From the NCBI GenBank assembly GCA_002780305.1, contig PEVD01000019.1, positions 1-53,874 on the forward strand: a stretch of 53,874 nucleotides of DNA, in the 5' to 3' direction. The notes under the pieces are model-generated. The model was given only the letters and a program-made list of their open reading frames with translations. It searched no databases and had not been told where the DNA came from. Source of the DNA: Candidatus Shapirobacteria bacterium CG03_land_8_20_14_0_80_40_19. Its GTDB lineage: Bacteria; Patescibacteriota; Microgenomatia; UM-FILTER-40-11. Within the stretch, counting starts at the first letter, position 1, and each line of letters opens with the position of its first letter. A program made the position numbers and the translations under genes. Positions 1 through 53,874 of the stretch are shown piece by piece.

Positions 1-2
1 AG

Positions 3-302
3 GCGAAATGGGAGACCCGGCGCGATCCTCGAACCGGAAAATTGCTGTATAAAACAGGTACCGGCGGCAAAAGGGCGGCAACACTTGGTCCTGAGCCCTC
101 TGAATATGACAAAAGGACTCAAGAGCAGGCGAGAAAATATGAACAAGAGAAAACAGCCGCTGCGGATAGAGAAGTTAAGGAAGGTAAATATCCACCAAGA
201 AGACCAGTAATGGAACGTGAGGGAATCGACTCGCCGGCCGGGTCCCAATCGCCAATGTCTTCCCCGATAAGTGAAAGGAGTGAGCGGGGAAAAGCGGCTT
301 AA
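3..302 (+). CDS. hypothetical protein, 5'-truncated by window edge
   Basis: Frame is open from nt 3 to the stop at 300-302. The track start at 42 is a TTG. Charged, Pro/Ser-rich product with no motif I recognise; GC-rich relative to most of the window. Confidence 0.3.
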   Translation, partial: AKWETRRDPRTGKLLYKTGTGGKRAATLGPEPSEYDKRTQEQARKYEQEKTAAADREVKEGKYPPRRPVMEREGIDSPAGSQSPMSSPISERSERGKAA

Positions 303-487
303 TGTTGAGAGTTGAAAGTGGTCAAAGTTTGGGTGGCCGGTGTTGGGTTAGTCCGGGGGGAAGGCCGGTTGCTTGGATAGACAAAAGAATGGAAGGTGGA
401 GAGTGGGGGTTGGAATGTTCCGTAGGGCGGTTGTCCGGAAGAACTCTGAGAAGTGTTTTTTATTGTGGAGAATTTCCGGTGGCGGAG

Positions 488-733
488 ATGACGGATGTTG
501 TTGATGATAACGGTATTTTGGTTCATCAACTTAGGCCGGTTGGTGAAGTTGCTTCAGTTGAAATCCCTCAAGAAGTTATGAATGAATTATCCGGGTGGAC
601 CAAGTTAGAAGATAGTGATTTGCTTGGTGATCAGATTAGACAGACTTGTGAACAGTTGGGGGTTGACGGAAGTTGCCGTCGGGCAGTTGGGCTTCTGGTT
701 TATTTACTTCGGGAGGGGTGGATAAAGGTTTAA
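488..733 (+). CDS. hypothetical small protein (ATG at 488 preferred over the track start at 302)
   Basis: The track ORF 302..733 has an implausible G/W-rich N-terminal 62 aa. From MTDVVDDNG onward the sequence looks protein-like. No recognisable family. Confidence 0.3.
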   Translation: MTDVVDDNGILVHQLRPVGEVASVEIPQEVMNELSGWTKLEDSDLLGDQIRQTCEQLGVDGSCRRAVGLLVYLLREGWIKV

Positions 734-828
734 GAAAAGAAAAAGGACCCTCTCGACATGCGCTTACAGCAATTTGTGTTTGTTAGACACGAATTGTGCA
801 GTCTGCACGCGAGGGGGTCCTGGGGGGT

Positions 829-1215
829 TTACTCGGCAGCTCTTTTTTCAAGCTCGTTGAAAAGCTCGAAAAGCCACGGCAGAGTAAGGCCAACAACGAT
901 GGCAAACCCTTCGCTGGCGATCAGGTTGATTCCAACCTTGGTGGTGTAGTAATCCAGCCCGTATACAGGAAGCAGTGTCAAGACGATGAGGTTGAAACCT
1001 TGTCCTCTGATCCATGGGAGAAGAAAGTGTTCAATTAGGCCTTGCTCGCCTATGTTGAACAAGTATGCGACCACTATCCCCAACAAGATCATCAAGCCCA
1101 AGGCCCAGTCGTCGGATTCGGAATTGTACCCGATTCGTATGAAAAAGAGCGAGGTTGTCAGTACGGATAACCCGAAAGTTATCCACTTGCAATACCGGAA
1201 ATGTTTAGCTGGCAT
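829..1215 (-). CDS. small multi-pass membrane protein, unknown function
   Basis: 128-aa ORF with ATG start and 3-4 hydrophobic helices (FGLSVLTTSLFFI, ALGLMILLGIVVAYLF, LIVLTLLPVYGL, FAIVVGLTLPWLF). Convergent with 488..733. Confidence 0.5.
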   Translation of the reverse strand: MPAKHFRYCKWITFGLSVLTTSLFFIRIGYNSESDDWALGLMILLGIVVAYLFNIGEQGLIEHFLLPWIRGQGFNLIVLTLLPVYGLDYYTTKVGINLIASEGFAIVVGLTLPWLFELFNELEKRAAE

Positions 1216-1388
1216 TGCCTTTTTTCTCCCTTGTTTTTTACTAAAATGTGCGAATTTCGCGCTGTTGCGAAAAGCTGAGTGGATAGTAACCTATAAGTAT
1301 AAAAATGTCAAATTATTATGATATTTATGCACAAAAATAGTTATTAAATGTTTATTGGTAATAAGAAACAGTGATTTTAATAAAATAA

Positions 1389-1414
1389 AATTCATTACGC
1401 TACCGTAATGAATT
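1389..1414 (-). terminator. rho-independent-type hairpin downstream of the ATPase gene
   Basis: Perfect stem AATTCATTACG / CGTAATGAATT with a 4-nt loop, followed on the minus strand by a T-rich run. Lies about 130 nt after the stop at 1544. Confidence 0.45.
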
Positions 1415-1543
1415 ATTTAGCCTTGAAAATAAAAAAAATAAGGCTGATTTTAAAACAAGATTTTTAATAATTTCAATTTATTATTTTAGTTTTTTTGATC
1501 ATTTTAAAATGATCTGGAAGTTTTTTTGAGGATAACAGAAAAC

Positions 1544-3685
1544 TTATTTATTGTGTTTTTCTAAGGAAACTTTCAAAACCTTTTGGCGGTTTTGGTTTTT
1601 ACAGCGGGGAAGCGGCATGGTAGTTGCCAAAAATGGAGTTGAAGTCAAGTTTTCTATGCAAAGCTTCATCGCAATCTGATACATCCCTAAAGCCACCATG
1701 TCTTCTTCTTTGTAGATCTGGCCGAACTCGGAAGCCATAATTTTTGCATCCATCGAGCCGATAACGAAAGAGATTAAAGTGCCCGCATTACCGAAAATCG
1801 CTTTTTGCAGATCCTCTTCAAGTTGGCCGATATATTGGTTGGTTAAATTTAGACACAAACGGTATTTTCTTGCTTCCGAAAGAATTTTTATAAAAGCGCT
1901 GGTAGCAAAGTTTTGAAACTCATCAACATAAAGATAAAAATCTTTCCTTTGTTCTTCATTAACGTTAATCCGGTTCATCGCGGCCAGTTGAAGCTGGGTA
2001 ATAATCATCGCGCCCAGTAGGGCGGCGTTATCTTCGCCGATTTTTCCTTGTGATAAGTTAACTAAAAGGACTTTACCTGAATCCATAATATCTTCCAGAT
2101 CAACGGATGATTTATGTTGGCCGATTATGCCCCGGATGGTCGGTGAAGAAACAAACTGGCCGACTTTGTTTAAAATCGGCGAAATGGCTTCATTGCGCAG
2201 ATTTTCCGACATTTTTTCAAATTCGTTGCGCCAAAAACTGACTAAAGTTGGATCTTGCAGGCTGTCAACAATTTTTTTTCTAAAATTGCTATTGGTCAGC
2301 AAATCAGGGACCTGAACTAAAGTGGGAGTTGGTGTTTCAAGCAGAGTTAAAATCGTATTTCTCAAAATATGTTCCAAGCGGGGACCCCAGGAATAATAAT
2401 AGAGTTTGTAAAAAATAGCCACAATATTTGAAGCAATCAGTTCTTTGTGGGCCGGGTTTTTTACTTCTAACGGGTTAAGAGTGAAAGGGTGGTTGGTATC
2501 AGACGGATCAAGATAGCAGACCTCGTTTATGCGATATGAAGGAATATAATCAAGCAATATTTCCGTTAAATCGCCGTGCGGATCAATAACCGCCAAGCCT
2601 TCACGGTTGCGCAGATCATTAATCGCCATATTGGCAATAAGAGTTGATTTACCGGTGCCGGTTTTCCCGATAATATAAATGTGTCTTCGGCGGTCGTTTT
2701 TCTTAATGCCGAAAGTGGCAATTTTGTTTTTATATTCTGTTCGGGCAATAAAGTTAATTTCCTGTTTGTCAGCGTCATCAAGTCCTTCGGCTGTCGGCAG
2801 GTTTTGGGGCGGTTCGGAAGCGATAATCCGGCCCCAGGTAATATTTTTTATTCCGGCAAGCAGGGCAGAAGGCGGGTGCCATAAAGAAGCCAATTCGTCC
2901 ACATTTAATATTTGGTATTTTGGAACATGTTTGAAGGTCCGGTTTTTAATTGACTGAATAAACTTTTTTTCAAAAAAACGGCCGGGCTTTTTTAGTTTTA
3001 AACTGTTTACTTCGCTTTGAAAGGCGGAAAAAGAGGAGGCAAGGCTGGAAAGAAGCGGTTCGGAATTGGAAATTAGTCTAATGGCAGTCCAAAAACCGGC
3101 GCCTGAAAGTTTTTCGGTTATGTATTTTGCCTGAGGATGAGGAGAGGTTTTTCCTTCTTCAGCCGGGATGCCTTTGTCAATTATTTTTTGGGCGGAACTT
3201 TGCCATCCGCCGGCATTGGCAATAAGCAGTTGCATAATCATAATGTCACTTGGTCTGGTCTTGGACATTATCCCTAAGATTGAAGACATTAAATCAGCTT
3301 CTTTAATCTCGCGGAAAGTTTTTAAAGGTAAAAAATAATTTTTGGCAAGCTCAATTTGGCCAAGATAAAGACTGTTTTGTGTTTGCATCCAGCTAGAAAG
3401 ATAATCTTTAGGCAAAAAACTAAGAAGCGACTCCGGATATTGGGCGGAAATCTGGCTTTCAACAAAAGAAGTTTTGTCTTTTGGACAGACAATTAAAAAA
3501 TGAATCTGCTGTTGTAAACAGGCAATTTCAAAGCTGATAGACTCCGGTGGACGGCGGGAGAAAAGCGGATTTTTGGCCAGATTGGAAAAAGCGGTAAAAA
3601 GCTGAGCCGCGGCTTCGGGCGTTTTTTCGCAGGAGCGGGGAACCCGAATTTCAATTAAAGAGAATGGGAGGGTTTTGTCAATCAT
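1544..3685 (-). CDS. VirD4/TraD/TraG-like type IV coupling-protein-family ATPase with a long novel N-terminal region
   Basis: Walker A IIGKTGTGKST and Walker B LYVDEFQNF. The C-terminal part resembles the TraD/TraG coupling-protein fold. The first ~330 aa have no transmembrane helix and no motif I recognise. Confidence 0.7.
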   Translation of the reverse strand: MIDKTLPFSLIEIRVPRSCEKTPEAAAQLFTAFSNLAKNPLFSRRPPESISFEIACLQQQIHFLIVCPKDKTSFVESQISAQYPESLLSFLPKDYLSSWMQTQNSLYLGQIELAKNYFLPLKTFREIKEADLMSSILGIMSKTRPSDIMIMQLLIANAGGWQSSAQKIIDKGIPAEEGKTSPHPQAKYITEKLSGAGFWTAIRLISNSEPLLSSLASSFSAFQSEVNSLKLKKPGRFFEKKFIQSIKNRTFKHVPKYQILNVDELASLWHPPSALLAGIKNITWGRIIASEPPQNLPTAEGLDDADKQEINFIARTEYKNKIATFGIKKNDRRRHIYIIGKTGTGKSTLIANMAINDLRNREGLAVIDPHGDLTEILLDYIPSYRINEVCYLDPSDTNHPFTLNPLEVKNPAHKELIASNIVAIFYKLYYYSWGPRLEHILRNTILTLLETPTPTLVQVPDLLTNSNFRKKIVDSLQDPTLVSFWRNEFEKMSENLRNEAISPILNKVGQFVSSPTIRGIIGQHKSSVDLEDIMDSGKVLLVNLSQGKIGEDNAALLGAMIITQLQLAAMNRINVNEEQRKDFYLYVDEFQNFATSAFIKILSEARKYRLCLNLTNQYIGQLEEDLQKAIFGNAGTLISFVIGSMDAKIMASEFGQIYKEEDMVALGMYQIAMKLCIENLTSTPFLATTMPLPRCKNQNRQKVLKVSLEKHNK

Positions 3686-3825
3686 ATTGATTTAATAATA
3701 GCAAAATTAACCTAATTATTCTAATTAACCTAATTGACCTAAATAATGACTAATGACAAAATCCCCAAAAATTTAAAACTGGGATTTGGGATTTATTTAG
3801 AATAATTAGAAATTGGGTCAATTTC

Positions 3826-4539
3826 TCAAACAGGCTTGGCAATTACGATAAGCCTTTTAAGAGAAGTGCCTGGCGGCCAGCAGGTTTGCAGGATTAATTT
3901 TTCTCCATTTACATCGGGGGTTAGCCAGCCGGTGTTATCAGCTTCGACTGTTTCCTTACCGGAGACCTGATACTCGAATTTTTGGCCGGCATAAAAAACG
4001 ATAACTTTATCGCCGGCCTCCAACTCTTTAAGTAAATAAAAGATCGCGTTGTAGGTTGCAACATTGGACTGCACGTTGGTTGAATGGCTAAAAAGAAAGA
4101 TATTGCCGCCGCCTCCCGGGAAATCGGTTCCATAGGCGTGAGCGATACCTTGTTTTAAGGCGGCGGTATATTCTTCCTTATTGCCCGGATCAACATTAGG
4201 GATAATTTGGGCCTTGGCGTTGATTTTGGGGATAACCAAAGAAAAGTCAGTTGTTACTCCATAACCTTCGGCTTCCTGGGCGATCAGTTTTTGTCTGGTA
4301 ATTTCCTCTTCACGGTTGATTTGGCCGAAAGTGGCTTTAGCATTTATTTCCTGCTGTTTTGGTCCAAAACGAAAGATTGCTTCCTTAACCAGGGAGGGAG
4401 AAGCGGCATAAAGTCCGACCGCAAAAGCGATTATAAGTAGATTATAACCAATATTTTTTGACAGCTTGCCCAAGAGGGGTCGAAGGTCGGTTTTAGCAAC
4501 AGTCTGAGGCCGGTGGCAATCATAAATAACAAATTCCAT
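3826..4539 (-). CDS. sortase family transpeptidase
   Basis: N-terminal membrane anchor, conserved His region (IFLFSHST), catalytic TLxTC-type motif LILQTCWP, and downstream Arg (KRLIVIAKP). Confidence 0.85.
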   Translation of the reverse strand: MEFVIYDCHRPQTVAKTDLRPLLGKLSKNIGYNLLIIAFAVGLYAASPSLVKEAIFRFGPKQQEINAKATFGQINREEEITRQKLIAQEAEGYGVTTDFSLVIPKINAKAQIIPNVDPGNKEEYTAALKQGIAHAYGTDFPGGGGNIFLFSHSTNVQSNVATYNAIFYLLKELEAGDKVIVFYAGQKFEYQVSGKETVEADNTGWLTPDVNGEKLILQTCWPPGTSLKRLIVIAKPV

Positions 4540-4545
4540 GGTTGT

Positions 4546-4554
4546 ATTATATCA
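4546..4554 (-). promoter_or_regulatory. extended -10 (TGaTATAAT) 6 nt upstream of the sortase ATG; leaderless-type promoter
   Basis: Minus strand reads TGATATAAT-ACAACC-ATG. No Shine-Dalgarno is possible in 6 nt. Confidence 0.45.
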
Positions 4555-4578
4555 TATCCTATAATGCATAAGAAGCCC

Positions 4579-4607
4579 TTGACAATAATTGACTTATAGT
4601 TTATAAT
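4579..4607 (+). promoter_or_regulatory. consensus sigma70-type promoter upstream of the LPXTG protein gene
   Basis: TTGACA, a 17-nt spacer, then TATAAT: exact consensus hexamers about 35 nt upstream of ATG 4643. A second TATAAT at 4632-4637 lies 5 nt from the ATG. Confidence 0.5.
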
Positions 4608-4642
4608 CCCAACGAGTTATTGATAATCCTATATAATTCAAA

Positions 4643-5281
4643 ATGAATAAAACAAAAGTTTTTTTAGCCACCCTTTTGGCCGCAGGAGCCATTTTGTTAT
4701 CTTCTGATTCTGTTTTCGCGGCTGTCCGTTGTGAGACCCAATACGGTGGGAATGAGGTTTGTGTGACTACCGGTGAGCTTCAAATTGATAAAGAAATTTT
4801 AGATCCCCGCTATGCCGGTGCATACAAAGACAACCTTTATCTAACCGATTATCTGTTTAAAACCGGTGATTATGTCACTTTTAAACTGACGGTTAAAAAT
4901 GTTGGCGACGACACTTTAAATAACGTTAGAATAACCGACAACTTGCCTTCTTTCTTGTTTTTTACCGGTGAAACTCCTCATGAATTTACAATTGACCATT
5001 TGAATCCGGACGAAAGTGAGAGTTTTGAAGTTAAGGCTCGGGTTGTGGCGGAAAGCCAGCTTGAAGCGGATCGAATCTGCGGGGTTAATACGGCCGAAGT
5101 TTGGGCGGACGGCGACCAACACGATAAGGATACCTCCCAGGTTTGTGCCACCAAAAAGGTTTTGGGAGTATCGGTTCTTCCGGAAACAGGCGACAACACT
5201 CCGCTTATTATCTTCGGAGCTTCTCTGGCGATTGCCATGCTCGGACTTGGTCTAATCAAAGTCGGCCGGAAAATAGCGTAA
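4643..5281 (+). CDS. LPXTG-anchored surface protein with DUF11-like repeat domain (sortase substrate)
   Basis: Signal peptide (LLSSDSVFA/AV). C-terminal LPETG followed by a hydrophobic helix and a basic tail (GRKIA). Mid-region VTFKLTVKNVGDDTLNNVRITDNLP is typical of DUF11-type repeats. Confidence 0.85.
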   Translation: MNKTKVFLATLLAAGAILLSSDSVFAAVRCETQYGGNEVCVTTGELQIDKEILDPRYAGAYKDNLYLTDYLFKTGDYVTFKLTVKNVGDDTLNNVRITDNLPSFLFFTGETPHEFTIDHLNPDESESFEVKARVVAESQLEADRICGVNTAEVWADGDQHDKDTSQVCATKKVLGVSVLPETGDNTPLIIFGASLAIAMLGLGLIKVGRKIA

Positions 5282-5327
5282 GTTATACGAAGCGCTTATA
5301 CGGTTCTGCTCTTTGAAATAAACGAAG

Positions 5328-5564
5328 CTATTTTTTCCTTTTTTTATAGGAGAGAAATTCTTCGGGTGTCATTCCTGTTTGCCTGATAATGGCACGGAAT
5401 GTTCCTTGGGGAATGGTACCTGGATGAAAAGAAACGGTGGTATATTTTCTTTTTGTCGGATGTCGATAAGTACGATGCGCACTCTTAGTCGTCTCTTCGA
5501 CAAAACCGGCATTAAGAAGTATCTCCGCGATTTCTCTCGGTTTTAAATTGGGCAATTTGGCCAT
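5328..5564 (-). CDS. hicA: HicA-family type II toxin (mRNA interferase)
   Basis: 78 aa; LKPREIAEILLNAGF...HRTYRHP...TVSFHPG..IPQGTFRAIIRQTG matches the HicA/YcfA pattern. Lies immediately downstream of a HicB-like gene. Confidence 0.8.
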   Translation of the reverse strand: MAKLPNLKPREIAEILLNAGFVEETTKSAHRTYRHPTKRKYTTVSFHPGTIPQGTFRAIIRQTGMTPEEFLSYKKRKK

Positions 5565-5570
5565 AAAAAA

Positions 5571-5843
5571 TCAAATAAAATCAGGTGTATGTTTCGAAGT
5601 GAGGGAAACCGAAGTATAGGCGATCATAAAATCAGAAACTTCTTCAACCGGAATTGGTTCTTTATTTTTATTTAAGCTTTCGAGATGACACTCGATTGCT
5701 TCTTTAACATTTGAAATGGCTAATTCAGCTGTTTTACCCCAATCAGCTACCCCGAGTGTTGGGGAATAGGCGTTATAAACGGTTTTTCCGTTTAATTTTT
5801 CTGGGGTGATTATAATGTGGTAATTTAAAACTTTTGTTTCCAT
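5571..5843 (-). CDS. hicB: HicB-family antitoxin
   Basis: METKVLNYHIIITPE...YNAYSPTLGVADWGKT.EEAISNVKEAIECHLESL fits the HicB N-terminal fold. The second ATG (5843) is preferred because the first ATG lies inside a TGcTATAAT box. Confidence 0.75.
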   Translation of the reverse strand: METKVLNYHIIITPEKLNGKTVYNAYSPTLGVADWGKTAELAISNVKEAIECHLESLNKNKEPIPVEEVSDFMIAYTSVSLTSKHTPDFI

Positions 5844-5849
5844 GAGAAA

Positions 5850-5858
5850 ATTATAGCA
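5850..5858 (-). promoter_or_regulatory. extended -10 (TGcTATAAT) 6 nt upstream of the hicB ATG
   Basis: Minus strand reads TGCTATAAT-TTTCTC-ATG. Confidence 0.45.
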
Positions 5859-6408
5859 CATTTGAATTTAGAGAAAAGTTCTAGGGCTTAGAATTTTTTC
5901 CTGAATTCAAGCGGAGCGAAAGCGACGCGCGGTTTAGGGATTGCTTCGAGGTTTCTGCTTCTCCAAATGCGGAGCAGCAGGGGAATCAAGCGATCGTACT
6001 TTAAAAAGGCATCACTAAGATAAATATACGGTCTACAGACTACTGACTACTGACTACAGCTTTCCTTGAAAAATCAAGCAAGCCAGACCATGGGAATAAC
6101 AAATTCTAAATTCTAAGCACCAAATCCCTGCCCGAAATGTTTCGCATATCGAAGCAGGCGGGCGAAATAAATCCAAATATTCAAAATTCAAATAAAAAAA
6201 GGAGTTAGATAATTTGCTGTTTTTATTTTGAAAATTGTTTAGGGTTTAGAATTTAGAGTTTAGAGTTTTGTTTCCGTAGTCTGGTTTGTTTGAGAAAGAA
6301 AATTCAAGGAGGCTGACCTCCTTTTTAAGATAAAGTGTCGATTCGCCAACGACCCAAGGCAAATTCGCCAAGGGCGTCTAGTTTTTTCTGTGCCTAAGGA
6401 GGCAAAAG

Positions 6409-7308
6409 ATGCGTAGGATATTGCTCGTCGGGGGCTTTTTGCTGTTGGGACTTGTGTTCGTGTGCGTCGTTGTTGCCGGTGGGCCATACACCCGCTGGGT
6501 GCAGCCCGGGGCGGTGGTTTACACCGATCCCGACTCGGCCGCGGACGTGTCTGTCACTGTCACTAAGACCGTCGCGGTTTCGGTGACTCTCACGACCGGT
6601 TGGGCGGAGATTACGTCTCCACCGGAGTTGGCCGGCTTTGTGCAGACGAGCCAGTTGCTCAAGGAAGAGCCATCAGCCCTGAAGGTCCAGCGAGATGCGG
6701 ATGCACAGAAGGCAAAGGATGCGGCATTGACTGCGAGGAAGGTGGGCGATTTGTCTTGGGGAGAGCTCGTTGCTTTTCTCAAGCAATTGCTTGGCCAGCC
6801 CGTTACCGCCGCTTCCGCGCCCGCTACCGCCCTTGCGACCAAGACCTATGTGGTCAAGGCAGGGGATTCACTCTCCTTGATAGCGGCTCGCTACGGTGTC
6901 AACTGGGTGGACTTGGCCAAGGCCAACAACATCTCTTCCCCTTGGAGGATTGAGGTTGGCCAGAGCATGACCATCCCTGTTGCGCCCGTGACTGCGACCG
7001 TCTCGACCAGTGGGTGGCCCCGAACGGCAGCCGAGTTTCTCGCGCTGACCACCGCTGGTCAGCCCGCCGCGCCTGATGACAGGTCGTGGATCCCGATCCA
7101 AATCGGAGAAATCCACCGGCCGGTCGGTGAGAGCAATGCTTGGGCCGTCACCCGTGAGAAGAACAAGGAGGGATTGATCATTCCCTTCTGGGTTCGGAAC
7201 TACTCCGGGCGCGCTCAGGACGGGTATTGCATGGTCGGAGGCAAGTACGCCACTGGCACTCCGGCGAACTTCGCTGGGCTGTCGCAGGGCGTGACCTTTC
7301 GGCCGTAG
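6409..7308 (+). CDS. membrane-anchored LysM-domain protein, compositionally foreign (GC-rich)
   Basis: N-terminal TM anchor and LysM motif YVVKAGDSLSLIAARYGVNWVDLAKANNISSPWRIEVGQSMTIP. Strong SD AAGGAGG at 6396-6402, 6 nt before the ATG. Visibly much higher GC than its neighbours. Confidence 0.8.
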   Translation: MRRILLVGGFLLLGLVFVCVVVAGGPYTRWVQPGAVVYTDPDSAADVSVTVTKTVAVSVTLTTGWAEITSPPELAGFVQTSQLLKEEPSALKVQRDADAQKAKDAALTARKVGDLSWGELVAFLKQLLGQPVTAASAPATALATKTYVVKAGDSLSLIAARYGVNWVDLAKANNISSPWRIEVGQSMTIPVAPVTATVSTSGWPRTAAEFLALTTAGQPAAPDDRSWIPIQIGEIHRPVGESNAWAVTREKNKEGLIIPFWVRNYSGRAQDGYCMVGGKYATGTPANFAGLSQGVTFRP

Positions 7309-7505
7309 GCCAAACTCCGGTTAGGGGAGATACTGGCAGAACTGCCTAACATAGGCCAAGACCTATCCGCCCCAAGAGTTTCTTGGCGGCCAGTTCTGCT
7401 TTGCAGTTTTTTTTCTTTAGTGATGCCGTGACCGTAGTCATACAATTATCATTGCTCCATTGGGGAGATTGGTGAAAGTATGGCTACGGTTCGGTTCTTA
7501 GAGTT

Positions 7506-7534
7506 CAGAATGATTCTGGACAAGCCAGAATGAC
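7506..7534. repeat. intergenic half-copy of the GTCATTCTGG...CCAGAATGAC repeat family
   Basis: CAGAATGATTCTGGACAAGCCAGAATGAC matches the 3' half of the three intragenic copies at 10626-12120 (ATTCTGG/CCAGAAT hairpin and terminal CCAGAATGAC). Confidence 0.5.
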
Positions 7535-7570
7535 ATGACATTGTGAATTGTAAAAACCGAATTTAATTTA

Positions 7571-7690
7571 TCTGTCATCCCGAGTGAAGGGAAGTCTGAC
7601 TTCCCCGAAGTCGAGGGATCTCTTTTCTGAAACGAGTGAAAGGGATTCCTCCATTACACTCATTTCGTTCATTTCAGTCGGAATGACAGA
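7571..7690. repeat. MITE-like 120-nt element with 12-nt terminal inverted repeats
   Basis: TCTGTCATCCCG ... CGGAATGACAGA (11/12 complementary), with internal complementary segments (GGGAAGTC..GACTTCCCC; GAAACGAGTGA..TCATTTCGTTC). Non-coding. Confidence 0.5.
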
Positions 7691-7699
7691 AAGAAGTAT

Positions 7700-7918
7700 A
7701 TGAAACAAAATATTGGAACAATAATAATAGGATTAGCTTTAATAGCGGGAGTGGTTTTCGGCTACATGCAATCGGAAAAATGGCTTAAAAACGAAGCAAT
7801 TCAAGGTTGTTTAAGTGTCGGAGTTGACAAATTTGTTAATGCCGATGGTAAGGGTGGGGCGGATGTGCCAAATCCCAACAGTTATGACTTTTGCATGAAA
7901 GAGAAAGGCTACAAATGA
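7700..7918 (+). CDS. small membrane-anchored protein
   Basis: 72 aa with an N-terminal TM helix (IGTIIIGLALIAGVVFGY). Its stop overlaps the ATG of the next gene (ATGA). Confidence 0.5.
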   Translation: MKQNIGTIIIGLALIAGVVFGYMQSEKWLKNEAIQGCLSVGVDKFVNADGKGGADVPNPNSYDFCMKEKGYK

Positions 7919-8754
7919 AGACATTGACAGTAATTATTCCACTCTACAATGAAGAAAAAAGGCTTAATGATACTTTTTCTTGTTTGAAAAAGTTTAAAGG
8001 AGTCAGAGATATTGGTGTAGAAAAGTTCGTTTTTGTCAATGACGGCAGTAAAGACAATACTTTAAAACTGTTAAGAAACTTTAAAAGAAGTTTTAGCAAA
8101 AAGCTTGCCAATAAGGCTGAAATAGAGATTGTTGCTTATCCGGTCAATCACGGCCGGGGTTATGCAGTAATGCAGGGAGCCAAAAGAGTAAAAAGCGACT
8201 ACGGTATGTTTTTGGATGGCGACATGTCAATCCCGCTTGGCAATTTAGAGAACTTTTCTAAATTCATGAATCAGAATTATGATTTGTTGGTAGGAAGCAA
8301 AAAAATTAATGGGACGGTGACTTTAGTAAAAAGAAACTTTATCAGAGAATTTATCGGGGAGGTTCACAGCCGGATTTTAAGTTTTGTTTTAGGAATTAAA
8401 TTAGCCGATTTTACCGGCGGATTTAAGGTTTTTTCAAAATCAGTTTGTGAAGATATTTTTCCCAGATTAACTCAGGAAAGATGGGGGCTTGATCCGGAGA
8501 TTATCTATGTGACAAACAGACTTAATTATTCTATTAAAGAACTGCCGATTGTTTGGAGCCATATAAGCAAATCAAGCAAGGTTAATTTAATCCGTGATAT
8601 TTTAAGGGCTTTTAAAGAAATGGCGACCATCAAGTTAAACGACTGGAAAAATATTTATAATATTAATCCTCAACCGGCCATGCTAAATAAAGCTTTTTCC
8701 CTTTTAGTCAAATTTAGCTTATTATTGTTTATATGGCCGAAAAAATCCTCGTAA
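7915..8754 (+). CDS. family 2 glycosyltransferase (polyprenol-phosphate glycosyltransferase-like)
   Basis: MKTLTVIIPLYNEE..., VNDGSKDNT and DGDM (DXD-type) are classic GT2 signatures, with a C-terminal hydrophobic tail. ATG 7915 is preferred to the track start at 7891. Confidence 0.85.
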   Translation: MKTLTVIIPLYNEEKRLNDTFSCLKKFKGVRDIGVEKFVFVNDGSKDNTLKLLRNFKRSFSKKLANKAEIEIVAYPVNHGRGYAVMQGAKRVKSDYGMFLDGDMSIPLGNLENFSKFMNQNYDLLVGSKKINGTVTLVKRNFIREFIGEVHSRILSFVLGIKLADFTGGFKVFSKSVCEDIFPRLTQERWGLDPEIIYVTNRLNYSIKELPIVWSHISKSSKVNLIRDILRAFKEMATIKLNDWKNIYNINPQPAMLNKAFSLLVKFSLLLFIWPKKSS

Positions 8755-9971
8755 TCAGCACCTTTCCGCCAAAGGGTACATTATATAACCATTCTTCCAG
8801 TGCTGTTGCCGGATATACTAAAAACACTCTTGTTTGGGCGAATGAGCCGGATAAAAATTTCTCCTTTACTGTTTTAGCGGATATCTTGGATTCGGAAGAA
8901 GAATACGAAGATAACGACATAAAAGTAAAAAGAATTTGGAAAAGAAATTCTTTCTCGCTTTTTTCTTCTATTTATAACGAAATAGTACAAAATAAAGATA
9001 TTAGAAAAATCTTCTTTGCTTTCGAATGGGCAATGTTTGGTTCCAAGAAGTATTTAATGGGGTTTTTGCCAATACTTTTGCTTTTATTAAGACTGCAAGG
9101 AAAAAAAATTTATTTTGTTTCTCACGGTGTACTGTTAAATGCCGGCCTGGTTTCGATCCAAATGGGGGTAAGGGAAAATAGTTTAAAGGCAAAAATTTGG
9201 AGTCTTGGACTTAAAATACTTTATTTTTTTATTATTCTTTTATCTGATAAAGTCGTTGTTTTTGAGGAGTATTTAAGACAAGAACTCTTAAAATTGATCC
9301 CAAATTCAAGCAAGATATTGACAATTAATCACGGAGTGGAAACTAAAACAGACAGCAGTCTATCAAAGAAAAAAACGGACGAATTTGCGGTACAAAGTTT
9401 TGGGTTTTTAATTTGGTATAAAGGTTCAGATTGGCTGGTGGAAGAAATGGCAAACTATTTCAAAAACAATCCCAATTCAAAAATTAGACTGACAATGGTG
9501 GGAGGGGCTACTAAAACTTATACAGACCTTAATTATAAAAATTATATTGACAAGATTTACGATACAGCGGAAAAATCAGACGGAAAAGTTCAAATTACCG
9601 GATTTATCAAAGAAAAGGAAATTGCTGATTATTTTCAAAAGGCTGACCTTTTTATACTTCCGTATCGGGTATTAGTGTCTGCCAGTGGACCGCTTTCTTT
9701 AGCTTTTACTTATAGAAAACCATTTTTAATTTCCGAAAATTTAAAAGGTTACTGCTTGTCTAATGATTTTTCCCAGTCTTTAACCCAAACAGGACTATCG
9801 ATAAAAGATTTAGTTTTTTCTATGAGCGGAAATGGTTTACCCAATAAGATTGAAAACCTGATAAAGGATAATAATATGCTTGAAAAAATTCAAAGGTTTT
9901 CGGAACTGATGTACGAAAAGAGAAAATGGCCGGTAATTGGTAAAAAATATGCCGATGTTTTAAGCAAATGA
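8733..9971 (+). CDS. GT-B fold glycosyltransferase (GT4/group 1-like)
   Basis: 412 aa. The C-terminal half has the GT1/GT4 pattern (VGG...GFI..EE...YF..ADLFILPY). Overlaps both neighbours, so it looks operonic. Confidence 0.7.
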   Translation: MAEKILVISTFPPKGTLYNHSSSAVAGYTKNTLVWANEPDKNFSFTVLADILDSEEEYEDNDIKVKRIWKRNSFSLFSSIYNEIVQNKDIRKIFFAFEWAMFGSKKYLMGFLPILLLLLRLQGKKIYFVSHGVLLNAGLVSIQMGVRENSLKAKIWSLGLKILYFFIILLSDKVVVFEEYLRQELLKLIPNSSKILTINHGVETKTDSSLSKKKTDEFAVQSFGFLIWYKGSDWLVEEMANYFKNNPNSKIRLTMVGGATKTYTDLNYKNYIDKIYDTAEKSDGKVQITGFIKEKEIADYFQKADLFILPYRVLVSASGPLSLAFTYRKPFLISENLKGYCLSNDFSQSLTQTGLSIKDLVFSMSGNGLPNKIENLIKDNNMLEKIQRFSELMYEKRKWPVIGKKYADVLSK

Positions 9972-12900
9972 AAAAGATAAAGCAACTAATTATAAAAAAT
10001 TGGTCAGTCATTGCGATTGTCATTATTTGGTTTGGGATTGTTTTAACTAATTTTTCTCCAAATACTTTTCTTTCCGGTTGGGATAATTTACATTCCGAAT
10101 TTAATTTTTCCATTAATTTAAAGAGAGCTTTGTTTGCTTCCTGGCAGGAATACCAAGGACTGGGGTTACTTGGGGGTATGGGGCACGGGGCGGATTTGTT
10201 CAGACAAATTTTACTTTGGATTTCTTCTTTAGTTTTGCCGGTAAACTTTATCCGGTATTTTTTTCATTTTTCTATGCTTTTGTCTGGTTCTTTGGGCATT
10301 TATTTTTTGCTGAAAGATTTTGTTTTAGAAAAATACAGCGAGTTTGGTAAAAAATGGGGGGCCTTGGCTGGGGCGATTTTTTATTTGTTTAATTTAGGGA
10401 CATTACAAAGTTTTTATCTTGCATGGGAAGCTTTTTCTGTTCATTTTGGATTTTTACCGTGGTTGTTTTGGGGAGTATTTAAATACTTAAGAGAGCCTTC
10501 TAAAAAGAATTTACTAATATTTGTATTGATTAATATTTTGGCGGTCAGTCAAGGTTATGTGGCAACAGTGTTTTTAGTTTATGTAATGGCTTTAGGGTTA
10601 GTGTTAGCGGGGTATGTTGCGCTTGGTCATTCTGGGGAGGAACGAAGCGACGACTCCAGAATCCGATTCTGGATGCGTCCCGTTACGGCGGGACTTACCA
10701 GAATGACGAGAAAGGTTTTAATTATTTTTTTAATAATATTTTGTGTTAATGCTTTTTGGCTGGTGCCGAATTTGTATTTTGTTTTTAATGATGTCGGGAC
10801 CAATACTGGTGCGAAAATGAATTTAATGGCAACCGAGGATAACCTTTTAAGAAATAAAGAATATGGCGATTTTAAGAATTCTGCATTGCTGAAAGGCTTT
10901 TGGTTTGAAAATGTCGAATTGCAAAATAATGGTTCTACTGATTACATAATGGGTGATTGGGTAAACCATTTTCAAAACCCATATTTTTCAGGAATTGGTT
11001 ATATGCTTTTTGGTTTATCTGTTTTAGGAATAATTTTCAGCCTAACAACAAAGAATAAAAAAGCGCTTGTGTTCTTGCCTGTATTACTTCTTGCATTTAC
11101 ATTTTTAGCCAACGATACTATTGGTTTTTTTTCTTTGAATAAGATTTTATATAAACTTCCTCTTTTTTCCCAGATTTTCCGGTTTCCGTTTACCAAGTTT
11201 TCAATATTAACCGCCTTTTGTCTGGCGGTATTTTATGGGGTTTTTATATCGGTAATTTTAAGCTGTTTCCGTCATTCTGGGGAGGAACGAAGCGACGACT
11301 CCAGAATCCGATTCTGGATGCGCTCTTCGCCAGTTGGCGGATCGCTTACCAGAATGACGATAATATTATTTTTTATTTTATTGCCTATTATTTTTCTTTA
11401 TCCAATTTTTCAAGGCAAATTATTTTATGTTAAGGAAAAAGCAAAAATTCCGGCGGAATATTTTTTGGTTTTTGATTTCTTTAAAAATCAGGATAAGAAT
11501 ACACGGATTGCTAATTTTCCTCAGCCGACTTTTTGGGGCTGGACAAATTATAACTGGGGGAACCAGCTGTACAGCGGATCAGGCTTTTTGTGGTATGGGA
11601 TAAAGCAGCCGATTTTGGACCGCGCTTTTGATGTCTGGTCAAAACAAAATGAAAATTACTATTGGGAAATTTCGTATGCTTTGTATTCTAAAAACAGAGA
11701 GCTTTTTGAAAATATTTTGGAAAAATATCAAGTCAATTGGTTGTTGGTGGACGGGAATGTGATTAATCCGGGAGCGGAAAAGGCTTTGTTTTTGGAGGAA
11801 TTGGAAAAACTGCTTATGGCTGACAGCTCACAGCTTACAGCAAACAGCAACAAGCAATCAGCTATAAGCTATAAGCAGAAACTTGAACTGGTGCAGACTT
11901 TCGGCAAAATAAAGATTTATAAAATTAATTTGGAAACAGGAGTTAATGATTTTGTGTGGTTGGGAGAGAATTTGCCAGTTATAAATTCTTATGAATGGGG
12001 AAATTACGACAGAGCGTATGGTGAGATTGGGAATTACATTTCAATTGACCGTCATTCTGGGGAGGATCCGCCATTTGGCGGAGACGACTCCAGAATCGAT
12101 GTTGGACAAGCCAGCATGACAGAAGAAGTTTATTACCCTTTCCGTTCGGTTTTTACCGGCCGGAAAACTGATGAGCTTGATATAGAAATTGAGGATTTGG
12201 GGGACAGAATTGTTTTTAAAGCTCCTTTACCTGATGGGTTTGAAAACTATTTGATTGAACTGCCAAAAGATTATGACGGGAAAGAGTTGGTGGAGGTTGA
12301 TCCGGGAAGCTTTGAAACTAAGTATTTTTTACCAACTATTGATTCTGACGGACAAACACTTTCGGTTGTCTTTCCGAAAATAAAAGGTTTGCTTTCTGCT
12401 GAAATTAATCCCTCTAAGCAAAATCTTCAGGCTATAAACTGTAATCAATTTAGTCAAGGACAAGTTGGTCTTGAAAATATGCAGGGACTGGTTAGGTTGC
12501 AGGCGCAGGATGCCACTAATTGCGGGGCGAGTTTTTATCTGCCGGATTTATCACATAAATATGCTTATTTAATTTCTGCAGAAGCAAAGAATATTTCCGG
12601 CAAGCCGCTTCTTTTTTGGCTGGAAAATTTGACCAACCGAAAAGCGGATTTAGAAGCCTATTTGAGTAAAGAACTAGATGCTGAACGCTATACACTAAAC
12701 GCTGATTATTTTGTTCAACCCCCGATGGCGGATGACGGACTTGGGTATACCTTACATTTTGATAATATTTCAATCGGCCGGCAGGAGTCGATAAACGAGC
12801 TGGGGAAGATTTCCGTACTTCCGATTCCGTATAATTTTTTAACTTCGTTAAAATTAACTCAAATCTCAAATCTCAAATCTCAAAACCAAAACGCAAAATT

Positions 12901-13228
12901 AAAAGCTAATTCCCTTTTAATCAGTCATCCTAATCCATCACTTTATAAAGTTCAAATTAATGGAGAAATTAGGTCAAACGAAATTTTGATTTTGTCGCAA
13001 TCTTACCATTCAGGTTGGCTGGCTTTTAATCTTGACACAAAAAGAATAATCAAAGACCATTTTGTGGTTAACAATTGGTCTAATGGGTGGATATTGCTCG
13101 CTAACACCCAACCACTATTACCTAACACCTATATTTTATTTTTCTGGCCGCAATATTTGCAGTATCTGGGATTTGGATTTTATTTGATTATTTTGCTTTT
13201 TTGGCTGCGCGCTAAATCAAGAAAATAA
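9968..13228 (+). CDS. large polytopic membrane protein, GT-C-like glycosyltransferase candidate (AftD/DUF3367-like N-terminus)
   Basis: 1086 aa with more than 10 N-terminal TM helices and a large soluble C-terminal region ending in a TM helix. Follows GT2 and GT4 genes in an overlapping operon. Carries three in-frame repeat insertions. Confidence 0.6.
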   Translation: MKKIKQLIIKNWSVIAIVIIWFGIVLTNFSPNTFLSGWDNLHSEFNFSINLKRALFASWQEYQGLGLLGGMGHGADLFRQILLWISSLVLPVNFIRYFFHFSMLLSGSLGIYFLLKDFVLEKYSEFGKKWGALAGAIFYLFNLGTLQSFYLAWEAFSVHFGFLPWLFWGVFKYLREPSKKNLLIFVLINILAVSQGYVATVFLVYVMALGLVLAGYVALGHSGEERSDDSRIRFWMRPVTAGLTRMTRKVLIIFLIIFCVNAFWLVPNLYFVFNDVGTNTGAKMNLMATEDNLLRNKEYGDFKNSALLKGFWFENVELQNNGSTDYIMGDWVNHFQNPYFSGIGYMLFGLSVLGIIFSLTTKNKKALVFLPVLLLAFTFLANDTIGFFSLNKILYKLPLFSQIFRFPFTKFSILTAFCLAVFYGVFISVILSCFRHSGEERSDDSRIRFWMRSSPVGGSLTRMTIILFFILLPIIFLYPIFQGKLFYVKEKAKIPAEYFLVFDFFKNQDKNTRIANFPQPTFWGWTNYNWGNQLYSGSGFLWYGIKQPILDRAFDVWSKQNENYYWEISYALYSKNRELFENILEKYQVNWLLVDGNVINPGAEKALFLEELEKLLMADSSQLTANSNKQSAISYKQKLELVQTFGKIKIYKINLETGVNDFVWLGENLPVINSYEWGNYDRAYGEIGNYISIDRHSGEDPPFGGDDSRIDVGQASMTEEVYYPFRSVFTGRKTDELDIEIEDLGDRIVFKAPLPDGFENYLIELPKDYDGKELVEVDPGSFETKYFLPTIDSDGQTLSVVFPKIKGLLSAEINPSKQNLQAINCNQFSQGQVGLENMQGLVRLQAQDATNCGASFYLPDLSHKYAYLISAEAKNISGKPLLFWLENLTNRKADLEAYLSKELDAERYTLNADYFVQPPMADDGLGYTLHFDNISIGRQESINELGKISVLPIPYNFLTSLKLTQISNLKSQNQNAKLKANSLLISHPNPSLYKVQINGEIRSNEILILSQSYHSGWLAFNLDTKRIIKDHFVVNNWSNGWILLANTQPLLPNTYILFFWPQYLQYLGFGFYLIILLFWLRAKSRK
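10626..10707. repeat. in-frame palindromic repeat, family 1, copy 1
   Basis: GTCATTCTGGGGAGGAACGAAGCGACGACTCCAGAATCCGATTCTGGATGCG...TACCAGAATGAC; translates as HSGEERSDDSRIRFWMR...TRMT. Confidence 0.7.
11271..11358. repeat. in-frame palindromic repeat, family 1, copy 2
   Basis: First 52 nt are identical to copy 1. The inner hairpin differs (CGCCAGTTGGCG), and the terminal TACCAGAATGAC is the same. Confidence 0.7.
11821..11878. repeat. in-frame low-complexity ACAGC/AGCTATA oligo-repeat tract
   Basis: TGACAGCTCACAGCTTACAGCAAACAGCAACAAGCAATCAGCTATAAGCTATAAGCAG translates as ADSSQLTANSNKQSAISYKQ. It shares its vocabulary with the intergenic ACAGACTACTGACTACTGACTACAGC at 6033-6060. Confidence 0.5.
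12051..12120. repeat. in-frame palindromic repeat, family 1, copy 3 (diverged)
   Basis: GTCATTCTGGGGAGGATCCGCCATTTGGCGGAGACGACTCCAGAATCGATGTTGGACAAGCCAGCATGAC; same reading phase as copies 1 and 2. Confidence 0.6.
12858..12897. repeat. in-frame tandem heptamer tract (CTCAAAT x3.5)
   Basis: CTCAAATCTCAAATCTCAAATCTCAAAACCAAAACGCAAAA translates as QISNLKSQNQNAK. Confidence 0.5.
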
Positions 13229-13842
13229 GCCACCATTTTTTCTTTGTCAAAAGGAACAAGCATTTTGGGATAATCAAAAAGACCTTTAATCATTATCAGT
13301 CTTGTTCCAAGATAAAGAGGGTCAGCCACCCAATCATATTTAATTCTAAGACCTTTTAATATATCTTCAAAATTAAATTCTTTCGTGTTTTTTAAAATAA
13401 GATATAGATCTATAAAATCTCTAGCCTTTTCTCTTGAGAGGATCGTGTCAATTTTATTAACGGCAATATCAAACAGATTATCAATTTCTAAGTCGTTATA
13501 TTTCTTATCTTTTTTTGTTCTTTCAAAAGCCCAAAAATTAAAATCAGTTTTAAGTTTCTCCGTTTTTCCTTTTTTAAGAAAAAAAATTTTTGCTGTGATT
13601 CCTTGTTGGTAATCAACAACATTTACACCGATCTTTTTAAAAATAGGTTTAATATATGAAGCTAACATTTGATAATCAATTTCGTTAGCAGAAAAAAAAT
13701 CTAAATCTTCGGAGAGACGGTGCTGGAAATAGAATTCGGATAAGGCGGTGCCACCGCTTAAGTAAAAATTATCGGTAATAAATTTGTTTTTACTTAAGAC
13801 ATCAAGTACTTCTTTTTGAAACTCGGTTAAAATGCTTTTCAT
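13180..13842 (-). CDS. AbiEii/AbiGii-family nucleotidyltransferase toxin (type IV TA / abortive infection)
   Basis: LSGGTALSEFYFQHRLSEDLDFFS is the hallmark GGTAL..HR.S.DLDF motif. ATG 13842 lies 2 nt after the upstream stop. The 3' end overlaps the convergent 9968..13228 gene by about 49 nt. Confidence 0.8.
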   Translation of the reverse strand: MKSILTEFQKEVLDVLSKNKFITDNFYLSGGTALSEFYFQHRLSEDLDFFSANEIDYQMLASYIKPIFKKIGVNVVDYQQGITAKIFFLKKGKTEKLKTDFNFWAFERTKKDKKYNDLEIDNLFDIAVNKIDTILSREKARDFIDLYLILKNTKEFNFEDILKGLRIKYDWVADPLYLGTRLIMIKGLFDYPKMLVPFDKEKMVAYFLDLARSQKSKIIK

Positions 13843-13844
13843 TG

Positions 13845-14066
13845 TCAACAAAGAATATATTCTTCGATATATTTGACTTTTAAGTTTCCTTCAACTTGAT
13901 GTTTTATTTTCGGCCAATAATGGCGAAGTTTTTTTAAATCCAATTTTTCTCCATCTAAGCCGTAATTTATCAGCTGTAAAAGTCTCCATCTTTCGTACTC
14001 CTCCGGAAACTGTTTTAAATAATCTTCATCGGTTGACCAATTGTACATAGGGCTATTATAACTCAT
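13845..14066 (-). CDS. small partner protein of the AbiEii-like toxin (putative antitoxin, not a full AbiEi)
   Basis: 73 aa, immediately upstream of the toxin and nearly abutting it. WRLLQLINYGLDGEKLDLKKLRHYW resembles the short helical proteins often found upstream of AbiEii genes. Confidence 0.45.
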   Translation of the reverse strand: MSYNSPMYNWSTDEDYLKQFPEEYERWRLLQLINYGLDGEKLDLKKLRHYWPKIKHQVEGNLKVKYIEEYILC

Positions 14067-14094
14067 TGTTATTTATCTTCGAGCAGTATTAAGT

Positions 14095-14100
14095 TATAAT
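14095..14100 (+). promoter_or_regulatory. -10 box (TATAAT) 7 nt upstream of the RseP-like ATG
   Basis: GTTATAAT-CTTCACG-ATG; no SD. Confidence 0.4.
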
Positions 14101-14107
14101 CTTCACG

Positions 14108-15295
14108 ATGACTTTTTTGGTATTTATATTAATTCTCTCGGTTTTAGTTTTAGTCCACGAAACAGGGCATTTTTTAGCGGCTAAAAAAGCCGGCATTAAG
14201 GTGGAAGAATTTGCTTTTGGACTGCCGTTTACCAAACCGATTTTAAGCAAAAAGAAAAGGGGGACGATTTATTCGGTTTATCCTTTGATTTTTGGCGGAT
14301 TTGTAAAATTATATGGAGAAGACGGTTTAACGGAAGATCAAAGACCAAAGATCCCGCCTTGCCGGCGGGCAGGCAAAGATCCAAACTATGGACGAGCGTA
14401 TTTTGAGAAGTCAATTTTTAAACGGGCTTCGGTTTTACTGGCGGGGGTGTTTATGAATTTAGTTTTGGCCATTGTTTGTTTTTCGATTTTGTATTTTGTT
14501 TGGGGAATTCCGACCAAAACCGGTAAAGTAATTGTGGAAGCGGTGAGAGAAAATTCGCCGGCGCAAGCCGCCGAAATAAAGCCGAACGATTGGATTGTGG
14601 CGGTTAATGGTGATTTTATTAATGAAGGTGACCAACTTATTAAAATTACTCAAGGAATGGCCGGCCAAAAAGTAAAGCTGGAAATTTCCCGAAGAAATGA
14701 TAATCCATGCAAACCGCCGGCAGACAATGTTCTTGGCGGGATGGCAACGACTGAATTCGGATTTAATTGTAACGGAGAAAATTTATTAATTTTTTTAATT
14801 CCAAGGGAAAATCCGCCGGCAGGGGAAGGACCCCTGGGAGTGATTATTACCGACAGTATTTTTAAGAAATACCCTTTTTATATTATGCCGTTTTTAGGCG
14901 TAAGAGAGGGATTCAAGGATTCTTTAGGTTGGGGGAAAATGGTCTTAAGTTCGCTTGGCCAGATGGTTTATAGTTTAATTACCAGGGGAAAAGTGCCGGA
15001 GGGAATTGCCGGTCCGATAGGTATATATCAAATTACCGGGGAAGCGGCTAAGGCCGGCTGGATGGCAGTTTTACAATTGCTGGGAATTATTTCAGTGAAT
15101 TTGGCGATTGTAAATATTTTGCCAATTCCGGCCATGGATGGAGGAAGACTGGTTTTTTTAGGATTTGAGCTGGTTTTTAAGAGAAAAGCACCGCCCAAAA
15201 TTGAGGCGGCAATTAACAGCGTTGGCCTGATGATTTTATTGGGATTAATGTTTCTGATTACCGTTAAAGATTTATTAAGACTGGCGGGTGGGTAA
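14108..15295 (+). CDS. rseP: RseP/M50-family site-2 metalloprotease with PDZ domain
   Basis: HETGHFLAAK (HExxH) in TM1, a PDZ-like middle region (SPAQAAEIKPNDWIVAVNG), and C-terminal NLAIVNILPIPAMDGGRL (LDG motif). Confidence 0.85.
   Translation: MTFLVFILILSVLVLVHETGHFLAAKKAGIKVEEFAFGLPFTKPILSKKKRGTIYSVYPLIFGGFVKLYGEDGLTEDQRPKIPPCRRAGKDPNYGRAYFEKSIFKRASVLLAGVFMNLVLAIVCFSILYFVWGIPTKTGKVIVEAVRENSPAQAAEIKPNDWIVAVNGDFINEGDQLIKITQGMAGQKVKLEISRRNDNPCKPPADNVLGGMATTEFGFNCNGENLLIFLIPRENPPAGEGPLGVIITDSIFKKYPFYIMPFLGVREGFKDSLGWGKMVLSSLGQMVYSLITRGKVPEGIAGPIGIYQITGEAAKAGWMAVLQLLGIISVNLAIVNILPIPAMDGGRLVFLGFELVFKRKAPPKIEAAINSVGLMILLGLMFLITVKDLLRLAGG
14336..14392. repeat. in-frame palindromic repeat, family 2, RseP copy
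   Basis: GATCAAAGACCAAAGATCCCGCCTTGCCGGCGGGCAGGCAAAGATCCAAACTATGG is near-identical in architecture to 34930-34986. Translates as EDQRPKIPPCRRAGKDPNYG. Confidence 0.65.
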
Positions 15296-15296
15296 A

Positions 15297-16283
15297 ATGT
15301 TGGATAAAAAAACCGCCGAAAAAATTTTAGTCGAAATAAAGAAAGCCAATCGGATTTTGCTTCCGCTCCATATTTCACCGGACGGCGACTGTGTCGGTTC
15401 GGTTTTGGCTATGGATTTGTTTTTAAGATCGCTGGGCAAAAAAACAAAAATTATTTCTTATTCAAAAATCCCCAAAAACTATTTATTTTTGCCGGGGATG
15501 GCGGAGGTTGAAATTGTTGACTTTGCAAAAATAAACTTATCGGATTTTGACCTGCTTGTCTTCCTGGATATTGCCCAGGAAACCATGATTACCAAAAAAC
15601 AGCTCCCCCGGAAATTTCCTTGGAGTTCTAAAAGTATAATTATTGACCATCATTTTACCAATACCAAGTTTGCCGGTATTAATTTAATTGACAAAAAGAC
15701 CAGTTCTTGCGCTGAGTTGCTTTATGATCTTTTTAAATTTTGGAAAATTGAAATTGACAAACAAACCGCCAATTTACTTTTTTTAGGGATTTTTTCCGAT
15801 ACCGGCTGTTTTCAGTATCCTTTAACTTCGGCAAAAACATTTAAAATTGCTTCCGTCTTGATGGAAAAAGGTGCGGATTTAAACCAAATAGTGTTGTTGC
15901 TGTTTCGGTCTTATGGTATAAAAACTTTAAAATACTGGAGTAAGGTGCTTGAAAATATGCGGATTGATGAAAGTGGTAAATTTGTTTGGTCAAAAGTCAG
16001 CCAGGAAGAACTGAAACGGTTAGATATCCAGCCTGAAGACATTGAAGGTGCGGCCAGTTTGTTTTGCCCGGTGATAAAAGGAACGGAATTTGGTATAATT
16101 CTGGATGAATGCGGAGGTTTTATTAAGGGAAGTTTGCGTTCCCGCCAAGGGTTTGATGTTGCCCAAATTGCCGGTAAACTGGGGGGCGGTGGGCATAACC
16201 AAGCGGCCGGGTTTACTTTAAAAATGCCGTTTGGAGAAGCGGAAGAAAAAGTACTGAAGGTGGCGAGAAAAGCAATAAAATAA
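15297..16283 (+). CDS. DHH/DHHA1 phosphoesterase (NrnA-like oligoribonuclease/pAp phosphatase)
   Basis: HISPDGDCVGS, IIIDHH and the GGGH motifs. ATG 15297 follows the upstream stop directly; the track start at 15288 is a GTG. Confidence 0.8.
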   Translation: MLDKKTAEKILVEIKKANRILLPLHISPDGDCVGSVLAMDLFLRSLGKKTKIISYSKIPKNYLFLPGMAEVEIVDFAKINLSDFDLLVFLDIAQETMITKKQLPRKFPWSSKSIIIDHHFTNTKFAGINLIDKKTSSCAELLYDLFKFWKIEIDKQTANLLFLGIFSDTGCFQYPLTSAKTFKIASVLMEKGADLNQIVLLLFRSYGIKTLKYWSKVLENMRIDESGKFVWSKVSQEELKRLDIQPEDIEGAASLFCPVIKGTEFGIILDECGGFIKGSLRSRQGFDVAQIAGKLGGGGHNQAAGFTLKMPFGEAEEKVLKVARKAIK

Positions 16284-16320
16284 ACAAAGACGAAAGCGAG
16301 GTGTGATTAATAAATAAAAA

Positions 16321-16497
16321 ATGGCGACAATTGTTAAAAAACAACCAGGCCAAACGGAAGACCAACTCATTGCCCAATTCAGAAAAAAAGTTTTGATTGA
16401 CGATGTTTTGGGGGAATTAAAAAAAAGAGAATTTTATGTTCCGCCCTCAAGGCAAAAATACGAAAAAAGAAAATCAGGTAAGAAGCCTTCCCGATAA
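16321..16497 (+). CDS. rpsU: 30S ribosomal protein S21 (below the ORF-track length cut-off)
   Basis: Hand translation gives MATIVKKQPGQTEDQLIAQFRKKVLIDDVLGELKKREFYVPPSRQKYEKRKSGKKPSR (58 aa). The FRKK...LKKREFY.PPS..K.EKRK pattern matches bS21. Confidence 0.75.
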   Translation: MATIVKKQPGQTEDQLIAQFRKKVLIDDVLGELKKREFYVPPSRQKYEKRKSGKKPSR

Positions 16498-16499
16498 AA

Positions 16500-16934
16500 A
16501 TGTTAAAGAGTCAAATTGAGCAGCAAATAAAAGAAGCGCTGAAAGCGGGTGACCGCCGATTAGTGGAAACATTGCGTTTTTTGATTTCCGCGGTCAAAAA
16601 TGCCGAAATTGATTCAAGAAGAGACGCGACCGATGAAGATGTGGTAATGGTCGTGCAAAAACAAGTGAAACAGCACCGGGAATCGATTGAAGCTTTTAAA
16701 TCGGCCGGCCGCGACGATCTTTTTCAGGCAGAACAAGCCCAGCTTGAAATATTACAGGGATTTTTACCCCGGCAACTATCGGAGGAAGAAGTAAGAGTTA
16801 TTGTTCAAGACACAGTTTCCTTGCTGCCGGAAGAAGAAAAGAATTTTGGGAAAGTGATGGGAATTATCATGGGAAAAGTTAAAGGAAAGGCAGGCGGAGA
16901 TCTTGTAAGCAAAATTGTTAAAGAAAGTTTATGA
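16500..16934 (+). CDS. GatB/YqeY domain protein
   Basis: MLKSQIEQQIKEALKAGD...LRFLISAVKNAEID...LPRQLSEEEV...MGKVKGKAGGDLVSKIVKE is typical of YqeY. Confidence 0.85.
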   Translation: MLKSQIEQQIKEALKAGDRRLVETLRFLISAVKNAEIDSRRDATDEDVVMVVQKQVKQHRESIEAFKSAGRDDLFQAEQAQLEILQGFLPRQLSEEEVRVIVQDTVSLLPEEEKNFGKVMGIIMGKVKGKAGGDLVSKIVKESL

Positions 16935-17293
16935 ATGTCGTTTTGGTTTCTTCTGAATCGCGTTATCCGTTGAGCCGTCGGAAAATCAAAAAAACAGTTT
17001 TGGACTATTTGGAAAAGACTGGTTTAGACGAGGCGGAGATTTCCATTGCGGTTGTCGGTTCCCGAAAAATAAGGCAGATAAACAAAAAGTGGCGCAATTT
17101 GGACGAGGTGACAACAGTTTTAACTTTTGGGTTGGAAGAGCCAAGGGATGAAAAAGGAATTTTAAGGATAGGGGATATTATAATTTCTTATCCGCAGGCG
17201 CGGGAGATTGCGATTGAGGATGAACTGACGATGGATCAGGCAATCGATAAACTGCTGGTGCACGGGATGGACAATCTTCTTGGTTCAAGATGA
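16931..17293 (+). CDS. ybeY: YbeY-like protein with a degenerate metal site
   Basis: ISIAVVGSRKIRQINKKWRNLDEVTTVLTF matches the YbeY N-terminal core. The canonical HGxLHLxGYDH is replaced by HGMDNLLGSR followed by a stop. Confidence 0.6.
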   Translation: MNVVLVSSESRYPLSRRKIKKTVLDYLEKTGLDEAEISIAVVGSRKIRQINKKWRNLDEVTTVLTFGLEEPRDEKGILRIGDIIISYPQAREIAIEDELTMDQAIDKLLVHGMDNLLGSR

Positions 17294-17295
17294 CA

Positions 17296-17368
17296 AGACA
17301 ACAGGAATAAGTGAATAGTCAAAGATAAAAAGATTATTCACTATTATTCTGTTTCCTGTTATCCTTTA
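17296..17368. repeat. imperfect long hairpin between ybeY-like and dnaX
   Basis: ACAACAGGAATAAGTGAATA ... TATTCACTATTATTCTGTTTCCTGTTAT form complementary arms around an A-rich loop. Confidence 0.45.
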
Positions 17369-17371
17369 TCT

Positions 17372-18838
17372 ATGTCTCGGACTTTTTATCTTAAGTATCG
17401 TCCCCAAACTTTTGCCGATTTGGACAGCACTACCGCCCGTGAGGAATTGATAAAAATATTTTCTTCAGGCAATCTTCCGCAGGCTTTTTTGTTTTCGGGC
17501 ACCAAAGGCATCGGCAAAACTTCCTCCGCCAGGATTGTGGCCAAGGCAATTAACTGCACCGGTAAAAAACCAAATGAATTTGAACCGTGTAATAAGTGCG
17601 ACAACTGTCTTTCGATAACGGCGGGTAATAATGTTGACGTGATGGAAATCGACGCCGCTTCTTTTACAGGAGTTGATGACATTCGGGATTTAAGAGATAA
17701 AATCCGCCTATCCCCGGCAAGTTTGAAGTATAAAGTTTTTATAATTGACGAAGTTCATCGTTTAAGCGGGTCAGCTTTTGATGCGCTTTTAAAAACTTTG
17801 GAAGAACCTCCACAGCACGTAATTTTTATTCTTTGTACGACTGATCCGGAAAAATTACCCAAAACGATTGTTTCCCGCTGTCAGCGGATTGCCTTTCACA
17901 AAGCGACCAAAAAAGAAATTGTGGAGAGGCTGAAAAAAAACTGTCTCGCGGAAGGACTGGAATTTGAGGAAGAAGCCCTGGTGCAAATTGTAAAAATATC
18001 CGAGGGCAGTTTTAGAGATGCGGTTAAAATTTTGGAACAGGTTTCTTTCTCCGGGAAGATTACTCTTGGGGAAGTCGATAAAATTGCCGGGATTTCCGGA
18101 GAATATAAACCGCAGGATTTACTGCACCTTTTGGCGGCAAGACAAACCAAAGAGGCGCTTTTATGGATCGGTCGGGCGGTTGAGGCGGGGGTAAGTTTAA
18201 AGATTCTCTTGGAAAATTTACTTGAAATTTTGAGAATAATAATTTTGTTTGAGTATGGGGTTGAAGAGGAAAAAGTTGAGGTTAATCTTACCGGCGGGCA
18301 GGCGAGGCAGCTGATTGATTTGCTCGCCTTGGCTTACACCGAGATGAAATTTGCGGTTATTCCTCAACTGCCGCTGGAGATGGCGGTGATTGAATGGTCC
18401 TCCTTCGTCCCGATGGTTATCGGGGCTTCGGAGGATAAAAGTGAAATAAAAAAAGAAAAAATTTCTCCGTTGTCCAATGCCAAATTTGTCCTTGAAGAAA
18501 TTCAGGCTAAATGGCCGGAAATTTTAGAGAGGGTTAAACCGCTCAATCATTCAGTTTTGGCTTTTCTTAAAGCCTGCCGGCCAAAGGCAGTTGAAGGAAA
18601 TTTTCTGATTTTGGAAGTCTTTTATAAATTCCACAAAGACCAATTAGAGTCAGAAAAATGCCGGCGTGTTTTTGAAAAAGCCGCTTCCGAAGTTTTGAAT
18701 GATAAAGTGTTGTTAAAATGTGTGCTAAGCGATGAAAAACCAGCTAAACTGAATTCGGTTCCTTTACCAAAACCGAGCATCAAAAACGAAGACGAAGATG
18801 ATATAATTAAAGTGGCGGAAGAAATATTTAATAACTAA
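17372..18838 (+). CDS. dnaX: DNA polymerase III subunit gamma/tau
   Basis: GTKGIGKTS Walker A, zinc module CNKCDNC, DEVH box, and sensor motifs (SRCQR). Confidence 0.9.
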   Translation: MSRTFYLKYRPQTFADLDSTTAREELIKIFSSGNLPQAFLFSGTKGIGKTSSARIVAKAINCTGKKPNEFEPCNKCDNCLSITAGNNVDVMEIDAASFTGVDDIRDLRDKIRLSPASLKYKVFIIDEVHRLSGSAFDALLKTLEEPPQHVIFILCTTDPEKLPKTIVSRCQRIAFHKATKKEIVERLKKNCLAEGLEFEEEALVQIVKISEGSFRDAVKILEQVSFSGKITLGEVDKIAGISGEYKPQDLLHLLAARQTKEALLWIGRAVEAGVSLKILLENLLEILRIIILFEYGVEEEKVEVNLTGGQARQLIDLLALAYTEMKFAVIPQLPLEMAVIEWSSFVPMVIGASEDKSEIKKEKISPLSNAKFVLEEIQAKWPEILERVKPLNHSVLAFLKACRPKAVEGNFLILEVFYKFHKDQLESEKCRRVFEKAASEVLNDKVLLKCVLSDEKPAKLNSVPLPKPSIKNEDEDDIIKVAEEIFNN

Positions 18839-18852
18839 TATATTTTAAGGTT

Positions 18853-18958
18853 GAGGATGGGAAATGAGATGTGCGTCGGGAGGTGAGAGTGAGAAGTGTG
18901 TAAAAATGAACTCACCCTCACTTCTTATCCTCGACTCAATTCTCACATCTCATCCACA
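18853..18958. repeat. ~105-nt purine/pyrimidine-skewed imperfect palindrome between dnaX and the ybaB-like gene
   Basis: The left arm GAGGATGGGAAATGAGATGTG..GGAGGTGAGAGTGAGAAGTG is complementary to the right arm CTCACCCTCACTTCTTATCCTC..CACATCTCATCC. Confidence 0.45.
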
Positions 18959-18970
18959 CCCTGATGAATT

Positions 18971-19249
18971 ATGTTTAATCCATTAAAAGGACTAGGTGAC
19001 TTAAATCAAATGCGTAAGCAGGCGATGGAACTGCAAAAGCAATTGCAGGATGAAAAAATTGAAATAGATGAAGACGGTGTCCGGATTGTGATTTCCGGGG
19101 ACCAAAAAATATTGGAATTTGAAAACAGGGATGTCTCAGACGAAACCGTGAGAAACAAATTGAATAAAGCGATTAAGTCATCCCAGGAAGTAGCGGCCAG
19201 AAAACTTTCTTCCATGACCGGCGGACTGCAGGGACTTTTGGGCAAATAA
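18971..19249 (+). CDS. YbaB/EbfC-family nucleoid-associated protein
   Basis: 92 aa. The pattern MRKQAMELQKQLQ...V.ISGDQKI..... is typical of YbaB, and it sits in the conserved dnaX-ybaB-recR order. Confidence 0.85.
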   Translation: MFNPLKGLGDLNQMRKQAMELQKQLQDEKIEIDEDGVRIVISGDQKILEFENRDVSDETVRNKLNKAIKSSQEVAARKLSSMTGGLQGLLGK

Positions 19250-19396
19250 TTTCTTTTCAATTTTTTGAGGCCAAGTTTTTGTCTTTCGTGCGTAAAAAAT
19301 TCATTAGTTTAGCGTAATAAACAAATTGTGCGTGGAAGACTAAAAAAAGAGGCTGAGTGGTTTTTGGAATTTTTTTGAATAAAAATTTATGATTTG

Positions 19397-19405
19397 TGGT
19401 AGAAT
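19397..19405 (+). promoter_or_regulatory. extended -10 (TGgTAGAAT) 6 nt upstream of the recR ATG
   Basis: TGGTAGAAT-TTCTTC-ATG; no SD. Confidence 0.45.
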
Positions 19406-19411
19406 TTCTTC

Positions 19412-20053
19412 ATGCAGATTCCAAGAGCGATTTCAAATTTAGTTGAGGCTTTTGAAAAGTTGCCCGGCATCGGACCGAAAACCGCCCAAAGGCTGACTTT
19501 TTATTTACTCCATGTTCCCCAGGAAATGCTCGAAGAATTTGCCTCTTCCCTGCAGAATCTTAAAAAAAATACCGTTTTATGTTCAATTTGTTTTAATGTG
19601 GCTGAGCATGATCCCTGTCTGCTTTGTTCCGACCGGAACCGCGATCATAGTATGATTTGCGTCGTGGAACAACCGCTGGATGTTTTGGCTCTTGACCGGA
19701 ACGGGCACTACAAGGGGGTTTATCATGTCCTGCACGGGGCAATTTCACCCCTGAACAATATCGGGCCGGATGATATTAAAATAAAAGAATTATTAGATAG
19801 AGTTTCAGAGACGCCCGCCGATTCGGCGGGTTTCAAAGTTTCAGAAATCATTTTAGCGACTAACTCCAATATGGAGGGTGAGGCTACGGCAATGTATATC
19901 GCGAAAGAACTACAAAGATGCAAAGATATAGAGAAGCAGAGTTTCAAAGTTACGCGGTTGGCGCATGGGTTGCCCGTTGGCGGGGATGTGGAATATGCCG
20001 ATGAAGTAACTCTCCAAAGAGCTTTGGAGGGCCGGCGAGAGTATGGGGTATAA
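19412..20053 (+). CDS. recR: recombination protein RecR
   Basis: LPGIGPKTAQRL helix-hairpin-helix, a C4 zinc finger (CSICFNV...CLLC), and a Toprim region. Confidence 0.9.
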   Translation: MQIPRAISNLVEAFEKLPGIGPKTAQRLTFYLLHVPQEMLEEFASSLQNLKKNTVLCSICFNVAEHDPCLLCSDRNRDHSMICVVEQPLDVLALDRNGHYKGVYHVLHGAISPLNNIGPDDIKIKELLDRVSETPADSAGFKVSEIILATNSNMEGEATAMYIAKELQRCKDIEKQSFKVTRLAHGLPVGGDVEYADEVTLQRALEGRREYGV

Positions 20054-20156
20054 TAATTTAAAATTAATTTTAAAAAGAAACGAATTTTTAATGTTTAAAA
20101 ATTAAATAATTTAGATTTGATTAAAAATTTGAAATTAAAAATTAAAAATTAAGTTT

Positions 20157-20543
20157 ATGGTCAATAAAATAGTTGCCGATTCTTTTGAAACTTTAGGTGG
20201 GGCGGTTAAACAAGTTGGAGATGATATTGCCGAAAATCTCGGATTAAAACCGGTTGATTCGGCGGGTACTTCCGAACAGACAGGTCAACAGCAACAACAG
20301 GCCCAAGCCAGCCGGATAAAAAAATCGGTTGCCCGCTATCGTCAGCTTCAAGAAGAAATTAAGCAGTTGCAGACAAAAAGAAGCCAGGAAATGGTAAAAT
20401 ACGGGGAGCCCGGTTTTACTGACGAGCAAAAACAGCAAAGCCGGATAAAACAGTTAGAGGTAGGAAAGGAAGATAAATTGCCGCCGTTACCTGTCCAGCG
20501 GGCTTCCAAAAAAACCGAAAGCCTGCGAGGTGTAAGCGGATAG
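20157..20543 (+). CDS. hypothetical Gln/Lys-rich coiled-coil protein
   Basis: 128-aa ORF with ATG start; no recognisable family. Confidence 0.45.
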   Translation: MVNKIVADSFETLGGAVKQVGDDIAENLGLKPVDSAGTSEQTGQQQQQAQASRIKKSVARYRQLQEEIKQLQTKRSQEMVKYGEPGFTDEQKQQSRIKQLEVGKEDKLPPLPVQRASKKTESLRGVSG

Positions 20544-20748
20544 TTACATAAATGAAAGAAAATAGAAACTCTGCTAAAGACAAGGTATGATGAAGAAAAA
20601 GGCAAGGGATTATTGAATGATACTTTTAGTTTTGAACTAGGAGAAGTCGTGAGGTTAAAAACGGTTTCTATTTCAGGTCAGGGAGAGAGAGGGGATTTCA
20701 GTCGAATCTGGGAGAGATTTAATTTACCGTGCTTTACCTAAAACAACA

Positions 20749-22137
20749 ATGAAACTTTATAATACTCTTTCCCGTAAACTTGAGGATTTTAAACCAATTT
20801 CCGATAAAGAAGTCGGTATTTATTCCTGCGGCCCGACGGTTTATTGGAATCAGCATATCGGCCATATGTATGCCTATACCCAATGGGACTGTTTGGTGAG
20901 AACTTTCAAATACCTGGGTTATAAAGTCAGATGGATAATGAACATAACGGATGTCGGCCATATGACCTCAGATGAGGATACCGGTGAAGACAAAATGGAA
21001 AAGGGGGCCAAAAGAGAAGGGAAAAGTGTTTGGGGTATTGCGGATGAATATCTTGCTCAGTTTAAGGGAAGCTTAAAACTTCTTAATATTCAAGAGCCGG
21101 ATGTTTTGTGCCGGGCGACCGAGCATATAAATGAGCAAATCGAGTTAATCAAGAAAATAGAGAAGAACGGATTTACTTATCGCACCCAAACGGGGCTGGT
21201 TTTTGATACTTCTAAATTTCCCGGTTATGCTGATTTTGCCAAATTAAATTTAGATGAGCAAAACTCCGGGTTAAGAGTGAAAATTGATCCGGAAAAGAAA
21301 AAACCCTGGGATTTTTTGCTTTGGGTTACTAATCAACCCGGTCACGTTATGCAGTGGGACAGTCCTTGGGGAAAGGGTTTTCCCGGCTGGCATATCGAAT
21401 GTACGGCGATGTCGATTAAATATTTGGGTGAGCAGTTTGATATCCATACCGGCGGTAAAGAACATATTCCGGTCCACCATACTAATGAAATTGCTCAAGC
21501 TTTTGGTGCTTTTGGCCGTCAAACCGCAAATTATTGGTTGCACAATGAATGGCTGGCTTTTGACGGCCAAAAAATCAGCAAGTCGTTGGGGAATTCGATT
21601 TTGGTTTCTGATTTGCAGGAAAAAGGTTTTGATCCGTTGGCTCTGCGCTATTTGATTTTGACTTCCCATTACCGTTCAGGGTTAAATTTTACCGAGGCAA
21701 GTTTAGAGGCGGCTTGTGTTGCTCTTGATAAACTTAGGAATCGATTTAAGGAGTGGGGAAGCGAAAGAAAAGAAAAGATCGGTCTTTCGGTGCAAGCCCA
21801 GGGGTTTAATAGTAGTTTCAAATCAGCTCTTTCAAACGACTTGCAAATGCCTCAAGCCTTGGCGGTTTTATGGACAATGGTTGACGACAAACAAATTAAT
21901 AAGTCGGAAAAATTTGAACTTTTAAAAAATTGGGAGAAGGTATTGGGTTTGAAGCTGGATAAGAAACCAGAAGTATTAGAAATACCGCAAGAAGTAAAAG
22001 ATTTATTGGGTAAGAGAGAAAAATTGAGGGATGAGAAAAAATGGGAAGGATCTGATGAAATCAGAAAAAAAATTGAAAGTTTAGGCTGGGTTGTTGATGA
22101 TACAAAAGAAGGATCTATTGTAAAATTGAAGAAGTGA
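20749..22137 (+). CDS. cysS: cysteine--tRNA ligase
   Basis: HIGH-type motif (HIGHMY), the KMSKS variant KISKS, and overall class I CysRS architecture. Confidence 0.92.
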   Translation: MKLYNTLSRKLEDFKPISDKEVGIYSCGPTVYWNQHIGHMYAYTQWDCLVRTFKYLGYKVRWIMNITDVGHMTSDEDTGEDKMEKGAKREGKSVWGIADEYLAQFKGSLKLLNIQEPDVLCRATEHINEQIELIKKIEKNGFTYRTQTGLVFDTSKFPGYADFAKLNLDEQNSGLRVKIDPEKKKPWDFLLWVTNQPGHVMQWDSPWGKGFPGWHIECTAMSIKYLGEQFDIHTGGKEHIPVHHTNEIAQAFGAFGRQTANYWLHNEWLAFDGQKISKSLGNSILVSDLQEKGFDPLALRYLILTSHYRSGLNFTEASLEAACVALDKLRNRFKEWGSERKEKIGLSVQAQGFNSSFKSALSNDLQMPQALAVLWTMVDDKQINKSEKFELLKNWEKVLGLKLDKKPEVLEIPQEVKDLLGKREKLRDEKKWEGSDEIRKKIESLGWVVDDTKEGSIVKLKK

Positions 22138-22784
22138 AAAAAGGTTTAATTATTTTATTGTGCCTTATCGGTCTACTGGAGGTTGGGAATTTGGTTTTTT
22201 TGGACTGGCAGTACATTAGCAAGAGTAAGAGTAAAAGTGAAGTTCAATTTGCAGACTGGAAGGATGAAGAAGATAAGCTTGCTACCGCTTCCTGCGAGCT
22301 TTCGTGCAAAGAAATTATTGAGGAGGAAATTCAGCAGGAGTTGGCCAAACTGCCTGCCTTAGCGGGTCAAAGTTCGGTCTCGCCGGCGGCTCCTTTAAAG
22401 ATTCCTACCCAGTCAAACAACAAGCCAAAAATTGTTTATGTTCCCTTAATTACCGATGGTAGCGTTTCCGCCGCCGAATGGACGGGTATTGTTCCTTCCG
22501 AATTTTATTTTGATCCGGCGAATTATCCAAGCGCCAAAGAATTTCGTTTTGAAGCATATTTGTCTTCGGCAAATGACGATCGGGGTTTTGCCCGCCTTTA
22601 TGACGCGACAAACAAAAGGGGAGTGGATTTCAGCGACCTGTCTTTTAATAAAAGCGAATTTACACGGATTGAATCAAGCGCGGTTAAGATCTGGAACGGC
22701 AATAATAAATACACCATCCAACTTCGGTCGGTAAACGGGACAAAGGTTCAGGTAAAAGAAGCGAAACTAAAAATTTATTATTAA
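22134..22784 (+). CDS. membrane-anchored hypothetical protein
   Basis: The GTG start overlaps the cysS stop. It has an N-terminal TM helix; the remainder has no recognisable motif. Confidence 0.45.
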   Translation: MKKGLIILLCLIGLLEVGNLVFLDWQYISKSKSKSEVQFADWKDEEDKLATASCELSCKEIIEEEIQQELAKLPALAGQSSVSPAAPLKIPTQSNNKPKIVYVPLITDGSVSAAEWTGIVPSEFYFDPANYPSAKEFRFEAYLSSANDDRGFARLYDATNKRGVDFSDLSFNKSEFTRIESSAVKIWNGNNKYTIQLRSVNGTKVQVKEAKLKIYY

Positions 22785-22791
22785 TTTTTTT

Positions 22792-23697
22792 TTAAAGATT
22801 TCCCCCGTAAACAAAAGCCAGTCCCTGTTTCTGTCCGATCTCTTTGGCTTTCATTATTGTTTTAATTGGAGTGGGCGGAGTATCGGTCATTCTTGCATGC
22901 GGAAAAAAGCGGGTGACGTGCCAGGGGGTTTGGGAGCCTAAATTTTTGACAATCCAGGCAGCAATATTTTTCAGGTCTTTTTCGTCATCGTTCCAGCCGG
23001 GGATAATATTGGTGACGCATTCGATGTGAATTTTAGGATATTTATCATGAACGTACTTGGTGGTGTCAAAAACTCCTTTTGCCCGAGGAATACCGATTAA
23101 TTTTTGATAAAAGTTATCAGATGGGCTTTTTAAATCAACCCGGTAAATATCCAGATACGGGGCAATAACATCAATAGCCTGAGTGGTGGCATAGCCGTTG
23201 GTGACCCAACAGGTATACATATCGAAATTTCTAGTTTCTAATTTCAAATTTCTAATTTCTTTACAACAATCCAAAGAGTATTCAAGCCATATTGCCGGTT
23301 CGTTATAGGTAAAAGCAATGCCGTCCGCTTTAAGTTTTATGGCCATTTTCACTACCTGCGCCGGAGACAGATATTTTTCGTTTTTTAAGTTTAGAAGCGA
23401 GCAGTCGACATAGCTGATTTCGGAGTTTTGGCAAAATTGGCAGCGGAAATTACAACCATAGGTTCCCAGAGAAAGGCACATCGAGCCGGGCCGGAAACGG
23501 TAAACCGGTTTTTTCTCAATCGGATCAAGATTAATGGAGGAGACAATGCCGTAAATTGAGGAATATAACCGGCCGTCTTTATTAATCCTGGTTTGACAAA
23601 ACCCCCAGCCGTTGTTTTCCACCACGCATTTTTTTTGGCAGGTTAAACAACGGACGGATTTATTTTTAAGTTTTTGGTAAAGAAGAGCTTCATGCAT
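22792..23697 (-). CDS. AmmeMemoRadiSam-system radical SAM enzyme (AmrS-like)
   Basis: CNFRCQFCQN cluster motif, N-terminal Cys-rich region (CLTCQKKC...CQTR), and VTNGY. ATG 23697 (MHEALLYQ) is preferred over the track start at 23733. Confidence 0.8.
   Translation of the reverse strand: MHEALLYQKLKNKSVRCLTCQKKCVVENNGWGFCQTRINKDGRLYSSIYGIVSSINLDPIEKKPVYRFRPGSMCLSLGTYGCNFRCQFCQNSEISYVDCSLLNLKNEKYLSPAQVVKMAIKLKADGIAFTYNEPAIWLEYSLDCCKEIRNLKLETRNFDMYTCWVTNGYATTQAIDVIAPYLDIYRVDLKSPSDNFYQKLIGIPRAKGVFDTTKYVHDKYPKIHIECVTNIIPGWNDDEKDLKNIAAWIVKNLGSQTPWHVTRFFPHARMTDTPPTPIKTIMKAKEIGQKQGLAFVYGGNL
23224..23259. repeat. in-frame low-complexity TTCTAA/GAAATT oligo-repeat inside the radical SAM gene
   Basis: GAAATTTCTAGTTTCTAATTTCAAATTTCTAATTTC translates on the minus strand as EIRNLKLETRNF. 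The same vocabulary forms the intergenic hairpins at 3786-3810 and 6100-6270. Confidence 0.5.
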
Positions 23698-23704
23698 TTT
23701 TTTT

Positions 23705-23710
23705 ATTTTA
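23705..23710 (-). promoter_or_regulatory. -10 box (TAAAAT) 7 nt upstream of the radical SAM ATG
   Basis: Minus strand reads TAAAAT-AAAAAAA-ATG. It lies back-to-back with the ruvC -10 box. Confidence 0.35.
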
Positions 23711-23720
23711 AAAGAACCTG

Positions 23721-23726
23721 TATAAT
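23721..23726 (+). promoter_or_regulatory. -10 box (TATAAT) 6 nt upstream of the ruvC ATG
   Basis: TGTATAAT-AAATCA-ATG. Confidence 0.45.
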
Positions 23727-23732
23727 AAATCA

Positions 23733-24215
23733 ATGAACGTCTTGGGGATAGATCCCGGTTTGGCTTCGGTTGGTTGGGCGGTCTTGAAATTTGATAAAGG
23801 CCTTTTTAAATTAATTGAATGCGGCTGTATCGAAACGGAAAAAGAGACCCCTTTTTCTTCGCGGCTGGGTATTATTTTTGAAGAAACAAAAAAACTTTCC
23901 GAAAAATTTGACCTGGATGTTTTGGCGGTGGAAGAACTTTATTTTGCCAAAAATGTCAAAACGGCAATTTCCGTCGCGCAGTGTTTGGGGGTGATTAAAC
24001 TGGCGGGATGTCTGCTAAAGTTGCCTGTTTTTGAATATACCCCCCTTAATGTTAAAATGACGATTACCGGATACGGCCGGGCGGAGAAGCGTCAGGTTGA
24101 AGCGATGGTCAAACAGACTTTGGGACTTAAAAACGGGATTAAGCACGGTCATGCTTCCGACGCGGTGGCAGTGGCTTTAACCCACTGCTTTACCAATCAA
24201 AAAATAAAAATATGA
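23733..24215 (+). CDS. ruvC: crossover junction endodeoxyribonuclease RuvC
   Basis: VLGIDPGLASVGWAV, the acidic catalytic residues (EELYF, HASDAVAVAL), and the ruvCAB gene order. Confidence 0.9.
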   Translation: MNVLGIDPGLASVGWAVLKFDKGLFKLIECGCIETEKETPFSSRLGIIFEETKKLSEKFDLDVLAVEELYFAKNVKTAISVAQCLGVIKLAGCLLKLPVFEYTPLNVKMTITGYGRAEKRQVEAMVKQTLGLKNGIKHGHASDAVAVALTHCFTNQKIKI

Positions 24216-24784
24216 TTTCAAAACTGTCAGGAAAAGTTACTTTTAAGGGTACCCATAAGATTGAAATTGATGTTAATGGGGTGGGTTACGAAGTCTTTGT
24301 TTCTGTCGGTGATTTGGATAAACTGAAGATCGGGGCTGAAGCGGAAATTTTTATTTACCACCATATTGCTGAGGATAAAAACGACTTGTATGGTTTTTTA
24401 AACCGGCAGGACCGGCTTGTTTTTGAAATGCTGATAGGCGTGTCGGGAGTTGGTCCAAGAACAGCCCAGAATATTTTCTCTATCGGCAGCGGAGAAAAAA
24501 TTTTGGGAGCGATTTCAAAGGCGGATGTTAATTTTTTTAAACAAGTTAAGGGTTTGGGGGGCAAGGGGGCGCAGAGAATTATTGTTGATTTAAAAGCTAA
24601 GGCCGGCTCGGTTGCGGATCTCGATTTTAACCTTGAAGCTGAAGATGAATCGGTTTTTGAAGCACTGCTTAACTTGGGTTTTATGAAAGGCGAAGCCCGG
24701 GGGGTTTTAACCAGCCTGCCGGAGGAGTTAAAGACAGAAAATGAAAAAATAAAATTTGCTCTTAGGCAATTGGGAAGAAAATAA
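24212..24784 (+). CDS. ruvA: Holliday junction branch migration complex subunit RuvA
   Basis: MISKLSGKV...GVGYEV, HhH motifs (GVSGVGPRTAQNI, VKGLGGKGAQRI). Confidence 0.9.
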   Translation: MISKLSGKVTFKGTHKIEIDVNGVGYEVFVSVGDLDKLKIGAEAEIFIYHHIAEDKNDLYGFLNRQDRLVFEMLIGVSGVGPRTAQNIFSIGSGEKILGAISKADVNFFKQVKGLGGKGAQRIIVDLKAKAGSVADLDFNLEAEDESVFEALLNLGFMKGEARGVLTSLPEELKTENEKIKFALRQLGRK

Positions 24785-24785
24785 A

Positions 24786-25808
24786 ATGAAAGATGCGGTT
24801 GACCCTAATGACCAGCCTGGTGAGGAAAAAATTGAGCAAAATTTGCGACCGCAAAAACTAACCGAATTTATCGGCCAGCCGGAATTAAAAAAACAACTGC
24901 GGATTTTTATTGCGGCAGCCAAGAAACGGCACCAGTCAATGGAACACCTGCTTTTTTACGGTCCGCCCGGTTTGGGAAAAACAACCCTTGCTTGTTTGCT
25001 GGCCAAAGAAATGGGGGTCAATATCCGCATCACTTCCGGCCCGGCTTTAGAGAGGGCAGGCGATCTGGCTTCAATCTTAACTTCACTGGAGGAAAGTGAT
25101 ATTTTTTTTATCGACGAAGTTCACCGTTTAAATAAGGTGGTTGAAGAAACACTTTATCCGGCGATGGAGGATTTTAGATTGGATATGGTGCTGGGAAAGG
25201 GGCCGGCGGCCAGAACTCTGCGTTTGGAATTAAACCATTTTACGATTGTGGCAGCGACGACGAGGATCGGTTTATTGTCGGCCCCGATGCGCGACCGCTT
25301 CGGCTTTGTCCAGAGAATTAATTTTTATAATAACGATGATTTGGAAAAAATTATTTTGCGTTCAGCGGAAATTCTGGGCATTGAAATAGACAAAGAAGCT
25401 TTGTCGGAAATTGCCAAAAGATCAAGGGGAACGCCGCGGGTGGCCAACCGGATTTTAAGAAGAGTAAGAGATTTTGCGGAAGTGGAAGCGGGCGGGAAAA
25501 TCACGCTGCCGGTGGCGAAAGAAGCGCTTAAACTGCTGGAAGTAGATGACTTCGGTTTGACCGATGCTGACCGTTTAATCCTTCGGTGTATTGCGGAAAA
25601 ACACGGGGGCGGTCCGATCGGGATTGAGACTCTGGCAGCTTCGGTCAGTGAAGACATCGGGACGATAGAGGAGGTTTATGAACCTTACCTAATGCAAATC
25701 GGCTTTTTAAAAAGAACTCCTCGGGGAAGAATGCTCACGGGTACCGCTTTTGAAGCTCTCGGATTGGTTGTCCCCAATAAAATTAAACAAGAACAATTTG
25801 AAATTTAA
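24786..25808 (+). CDS. ruvB: Holliday junction branch migration DNA helicase RuvB
   Basis: LRPQKLTEFIGQ, Walker A GPPGLGKTT, Walker B FIDEVHRL, and RGTPRVANRILRRVRDFA. Confidence 0.92.
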   Translation: MKDAVDPNDQPGEEKIEQNLRPQKLTEFIGQPELKKQLRIFIAAAKKRHQSMEHLLFYGPPGLGKTTLACLLAKEMGVNIRITSGPALERAGDLASILTSLEESDIFFIDEVHRLNKVVEETLYPAMEDFRLDMVLGKGPAARTLRLELNHFTIVAATTRIGLLSAPMRDRFGFVQRINFYNNDDLEKIILRSAEILGIEIDKEALSEIAKRSRGTPRVANRILRRVRDFAEVEAGGKITLPVAKEALKLLEVDDFGLTDADRLILRCIAEKHGGGPIGIETLAASVSEDIGTIEEVYEPYLMQIGFLKRTPRGRMLTGTAFEALGLVVPNKIKQEQFEI

Positions 25809-26451
25809 ATCTAAGAAATTATTTATTTTACTTCTTCTAATTTTTATTTTTGGGGCGGTTTATTTTTTGGGCAGTAAAATTGACTATAATTTAATCAGAG
25901 ATTACATTGAGAGAGCTGGAGTTCGGGGACCGGTTGTCTATATTTTGCTGACGTTAATTAGTTTTGTTTTTGCCCCCTTAAGCGGCACGCCGCTTTTCTT
26001 CGCCGGCTGGGTTCTTTTCGGTAAATATTTTCAAATTTATAATTTTATCGCCGCTTATGTTGGAATGCTGATTAACTTTTCGATTGCCCGTCGGTGGGGC
26101 AGAGAGAGGGTGGTGAAATTTGTCGGGGTTAAAAATATGGCGCAGGTCGATAAGTTTACCGAAAATTACGGCGAAAAAACCTTATTTCTTTTGCGCTTAT
26201 CCCAAGGTTATTTCCAGGATTTTCTTTCTTACGCTTTCGGCTTGACCAAAATAAAATTTTCCTCTTATGCCTTTATTTCCTTTCTGGCCCCCGTCCCCTG
26301 GCTGCTTTTCTGGCAGTTTTACGTCATTAAAAAAATTAGTAATTTAAGCGACCTGACGGTTTGGTTTGTGTGGTTAACAATCCCCATTTTTCTCGGCTCG
26401 ATTTTTATCCTGTCAAAAATGAAAAAAAAGATGCCAAAAACCGGCTTTTAG
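25750..26451 (+). CDS. TVP38/TMEM64 (DedA-related) family membrane protein
   Basis: Polytopic, with a VTT-domain-like core (FAPLSGTPLFFAGWVLFG...INFSIARRWGRE). The start is uncertain: the track start is a TTG overlapping ruvB, and another TTG at ~25798 is possible. Confidence 0.65.
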   Translation: MKLSDWLSPIKLNKNNLKFKSKKLFILLLLIFIFGAVYFLGSKIDYNLIRDYIERAGVRGPVVYILLTLISFVFAPLSGTPLFFAGWVLFGKYFQIYNFIAAYVGMLINFSIARRWGRERVVKFVGVKNMAQVDKFTENYGEKTLFLLRLSQGYFQDFLSYAFGLTKIKFSSYAFISFLAPVPWLLFWQFYVIKKISNLSDLTVWFVWLTIPIFLGSIFILSKMKKKMPKTGF

Positions 26452-26467
26452 ATTCATTTTGATATAG

Positions 26468-27291
26468 GCGAGACAGGCAATTGGCTGGCAAGGGGAAAAA
26501 ACAGAAGAACCCTTACCTTCTATTGTCCGTCTTCCGGAAAGTGTTTTTAGCTTAAGACATCCTTCGGCAGAAGAATTTATAAAAGAAACGCAAAACAACG
26601 TCGGGTTATTAGCCAGGCTGGTAGAGGAAAAACAAACAGATGCCGTTATTAACCCCGATCTTTCTTCACTCAGATGGTTTGGGGAAGCGGGAGAGCTTCC
26701 TTATTTTAAGCCTTCGAAACTTCTTTCTTTATTGAAAGCCCCGGAAAGTGATCTTGAGAACGGTTGGGTAGTTTTGGAAACAAGGACAAACAGCCCGGAA
26801 GCGGCCGACCGCATTTAAGAGAAACCCATATACATTTAAATAAAGAAGATATTGCCGCCTCTCTTTATCCTTGCTTGGAAAATTCGGAAAGGCAAGTAAG
26901 GATTTCTAATTTAGGATTGACGGTTTTAATGTTTTATGAATATTTGAATAGAATGCAAAAAATTGGTTTGCTTTTTGGAATGAAAGAGGAAGGATGTTTT
27001 AAAAATATAAGCAATTTAACTGAAGAGGGTGTAAAGAAGATAGTCGGAGAGCGGGGAAAAGAGTTGATCTTAAATGGTTATCGTTTTAGCCGTGATCAAA
27101 ATATTGGCCAGTTGGCGCTGGTCGTTTCAATTGCGGCCTTGGCTGGAAATCCTGAAGCGGGGGTGGTTGGACTGGAAAGGCATATGAATTGGGAAATATA
27201 TCGGCTTGCGAGAGAAGCAGGTTGTTTAACAGGAAATTTAAACAGCCTGGCAGATTTATTTAACCTGGTAACCTGCGGGGCTAAATATTAA
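26468..27291 (+). pseudogene. frameshifted or start-less hypothetical gene (two consecutive open frames)
   Basis: One frame is open over 26468-26818 with no ATG/GTG/TTG start that I can find. It overlaps a second frame, open over 26758-27291, whose track start is a TTG. A -1 shift within 26758-26818 would fuse them. Confidence 0.35.
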
Positions 27292-27371
27292 AATATCCCA
27301 AGTGGCTTCATCCCTTAATATTTCTTAGTTTTTCTTATTTTCTGTTACAATTTAACTTAGGATTTCCGCGT

Positions 27372-28193
27372 TTACCACCTCAACACATCTTTTTTATGAA
27401 GGTTTATTCCCGTTTTAATCATCGAAGTGATAAATGTAATAAGCATGATTAGGCAAAGAATGGCGATAGCAATGTCATATTGAGAAAACATCTGTCCCAA
27501 AACGGGAAAAGTGAAAGTCTTTGAAAAGTACATATATACGGCCAGCAAACTGATAATAATTCGAAATTCGGTTGGGCCAAGCAATCCAAAAGAAAGTTTA
27601 AAGGTGTTTTCTATAGATTTTAAGATCAGCACGTGAGTTTCTAGCGCTAAATATAGAGCCACCGTAATGAGGGCTAAATCTATGCGTAAATAACTGGAAT
27701 AGCCAAACCCAATACCGGCGACAATAACCGAGAGGGAATCTACGGTGTGGTCAATGTAATATCCATAATTTGGGCGTGTCTTTTTTCTGAATCTTGCGAG
27801 GCTGCCATCAAAGGAATCACCAAACCAATTTATAAAAAGACCGATTATAACCAGAGCCAGATACAGTTTTTCGGTTGAGCCAAGAATAAACCCTGCAGCG
27901 CAAATAAGAATACCTATAAAGCCAATTACCGTAAGATGGTCTGAGTTTATGTATGAAGGAATTCTCGGGCAAATGTATTCTTTTGCCTTTTCTTCGATTC
28001 TGGCGGTTATACCGGTGTTAATAGATTCGTGTTCGTCTCTTTTGTATTTTACTGCTTCGATCTGCAGATTTTCCAGCACGTTCTCTTTTACCCATTTCTT
28101 TATTACCGGTACTATTTGTTCGGAAAAAATCTCTTCAACTTCGTCTTCAAAGAAAAGCTCAAACATCCTATTTTTATTGCCATTAACGGTCAT
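27372..28193 (-). CDS. CDP-alcohol phosphatidyltransferase family protein
   Basis: GDSFDGSLARFRKKTRPNYGYYIDHTVD fits D-x2-DG-x2-AR-x8-G-x3-D-x3-D; multiple TM helices. Confidence 0.8.
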   Translation of the reverse strand: MTVNGNKNRMFELFFEDEVEEIFSEQIVPVIKKWVKENVLENLQIEAVKYKRDEHESINTGITARIEEKAKEYICPRIPSYINSDHLTVIGFIGILICAAGFILGSTEKLYLALVIIGLFINWFGDSFDGSLARFRKKTRPNYGYYIDHTVDSLSVIVAGIGFGYSSYLRIDLALITVALYLALETHVLILKSIENTFKLSFGLLGPTEFRIIISLLAVYMYFSKTFTFPVLGQMFSQYDIAIAILCLIMLITFITSMIKTGINLHKKDVLRW

Positions 28194-28262
28194 ATTCTCT
28201 AATTATACAGAAACGTAGACTATAAAACGAGCATGGTTTTACACCCTTTCTACCGGATAGCT

Positions 28263-28688
28263 TCATCTTTCTAGTTTGACGCATTTTTCTTCAAAAATTA
28301 TTTTTTTAAATTTGTTGAAAAACCCATCTCTTCCTAACAGGGGAACCGAGATTTCGTAAGAAAAATCGATTTGCGTATCAAAACTTATAGTTTGAAGAAG
28401 ACATTTAACATTATGCGTATAAGCGTTAACGACGATTGTCCCAATTCCTCTAGTTGATTGAATCTGCCCCTTTTTAACTTTAATATTTAATCTTTCCGCA
28501 AAAAAAGCCGGAAACAAATTTCTCTCCGATCCGGAATCTATGAGGGCGTTAATCGGATTGGGGAATATTTGGTGGCAATAACTTATTCTTACGGGGATAA
28601 AAGGATAAAAAATTTGTTTGGTTATTTTTCCTGATTTAGGATCTTGTTTTGGGTGAAAAAGATATGGGTAGACGATGATAGACATCAA
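28263..28688 (-). CDS. retropepsin-like (clan AA) aspartic protease
   Basis: INALIDSGSERNLFP carries the D-S/T-G-A/S active-site signature. Downstream G.G..V and VPLLGRDGFF resemble the flap and dimer-interface regions of bacterial and archaeal retropepsin-like proteins. Confidence 0.6.
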   Translation of the reverse strand: MMSIIVYPYLFHPKQDPKSGKITKQIFYPFIPVRISYCHQIFPNPINALIDSGSERNLFPAFFAERLNIKVKKGQIQSTRGIGTIVVNAYTHNVKCLLQTISFDTQIDFSYEISVPLLGRDGFFNKFKKIIFEEKCVKLER

Positions 28689-28894
28689 GGTGCAAAAACC
28701 TGATCAAAAGGCAGTACTTTAGTATAAATCGAATTTTTATCGTTAGCCTTTGCTAATTTCTTTTCAAGCTGTTCAAGCGTTTTAGCAGAAGCATTAACTT
28801 TTTTTCCGTCTACACTTAACGCCACCCATTTGTTTTCGTATGGGGTGAGAATATTTGAAATATCTTTGGGTTTCGGAAAGCTTTTTTGTTTCAT
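28685..28894 (-). CDS. small DUF5678-like partner protein of the aspartic protease
   Basis: The YENKWVALSVDGKKVNASAKTLEQLEKKL pattern. Its stop overlaps the protease ATG (ATGA). ATG 28894 is preferred because a TATAAT box lies 6 nt upstream; the track start at 28909 is a GTG. Confidence 0.45.
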   Translation of the reverse strand: MKQKSFPKPKDISNILTPYENKWVALSVDGKKVNASAKTLEQLEKKLAKANDKNSIYTKVLPFDQVFAP

Positions 28895-28900
28895 AAGGGT

Positions 28901-28906
28901 ATTATA
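28901..28906 (-). promoter_or_regulatory. -10 box (TATAAT) 6 nt upstream of the small-partner ATG
   Basis: Minus strand reads GTGTATAAT-ACCCTT-ATG. Confidence 0.4.
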
Positions 28907-28926
28907 CACTTTGGTTTAATAAAACT

Positions 28927-29442
28927 TCAATAATAATAAAGAGCTTGCTTGAGCACTTTGATTGTTTCCGGTGTTAAGGGAGAACCTGCCGGTTTATTGA
29001 TTTCTTCTCCCACGATTTGGCAAATTCTTTGCATCGTTTCGGTGAAATTAATTTCGTTAGGTAAATTCTTGGGTATTTCAACAGACGAAAATTGTGACAA
29101 TAAAGAATAAGACTCTTTTTTACCAGGTACTCTCTCTTTTCCACGATATTGATAAGAAAAGGTGATTATGCTTTCCTTGTCAGGTGCTTTTTTATCGGCA
29201 AAGATTGCTGATTCGGTTGGCGCCTCTAGAAAGAAATGAGCCATAAGGGGGAAGAAGTATCCAGCGTCTTCTTTAATATATTTTCTTGCACGAAGTTCTA
29301 TCCAACATCCCCTGCCTAAGCCTTTCCACACGGTTAATCGGTCGCCCCGACTTTCTTTCTGCCAATTTCCCTTTCTTTTTAACATTAAAATAATTTCCTC
29401 TACCGCTTGCCAAGGATCATTTGGATTTACTCTTTCCGTCAT
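28927..29442 (-). CDS. hypothetical protein
   Basis: 171-aa ORF with ATG start; no recognisable motif. Confidence 0.45.
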   Translation of the reverse strand: MTERVNPNDPWQAVEEIILMLKRKGNWQKESRGDRLTVWKGLGRGCWIELRARKYIKEDAGYFFPLMAHFFLEAPTESAIFADKKAPDKESIITFSYQYRGKERVPGKKESYSLLSQFSSVEIPKNLPNEINFTETMQRICQIVGEEINKPAGSPLTPETIKVLKQALYYY

Positions 29443-29492
29443 TTATTCCTGATAATACATTAATGTTTTGTCTTGTCAATTCCGTATCTAAA

Positions 29493-29515
29493 GGGATAGT
29501 GAGAACGCAAAGCTG
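29493..29515. repeat. 23-nt direct repeat, copy A (GGGATAGTGAGAACGCAAAGCTG)
   Basis: 21/23 identical to 31173-31195. Lies 22 nt upstream of ATG 29538. Confidence 0.5.
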
Positions 29516-29525
29516 CTATAATCTA

Positions 29526-29531
29526 TATAAT
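29526..29531 (+). promoter_or_regulatory. -10 box (TATAAT) 6 nt upstream of the hydrolase ATG
   Basis: TATAAT-AAAAAA-ATG. Confidence 0.4.
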
Positions 29532-29537
29532 AAAAAA

Positions 29538-30044
29538 ATGGACACATTGATTGTTCCCGGATTTTCATTAAAAAATAAAGATTGGGCAGAGGAGGTTCAA
29601 AGAAATCTAATGCCAATTAATTCAAGGATTCATTATTGGTCTCATTGGGAAACCGGACAGGCAGAGGACAGTTGGGTTGGTAAAGAAACAAAAGAGATAA
29701 TTAGTCACGAGAATCTAATCATTAACATAATTGCCAAATCAATAGGAACCCTGGTGGCAATGAAAATTTTAAAATTGAAGCTGAAACTAATAAACAGAAT
29801 TATTTTATGTGGTATCCCGCTGAATGATTTTCACCCGGGGGATAAGGAATTTTATGAAGCATTAAAATTATTAGACGAGAAAAATATATTATGCATTCAA
29901 AACGAAAATGACAACCACGGGACTTTTTTCGATGTGGAAAAATTTGTCCACGCGATTAATCCTAATATTAAAATTATTTCCAAACCCCGTTCCGATCACG
30001 AGTACCCTTATTTTGAAGATTTCGCTGTGTTCTTGAAAAATTAA
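29538..30044 (+). CDS. small alpha/beta-fold hydrolase candidate
   Basis: The first ATG of track ORF 29421..30044 gives MDTLIVPGF.... Nucleophile-elbow-like AKSIG, then a later Asp (NENDNH) and His (SDHEYP), in the expected order. Confidence 0.5.
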   Translation: MDTLIVPGFSLKNKDWAEEVQRNLMPINSRIHYWSHWETGQAEDSWVGKETKEIISHENLIINIIAKSIGTLVAMKILKLKLKLINRIILCGIPLNDFHPGDKEFYEALKLLDEKNILCIQNENDNHGTFFDVEKFVHAINPNIKIISKPRSDHEYPYFEDFAVFLKN

Positions 30045-30592
30045 AGTGAAGCAATATATTTTGCCATTTTTTCGTAATATCTGGCCCAAATGGGAATCCT
30101 TTCTTCATATGGATACTCGGCAAAAGTTCTCGTTTCCCCTTTGAATTTTAGGAATTTATCCCAAGGTTGAATAAAGACTTGATCTCCGATTAAACTTTCG
30201 TTAACTTCAATCTCGTATCTTTCAACAAAAGTAACTGGTTCCTTGCCTGGTTCCCCAAAAGAAATAGCGCATTCAAAATACCCGCTTCTGTCTTTGAAAG
30301 GTTTTAGAATTTCCAGTAATTTTTCCGGTGGAACTGTTTTTTCCAAGTATGTAGTAAAAGGTCCCGGAAAACCTAAGGCGTTAATATATAGGGAAGCATC
30401 TTCTCTGACAATAGGTATTTTTAACTCGTTTGAAGCTTGAATTACGGTATACTCGGCAACTTCCTTACTGGTGGCCGCTTGAATTTCGGGATAATCCTTA
30501 TCTATAAATTCATACTCTATCCCGTATTTCGGAAAAACAAAATCAACAATTTTTATTTTACCTTTATTTCTGGTGATTACTCCGACTTTCAT
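30041..30592 (-). CDS. Ham1/RdgB-family non-canonical purine NTP pyrophosphatase-like protein
   Basis: YPEIQ, EVAEY, VREDASLYINALGFPGPFTTY and RTFAEYPYEER align with the archaeal/bacterial Ham1 pattern (YPEIQ..., VEDSG..V.ALNGFPG.YS, KTFAEM..EEK). Confidence 0.65.
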   Translation of the reverse strand: MKVGVITRNKGKIKIVDFVFPKYGIEYEFIDKDYPEIQAATSKEVAEYTVIQASNELKIPIVREDASLYINALGFPGPFTTYLEKTVPPEKLLEILKPFKDRSGYFECAISFGEPGKEPVTFVERYEIEVNESLIGDQVFIQPWDKFLKFKGETRTFAEYPYEERIPIWARYYEKMAKYIASL

Positions 30593-30599
30593 AAGTAAA

Positions 30600-30605
30600 A
30601 TTATA
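30600..30605 (-). promoter_or_regulatory. -10 box (TATAAT) 7 nt upstream of the Ham1-like ATG
   Basis: Minus strand reads GGTTATAAT-TTTACTT-ATG. Confidence 0.4.
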
Positions 30606-30668
30606 ACCCAAAATCTATTAAAATTGGGGCGTAAGTCTCAGTATATGGTTTCTATATAATTTTCTTGA

Positions 30669-30674
30669 TAAAAT
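30669..30674 (+). promoter_or_regulatory. -10 box (TAAAAT) 6 nt upstream of ATG 30681
   Basis: GATAAAAT-GCAGAA-ATG. Confidence 0.4.
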
Positions 30675-30680
30675 GCAGAA

Positions 30681-31199
30681 ATGGTAAATGAAACAAATTG
30701 GCAAGAAGTAAGGAACCAGTTTGAGAAAGAGATAGTGGATAAATTGAAGGGATTGCCAGGACACGGAGAGGTTTCTAAAAATCTTTTTGAATTTAGGTCA
30801 ATGATTTCTCATGAGATGCCAGAAACTGCACCCAAAGAATTGTTTCAAAAGCTGATTAAAATCTTGTTGCTCGGGAAGAAAGTTGATTTAGAAAGCGTAA
30901 AGAAAAAATATCTATCCTCAGAACTAAGGGAAGAGGAGCAGCTTATTAAAAGGCATTCAGTTAAGTTTAGTGAATTACAAAAATCAGCCGCAAATTGGGT
31001 GCAGTCTAATTTGTCTGAAGAAGAGTTACAAATGCAGTGGAAAAATCACGAGACATGGCTTCCAAGAAGACATACGATTTACAAAAATCCAGATTTGCCA
31101 TTTCAAAAAATAGCCAGAGATACTTTAGCTAGGTTTTGTTTAATTAAGGAGGTGTCAAGTAAACTTTCTGTTGGGATAGTGGGAACGCAAAGCCGTTAG
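30681..31199 (+). CDS. hypothetical protein
   Basis: 172-aa ORF, helical and charged, with no recognisable motif. Its last 8 codons contain direct-repeat copy B. Confidence 0.45.
   Translation: MVNETNWQEVRNQFEKEIVDKLKGLPGHGEVSKNLFEFRSMISHEMPETAPKELFQKLIKILLLGKKVDLESVKKKYLSSELREEEQLIKRHSVKFSELQKSAANWVQSNLSEEELQMQWKNHETWLPRRHTIYKNPDLPFQKIARDTLARFCLIKEVSSKLSVGIVGTQSR
31173..31195. repeat. 23-nt direct repeat, copy B (GGGATAGTGGGAACGCAAAGCCG)
   Basis: 21/23 identical to 29493-29515. Confidence 0.5.
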
Positions 31200-31329
31200 G
31201 CCTTGAGTTTATCGAAAGGCTACCTTTTGAACTTACATTGTTAAACCAATTATGATATAACATTTTTAAGAAGAAGCTAAGAAACCCCACACCAACTCAC
31301 TATTTTTTTGGAATATAATCAGGATAGAA

Positions 31330-31752
31330 ATGGAAAAGAAACCAAAACCAATCTTTGTTACCAAAAACTTTAATCTTGCTTCGTGGAAAAATAAAAAGGT
31401 AAATATATACCTGAATGCTAAAGGTGAGATTTTTTGCGAGAGCTTCAATATAAAAGATTACAGTAGAGACAGGAGATATAGACGCATGTATTGGTTCACG
31501 AAAGGTTATTTAGACAAGAAAAGAAAGAAGTATGATATTAATAATATTTTTTACATGACAATAGGGGATTTGCGGTGGATTATGTGGAAGAAAGATGTAA
31601 AATTTATCTCGCGAGATAGAATTGAGGAAATTGTTCATTGGGAAAACCAAATTGGTCATATCAAAGATGACATTATTGAAAGAGTTAAAAAATACATCGA
31701 AAACCAAATATATAAGGAAAGGATAGGAGAAGGTAAGAAACTTAATAGTTAG
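31330..31752 (+). CDS. hypothetical basic protein
   Basis: 140-aa ORF, Lys/Arg/Trp-rich. TATAAT at 31314-31319; no recognisable family. Confidence 0.4.
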   Translation: MEKKPKPIFVTKNFNLASWKNKKVNIYLNAKGEIFCESFNIKDYSRDRRYRRMYWFTKGYLDKKRKKYDINNIFYMTIGDLRWIMWKKDVKFISRDRIEEIVHWENQIGHIKDDIIERVKKYIENQIYKERIGEGKKLNS

Positions 31753-31836
31753 TAGTTTTTTAGTAGTTTTATGGGTTCAGATTTTCAAGGTGTAAATACT
31801 TCACACCTCCGGTATTTTATCAGTAAATAATTTTTC

Positions 31837-31845
31837 TGTTATAAT
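31837..31845 (+). promoter_or_regulatory. extended -10 (TGtTATAAT) 6 nt upstream of the ychF ATG
   Basis: TGTTATAAT-TTAGCC-ATG; no SD. Confidence 0.45.
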
Positions 31846-31851
31846 TTAGCC

Positions 31852-32931
31852 ATGAGTTTGAGTATAGGGATAGTCGGGCTTCCTAACGCTGGTAAATCAA
31901 CGCTTTTTAATGCCTTGCTTTCAAGGCAAATTGCCAATTGCGCGCCGTATCCGTTTTGTACCATCGAACCTAATGTTGGGGTGGTGGAAGTGCCGGACTT
32001 AAGATTAAAAGTTTTGGCAGAGATTGTACATACGGAGAAAATTGTTCCCGCCATTGTTGAGTTTAAAGACATTGCCGGTTTGGTGGCGGGCGCTTCGAAA
32101 GGTGAAGGGTTGGGCAATAAATTTTTGTCGCATATCCGCGAGTCGGCCGCAATTGTTCATGTTTTGCGGGCATTTTCAGACGAGAAAGTCATCAGGGAAG
32201 AAGAGATAAACCCCAGATCGGATTTTGAGATTATTAAAACCGAGCTTTGTTTAGCCGATCTGCAAACCCTGGAAAAACAAAGAGAACCTAATCCTTCCGT
32301 CGCAACCAAGGAAGATAGGGCCCGGTGGGAGCTGGTTTTAAAATTAAGAAGAGCCCTGGAGGAGGGGGTTGAAATAAGAAAAGTTGATTTAAGCGGAGAA
32401 GAAAAACTGTTGGCAAAACCGTTTTTTCTCCTGACCGCCAAACCGGCGATATTTGTTTTAAACGTTGAGGAAAATCAGGCGGGAAGGACGGGTGGGGAGA
32501 TGGCCAATTTTTGGAATTTAAGTGATATGGGGGAAATAATTCCTATTTGTGCTAAGGTAGAAATGGAACTTTCGGATTTATCGGGGCAGGAGAGGATAGA
32601 TTACCAAGGCGAACTTGGTTTACGGGAAAGCGGGTTGGAAAAACTAATAAATAAAGGATATGAAGTTTTAGGGTTGCAGACCTTTCTGACTGCCGGAGAA
32701 AAAGAAGTGCGGGCTTGGACGATTAATAAAGGAGACACGGCGCCAAAGGCCGCCGGAGTAATTCATACCGACTTTGAGAAAGGTTTCATTAAGGCCCAGG
32801 TTTGCTCATACGAAAATTTTGTTTTATATAAGGGATGGAGGGGAGCGGCGGAAGCGGGGAAAGTGAAACTTGAGGGAAAAGAATATCAAATGAGGGAAGG
32901 GGATGTGGTCGAATTTAAGTTTAATATTTGA
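31852..32931 (+). CDS. ychF: ribosome-binding ATPase YchF (Obg-like)
   Basis: GIVGLPNAGKSTLFNALL, FCTIEPN, DIAGLV.GAS.GEGLGN.FL, and the C-terminal TGS-like VVEFKFN. Confidence 0.92.
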   Translation: MSLSIGIVGLPNAGKSTLFNALLSRQIANCAPYPFCTIEPNVGVVEVPDLRLKVLAEIVHTEKIVPAIVEFKDIAGLVAGASKGEGLGNKFLSHIRESAAIVHVLRAFSDEKVIREEEINPRSDFEIIKTELCLADLQTLEKQREPNPSVATKEDRARWELVLKLRRALEEGVEIRKVDLSGEEKLLAKPFFLLTAKPAIFVLNVEENQAGRTGGEMANFWNLSDMGEIIPICAKVEMELSDLSGQERIDYQGELGLRESGLEKLINKGYEVLGLQTFLTAGEKEVRAWTINKGDTAPKAAGVIHTDFEKGFIKAQVCSYENFVLYKGWRGAAEAGKVKLEGKEYQMREGDVVEFKFNI

Positions 32932-32964
32932 CAAGCTTGCGGTCTTATCGGATAATATAAAACG

Positions 32965-33270
32965 ATGAAGAGAAATTATGAACTGGTGGTAATCCTAAAC
33001 TCGGAAATTAAAGCCGAAGAGCAAGAGGAAACAGTTTCCCGGATTAAAAAAATTATCTCATCTGTTAAAGGTGAACTGATCTCAGCCAAGGATTGGGGGA
33101 AAAAGGAATTTACTTACCCGATTAACAAAAAGCCGTCGGGTGTTTACTTTTTGTTTGAATACGAAGCCGAACCCCAAACGGTGACTTTGGTAAAACAAAG
33201 ACTCCAACTTGAAGAAAAAGTTGTCCGTTATTTATTAACTGTAGTTGAAAGGAGGCCCGTCAAATCTTAG
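32965..33270 (+). CDS. rpsF: 30S ribosomal protein S6
   Basis: MKRNYELVVIL...DWGKKEFTYPINK...GVYFLFEYEA, in the rpsF-ssb-rpsR order. Confidence 0.9.
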   Translation: MKRNYELVVILNSEIKAEEQEETVSRIKKIISSVKGELISAKDWGKKEFTYPINKKPSGVYFLFEYEAEPQTVTLVKQRLQLEEKVVRYLLTVVERRPVKS

Positions 33271-33332
33271 CACTCGCCTTTGGGAGCTATTCGTTCACGG
33301 CTCGTGCTGCGATTTATGCCGGGTAAAATAAA

Positions 33333-33890
33333 ATGTCGTCAAGGTCGCTTAATCAGGTTCAACTTATTGGAAATTTAACCCGGGATCCGGATTTGCGGTA
33401 TACCCCCCAAGGGGCGGCGGTCTGTACTTTTGGATTGGCGACTAACCGTTCTTGGACCACCGATTCCGGTGAAAAAAGAGAAGATGCTGAATTTCACCGC
33501 ATTGTTGCTTGGAACAAATTGGCGGAACTTTGCTCACAATTGCTTTTTAAAGGCAGGAAAGTTTATGTTGAAGGGAGATTGCAGACTCGGAACTGGACTG
33601 GCCAGGACGGTGGACAAAGGCAGGTAACGGAAGTGGTCATTGAAGAGATGATTATTCTTGACAGCCGCCAGGCGGCAGTCGAAGTATCCAGCGGGCCGGT
33701 TCCGGCTCCGGTTGCGAAAGAGGAAGTTGTTTCACCGGAAGTTGAGATTGAACTTCCCGTTGAAGAACCGGCCGTTCCGGTTGAAGAAAAGTCGGTCGAA
33801 AAGCCGGCCAAGAAAAAAAAGGAACAACCGGCGGAGAAGCCAGAACCGGAAGATGTTCCGGCGGTTGATAGCAGCGATATTCCTTTTTAA
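33333..33890 (+). CDS. ssb: single-stranded DNA-binding protein
   Basis: LNQVQLIGNLTRDPDLRYTPQG...FHRIVAWNKLAE OB fold, a Pro/Glu-rich linker, and the acidic tip DIPF. Confidence 0.9.
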   Translation: MSSRSLNQVQLIGNLTRDPDLRYTPQGAAVCTFGLATNRSWTTDSGEKREDAEFHRIVAWNKLAELCSQLLFKGRKVYVEGRLQTRNWTGQDGGQRQVTEVVIEEMIILDSRQAAVEVSSGPVPAPVAKEEVVSPEVEIELPVEEPAVPVEEKSVEKPAKKKKEQPAEKPEPEDVPAVDSSDIPF

Positions 33891-33893
33891 AAA

Positions 33894-34142
33894 ATGTTAA
33901 AAAAAAGAAAAAAAAGACTTATAAGAAGGCCGAAAACACCGGAGAGGTGTTATTTTTGCGAGACGAAATCGGCCTTGGATTATAAACAGCCGGAAATTCT
34001 GCGCAAATTTATTACCGAGCGGGGCAAGATTTCCAGCCGTGAGTATTCCGGAATTTGTTCGAAGCATCAGCGTAGATTGACCAAAGAAATTAAAAAGGCC
34101 AGATTTTTATCACTTCTTCCTTTTGTCAACCAAATAAGCTAA
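33894..34142 (+). CDS. rpsR: 30S ribosomal protein S18
   Basis: CYFCE....LDYK....LRKFITERGKI..R..SG.C.KHQR.L...IK.AR.L.LLP. Confidence 0.9.
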   Translation: MLKKRKKRLIRRPKTPERCYFCETKSALDYKQPEILRKFITERGKISSREYSGICSKHQRRLTKEIKKARFLSLLPFVNQIS

Positions 34143-34165
34143 GATTAAAAGGTCTTGTTGCTTGT

Positions 34166-35458
34166 ATGAAAATCATACTTAAACAAATAAGGAAAACGGT
34201 TGTTTTTCTTTTTTTTATAGTTCTTTCAGGAGGAGTTGGTTATTCTTTGGGCCAAAAAAAGATCTCCTTTTCCCTAAATCAAAGCCGCAATTTTCCCCAA
34301 GTCACGATCGAAAGAGTTTTGCCGACGGATAAACAAGGAAAAGTTGATTTTTCTTTATTTTGGCAGGTTTGGGATAAGCTGGAAGAAAAACATTTAAACC
34401 GCAAGGATTTTAACTATGAAAAAATGGTTTACGGGGCAATTTCCGGATTAACTTCTTCATTGGACGACCCTTATACGTTTTTTTTACCCCCGGTGGAAAA
34501 CAAAGAGACAAAAGATGACCTGAGGGGTGATTTTGAGGGTGTGGGGATTCAGATTGGCTATAATAAAGATAAACAACTGGCGGTGATTGCCCCTCTTTCC
34601 GGAACTCCCGCTGAATCGGCGGGCCTTAAACCAGGCGATGTAATTACCAAAATTATTGATCAGTCTAACAATGTTGACAAAGAAACCTTTGATATCACAC
34701 TTCCGGAAGCGGTTCGGTTAATCAGAGGAAAAAAAGGATCAGAAGTAACCTTGTCGATTTTCCGTGAGGGGAAAGACAAAGTTTTTGACGTGACCTTGAA
34801 AAGAGACACGATTGTAGTAAAAAGTGTCGAGGTCAGTTTTGTGGAGAACATAAATAAAAGGGTGGCGGTTTTAAAACTTTCAAGATTTGGGGAGAGGACC
34901 GATGAAGAATGGGAGCAGGCGGTGGCAGAGATCAAAGATCAAAGATCAAACCTGCCTGCCGGCAAGGCAGGGATCAAAAACTATGGAGGAATTGTTTTGG
35001 ATCTGAGAAATAATCCGGGCGGTTTTTTACAGGGATCGGTTTTTATCTGCAGCGAATTTCTTGGTTCAGGGGTAATTGTTCAACAGGACAGCGGTGTTAA
35101 CGGGAAAGAGATTTATCAGGTTGACCGGAGGGGTTCTTTACTGACCGATCCGCTGGTGGTTTTGATAAACGGTGGATCAGCCTCTGCCTCAGAAATAGTT
35201 GCCGGGGCTTTACAAGATGCCAAAAGAGCAAAAATTGTCGGGGAAAAATCTTTCGGCAAGGGAACGGTCCAGGAAGCGGAAGATTTGACCAATGGAGCGG
35301 GGTTGCATATCACTGTTTCCCGCTGGCTGCTACCGTCAGGCCGATCGATTGATAAGGAGGGAATTACTCCCGACATAGAAATAAAAGTTCCGGAAGAAGA
35401 AACGGACGATACTAAAGATTTGCAACTGGAGAAAGCGATTGAAATTTTGACAAAATAA
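34166..35458 (+). CDS. S41-family carboxyl-terminal processing protease
   Basis: N-terminal anchor, PDZ (GTPAESAGLKPGDVITKI), LDLRNNPGG, catalytic GGSASASEI, and SFGKGTVQ. Confidence 0.88.
   Translation: MKIILKQIRKTVVFLFFIVLSGGVGYSLGQKKISFSLNQSRNFPQVTIERVLPTDKQGKVDFSLFWQVWDKLEEKHLNRKDFNYEKMVYGAISGLTSSLDDPYTFFLPPVENKETKDDLRGDFEGVGIQIGYNKDKQLAVIAPLSGTPAESAGLKPGDVITKIIDQSNNVDKETFDITLPEAVRLIRGKKGSEVTLSIFREGKDKVFDVTLKRDTIVVKSVEVSFVENINKRVAVLKLSRFGERTDEEWEQAVAEIKDQRSNLPAGKAGIKNYGGIVLDLRNNPGGFLQGSVFICSEFLGSGVIVQQDSGVNGKEIYQVDRRGSLLTDPLVVLINGGSASASEIVAGALQDAKRAKIVGEKSFGKGTVQEAEDLTNGAGLHITVSRWLLPSGRSIDKEGITPDIEIKVPEEETDDTKDLQLEKAIEILTK
34930..34986. repeat. in-frame palindromic repeat, family 2, S41 protease copy
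   Basis: GATCAAAGATCAAAGATCAAACCTGCCTGCCGGCAAGGCAGGGATCAAAAACTATGG translates as KDQRSNLPAGKAGIKNYG, immediately before GIVLDLRNNPGG. Confidence 0.65.
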
Positions 35459-35539
35459 AAAAGCGATTGTTCCGTTCCGAAGCTTGAAAAGCTAAGGAGG
35501 GTTAAGCTTTTTCTCAGAATATTTGACAAAAATATTTAT

Positions 35540-36715
35540 ATGAAAACTTTGAAAAAAATTATTTTTGGTTTTTTAGTTGTCACTTTGGTTTTATGGGGAA
35601 CTGTCGGAGTTTTAGCCCGTAAAAGTTGGCCCAAAATAAGGTCTTTGGTGAATGATTTAAGGTCTTCCTCCAGTGGTCTTTCCGACGATTCAGTTGTTCA
35701 GCGAAAAATTTTAAATGAAGAGTCGGTGGTTATTGAAGTGGTGGAAAAATACGGGCCTTCGGTGGTGACGATCGGTATAAAGAAAACCGAAAAAGTTTAT
35801 GATCCTTTTGAAAATTTTTATGATCCTTTCGGATTTTTTAATATTCCGAGGGACACTCTTCCCAAAGAGCAAAAGATTGAGCAGGATATCGGGTCCGGTT
35901 TTGTTGTTTCTAAAGATGGGTTGATTGTCACCAATAAACACGTCGTTTCCGATACCTCCGCTCAGTACCGGGTGTTCACTAAGGAGAATAAACTGTACGA
36001 AGTTGAGAAAATTTACCGCGACCCGACCATCGATCTGGCAATTTTAAAGATTAATGCTCCGGATGAGGAACTCAAATCGATTGAACTGGGGGATTCCGAT
36101 CAACTAAGAGTTGGCCAGTTTGTGATTGCTATCGGAGCGGCTTTGGGGGAATTCCGCAATACCGTGACCACCGGGGTTGTTTCCGGTCTTGGTCGGACGA
36201 TAACCGCGGGTAGCCCTTTTGAGGGGACCGAAAATCTTGACAATGTAATTCAAACTGATGCGGCGATCAACCCGGGCAATTCAGGCGGCCCGCTTTTAAA
36301 TTCTTTGGGACAAGTAATCGGTGTCAATGTCGCGGTTGCCTCCGGGGCGCAAAATATCGGTTTTGCCCTGCCGATTAATTTAGCTAAGCAAATGCTGGAA
36401 AACTTTAACAAGACCGGCCAGTTTTCCCGGCCCTTTTTGGGAATCAGATACCGCGATATTGATAAAAAAGAGGCGATCGCCAAAGGTTGGGTGGAGGGAG
36501 CGGGCGTAATAGAAGTAATTGAAAACTCGCCGGCTGAAAAGGCAGGGGTAAAACCGGGAGACATCATTACCAAAATTGACAGTGAGAAAATCGGCGTTGA
36601 TAATACTTTAACGAAAGTCGTTTCCGCCAAAAAAGTCGGCCAGGAAATTAAACTGACTGTTTGGCGGGAAGACAAAGAAGAAACAATTACCGTTTCTTTA
36701 GAGGAAGCGAAGTAA
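35540..36715 (+). CDS. HtrA/DegP-family serine protease with one PDZ domain
   Basis: N-terminal anchor, a trypsin-like His/Asp/Ser triad with GNSGGPL, and a C-terminal PDZ (SPAEKAGVKPGDIITKI). Confidence 0.88.
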   Translation: MKTLKKIIFGFLVVTLVLWGTVGVLARKSWPKIRSLVNDLRSSSSGLSDDSVVQRKILNEESVVIEVVEKYGPSVVTIGIKKTEKVYDPFENFYDPFGFFNIPRDTLPKEQKIEQDIGSGFVVSKDGLIVTNKHVVSDTSAQYRVFTKENKLYEVEKIYRDPTIDLAILKINAPDEELKSIELGDSDQLRVGQFVIAIGAALGEFRNTVTTGVVSGLGRTITAGSPFEGTENLDNVIQTDAAINPGNSGGPLLNSLGQVIGVNVAVASGAQNIGFALPINLAKQMLENFNKTGQFSRPFLGIRYRDIDKKEAIAKGWVEGAGVIEVIENSPAEKAGVKPGDIITKIDSEKIGVDNTLTKVVSAKKVGQEIKLTVWREDKEETITVSLEEAK

Positions 36716-36753
36716 ATCAATATAACAATGCGGCCGAATTGTAGTTATGTTAA

Positions 36754-37449
36754 TTAGGAATATTTTTGGAGCGATTCGATAAGTTTGTCGATTTTGCCTT
36801 CGAGGATGTCTTCGATATGGTGAAATGAATTGTTAATTCGGTGATCAGTGACGCGGTCTTGGGAAAAATTGTAAGTCCGGATTTTTTCGTTCCGCATCGC
36901 CCGGCCGATTACTGTCCGCTGATCGCTCACGGCTGACAACTTTCTTTCTTCTTCAATTTCCCAAAGTTTTGATCTTAAAAGCGAAAGGGCATTGGCCCGG
37001 TTTTGTTCCTGGAATCTTTCCGATTGAGCGCAAGCAACAATTCCGGTTGGTTTGTGGCGCAATCTTACTGCAGTGGAAACTTTCTGCACATTTTGTCCAC
37101 CATGCGAAGAAGCATGGTAAAATTCCCACTCCAAATCATTGGTATTAACCTGGATCTGATTTTCGGGAATTTCCGCCAGCACGGCAACCGAGGCGGTTGA
37201 AGTGTGGATCCGGCCCCTTTTTTCGGTGACCGGAATCCTTTGTACCCGATGAACACCGGCTTCGTTTTTTAAAGCCGGATAAACATTCTCGCCGGAAATT
37301 TTGATAACGGCATCATCAATAAAAGTTACTTTCCAACCTTTTAAAGAAGCGTATTTGCAATACATCCGAAGAAGATCATTAACCCAAATTTTGGCCTCAT
37401 CGCCACCCGGACCGGGTCTAATTTCCAGAGTTATAACGTTGGGGTTCAT
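36754..37449 (-). CDS. prfA: class I peptide chain release factor, RF1-type (PVT), lacking the N-terminal domain 1
   Basis: Starts at the equivalent of ...LEIRPGPGGDEA. Has a PVT tripeptide (RIPVTEKRGRIHTS) and GGQ (SSHGGQNVQK). Only 231 aa, and the ATG lies 5 nt after the rpmE stop. Confidence 0.8.
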   Translation of the reverse strand: MNPNVITLEIRPGPGGDEAKIWVNDLLRMYCKYASLKGWKVTFIDDAVIKISGENVYPALKNEAGVHRVQRIPVTEKRGRIHTSTASVAVLAEIPENQIQVNTNDLEWEFYHASSHGGQNVQKVSTAVRLRHKPTGIVACAQSERFQEQNRANALSLLRSKLWEIEEERKLSAVSDQRTVIGRAMRNEKIRTYNFSQDRVTDHRINNSFHHIEDILEGKIDKLIESLQKYS

Positions 37450-37454
37450 AAGGA

Positions 37455-37766
37455 TTACTTTTGGGTAAGCATCTCTTTTAACGTCTTCGGTTGCCTATCC
37501 TCTGAAGTTTTCCCAATTCTTTTAAGAATTTTTTTCTTTCTTTTGTTGACAATCGGCATGCTCGAAGCGGAAGCCTGTTTTTTCTGGAATTTTTCTACTC
37601 TTCCCAAACTGTCAATAAATTTTTGCTGGCCGGTAAAGAAAGGGTGACAGGCCGAGCAAATCTCAACTCTGATTTCTTCTTGTGTTGATCCGGTGACAAA
37701 ACTGTTGCCGCAGGAACAAATTACTTTGGCGTTCTCGTGCCATACCGGGTGAATATCTTGTTTCAT
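37455..37766 (-). CDS. rpmE: 50S ribosomal protein L31 (Cys-containing type) with a basic C-terminal extension
   Basis: MKQDIHP...CSCGNSF...[13 protein letters not shown], plus a Lys-rich tail of about 35 aa. Confidence 0.9.
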
Positions 37767-37772
37767 AAGGGG

Positions 37773-37778
37773 ATTATA
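37773..37778 (-). promoter_or_regulatory. -10 box (TATAAT) 6 nt upstream of the rpmE ATG
   Basis: Minus strand reads TAGTATAAT-CCCCTT-ATG, directly after the stop of the upstream EamA gene. Confidence 0.45.
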
Positions 37779-38681
37779 CTATAAACCAGCTTCCTGCTTC
37801 AAGGCTTGGTTTTTGGACCTGGTTTCACAAACGATCAAGCCAAAAATAATTAAAACCGCCCCGATAATCAAAAAAGGAGTTAATTTTTCTTTTAATAGAA
37901 GTATTGAAATCGGAATTGCAAAAACCGGCTGCAGGTAGGTGAAAACGCTTGCCTCTGAAGCTTCCATCTTGGATAAACCAAAAACGTAAAAAAAATAAGC
38001 AAACACCGAGCTGAACAAGGCCATATAAATTATTCCGGGGATGGCCAGGGGATTGATGGTTGTTTTTTCCAAAGCGAAAAAAGGGAAAATAAAAATTATT
38101 CCGATTAAATAAGAAAAACAGGTTAAAAGAAAAGGGTCGATTTTTTGGTGTTTTTTGGTAAGTAGGGTAAAAACAACCCAGGCCAAAGTGCCAAGAAAAA
38201 TCAAAAAATTTCCTTCTAAATTCAAGTTAGCTGATGGTTTGGTTTCCAGGAGGGGTTGAACAATGGTTAAAACTGTTCCCGACAGAGCCAAAAAGATGCC
38301 GGTTTTTTCTTTCTTGGTGATTTGCTCCTTTAAAAAAACCGCTCCGCCTAGAATAATTAAAATAGGGGAGACAATAGATATCATTGAGGCGCTGATCGCG
38401 GTTGTTTTTTGGATACCCAAAAAAAGTAGGCCTAAATTAAGCGGGGCGCAGAGAAAGCCAAGAAATAAGTATATCGGTAAATCAGACAAATCCGGCTTAA
38501 TTTTTTTAAGTCTCAACATAAAGGGAATAAACACCATAATCGTGGCGGCAAGGAAACGATAAAACAAAAAAGAAAAAGGAGAAATAAACCTGAGAGTGTA
38601 TTTAATAACCGGAGGAGCGATTCCCCAGATTATTGAGGTGGCCAATAAGGCCAGACAGGCATATTTTCTTTCCCTGCTCAT
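37779..38681 (-). CDS. EamA/DMT-family transporter
   Basis: 300 aa with about 10 TM helices arranged as two EamA-like repeats. Its start overlaps the hisS stop. Confidence 0.8.
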   Translation of the reverse strand: MSRERKYACLALLATSIIWGIAPPVIKYTLRFISPFSFLFYRFLAATIMVFIPFMLRLKKIKPDLSDLPIYLFLGFLCAPLNLGLLFLGIQKTTAISASMISIVSPILIILGGAVFLKEQITKKEKTGIFLALSGTVLTIVQPLLETKPSANLNLEGNFLIFLGTLAWVVFTLLTKKHQKIDPFLLTCFSYLIGIIFIFPFFALEKTTINPLAIPGIIYMALFSSVFAYFFYVFGLSKMEASEASVFTYLQPVFAIPISILLLKEKLTPFLIIGAVLIIFGLIVCETRSKNQALKQEAGL

Positions 38682-39955
38682 GAAGTTTGCTTAATTTTTT
38701 TGACCAGATCGGCTTGGAGGATAGTTATTTGTTCCCGAGTTCTTAGATTTTTAAGAACCACCAAGGTTTGTTCCGCTTCGACCGGGCCGATTATAATGAC
38801 GTAAGGAATTCCCTTTTTATCGGCGTATTTAAGCTGTTTATCAATTTTAGCGGTTGGGTCAAGAAAAGTTTCCGCGTTGATGTTTTCTTCACGCAAAACA
38901 TTCGCAATTTTAAGCGATTTATCGTAAAGTTCGGGCGAAAAAACCGTTACTAAAACTTGAGTTTTGTTTATTAAAAGAGTGGGGTATTTATTGTTAGCCT
39001 TTAAAACCCCGGCGATAACCATATCGCCCATGGCAAAGCCAACTCCGGGGATTTTTTGTTTGCCCCCGACATCGGCGACCAAATTATCATACCTGCCACC
39101 TCCCCAAATGGCTCTAAATTCCCCTTTAACATCCCAACCTTCAAATACAGTGCGGGTATAATATTCCAAACCCCGGACAATTCCCGGATCATACTCCACG
39201 TATTCGGAAACACCATATTTTTTCAACAGGTCAAAAATTTTCACTAACCAGGGAGAATCAAGATAGGCGTTTTTTTCTTCCAGTATTTGTAAAATTGCTT
39301 TGGTTTGGTCTTCGGAAAGTCCGTTTTCTTGACCCATTTCAATAAAATCCTCTCTGGTTACTTTGTCTTTTTTATCAGCCAGTCTGAAAACCCTGACCAG
39401 ATTTTCTTCGGGAATTTCGAGGGCCAAAAATCTTTCTTGCAGCACTTTTCGGTCGTTGATTTTAATTTTTACTTCAGTGGGAGTTAAACCGAGTTTTTGA
39501 TAAAGAGTAGCCGCCACCGCAATCACTTCGGCATCCGCCTCCAGATTTTCCGGGCCTAAAATATCGACATCCCATTGAAAAAATTCTCTGGCTCTGCCTT
39601 TCTGGGGTTTTTCGTAGCGGAATCTTCTCCCAAAAGTGAACCATTTAACCGGAAAAGTTAACTCTCTTGCTTTTTGGGCAACCATGCGGGCCAGTGTTGG
39701 CGTCATTTCCGGTCGCAGGGTAAGAGCGTTGCCGGATCGGTCGGCTAAAGTGAAAGCTTGCTTTTTGACCAGTTCCTCGCCGGATTTGGCGGCGTAAAGG
39801 TCCAAACTCTCAATTATGGGGCCTTCGTATTCCTGGAATCCGAAAAGCTCGGCCACTTCCTTAAATTTTGAATACAGCCAATTTTGGAAAGCCTGATCCT
39901 GTGGATAAAAATCCCGCGTGCCTTTAACGGGTTGAATTAAATTTGAGCTTGACAT
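38678..39955 (-). CDS. hisS: histidine--tRNA ligase
   Basis: Class II motifs (GTRDF, LRPEMTP, FRYE.PQ.GR.REF.Q, GGGRYD) and a C-terminal anticodon-binding domain. Confidence 0.92.
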   Translation of the reverse strand: MSSSNLIQPVKGTRDFYPQDQAFQNWLYSKFKEVAELFGFQEYEGPIIESLDLYAAKSGEELVKKQAFTLADRSGNALTLRPEMTPTLARMVAQKARELTFPVKWFTFGRRFRYEKPQKGRAREFFQWDVDILGPENLEADAEVIAVAATLYQKLGLTPTEVKIKINDRKVLQERFLALEIPEENLVRVFRLADKKDKVTREDFIEMGQENGLSEDQTKAILQILEEKNAYLDSPWLVKIFDLLKKYGVSEYVEYDPGIVRGLEYYTRTVFEGWDVKGEFRAIWGGGRYDNLVADVGGKQKIPGVGFAMGDMVIAGVLKANNKYPTLLINKTQVLVTVFSPELYDKSLKIANVLREENINAETFLDPTAKIDKQLKYADKKGIPYVIIIGPVEAEQTLVVLKNLRTREQITILQADLVKKIKQTS

Positions 39956-40136
39956 TTTTATTTCTTTATGATATATTCAAAACAGAATAAACTTTCCCTC
40001 GAGCAGTCGAGGGAATTTTTTTATAGTTATTTTCTCTCTAAAACCTCTCTTAATTTCTTAAGATTTATATACTTGTCACAATTTTTAATTAGTTCGATAT
40101 ATCGAATATTACCATTTTTTAACAAAATTTGGAAAG

Positions 40137-40832
40137 TTAGGGAAGCAGGAAGACTGTTTTGGCCAGGGGGATTTTACCCTCCGCCGTTTCCGGGTAAACA
40201 ATTATCATTTTTTGCCCTACTTTAAAATCGCTGAATTTTAGAACAACTTTTTGGTCTTTTTGGTTGACCAAGTAAGAAGTCTTGTCAATTTTTACCTGAA
40301 AAGTTTGAAAAGAAAGGGTGAAAGTCTTGCTGTTGGCTTCGGTAATCGTGCCGTAAAAGATTAGTTTTTTGGCTGGAATTGTTTTCGGCGGGGCGATAAC
40401 GGTGATTCTTTGAGCCTCGAGAGTTTCGTTTGCATCCGGTTCGCCCAGAGCGATGATTTTATCGTCTAAGGCCAAATCTTTCGTTAAGATTTCTTTTTTG
40501 TTTGTTCCGACAATAACGGTATCATCAATAATCCTGACCCTTTGTTTACCGCGGAAATTGGTCAACGTTAGGGTTGAATCGGTAATTTCCAAAATATTTC
40601 CGACATAAGCCTTTTTCTCAATTTTTTCTTTTATTTCCGTCAGCTGGTCTTTGATCGCCTGTCTTATTTCTAAGACTTTTTCTTCTTCCGGTCCGGTTGG
40701 CCCGCCCTGAATCGCCGAAGGCGAGGCAGGAGCGATAGTCGCCGAAGGGGAAGCGGTTGGAGTGGCCGCCATAACAGGGGAATAAAAAATAAAAAATAAA
40801 AGATAAAAAATTATAATTCGAGTTTTGTTCAT
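40137..40832 (-). CDS. secreted hypothetical protein
   Basis: Signal peptide (LLFFIFYSPVMA) and an Ala/Pro/Ser linker, followed by beta-rich repeats. Overlaps the upstream gene, so it looks operonic. Confidence 0.5.
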   Translation of the reverse strand: MNKTRIIIFYLLFFIFYSPVMAATPTASPSATIAPASPSAIQGGPTGPEEEKVLEIRQAIKDQLTEIKEKIEKKAYVGNILEITDSTLTLTNFRGKQRVRIIDDTVIVGTNKKEILTKDLALDDKIIALGEPDANETLEAQRITVIAPPKTIPAKKLIFYGTITEANSKTFTLSFQTFQVKIDKTSYLVNQKDQKVVLKFSDFKVGQKMIIVYPETAEGKIPLAKTVFLLP

Positions 40833-41260
40833 ATTTCGGCGGTACTATAAACAACAGTCAGGGTTTTGCTGATTTGAGTTCCGTCCGGCTCAATAGCGGT
40901 GATAATAATTTCGTTTTCGCCGGAAACCAGAAGCAAATCGGTTTGGAAGTTTCCTTTTTCATCTGACTGAACCACCTTTTCCCCTTTTTCGCCCATAATC
41001 AAAATCCAAGAAAGGGGAGAATTGGAGCCGACGATAGTCGTTTTTCCGTCTTGAGAAATTGATTGGTCTATCGGAGAAATGATTTTTAAAGATTTTTCAA
41101 AGGCAGGACTGGTTTGGGTTAAAATCTCATTATTATTGGCAAGCGGACTGAGTATCTCGTTGCCCGCGTTTCTTCCTAATTGTGATTTATAAATAAAGAA
41201 GGTTAAGACCAAGCCGATGACAAATCCGATAGTAATAGCCAAGATAACTTCTTTTTTCAT
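40829..41260 (-). CDS. membrane-anchored hypothetical protein (Ig-like C-terminal region possible)
   Basis: N-terminal TM helix. The C-terminal region (KGNFQTDLLLVSGENEIIITA) is reminiscent of bacterial Ig-like folds. Confidence 0.45.
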   Translation of the reverse strand: MKKEVILAITIGFVIGLVLTFFIYKSQLGRNAGNEILSPLANNNEILTQTSPAFEKSLKIISPIDQSISQDGKTTIVGSNSPLSWILIMGEKGEKVVQSDEKGNFQTDLLLVSGENEIIITAIEPDGTQISKTLTVVYSTAEI

Positions 41261-41290
41261 GCTGGCCTATGATATTTTAAAGAATTGTTA

Positions 41291-41320
41291 TTGTCAAGAA
41301 TAACCAATCAATGGTAAAAT
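41291..41320 (+). promoter_or_regulatory. promoter: TTGTCA, 18 nt, then TGgTAAAAT, 6 nt upstream of the MBL hydrolase ATG
   Basis: -35 TTGTCA at 41291-41296. Extended -10 at 41312-41320, then CAATTT-ATG. Confidence 0.5.
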
Positions 41321-41326
41321 CAATTT

Positions 41327-50510: not shown

Positions 50511-51233
50511 ATGAGTGGACATTCCAAATGGGCCAAAATCCATCGGGCGAAAGAAGCTTCCGACCAAAAAAAAGGTCAATCTTTTACTAAACTTTCAAAT
50601 GCGATTGCGATGGCCGTGAGAGAAGGGAACGGCATAACCGACCCTGAGTTTAATTTTCGGCTGAGATTGGCGATCGAGAAGGCAAGAGAGGCCAATATGC
50701 CGAAAGACAATATTGCCAGGGCGATTGACAAAGGAGGAGGAAAAGGCGAGGGCAGTGCCCTGGAAGAAATTCTTTACGAAGGCTACGGCCCGGGCGGAGT
50801 TGGTTTTTTAGTTCAATCGGTAACGGATAACCGGCAAAGGACGGTTCAGGAAGTAAAAAATATTTTCGACCGCAGTGGTGGGGCGGTTGCTTCTCCCGGA
50901 GCGGTTTCTTTTAATTTCAAAAAAGTCGGTTATTTAACCGTCAACGCCGGTGATAAAACGGAAGAGGTGATGCTGAAATTAATTGATCTTGGTGTGGAAG
51001 ACGTTGAGGATGAAGGAGAGGGGATTTTGGGGGTTTACACCAATGCTCCCGATTTGATTTCCGTTAAAGACAAAATTTCCGGAATCGGACTGCAACCACA
51101 ATCGGCAGAAATAATCATGAAACCGATAAATTACGTCTCGGTTACCGACCAAAGAACAATCGATCAAATTCTTTCTTTAGTCAACAAGCTGGAAGAGCTT
51201 GACGATATTCAGAAGGTTTTTGTCAATTTTTAA
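50511..51233 (+). CDS. YebC/PmpR-family DNA-binding transcriptional regulator
   Basis: MSGHSKWAKIHRAKEASDQKKG..FTKLSNAI..AVREG is the family hallmark. Confidence 0.9.
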   Translation: MSGHSKWAKIHRAKEASDQKKGQSFTKLSNAIAMAVREGNGITDPEFNFRLRLAIEKAREANMPKDNIARAIDKGGGKGEGSALEEILYEGYGPGGVGFLVQSVTDNRQRTVQEVKNIFDRSGGAVASPGAVSFNFKKVGYLTVNAGDKTEEVMLKLIDLGVEDVEDEGEGILGVYTNAPDLISVKDKISGIGLQPQSAEIIMKPINYVSVTDQRTIDQILSLVNKLEELDDIQKVFVNF

Positions 51234-51234
51234 A

Positions 51235-52011
51235 ATGTTTCGCCTGACAAAAAGACGTAAATTCATTCTTTCCTCACTGGTTCTTTCTTTCGGTTTGCTG
51301 GGGATCCAACTGGGTTGGGTCGCTAACCGCTATCTGGCGATTGGCATTTTGTCGTTTGTTTCTATCCCCTTGGTTTTTTGGTCTTTGAAGGAAGCCCTGA
51401 GTGTGTCGGTCTTAATAGTGTCTTGGATTCTTCCTTTCTTGTTTACCGCCGGAATCGGCTTGTTCTATTTTTTGCTCCCGGGGTCGCTTCTGGTCGGAAT
51501 TCCGATAATTTTAATTTATTTTTTTGGGATGTACGCCCTTTTCTTAAGTGAAAACATTTTTTCTGTAGCCGCAATTAGAACAATCCAGTTGTTTAGGTCT
51601 GCCTCCGCGGTTGGTTTTTTATTGACTCTTTTTACCTCCTTTTTACTTTTTGACACCATTTGGTCTTTTGCCTTACCTTTCTATTCTAATTTTGGATTAG
51701 TATTTTTAGTTTCTTTTTTGCTTTTTTTTACCGGTACCTGGAGTGTAAATCTAAAAGAAAAAATCGACAGTAAGATAATGATTTATTCCTTAATTTCTTC
51801 TCTTGGGTTGGGGGAAACCGCTGCCTTACTCTCTTTTTGGCCGGCAACCGTTTCTCTGGCCTCGCTTTTTTTGACCATGATGATCTATGTGTGCTTGGGG
51901 CTGATTCAGGCAGAGTTGAGCGATAGGTTGTTTGAAAAGACGGTTAAGGAATACCTTTTGGTTGGGTTTGCCGTTTTTGTGATACTTCTTTTTTATACTT
52001 CGTGGGGCTAA
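51235..52011 (+). CDS. polytopic membrane protein, unknown function
   Basis: ATG 51235 lies 2 nt after the yebC-like stop; the track start at 51199 is a TTG inside the upstream gene. About 8 TM helices. Confidence 0.5.
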   Translation: MFRLTKRRKFILSSLVLSFGLLGIQLGWVANRYLAIGILSFVSIPLVFWSLKEALSVSVLIVSWILPFLFTAGIGLFYFLLPGSLLVGIPIILIYFFGMYALFLSENIFSVAAIRTIQLFRSASAVGFLLTLFTSFLLFDTIWSFALPFYSNFGLVFLVSFLLFFTGTWSVNLKEKIDSKIMIYSLISSLGLGETAALLSFWPATVSLASLFLTMMIYVCLGLIQAELSDRLFEKTVKEYLLVGFAVFVILLFYTSWG

Positions 52012-52265
52012 TCACAATTTACAATTTTCAATTTATTTTTTTTGTTCCCGCTGTCGGTGAAAAGGGGAGAGGGAGTGGTAAAAATTCCAATTAACAAGAA
52101 TCCTATAGTAACACTATATACAATTTTTCACAGAGTTTTGAATATTTTTCACGATTTAGCAAGAAATATGGTTGACTGCCAAAATGATAATGTAACAAAA
52201 ATGATAGAAAATGAGGCTGTTTTTTAGTTGTTTGATATAGTTTGATAATATTTTAAATTACCCCC

Positions 52266-52274
52266 TGTGGATAA
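52266..52274 (-). promoter_or_regulatory. perfect DnaA-box consensus (TTATCCACA on the minus strand)
   Basis: TGTGGATAA on the plus strand. Two TTWTNCACA-like boxes lie nearby (TTTTTCACA at 52124-52132; TTTTTCACG at 52145-52153), all within a 570-nt non-coding gap. Confidence 0.3.
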
Positions 52275-52582
52275 CTGTTTCCTCCTAAGGCTAAAATCTA
52301 TTAAAATTTAAGAGAAGACACCTGTTTATAAGAATGAACAATAATTATTTAATTTTTATGGGGAGATAGCTTCCAAAAGAGAATGATTAACTAGTCGTCT
52401 TTGTTTTGGTAATGGCCTTCCAGGGGCTTTGACGGGACGGTTATTGACAAGTTATTAAAATTATAATAAGATACCTCCGACTGGGTATAATATCTCTTAC
52501 GCTCAGTCCGAATGAGGTCTTTAAAACAAATTAAAATTTATTCTATTCCCTATCGTGACCACACGTCTTAAAATATAAAAAA

Positions 52583-53530
52583 ATGATTCCTTATTTAGAC
52601 GATTTCCTTCTTTATCTGAAAACAAACAATTATTCATCGGAAACAATTTATAATTATGAGCGTGACTTGACCGTTTTTGATAAATTTTTAGCTGACTCCT
52701 CCACTCTCTTTAATAAAATAGACAAGAGAATAGTCTCACAATATAAGGCCTATTTAACTTCAAAAGATAGACACACCGCCATAAAGAAAGAAAAAACAAA
52801 TATAATTTTGGGTTCAAAAAGTTTAAATCGGACTTTGTCCTGCCTGCGCAGTTTTTTAAAATACCTGATTGAAATGGATTTGCCCTGTCCGATTCCTCCC
52901 GAAGTGGTTAAGATGGCCAGAACGGAAAAGAAACACGGGCAGGTGGCGGAACTGGCGGATTTGGTGAAATTAATCGAGTCGCCGGAATATCTGGAGAAAA
53001 ATTCCCTGGTAGGGTTGCGGAACAGGACGATTTTAGAGGTCTTTTTTTCAACCGGAATGAGGATTTCCGAGCTGTGCAGTTTAGACCGATCGGATATTGA
53101 TAACTCCGGCCGGATATTTATCATGGGGAAGGGAAAAAAAGAAAGATTTGTTTACTTAACCCCCCGCGCCAAAAATTACCTGGAAAGATATCTGGCGACC
53201 CGCCAAGATAGCGTGAAAGCCCTGTTTATTCCCTATGCCGGGATGAATGTATCACAAACTAAAAAAAGGCTTTCCCCCAATTACATTCAGATGAAAATTA
53301 AGCAGTACCGTGAGAAATTAAAAATTAATGTTCCTACCAGCGCTCATTCCTTAAGACACGGCTTTGCGACATATTTGGCGGAGTCCGGCGCCAGCCCGGT
53401 GGCAATCCAGATTTTGCTTGGACACGAATCTTTAGATACTACCACCCGATATGTTCACGCCTCCGATAAATTTGCCGAGGATTCCCATCGTAAATTTCAC
53501 CCGCTGGCAAAAGAAGACAAAACTGTTTAA
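52583..53530 (+). CDS. XerC/XerD-like tyrosine recombinase
   Basis: N-terminal SAM-like core-binding domain. Catalytic residues R (GMRISEL), HSLRHGFATYL and LLGHESLDTTTRYVH. Confidence 0.88.
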   Translation: MIPYLDDFLLYLKTNNYSSETIYNYERDLTVFDKFLADSSTLFNKIDKRIVSQYKAYLTSKDRHTAIKKEKTNIILGSKSLNRTLSCLRSFLKYLIEMDLPCPIPPEVVKMARTEKKHGQVAELADLVKLIESPEYLEKNSLVGLRNRTILEVFFSTGMRISELCSLDRSDIDNSGRIFIMGKGKKERFVYLTPRAKNYLERYLATRQDSVKALFIPYAGMNVSQTKKRLSPNYIQMKIKQYREKLKINVPTSAHSLRHGFATYLAESGASPVAIQILLGHESLDTTTRYVHASDKFAEDSHRKFHPLAKEDKTV

Positions 53531-53539
53531 GATACAAAT

Positions 53540-53874
53540 ATGACAGAATCTTTATCGGGGGAAATCGATTTGAAGACAACAAGTTATGGTTTTTTTAAAG
53601 ACCTAATGGATCCTCCTTGGCCAGATGTAGGTTTAAGAACGGTTCTTAATTATGATGATGCGGTTGGTGATCGGGTTCGGGTTTTAGGATATGACTCTTT
53701 ATTGCCCAAGGTTAATAATAAGAATGTGGTTGAGATAATTGAAGAAAGAGTTTCCTGTTTGAAACCCGGAGTGAGACTGAAGGTTTTAGATGTGGGTTGC
53801 GGGACAGGTTACGCTTTGTCTGAATGTTTAACAAAGCTCGGATGGAAGGGAAAATTAGATTTATCCGGGATAAC
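53540..53874 (+). CDS. class I SAM-dependent methyltransferase, 3'-truncated by window edge
   Basis: ATG at 53540, open to the end of the window. VLDVGCGTGY is the SAM-binding motif I. Confidence 0.6.
   Translation, partial: MTESLSGEIDLKTTSYGFFKDLMDPPWPDVGLRTVLNYDDAVGDRVRVLGYDSLLPKVNNKNVVEIIEERVSCLKPGVRLKVLDVGCGTGYALSECLTKLGWKGKLDLSGI

What the first reader, a model, noticed from the sequence alone, without database searches (positions are those of the whole stretch)
10626..12120. Double-hairpin repeat (GTCATTCTGG...CCAGAATGAC) inserted in-frame three times in one 1086-aa membrane glycosyltransferase-like gene
Copies lie at about 10626-10707, 11271-11358 and 12051-12120. All begin GTCATTCTGGGGAGGA and end CCAG(A/C)ATGAC, giving terminal inverted repeats. 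Copies 1 and 2 share an identical 52-nt core (GTCATTCTGGGGAGGAACGAAGCGACGACTCCAGAATCCGATTCTGGATGCG). They then carry different inner segments that each still form a short GC hairpin: GTCCCG..CGGGAC versus CGCCA..TGGCG, and CCGCCA..TGGCGG in copy 3. Structure is therefore kept while sequence changes. All three sit in the same phase and read through as HSGEERSDDSRIRFWMR (twice) and HSGEDPPFGGDDSRIDVGQASMT without breaking the ORF. By hand translation the core is stop-free in 5 of 6 phases. A half-copy in non-coding DNA (7506-7534) shows the unit exists independently of this gene. Copies 1 and 2 directly follow hydrophobic helices, so they would fall in loops. The nearest established precedent is the Rickettsia palindromic element class that inserts in-frame into ORFs. 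I do not know of a description for this type of genome.
Basis: partly seen in the sequence, partly recalled or inferred. Interest (0 to 1): 0.78.

Follow-up and report, generated by a model that had tools for sequence, protein, structure and literature searches.

The report
Mobile hairpin-repeat pairs inside a gene
Three copies of a small palindromic repeat sit in-frame inside one membrane-enzyme gene of a Microgenomates (CPR) bacterium and add 24-30 residues to loops; each is a pair of hairpins matching the two ends of a GIY-YIG (Ssn-type) nuclease gene cassette, a kind of element already known from Neisseria and Rickettsia and seen here in a new bacterial group.

Summary
Three 70-88-nt GC-rich double hairpins lie at 10626-10707, 11271-11358 and 12051-12120. 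All are read through in one 1086-aa GT-C-like gene. They are absent from every orthologue of 67% identity or less and present in three other assemblies of the same species.

The element is not private to this genome. Its core occurs on more than 118 metagenome contigs, and its termini on more than 120 genome stretches, mostly Microgenomates. Each copy is two inverted hairpin units, YGTC-ATTCTGG-loop-CCAGAAT-C, with the tags pointing outward. The spacer between the units is either 0-40 nt or 281-334 nt. In five of the six long cases it holds a roughly 95-aa GIY-YIG gene that is 49% identical to the Neisseria ssnA product.

So the copies are the two ends of an SRM-ssn-SRM cassette with the gene missing. 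They fit the CGTC-tagged REP superfamily of Di Nocera 2013, which includes Neisseria dRS3 and Rickettsia RPE-4/-6. They also resemble the Ssn-related motifs of Chenal 2025.

Mobilisation by Ssn is inferred, not shown. Verdict: a new member of a known kind, of moderate interest.

The parts
9968..13228 (+). Host gene: a 1086-aa polytopic membrane protein with a beta-rich C-terminal half, GT-C glycosyltransferase-like. It carries all three full copies.
   Evidence: ORF. There are 556 homologues, some hitting PF10131/PF11847 and one named an arabinofuranosyltransferase family protein. It lies downstream of GT2 and GT1 genes. The best long matches of the AF2 model are AglB/STT3, but with low TM-scores of 0.26-0.42.
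10625..10708 (+). Copy 1, 84 nt counting the two flanking tag positions. Unit I is 10626-10663 (GTC ATTCTGG [20-nt loop] CCAGAAT C). The spacer is C10664. Unit II, inverted, is 10665-10707 with the nested hairpin GTCCCG..CGGGAC in its loop. It encodes residues 220-247.
   Evidence: Absent from orthologues. pLDDT is below 50 at residues 222-238, between helices 195-218 and 239-274.
11270..11359 (+). Copy 2, 90 nt counting the tags C11270 and G11359. Unit I is 11271-11308, identical to copy 1. The spacer is C11309. Unit II, inverted, is 11310-11358 with the nested hairpin CGCCA..TGGCG. It encodes residues 435-464.
   Evidence: It is a clean insertion against L003 at the DNA level and against orthologues. 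pLDDT is below 50 at 438-445 and 452-457, between helices 407-434 and 459-476.
12050..12121 (+). Copy 3, 72 nt counting the tag positions. Unit I is 12051-12097 with the nested hairpin CCGCCA..TGGCGG in its loop. There is no spacer. Unit II, inverted, is 12098-12120 (GATGTTGG ACAAG CCAGCAT GAC; variant stem with one G-T pair). It encodes residues 695-718.
   Evidence: Absent from orthologues. pLDDT is below 50 at 694-718.
7504..7535 (+). Truncated copy in non-coding DNA. It has a 6-8-nt remnant of the 3' end of unit I (TTCAGAAT) followed by a complete minimal unit II. On the minus strand the unit reads TGTC ATTCTGG CTTGT CCAGAAT C.
   Evidence: Taken alone it does not fold better than shuffles as RNA (z -0.5).
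7573..7688 (+). Non-coding dimer of a second YGTC-tagged hairpin family, tags outward (TGTCATCCCGA ... TCGGAATGACA).
   Evidence: DNA fold z -4.0.

Best explanation
Each of the three segments is a non-autonomous, MITE-like copy of a small mobile cassette that is abundant in Microgenomates and other CPR bacteria.

Shown here:
- The full-length cassette is [unit I: YGTC-ATTCTGG-loop-CCAGAAT-C], then a roughly 95-aa single-domain GIY-YIG nuclease gene of the Ssn family, then [unit II, the same kind of hairpin inverted, ending GAATGAC-R].
- The window's copies are these two terminal hairpins joined by 0-1 nt, with the gene absent.
- In Di Nocera's terms they are head-to-head heterodimers of CGTC-tagged REPs.
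- The hairpins are conserved by compensatory change.
- The copies are insertions relative to orthologues.
- The open reading frame runs through them.

Inferred:
- The Ssn-type nuclease, supplied in trans from a full-length copy elsewhere in the genome, recognises the hairpins as single-stranded DNA. It nicks just outside the YGTC tag on each strand, as Neisseria SsnA does upstream of its NTS motif. These nicks start the copying or movement of the unit.
- Insertions into genes survive only when they land in a tolerant loop, in a phase without the terminal TGA, and with a net length that is a multiple of three. With one flanking base on each side the three copies measure 84, 90 and 72 nt.
- The inserts are then translated as hydrophilic loop extensions (RHSGEE...ARMT).

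My confidence that this is the element's identity and origin is about 0.85. My confidence that Ssn is the mobilising enzyme is about 0.45. The single figure given for this explanation (0.7) is a blend of the two.
For: Family size and spread: the core pattern hits more than 118 metagenome contigs, and the terminal pattern more than 120 genome stretches. Most hits are Levy-, Roizman-, Curtiss-, Davies- and Gottesmanbacteria, with several copies per MAG.

Cassette architecture: tblastn found about 17 loci with a 87-109-aa GIY-YIG ORF. In at least 10 of the 14 ORFs of this subfamily, unit I ends 2-17 nt before the ATG and unit II starts at or overlaps the stop. Several proteins end ..ILDKPE*, encoded by ATT CTG GAC AAG CCA GAA TGA.

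Spacer lengths: the spacer between unit I and the next unit II is bimodal. There are 100 cases of 0-40 nt, none of 40-250 nt, and six of 281-334 nt, five of which hold the GIY-YIG ORF.

The protein: it matches Pfam GIY-YIG at E 1e-13. It is 49% identical over 86 residues (E 3e-28) to the N. gonorrhoeae ORF that is flanked by canonical NTS repeats.

Literature:
- SsnA is a 94-aa cd10448 GIY-YIG enzyme that binds the NTS hairpin (CGTCATTCCCGCG..GCGGGAATC) and cuts single-stranded DNA upstream of it. ssn genes are flanked by such motifs, and the authors note that the architecture looks like an insertion sequence (PMC11893778).
- CGTC-tagged REPs have a CGTC/TGTC tag and stems starting AT. They occur mostly as dimers with tags outside. 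Intragenic dimers encode 20-30 aa, and the superfamily includes dRS3 and RPE-4/-6 (PMC3733652).

Tag: in 144 dereplicated elements, the base before GTCAT is C in 62% and T in 33%. The base after ATGAC is G in 50% and A in 42%.

Pairing: in a set anchored only on unit I and the loop, 7 of 8 departures from the stem consensus are double, Watson-Crick-preserving changes.

Insertion and read-through.

Reality of the copies: the same three copies appear in three independent assemblies of the species.
Against: - No GIY-YIG gene lies in the 54-kb window. I could not show that this genome has one.
- There is no target-site duplication. No filled/empty pair closer than about 75% DNA identity was found. 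Movement is therefore inferred from distribution and was not observed.
- Element lengths measured GTCAT..ATGAC are 1 or 2 mod 3 in 36 of 39 in-ORF cases. No single fixed boundary makes all insertions multiples of three.
- The published SRM search pattern does not match these units, because the stem is 7 bp and unit I has a 13-30-nt loop.
- Ssn has only been shown to cut single-stranded DNA. No joining activity is known, and its demonstrated role in Neisseria is modulating transformation, not transposition.
- The direction of descent is not settled: the nuclease gene could instead have invaded the spacer of pre-existing dimers.
- Translation of the inserts is untested.
Confidence: 0.7

Rival explanations
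1. The hairpin dimers are the primary, older repeat, spread by some other enzyme or by recombination. The GIY-YIG gene is a later homing-type invader of their spacer. With no spacer, the junction CCAGAATC|GATTCTGG is a 16-bp perfect palindrome. Alternatively the gene is a domesticated guardian that cuts incoming single-stranded DNA carrying the motif, as in Neisseria.
For: In Neisseria, Ssn limits transformation by NTS-bearing DNA, and no transposition is shown. CGTC REPs were reported to have no dedicated transposase. Short dimers outnumber gene-bearing ones by about 100 to 5. No target duplication or recent insertion polymorphism was seen.
Against: The gene is the only cargo seen in the spacer, and it sits in one fixed orientation with its stop inside unit II. 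That pattern is typical of an autonomous/non-autonomous pair. No alternative mobilising gene was found next to the units in about 240 loci, though I screened only for what lies in the spacer.
Confidence: 0.25
2. The segments are ordinary lineage-specific protein loop repeats or low-complexity insertions that arose within this gene family. They are not mobile DNA.
For: All three sit in one gene and in variable loops.
Against: The same DNA occurs in non-coding DNA of the window. It also occurs in unrelated genes in both orientations and several phases, and in intergenic DNA of many organisms. Orthologues down to 42% identity lack the segments. Conservation is at the level of DNA pairing, not peptide sequence.
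Confidence: 0.02
3. The segments are intervening sequences removed before the mature protein is made, either as a small intron-like RNA hairpin or as a protein splicing element. They would then never appear in the protein.
For: They have strong hairpin potential as RNA. No expression data are available.
Against: No Rfam family matches 7300-12300 even at E of 1 or less. The segments are far too short for an intein or a group I/II intron. In 39 of 64 classifiable elements the ORF stays open through the element, whereas precise removal of GTCAT..ATGAC would shift the frame in 36 of those 39. Frame use avoids the terminal TGA.
Confidence: 0.04
4. They are REP/REPIN elements of the classical kind, mobilised by a RAYT (IS200/IS605-type tyrosine transposase).
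For: The look is the same: short tagged hairpins arranged as inverted dimers.
Against: The tag is YGTC, not GTAG. CGTC-type repeats were never found flanking RAYT genes. Here the spacer cargo is a GIY-YIG gene, not a Y1 transposase.
Confidence: 0.04
5. Assembly or binning artefact: chimeric joins through a repeat.
For: Repeats can mislead short-read assemblers.
Against: The same three copies at the same sites occur in the window and in ENA, JGI and a second JGI assembly (L001, L002, L104; 98.5-99.9% identity). The ORF remains intact through them.
Confidence: 0.01

Closest known systems
Ssn nucleases with their NTS / Ssn-related motif (SRM) hairpin repeats (Chenal et al. 2025, Nat Commun, PMC11893778)
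   Same: Both have a single-domain GIY-YIG protein of about 94 aa, flanked on both sides by 20-50-nt hairpin repeats that begin (C/T)GTCAT and end GAATC. The CPR protein is 49% identical to the gonococcal one. In both cases the repeats far outnumber the genes.
   Different: The stem is 7 bp (ATTCTGG) instead of 8-9 bp. Unit I has a 13-30-nt structured loop, and the published SRM pattern does not match. Around the CPR genes the tags point outward. At the single N. gonorrhoeae locus I read, the nearest repeats have their tags facing the gene. [quoted passage not shown] CPR bacteria are not mentioned in the main text of that paper.
CGTC-tagged REP superfamily (Di Nocera, De Gregorio and Rocco 2013, BMC Genomics, PMC3733652), including Neisseria dRS3
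   Same: Both have an unpaired CGTC/TGTC tag at one end and a stem beginning AT. Unit II has a 5-nt loop and a short tail. Both occur mostly as inverted dimers with tags outside ('HH'), with variable spacers. Intragenic dimers encode 20-30 aa.
   Different: The stem is shorter. The units form heterodimers with one greatly enlarged loop carrying nested GC hairpins. The host phylum is not among the five listed in 2013. That paper found no associated enzyme, whereas here the GIY-YIG gene sits in the dimer spacer.
Rickettsia palindromic elements (Ogata et al. 2000, 2002; summarised in PMC10969869)
   Same: Both are palindromic repeats inserted in-frame in unrelated genes and tolerated at the protein level. 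RPE-4 and RPE-6 are CGTC-tagged REPs according to Di Nocera 2013.
   Different: RPE-1-type elements are about 100-150 bp and specific to Rickettsia. I made no sequence comparison with RPE consensus sequences. No GIY-YIG partner has been described for RPEs, although Chenal et al. count more than 300 SRMs in Rickettsia.
REP/REPIN elements with RAYT transposases; IS200/IS605
   Same: Both are inverted hairpin dimers thought to be recognised as single-stranded DNA by a small nuclease encoded between or next to the repeats.
   Different: The tag is different (GTAG) and so is the enzyme class (HUH tyrosine transposase rather than GIY-YIG).
Bacterial MITEs (Correia/NEMIS, ERIC, RUP, BOX, Nezha)
   Same: Both are short non-autonomous elements with inverted ends, sometimes intragenic and in-frame.
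   Different: Classical MITEs derive from DDE-transposase insertion sequences and make target-site duplications. None is seen here.

Membership tests
CGTC-tagged REPs (Di Nocera 2013) | Unpaired terminal tag CGTC (often TGTC or CCTC) at one end of the hairpin | tested here: met
   The base before GTCAT is C in 62% and T in 33% of 144 elements. In the window, copies 2 and 3 have C, the 7513-7535 unit has T, and copy 1 has G.
CGTC-tagged REPs (Di Nocera 2013) | Stem of 8-9 bp whose first two pairs are A-T / T-A | tested here: inconclusive
   The stem starts AT as required, but is 7 bp (ATTCTGG/CCAGAAT). In unit I it can be extended by GAG/CTC after a bulge.
CGTC-tagged REPs (Di Nocera 2013) | Loop of 4-5 nt and a short unpaired tail | tested here: inconclusive
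   The minimal unit II has a 5-nt loop (ACAAG) and tail C. Unit I has a 13-30-nt loop, and many copies of unit II carry nested hairpins of 25-31 nt.
CGTC-tagged REPs (Di Nocera 2013) | Mostly inverted dimers with the tags outside ('HH') | tested here: met
   All three window copies and 100 of 118 paired units have tags outside with 0-40-nt spacers.
Ssn / SRM system (Chenal 2025) | Single-domain GIY-YIG protein of about 94 aa in the cd10448 clade | tested here: met
   The ORFs are 87-109 aa. Pfam GIY-YIG is the only domain, at E 1e-13. The protein is 49% identical (E 3e-28) to the NTS-flanked N. gonorrhoeae ORF. CDD itself was not available, so cd10448 membership rests on that identity.
Ssn / SRM system (Chenal 2025) | Gene flanked 5' and 3' by the hairpin motif | tested here: met
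   At least 10 of 14 subfamily genes have unit I within 17 nt of the start and unit II at the stop.
Ssn / SRM system (Chenal 2025) | Repeat matches the SRM search pattern HGTCWYN(0-2)YYVSBRHN(0-5)WNVSBRGN(0-2)RNCYNB | tested here: not met
   There are no matches in the window. Units I and II fail, while the NTS control matches. The leading HGTCWY and the overall hairpin layout are shared.
Ssn / SRM system (Chenal 2025) | The protein binds the hairpin as single-stranded DNA and cuts upstream of it | not testable with these tools
   This needs purified protein and oligonucleotides.
Ssn / SRM system (Chenal 2025) | An ssn gene is present in the same genome as the repeats | tested here: inconclusive
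   None lies in the 54-kb window. The rest of the genome was not available. L064 carries a unit I identical to the window's 38-nt unit I next to a full cassette, but it is not shown to be the same organism.
Rickettsia palindromic elements | Sequence belongs to one of the RPE families of Rickettsia | not tested
   No RPE consensus or Rickettsia genome was at hand. The only link is through Di Nocera's assignment of RPE-4/-6 to the CGTC superfamily.
Rickettsia palindromic elements | In-frame insertion into unrelated protein genes, compatible with the fold | tested here: met
Classical MITE | Terminal inverted repeats plus a target-site duplication, with a related DDE insertion sequence | tested here: not met
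   Inverted ends are present. There is no duplication at k of 2 or more in 144 elements. The partner gene is GIY-YIG.

The most novel reading that the evidence does not exclude
The Ssn-type GIY-YIG nuclease is the long-missing mobilising enzyme of the CGTC-tagged REP superfamily, which includes Neisseria dRS3/NTS and Rickettsia RPE-4/-6. The tags-outward hairpin dimers would be its non-autonomous derivatives, which would make this a bacterial transposon type driven by a single-strand-specific GIY-YIG nuclease. In CPR bacteria it would then have colonised protein-coding genes on a large scale, so that a sizeable share of their proteins carry element-encoded loop peptides.
Probability: 0.35. Interest if true: 0.7.

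Novelty: new member of a known kind. Interest (0 to 1): 0.45.

Why it matters
Three points make this worth noting.

1. It gives a concrete identity to GC-rich in-frame 'junk' that inflates CPR proteins and confuses annotation and alignment. In this one gene, about 80 of 1086 residues are element-encoded. At least one further in-frame palindrome family occurs elsewhere in the window.

2. It links three literatures that were only partly joined: Rickettsia RPEs, CGTC-tagged REPs and the Ssn nucleases.

3. The CPR data add a piece that the two key papers do not report. The dimer spacer is either almost empty or holds exactly one ssn gene in a fixed orientation. This is the signature of an autonomous/non-autonomous pair.

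The third point makes an open question directly testable: what spreads CGTC-type repeats? The 2013 paper found no dedicated transposase. CPR Ssn proteins and their very regular substrates offer a way to test it.

Tried and rejected
- **Hit at 41741.** The 21/24 match lies in a conserved MBL-fold ORF with no inverted partner. I treated it as chance.
- **Conservation between strains.** I tested whether the copies are more conserved than the host gene. There are 0 of 77 window-versus-L104 mismatches inside the copies. But 70 of the 77 cluster at 12690-12925, so the test has no power.
- **Empty sites.** I joined the flanks of 234 elements and searched them against all held loci. Only homologues of 67-75% identity turned up. 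They show clean insertions but cannot resolve the exact junction.
- **Target-site duplication.** None was found.
- **Fixed element boundary.** No single boundary makes all in-ORF insertions multiples of three. Adding one base on each side works for the window's three copies and for the commonest class, but not for the others.
- **Membrane-protein hosts.** There is no enrichment: 15 of 55 hosts against 162 of 743 background ORFs have two or more TM-like segments.
- **Rfam.** Nothing was found.
- **Solved structures.** Only the UPF0213 relatives 1YWL and 1ZG2 matched.
- **NCBIfam.** No family matched the nuclease.
- **Supplementary tables of the Ssn paper.** These are not held.
- **Literature.** Searches for CPR together with REP or MITE, and for a GIY-YIG-associated MITE, found nothing relevant beyond the two key papers.
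Full report
**1. Observation.**

GTCATTCTGGGGAGGA occurs exactly at 10626, 11271 and 12051. A search allowing three mismatches expects 0.36 matches, and none of 100 shuffles reached the observed four. The fourth hit, at 41741, has three mismatches, lies in a conserved MBL-fold ORF and has no inverted partner; I treat it as chance.

Copies 1 and 2 share 52 identical bases. Copies 1 and 2 end in perfect 10-nt inverted repeats; copy 3 ends CCAGCATGAC.

All three lie in phase 1 of ORF 9968-13228 and encode residues 220-247, 435-464 and 695-718. The 52-nt core is stop-free in five of six phases, as claimed. The whole copies are open in only three or four phases, because the terminal GAATGAC gives TGA in one phase on each strand.

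GC content is 0.56 in the copies against 0.37 for the gene. The copies fold much better than shuffles, as RNA (z -3.9 to -5.0) and as DNA (z -3.5 to -4.8).

The non-coding 'half-copy' is a complete single hairpin unit at 7512-7534, preceded by a short remnant of the other unit.

**2. The segments are insertions, and they are real.**

The 1086-aa protein has 556 detectable homologues. In an alignment with 21 of them, the three segments are present only in P0001 (98-99% identical). They are clean gaps in all twenty orthologues of 42-67% identity.

The syntenic relative L003 lacks them, and a DNA alignment around copy 2 shows the element as one block.

The same three copies are present in ENA and JGI assemblies of the same species (L001, L002, L104; 98.5-99.9% identity). 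That excludes an assembly artefact.

In an AlphaFold2 model (mean pLDDT 70), segments with pLDDT below 50 include 222-238, 438-445/452-457 and 694-718. The first two lie between predicted long helices. Low confidence is expected where the alignment has gaps, so this is consistent with loop positions but does not prove them.

The model's best long structural matches are the GT-C enzymes AglB and STT3, with low TM-scores of 0.26-0.42. Some homologues hit PF10131 and PF11847. GT2 and GT1 genes lie just upstream. 'Membrane glycosyltransferase-like' is therefore a reasonable description.

**3. The element is a large family.**

The pattern GTCATTCTGGGGAGGA-N(5-30)-GACTCCAGAAT found at least 118 metagenome contigs. 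The pattern GTCATTCTGG-N(40-70)-CCAGAATGAC found at least 120 stretches in species-representative genomes.

Most genome hits are Microgenomates (Levy-, Roizman-, Curtiss-, Davies- and Gottesmanbacteria) and other CPR groups, often with several contigs per MAG. Hits in Bacteroidota, Clostridia and Gammaproteobacteria mostly share only the terminal 10-mer and have different interiors.

Read side by side, the copies are modular:
- Unit I is GTC-ATTCTGG-GGAGGA[loop or nested GC hairpin]GACGACT-CCAGAAT-C.
- A variable spacer follows.
- Unit II is G-ATTCTGG-AC[AAG or nested hairpin]G-CCAGAAT-GAC.
- The minimal element is 61-62 nt.
- Unit II on the opposite strand reads GTC-ATTCTGG-CTTGT-CCAGAAT-C, the same layout as unit I.

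Each copy is therefore an inverted pair of one kind of hairpin.

**4. The partner gene.**

In several contigs unit I was followed not by unit II but by an ORF beginning M..G.VYIMAN.RPTLY. Reading three such loci gave unit I, 2-17 nt, a gene of about 95 aa, then unit II at or overlapping the stop codon.

A tblastn of one such protein against all held DNA found about 17 loci. In at least 10 of the 14 ORFs belonging to this subfamily, both units are in place. Several proteins end ..ILDKPE*, meaning the stop codon is the TGA of the right terminus.

More distant GIY-YIG genes (L065, L168, L192) are flanked by other hairpins, and those at L168 and L192 end in ATGAC.

The distance from unit I to the next unit II is sharply bimodal. 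There are 100 cases of 0-40 nt, none between 40 and 250 nt, and six of 281-334 nt. Five of the six contain the intact ORF. Longer distances contain ordinary genes between separate elements.

The protein matches Pfam GIY-YIG (E 1e-13) and nothing else. No such gene lies in the window.

**5. What is known.**

Chenal et al. 2025 (PMC11893778) describe Ssn:
- It is a 94-aa single-domain GIY-YIG protein (cd10448) of Neisseria meningitidis.
- It binds the hairpin repeat NTS (CGTCATTCCCGCGMAVGCGGGAATCYRG, a subset of dRS3) only as single-stranded DNA and cuts upstream of it.
- Homologues across bacteria are flanked by 'Ssn-related motifs'.
- The authors remark that NTS-ssnA-NTS looks like an insertion sequence.
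- Rickettsia and Wolbachia are among the genomes with more than 300 motifs.

By luck, two gonococcal chromosomes are filed in the plasmid collection. The CPR protein matches an ORF there at 49% identity (E 3e-28), and that ORF is flanked by canonical NTS repeats.

Di Nocera et al. 2013 (PMC3733652) define CGTC-tagged REPs:
- They have an unpaired CGTC or TGTC tag.
- The stem begins AT and is 8-9 bp; the loop is 4-5 nt; there is a short tail.
- They occur mostly as inverted dimers with tags outside.
- Intragenic dimers encode 20-30 aa.
- dRS3 is CGTC-1, and Rickettsia RPE-6 and RPE-4 are CGTC-1 and CGTC-4.

**6. Membership.**

In 144 dereplicated elements, the base before GTCAT is C (62%) or T (33%). 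The base after ATGAC is G (50%) or A (42%). This is the CGTC/TGTC tag on each strand.

The stem starts AT, and the dimers have their tags outside. The stem is 7 bp rather than 8-9. Unit I has an enlarged, structured loop.

The literal SRM search pattern of Chenal et al. does not match either unit, although it matches an NTS control.

I therefore file the element as a new, divergent family within the CGTC-tagged REP / Ssn-motif kind. I do not call it a match to the published motif. I made no direct sequence comparison with RPEs.

**7. Selection on the hairpin, and use in genes.**

I built a set anchored only on unit I and the 9-nt loop region. In it, seven of eight departures from the outer-stem consensus are double changes that keep Watson-Crick pairing: ATCCT/AGGAT five times and ATTCC/GGAAT twice. 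Only one is a mismatch. No G-T pairs appear in that set, which weakly suggests a DNA-level rather than an RNA-level constraint.

Of 70 dereplicated complete short elements from the metagenome contigs:
- 39 lie in a frame open for at least 50 codons on both sides; 34 of these have unit I first and 5 are reversed;
- 25 do not lie in such a frame;
- 6 are too near a contig end to classify.

In-ORF copies mostly read RHSGE.. or VILG.. at the left end and ..ARMT or ..QND at the right end. They never use the phase containing TGA; that absence follows from the open-frame criterion used to define the in-ORF set.

Host proteins are not enriched for membrane proteins.

**8. Mechanism.**

Shown:
- the cassette architecture;
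- the deletion-like relation between long and short forms;
- pairing conservation;
- insertion relative to orthologues;
- read-through.

Inferred: Ssn supplied in trans nicks single-stranded DNA just outside each tag. With tags pointing outward, the two cuts would bracket the whole unit. Copies in genes then persist only in tolerant loops and permissive phases.

Weak points:
- There is no target duplication.
- No near-identical empty site was found.
- No boundary definition makes every in-ORF insertion a multiple of three. The window's three copies become 84, 90 and 72 nt if one flanking base on each side is counted.
- No joining activity is known for Ssn.
- The direction of descent is open: the nuclease gene may have invaded pre-existing dimers.

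All three full copies lie in one 3.3-kb gene of a 54-kb window. On a uniform-insertion assumption the chance of this is about 0.004 (my arithmetic). Copies 1 and 2 differ only in the loop of unit II. Together these suggest local re-insertion or conversion.

**9. Verdict.**

It is a new member, in a new bacterial group, of a kind described in 2013 and 2025.

The most novel element is the near-empty-or-ssn spacer dichotomy, together with the high share of translated intragenic copies in CPR bacteria. My searches found no description of these in the held literature.

Noticed in passing
window 11818-11884: A fourth in-frame insert in the same gene (ADSSQLTANSNKQSAISYKQK), built from GCTGACAGCT.. 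/ ..AGCTATAAGC imperfect inverted motifs. P0003 has a similar insert at the same site, and P0002 has DDSQLTANSKKQSAISDK at a different site. pLDDT is below 50 at residues 619-635. The DNA fold is only weakly better than shuffles (z -1.8).
   Followed up: partly
window 14335-14385 and 34929-34979: A second family of in-frame palindromic inserts (AGATCAAAGAYCAAAGATC + GC-rich hairpin + GATC..), 75% alike. One copy adds 11 residues to the M50 protease relative to L003; the other lies in the 430-aa ORF 34166-35458, not annotated here.
   Followed up: partly
window 7573-7688: A non-coding 116-nt dimer of a different YGTC-tagged hairpin family (TGTCATCCCGA...TCGGAATGACA). DNA fold z -4.0.
   Followed up: partly
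window 12690-12925: A segment of the host gene that is hypervariable between strains. It holds 70 of the 77 mismatches to L104. P0001 carries a low-complexity insert there (SKFQAPNSKQSQNTKYKI).
   Followed up: partly
window 6409-7308: A LysM-domain gene with GC far above the rest of the window (1-kb windows about 0.5, one 70-nt window at 0.73, against 0.40). It is also present in L001 and L002, so it is not a chimera. It may have been acquired from elsewhere.
   Followed up: no
window 41977-44595: A DnaB-like helicase ORF of 872 aa that appears to carry an intein (..SGCLAGETLV ... DIVVHNSIEQ..).
   Followed up: no
window 13180-13851 (minus strand): An AbiEii-family toxin gene whose 3' end overlaps the 3' end of the host gene by about 50 nt. 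A small upstream partner ORF is called in L001 and L002.
   Followed up: no
L242 (N. gonorrhoeae NZ_CP119142.1, filed as a 2.17-Mb 'plasmid'): Gonococcal chromosomes are present in the plasmid collection. At this ssnA locus the nearest NTS repeats have their CGTC tags facing the gene, the opposite of the CPR cassettes. The ORF has no obvious in-frame ATG.
   Followed up: no
L038/L054/L077, L100 and others: Stem variants of unit II (ATTCCGG/CCGGAAT, ATCCTGG/CCAGGAT, ATGCTGG/CCAGCAT) occur together with an unchanged unit I in the same element. Dimers are therefore often heterodimers in the stem as well as in the loop.
   Followed up: no

What the first reader, a model, noticed from the sequence alone, without database searches (positions are those of the whole stretch)
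14336..14392. A ~57-nt palindrome-bearing unit shared in-frame by two unrelated protease genes (RseP copy)
The RseP sequence is GATCAAAGACCAAAGATCCCGCCTTGCCGGCGGGCAGGCAAAGATCCAAACTATGG. It matches GATCAAAGATCAAAGATCAAACCTGCCTGCCGGCAAGGCAGGGATCAAAAACTATGG in the S41 protease gene 20 kb away (34930-34986). Both have a central GC palindrome around GCCGGC, flanked by short direct repeats (AAAGATCC / GATCAAA), and both end in AACTATGG. The translated segments differ (EDQRPKIPPCRRAGKDPNYG versus KDQRSNLPAGKAGIKNYG) while the nucleotide architecture is conserved. This argues for a DNA/RNA-level element rather than a shared protein domain. Direct repeats flanking a palindrome resemble target-site duplications. 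GATC sites at both ends may be relevant for methylation or restriction.
Basis: seen in the sequence. Interest (0 to 1): 0.7.

Follow-up and report, generated by a model that had tools for sequence, protein, structure and literature searches.

The report
Tiny 21-base hairpin inserted in genes
Two unrelated protease genes of this candidate-phyla-radiation bacterium each carry the same 21-base GC-rich hairpin, inserted in frame into a surface loop built from 7-base tandem repeats, and the identical 21-mer turns up in more than 120 species from at least seven bacterial phyla, so it looks like an extremely small and extremely widespread mobile DNA module.

Summary
The shared unit, however, has two layers. 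The true insert is a 21-nt quasi-palindrome, CCTGCCTGCCGGCAAGGCAGG (7-bp stem, 7-nt loop, 7 codons, no stop in any frame). It is canonical in S41 (34951-34971). In RseP (14353-14373) it is inverted and carries two substitutions. An 87%-identical S41 orthologue lacks exactly these 21 nt, has no target duplication, and keeps the same (GATCAAA)x4 flank. The flanks are therefore heptanucleotide tandem repeats, not target-site duplications, and GATC is incidental.

The exact 21-mer occurs in more than 120 species genomes (Bacteroidota isolates, Patescibacteria, Omnitrophota, Planctomycetota and others). About half of the copies lie inside long ORFs, with a strong bias to the LPAGKAG frame. 93% have a purine 5' of the insert. 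About 12% are embedded in period-7 repeats, and some are nested in other palindromic elements.

Both window sites map to low-confidence loops that vary between orthologues. RecR in the window holds a third, different 21-nt hairpin insert.

The closest known kind is the 21-27 nt small dispersed repeats (SDR) of Nostocaceae. This is a new, cross-phylum variant. The machinery that moves it is unknown.

The parts
34951..34971 (+). Canonical 21-nt hairpin module (PAL), CCTGCCTGCCGGCAAGGCAGG. It encodes LPAGKAG in frame within the S41 (CtpA-like) protease.
   Evidence: It is an exact 21-nt insertion relative to the 87%-identical orthologue L001/P0124, with no duplication. It folds as a 7-bp stem with a 7-nt loop, -11.8 kcal/mol. 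The identical 21-mer occurs in more than 120 genomes.
34930..34950 (+). (GATCAAA)x3 heptanucleotide tandem array, encoding DQRSKIK-type peptide, to the left of the S41 hairpin.
   Evidence: TRF reports period 7, 3.1 copies, 100% matches. The same array is present in the empty orthologous site.
34972..34978 (+). Fourth GATCAAA unit, to the right of the S41 hairpin, followed by the native AAC TAT GGA GGA (NYGG).
   Evidence: KNYGG/KNFGG is conserved across S41 orthologues.
14353..14373 (-). Diverged PAL copy in RseP. On the - strand it reads CCTGCCCGCCGGCAAGGCGGG (T7C and A19G versus canonical). On the + strand it reads CCCGCCTTGCCGGCGGGCAGG and encodes PPCRRAG.
   Evidence: Alignment in inverted orientation. 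It folds as a 6-bp CCCGCC/GGCGGG stem. It is present only in the query and its 99% twin P0001 among 60 homologues.
14336..14352 (+). Degenerate heptamer array GATCAAA GACCAAA GAT, to the left of the RseP hairpin.
   Evidence: Against the RseP of L002 (GAA AAT CAA AAT TTT GGG), the window has 42 extra nt: 21 for the hairpin plus 21 for three extra heptamers.
14374..14391 (+). CAAA GATCCAAA C TATGG: the rest of the array, then the probably native NYG before the conserved RAYFEKS.
19811..19831 (+). A different 21-nt GC hairpin, ACGCCCGCCGATTCGGCGGGT (TPADSAG), inserted in frame in RecR between GTTTCAGA-type quasi-repeats. It has the same architecture as PAL but belongs to another sequence family.
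   Evidence: Hairpin census, codon view, and an exact 7-residue insertion relative to the solved RecR 3VDP.

Best explanation
Each protease gene carries a copy of a very small non-autonomous hairpin element, which I call PAL. It is 21 nt long: a 7-bp GC stem (CCUGCCU/AGGCAGG) with the loop GCCGGCA.

PAL is added to DNA as an exact 21-nt block, without target-site duplication, just 3' of a purine and often just 5' of GA or AA. It inserts in either orientation.

Because it is 7 codons long and has no stop codon in any of the six frames, an insertion inside a gene only adds seven residues. Copies survive where seven extra residues are harmless: in surface loops, and especially in loops already encoded by unstable heptanucleotide tandem repeats.

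The S41 copy is young, with the canonical sequence. The RseP copy is an independent, older insertion: it has the opposite orientation, sits 4 nt out of register with the array, and carries two substitutions.

In S41 the array is native. In RseP it looks like a local threefold amplification of a native GATCAAA.

Shown: the exact presence/absence boundaries, the lack of a TSD, the flank preferences, the frame bias, the loop location, the cross-phylum identity and the association with heptamer arrays.

Inferred: that the element is mobile now; that it is selfish or neutral rather than functional; and the machinery. My best guess is a trans-acting enzyme that recognises a single-stranded hairpin, of the HUH/Y1 type that moves REPs and IS200/IS605. 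An RNA-intermediate route, as proposed for cyanobacterial SDRs, is the alternative. Neither has been identified.
For: - Filled versus empty S41 site: window ...GATCAAA[21 nt]GATCAAAAAC versus L001 ...GATCAAAGATCAAAAAC, with four units in both.
- The same exact 21-nt, no-TSD pattern appears in Bacteroidota DUF6090-like genes: L083 CTCTCTGA[PAL]AAATAAATTC versus empty L085, and L102 filled versus an empty paralogue in the same locus.
- A 56%-identical S41 (L003) has the identical 21-mer in the same loop, between GATACAAA units.
120 of the 123 matches (including L003, fetched earlier) are the canonical form, in Bacteroidota (including cultured Arenibacter, Marinoscillum DSM 4134, Aequorivita, Hyunsoonleella and Croceitalea), many Patescibacteria classes, Omnitrophota, Ignavibacteriota, Planctomycetota, Nitrospirota and Gammaproteobacteria MAGs. 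Most of these loci are 30-50% GC, where the chance expectation is far below 1.
- 67 of 123 copies lie in open frames of at least 150 aa. 38 of those 67 are in the Cys-free LPAGKAG frame. Sense to antisense is 47:20.
- The base at -1 is a purine in 111 of 120 copies. The next two bases are GA in 25% and AA in 14%. There is no flanking direct repeat except in the heptamer arrays.
- 14 of 120 copies are embedded in period-7 (one period-8) arrays, against 0.04-0.4% of control positions. More such cases appear among the variant copies.
- Some copies are nested at the centre of other palindromic elements (L068, L030, L043, L088, L111).
- The hairpin fold is predicted.
- Both window inserts fall in low-pLDDT coil between well-predicted elements and in the most variable alignment columns.
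- RecR holds a third 21-nt hairpin, equal to an exact 7-aa insertion.
- The window is rich in period-7 arrays: 15 of 46 TRF rows.
Against: - No trans-acting enzyme was found. None of the 20 window ORFs scanned is a transposase or reverse transcriptase.
- How an identical 21-mer is kept across phyla is unexplained.
- The two window sites share not only the heptamer but also AACTATGGA, which independent insertion explains only by target preference or luck.
- RseP has no closely related empty site (the best is 76% identical), so its boundaries and the 'three extra heptamers' are inferred from one orthologue.
- The two RseP substitutions would be compensatory in an alternative register. However, the variant survey shows G19 accompanies any change at position 7 equally (CG 6, GG 6, AG 2), so there is no covariation support for a selected structure.
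- The taxonomic labels of MAG contigs were not verified here.
Confidence: 0.68

Rival explanations
1. The roughly 57-nt block (heptamer array + hairpin + AACTATGG) moved as one piece. A short ectopic gene conversion or template switch copied the S41 loop segment into the RseP loop (or both came from a third array). The hairpin was later flipped by an intra-palindrome template switch, and the copy then drifted.
For: With the hairpin excluded, flank similarity beats all 39,861 random pairs. Both loci have four GAYCAAA units followed by the identical AAC TAT GGA, whereas each orthologue differs at those synonymous positions (L001 AAC TAC GGG; L002 AAT TTT GGG). Of about 15 heptamer arrays in the window, only these two use GATCAAA, and only these two carry PAL.
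Against: The hairpin is in the opposite orientation and sits 4 nt out of register relative to the units. The RseP orthologue P0005 already has E-N-Q ... N-F-G at the flanks without array or hairpin, so GATCAA and AAYTWTGG look native to RseP. In S41 the array exists without the hairpin (L001), which shows that array and hairpin are separable.
Confidence: 0.2
2. The hairpin is kept because it does something in cis: an RNA or DNA structure that stops antisense transcription, stabilises mRNA, pauses the ribosome or polymerase, or binds a host protein. Its spread would then reflect selection for that function.
For: Both window copies score as terminator-like on the antisense strand, with a hairpin followed by a T-rich TTTGATC array. 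The 21-mer is extremely conserved across phyla. There is a sense-orientation bias in ORFs.
Against: Across 153 copies in low-GC flanks, T-rich tails follow PAL no more often than they follow random positions: 17% and 8.5% versus about 15%. Presence is sporadic among orthologues, 2 of 120 S41 and 2 of 60 RseP, which does not fit a needed function. There is no covariation and no Rfam match. The frame bias is explained more simply by selection against the Cys/Arg-rich frames.
Confidence: 0.08
3. This is chance or compositional convergence: two GC-rich palindromes that arose separately in AT-rich, Lys/Asp/Gln-coding low-complexity linkers.
For: The blastn E-value for the pair inside the window is only about 0.06. 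A loose CCTGCC-N8-GGCAGG pattern is not rare in shuffles. In high-GC contigs the same 21-mer variants do occur as ordinary coding sequence.
Against: The exact 21-mer recurs in more than 120 mostly low-GC genomes, where the expectation is far below 1. There is a clean 21-nt presence/absence. The flank test gave 0 of 39,861.
Confidence: 0.02
4. This is an assembly or sequencing artefact: a hairpin-forming oligonucleotide or chimeric reads inserted into contigs.
For: Most carriers are metagenome-assembled genomes, and the sequence is identical everywhere.
Against: The same RseP and S41 alleles occur in independent ENA and JGI assemblies (P0001 at 99%, P0121 at 100%). The 21-mer is present in genome assemblies of cultured strains. 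Diverged variants exist. The strong reading-frame bias and the purine rule are biological signatures. It matches no adaptor sequence that I know of (own knowledge).
Confidence: 0.02

Closest known systems
Small dispersed repeats SDR1-8 of Nostocaceae (Elhai et al. [quoted passage not shown]
   Same: SDRs are 21-27 nt and dispersed. They are predicted hairpins, are found embedded in tandem heptameric repeats, in minitransposons or in HIP1, and are nested in other repeats. They show precise presence/absence and have no known transposase. These abstract details are from my memory of the paper. SDR5 insertion into HIP1 and the restriction to Nostocaceae are stated in PMC4390886 and PMC5861425. Here the element is 21 nt, a hairpin, associated with heptamer arrays, nested in palindromic MITE-like elements, and inserted exactly without a TSD.
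   Different: SDRs were reported as confined to one cyanobacterial family. PAL is identical across at least seven phyla, and no cyanobacterium was among the 120 listed hits. Half of the PAL copies lie in frame inside protein-coding genes, including essential ones. Compensatory-mutation support was reported for SDR4-6 (from memory) but was not found here. Sequence relatedness to SDR1-8 could not be checked because the paper is not held.
Rickettsia palindromic elements (RPE; Ogata et al. 2000; reviewed in PMC10969869)
   Same: Both are palindromic selfish repeats inserted in frame into unrelated housekeeping genes, at positions compatible with the protein fold. Here the hosts are RseP, S41 and RecR, at loop positions.
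   Different: RPEs are about 100-150 bp, belong to one genus, and each encodes a conserved peptide in a preferred frame. PAL is 21 nt, occurs in many phyla, and is used in all six frames.
REP / REPIN elements mobilised by RAYT (Y1 HUH transposases)
   Same: Both are 20-40 nt imperfect GC-rich palindromes without a TSD, and a single-stranded hairpin is the likely substrate (PMC3733652, PMC3116915).
   Different: REPs are extragenic, species-specific and high in copy number. They carry a GTAG or CGTC head and co-occur with a cognate RAYT gene. PAL has no such head (flank statistics), is half intragenic and is cross-phylum. No RAYT was seen in the window.
Heptanucleotide tandem repeats (STRR of Calothrix/Nostoc; the excess of 7-nt SSRs in prokaryotes, Mrazek et al. 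2007, as summarised in PMC4679880 and PMC4692102)
   Same: The flanks of both window copies, and of about 12% of all copies, are period-7 arrays. The window has 15 such arrays.
   Different: Those reports concern mostly intergenic arrays. Here the arrays are translated, giving 7-residue-periodic peptides such as DQRSKIK, and they host a hairpin.

Membership tests
SDR-type very small dispersed repeats | Unit of about 21-27 nt, dispersed at unrelated loci | tested here: met
   The unit is 21 nt. There are two loci in the window and more than 240 loci elsewhere.
SDR-type very small dispersed repeats | Embedded in tandem heptameric repeats or inside other small palindromic/minitransposon repeats | tested here: met
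   14 of 120 copies lie in period-7/8 arrays, against at most 0.4% of controls. Nested cases are L068, L030, L043, L088 and L111.
SDR-type very small dispersed repeats | Precise presence/absence between otherwise conserved sequences (evidence of mobility) | tested here: met
   S41 window versus L001; L083 versus L085; L102 filled versus an empty paralogue.
SDR-type very small dispersed repeats | Common secondary structure supported by compensatory changes | tested here: inconclusive
   The hairpin is predicted. Position-7/19 variants show no excess of complementary pairs.
SDR-type very small dispersed repeats | Sequence belongs to one of SDR1-8, with a Nostocaceae host | not testable with these tools
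   The paper with the SDR sequences is not held. The hosts here are not cyanobacteria.
REP/REPIN | Conserved GTAG or CGTC tetranucleotide head next to the palindrome | tested here: not met
   The flanks show only a purine at -1 and GA/AA at +1/+2.
REP/REPIN | Extragenic location | tested here: not met
   67 of 123 copies are inside open frames of at least 150 aa. Both window copies are in frame in genes.
REP/REPIN | Cognate RAYT gene in the same genome | not tested
   Only 20 of 52 window ORFs were scanned and none was a transposase. The whole genome is not available.
MITE | Terminal inverted repeats plus a target-site duplication; typically 50-500 bp | tested here: not met
   There is no TSD and the element is 21 nt.
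Rickettsia palindromic elements | About 100-150 bp palindromic repeat encoding a conserved peptide, inserted in frame | tested here: not met
   In-frame insertion is met, but the size is 21 nt and all six frames are used.
Intrinsic terminator | GC hairpin immediately followed by a U-tract | tested here: not met
   Both window copies fit only on the antisense strand. Family-wide, T-tails are no more frequent than at random positions.
Shared protein domain or motif | Segment conserved at the protein level among homologues | tested here: not met
   It is absent from the nearest homologues of both genes and the peptides differ.

The most novel reading that the evidence does not exclude
PAL is an actively mobile 'nano-element': a 21-nt hairpin that is copied precisely, without target duplication, into single-stranded or structure-prone DNA (heptamer arrays, loops of other palindromes) in bacteria of at least seven phyla. 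It would be driven by machinery that is either universal host equipment or an unrecognised, very widely shared enzyme. That would make it the smallest mobile DNA known and the one with the broadest host range. It would also be a general source of 7-residue loop insertions in essential proteins, and possibly a driver of the heptamer arrays themselves.
Probability: 0.4. Interest if true: 0.9.

Novelty: new variant of a known kind. Interest (0 to 1): 0.76.

Why it matters
If the reading holds, a 21-base hairpin with no coding capacity is being written, letter-perfect, into genomes from Patescibacteria to cultured Flavobacteria, often inside essential genes.

That raises a concrete open question: what copies it, and how is its sequence held constant across phyla? 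The question becomes testable, because cultured carriers exist (Aequorivita vladivostokensis KMM 3516, Marinoscillum furvescens DSM 4134, Arenibacter, Hyunsoonleella, Croceitalea).

It extends the SDR phenomenon, so far thought to be a peculiarity of Nostocaceae, to bacteria in general, and links it to the long-noted but unexplained excess of heptanucleotide repeats.

In practice, it explains many odd low-complexity peptides in proteins from metagenome-assembled genomes (MAGs), such as LPAGKAG, PALPAGR and DQRSKIK-type 7-residue periodic runs. These should be masked in alignments, phylogenies and structure prediction. It also shows how surface loops of conserved enzymes are remodelled in reduced genomes.

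Tried and rejected
- **Loose pattern.** CCTGCC-N8-GGCAGG in the window missed both copies, because the spacer is 9 nt, and was not rare in shuffles. It was uninformative.
- **Compensatory-pair idea.** The two RseP substitutions (T7C, A19G) restore a C-G pair in an alternative 6-bp register. The metagenome survey of position-7/19 variants showed G19 equally often with C7, G7 and A7, so I dropped this as evidence for a selected structure.
- **Terminator idea.** Both window copies look terminator-like on the antisense strand, but there is no family-wide enrichment of T-tails.
- **Phage vector idea.** There were only 7 viral contigs with the 21-mer. Five are 65-68% GC and look like coding coincidences; the other two (52-55% GC) carry the same back-to-back inverted dimer.
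- **TSD-footprint model for the heptamer arrays** (insertion, excision and re-insertion each leaving 7 bp). The empty S41 site has the same number of units as the filled one, RecR has no extra units, and most copies have no flanking repeat at all. Only RseP fits.
- **Self-nesting.** PAL half-sites within 25 nt occur in 9.8% of copies versus 4.9% of controls, which is too weak to use.
- **Array-versus-array flank control**. It was spoiled by overlapping arrays, so I ignore it.
- **Literature.** Four full-text searches for the sequence, its peptides or the phenomenon found nothing. One search was wasted on 'STRR'. The Elhai 2008 paper itself is not held.
- **Rfam.** There is nothing at either site.
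Full report
**1. Observation**

14336-14391 lies in an RseP-type site-2 protease ORF (14108-15295, +). 34930-34986 lies in an S41/CtpA-type protease ORF (34166-35458, +). The translations are EDQRPKIPPCRRAGKDPNYG and KDQRSNLPAGKAGIKNYG.

- The repeat finder pairs them as family D11, and a gapped alignment runs from AGATCAAAGA to CTATGGA.
- A blastn self-search gives only E about 0.06, so I looked for sharper tests.
- The cores match better in opposite orientation, 23 of 25, whereas the flanks are direct.
- With the core removed, the flank similarity (score 28) was reached by none of 39,861 random position pairs in the window; the maximum was 22.

**2. What is inserted**

The window is a Microgenomates (Patescibacteria) chromosome segment, 40% GC. 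It carries housekeeping genes: DnaX, RecR, CysRS, RuvB, YchF, SSB, HtrA, HisRS, an intein-bearing DnaB and TGT.

*S41.* In the alignment of 120 homologues, the three closest (87% identical) read KDQ[KR]SK-------IKNYGG where the window reads KDQRSNLPAGKAGIKNYGG. At the DNA level:
- the orthologue L001 is CAG ATC AAA GAT CAA AGA TCA AAG ATC AAA AAC TAC;
- the window is ...TCA AA[C CTG CCT GCC GGC AAG GCA GG]G ATC AAA AAC TAT.

The difference is exactly the 21 nt CCTGCCTGCCGGCAAGGCAGG. Nothing is duplicated, and both alleles have four GATCAAA units. So the flanking direct repeats are a native heptanucleotide tandem array (translated as DQRSKIK), not a target-site duplication.

*RseP.* The loop between YGEDG and GRAYFEKS is hypervariable in all 60 homologues. 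Only the query and its 99% twin have PPCRRAG. Against the 76%-identical orthologue (L002: GAA AAT CAA AAT TTT GGG), the window has 42 extra nt: the 21-nt core in inverted orientation plus three more GAYCAAA units.

*Structure.* The core (PAL) folds as a 7-bp stem with a 7-nt loop, -11.8 kcal/mol. The RseP variant, which has two substitutions, folds as a 6-bp CCCGCC/GGCGGG stem. AlphaFold models (mean pLDDT 85 and 88) place both inserts in low-confidence coil between well-predicted elements:
- S41: the block of residues 261-270 has pLDDT 66, directly after helix 245-262;
- RseP: residues 71-90 have pLDDT 66 and 54, between strand 64-68 and helix 103-132.

**3. The same 21-mer elsewhere**

Of the 123 copies then held (including L003, fetched earlier), 120 are the canonical sequence.

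Carriers include:
- about 30 Bacteroidota, among them cultured Arenibacter, Marinoscillum furvescens DSM 4134, Aequorivita vladivostokensis, Hyunsoonleella flava and Croceitalea;
- about 20 Patescibacteria of many classes;
- Omnitrophota, Ignavibacteriota, Planctomycetota (including Scalindua), Nitrospirota, Spirochaetia and low-GC Gammaproteobacteria MAGs.

Features of the copies:
- *Coding location.* 67 of 123 lie in open frames of at least 150 aa. 38 of those are in the frame that reads LPAGKAG, and the four Cys-containing frames are depleted. The 21-mer has no stop codon in any frame (direct reading).
- *Flanks.* The 5' neighbour is a purine in 111 of 120 copies. The next two bases are GA (25%) or AA (14%). 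There is no flanking duplication.
- *Heptamer arrays.* 14 of 120 copies sit inside period-7 (one period-8) tandem arrays of varied sequence (GAAATTG, GATTTCG, GACTTTG, GAAAGTG and others), against 0.04-0.4% of control positions.
- *Nesting.* Some copies are nested at the centre of other widespread palindromic repeats.
- *Same loop in a distant orthologue.* A 56%-identical S41 (L003) has the identical 21-mer in the same loop between GATACAAA units.
- *More filled/empty pairs.* In Bacteroidota DUF6090-like genes the pairs again differ by exactly 21 nt at GA|AA.
- *Variants.* Variant copies are common in metagenomes, but position-7/19 combinations show no compensatory excess.
- *Phages.* Phage contigs rarely carry the 21-mer.

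**4. The window as a whole**

Fifteen of 46 TRF rows are period-7 arrays.

RecR carries a different 21-nt GC hairpin (19811-19831, TPADSAG). It is an exact 7-residue insertion relative to solved RecR structures and is flanked by GTTTCAGA quasi-repeats.

The 1086-aa membrane protein upstream of RseP carries four lineage-specific in-frame insertions relative to its orthologue in L002. Three are nested-hairpin elements bounded by GTCATTCTGG...CCAGAATGAC, and one is a run of heptamer arrays.

So this genome tolerates many small repeats inside genes. The finding is one instance of that habit.

**5. Mechanism**

*Shown:* an exact 21-nt block, no TSD, a purine rule, either orientation, a preference for or survival in heptamer arrays and palindrome centres, loop location, frame bias and cross-phylum identity.

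*Inferred:* PAL is a non-autonomous mobile hairpin. Its length (7 codons) and stop-free sequence make intragenic copies nearly harmless, so purifying selection leaves them in loops and in the benign frames.

The absence of a TSD and the liking for structure-prone, single-strand-exposing targets point to a hairpin-recognising single-strand mechanism of the HUH/Y1 kind used by REP/RAYT and IS200/IS605 (established knowledge of those families). An RNA-intermediate route, as proposed for SDRs (my memory of Elhai et al. 2008), is the alternative. No enzyme was found, and how the sequence stays constant across phyla is unexplained.

The roughly 57-nt resemblance is best explained by two independent insertions into arrays of the same heptamer. 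This fits the different orientation, register and age of the two copies. A short ectopic conversion between the two loops remains possible (about 0.2), because the shared AACTATGGA and the unique use of GATCAAA by just these two arrays are otherwise coincidences or reflect target preference.

A cis-function is unlikely. T-tails are not enriched, presence among orthologues is sporadic, there is no covariation and there is no Rfam hit.

**6. Comparison with known elements**

The closest kind is the small dispersed repeats of Nostocaceae: 21-27 nt, embedded in heptamer repeats, minitransposons or HIP1, nested, precisely inserted, and without a transposase. Those details are from my memory of the abstract. 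Partial statements and the restriction to Nostocaceae appear in PMC4390886 and PMC5861425.

PAL meets the size, context and presence/absence criteria. It differs in host range, in being largely intragenic, and in lacking covariation support. Its sequence relation to SDR1-8 could not be checked.

It is not a REP (no GTAG/CGTC head, not extragenic), not a MITE (no TSD, too small), not an RPE (too small, all frames used) and not a terminator.

The excess of heptanucleotide repeats in prokaryotes and the STRR repeats of cyanobacteria are known (PMC4679880, PMC4692102). Full-text searches for the 21-mer, its peptides or the phenomenon found nothing.

**7. Verdict**

It is a new, cross-phylum, largely intragenic variant of the SDR kind.

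Interest is high. The identical 21-mer across phyla, with exact insertion into essential genes and cultured carriers available, is unexpected and testable.

Noticed in passing
window 19811-19831 (RecR ORF 19412-20053): A second family of 21-nt GC hairpin, ACGCCCGCCGATTCGGCGGGT (TPADSAG), is inserted in frame in the RecR Toprim domain. It is exactly 7 residues extra relative to PDB RecR 3VDP and lies between GTTTCAGAG and TTCAAAGTTTCAGAA quasi-repeats. RecR also has a 6-residue insertion (around RCKDIEKQSF) further on.
   Followed up: partly
window 10626-10707, 11271-11358, 12051-12106; partial copy 41741-41764: An 82-88 nt nested-hairpin element bounded by GTCATTCTGG...CCAGAATGAC (peptide RHSGEERSDDSRIRFWMR...LTRMT) is inserted in frame three times in the 1086-aa membrane protein (9968-13228). 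It is absent from the orthologue in L002. A fragment lies in the metallo-beta-lactamase-fold gene. Related GTCATTGCGAG/GTCATTCYGAG-type repeats appear in loci from many phyla, and some host PAL at their centre (L068, L030, L043, L088, L111).
   Followed up: partly
window-wide; for example 6033-6268, 11819-11876, 12856-12898, 20120-20152, 23226-23260, 40781-40811, 52014-52035: There is a striking excess of period-7 tandem arrays: 15 of 46 TRF rows. Several are translated in frame as 7-residue-periodic peptides (SSQLTANSNKQSAISYKQK, QISNLKSQNQN). The RseP and S41 loops of other Microgenomates show the same kind of heptamer-derived peptides (NPKSQIP, KFKVQSS, TEDRGQ, KYKIQNT).
   Followed up: partly
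window 5900-6300 (intergenic): This non-coding stretch has four different heptamer arrays (CTACTGA, AAATTCT, AAATTCA, GTTTAGA). It also has a PAL-like split hairpin, CCCTGCCCG-20 nt-CAGGCGGGCG, at about 6127-6165 between AAATTCT/AAATTCA arrays. Rfam gave no match there at its gathering threshold.
   Followed up: no
RseP and S41 homologues (P0003, P0004, P0006, P0015, P0028, P0130, P0135, P0165, P0173): The same two protein loops carry other palindrome-like inserts in other lineages: GPSSSRKSGALEGQ, SLQLTANGKERSAIS, SLPANSAG, CNPPAGGAKC and STLRLRSGQE. These loops therefore recur as landing sites for several hairpin families.
   Followed up: no
L127 632-673 and L129 2003-2044 (viral contigs): Two PAL copies lie back to back in inverted orientation, forming a perfect 42-nt palindrome in an intergenic region.
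   Followed up: no
window 41977-44595: The DnaB helicase is interrupted by an intein with a LAGLIDADG homing-endonuclease domain.
   Followed up: no
window 1544-3685 (-) and 13180-13851 (-): A TrwB/VirD4-like type IV coupling protein and an AbiEii nucleotidyltransferase toxin lie among the housekeeping genes. The AbiEii ORF overlaps the end of the large membrane-protein ORF by about 50 nt.
   Followed up: no
L007, L083, L102, L110 (Bacteroidota): PAL sits at the same codon (LLxE|N) of the N-terminal region of DUF6090-like membrane proteins in four different genera, while paralogues in the same loci are empty. This suggests a recurrent hot spot at GA|AA.
   Followed up: partly
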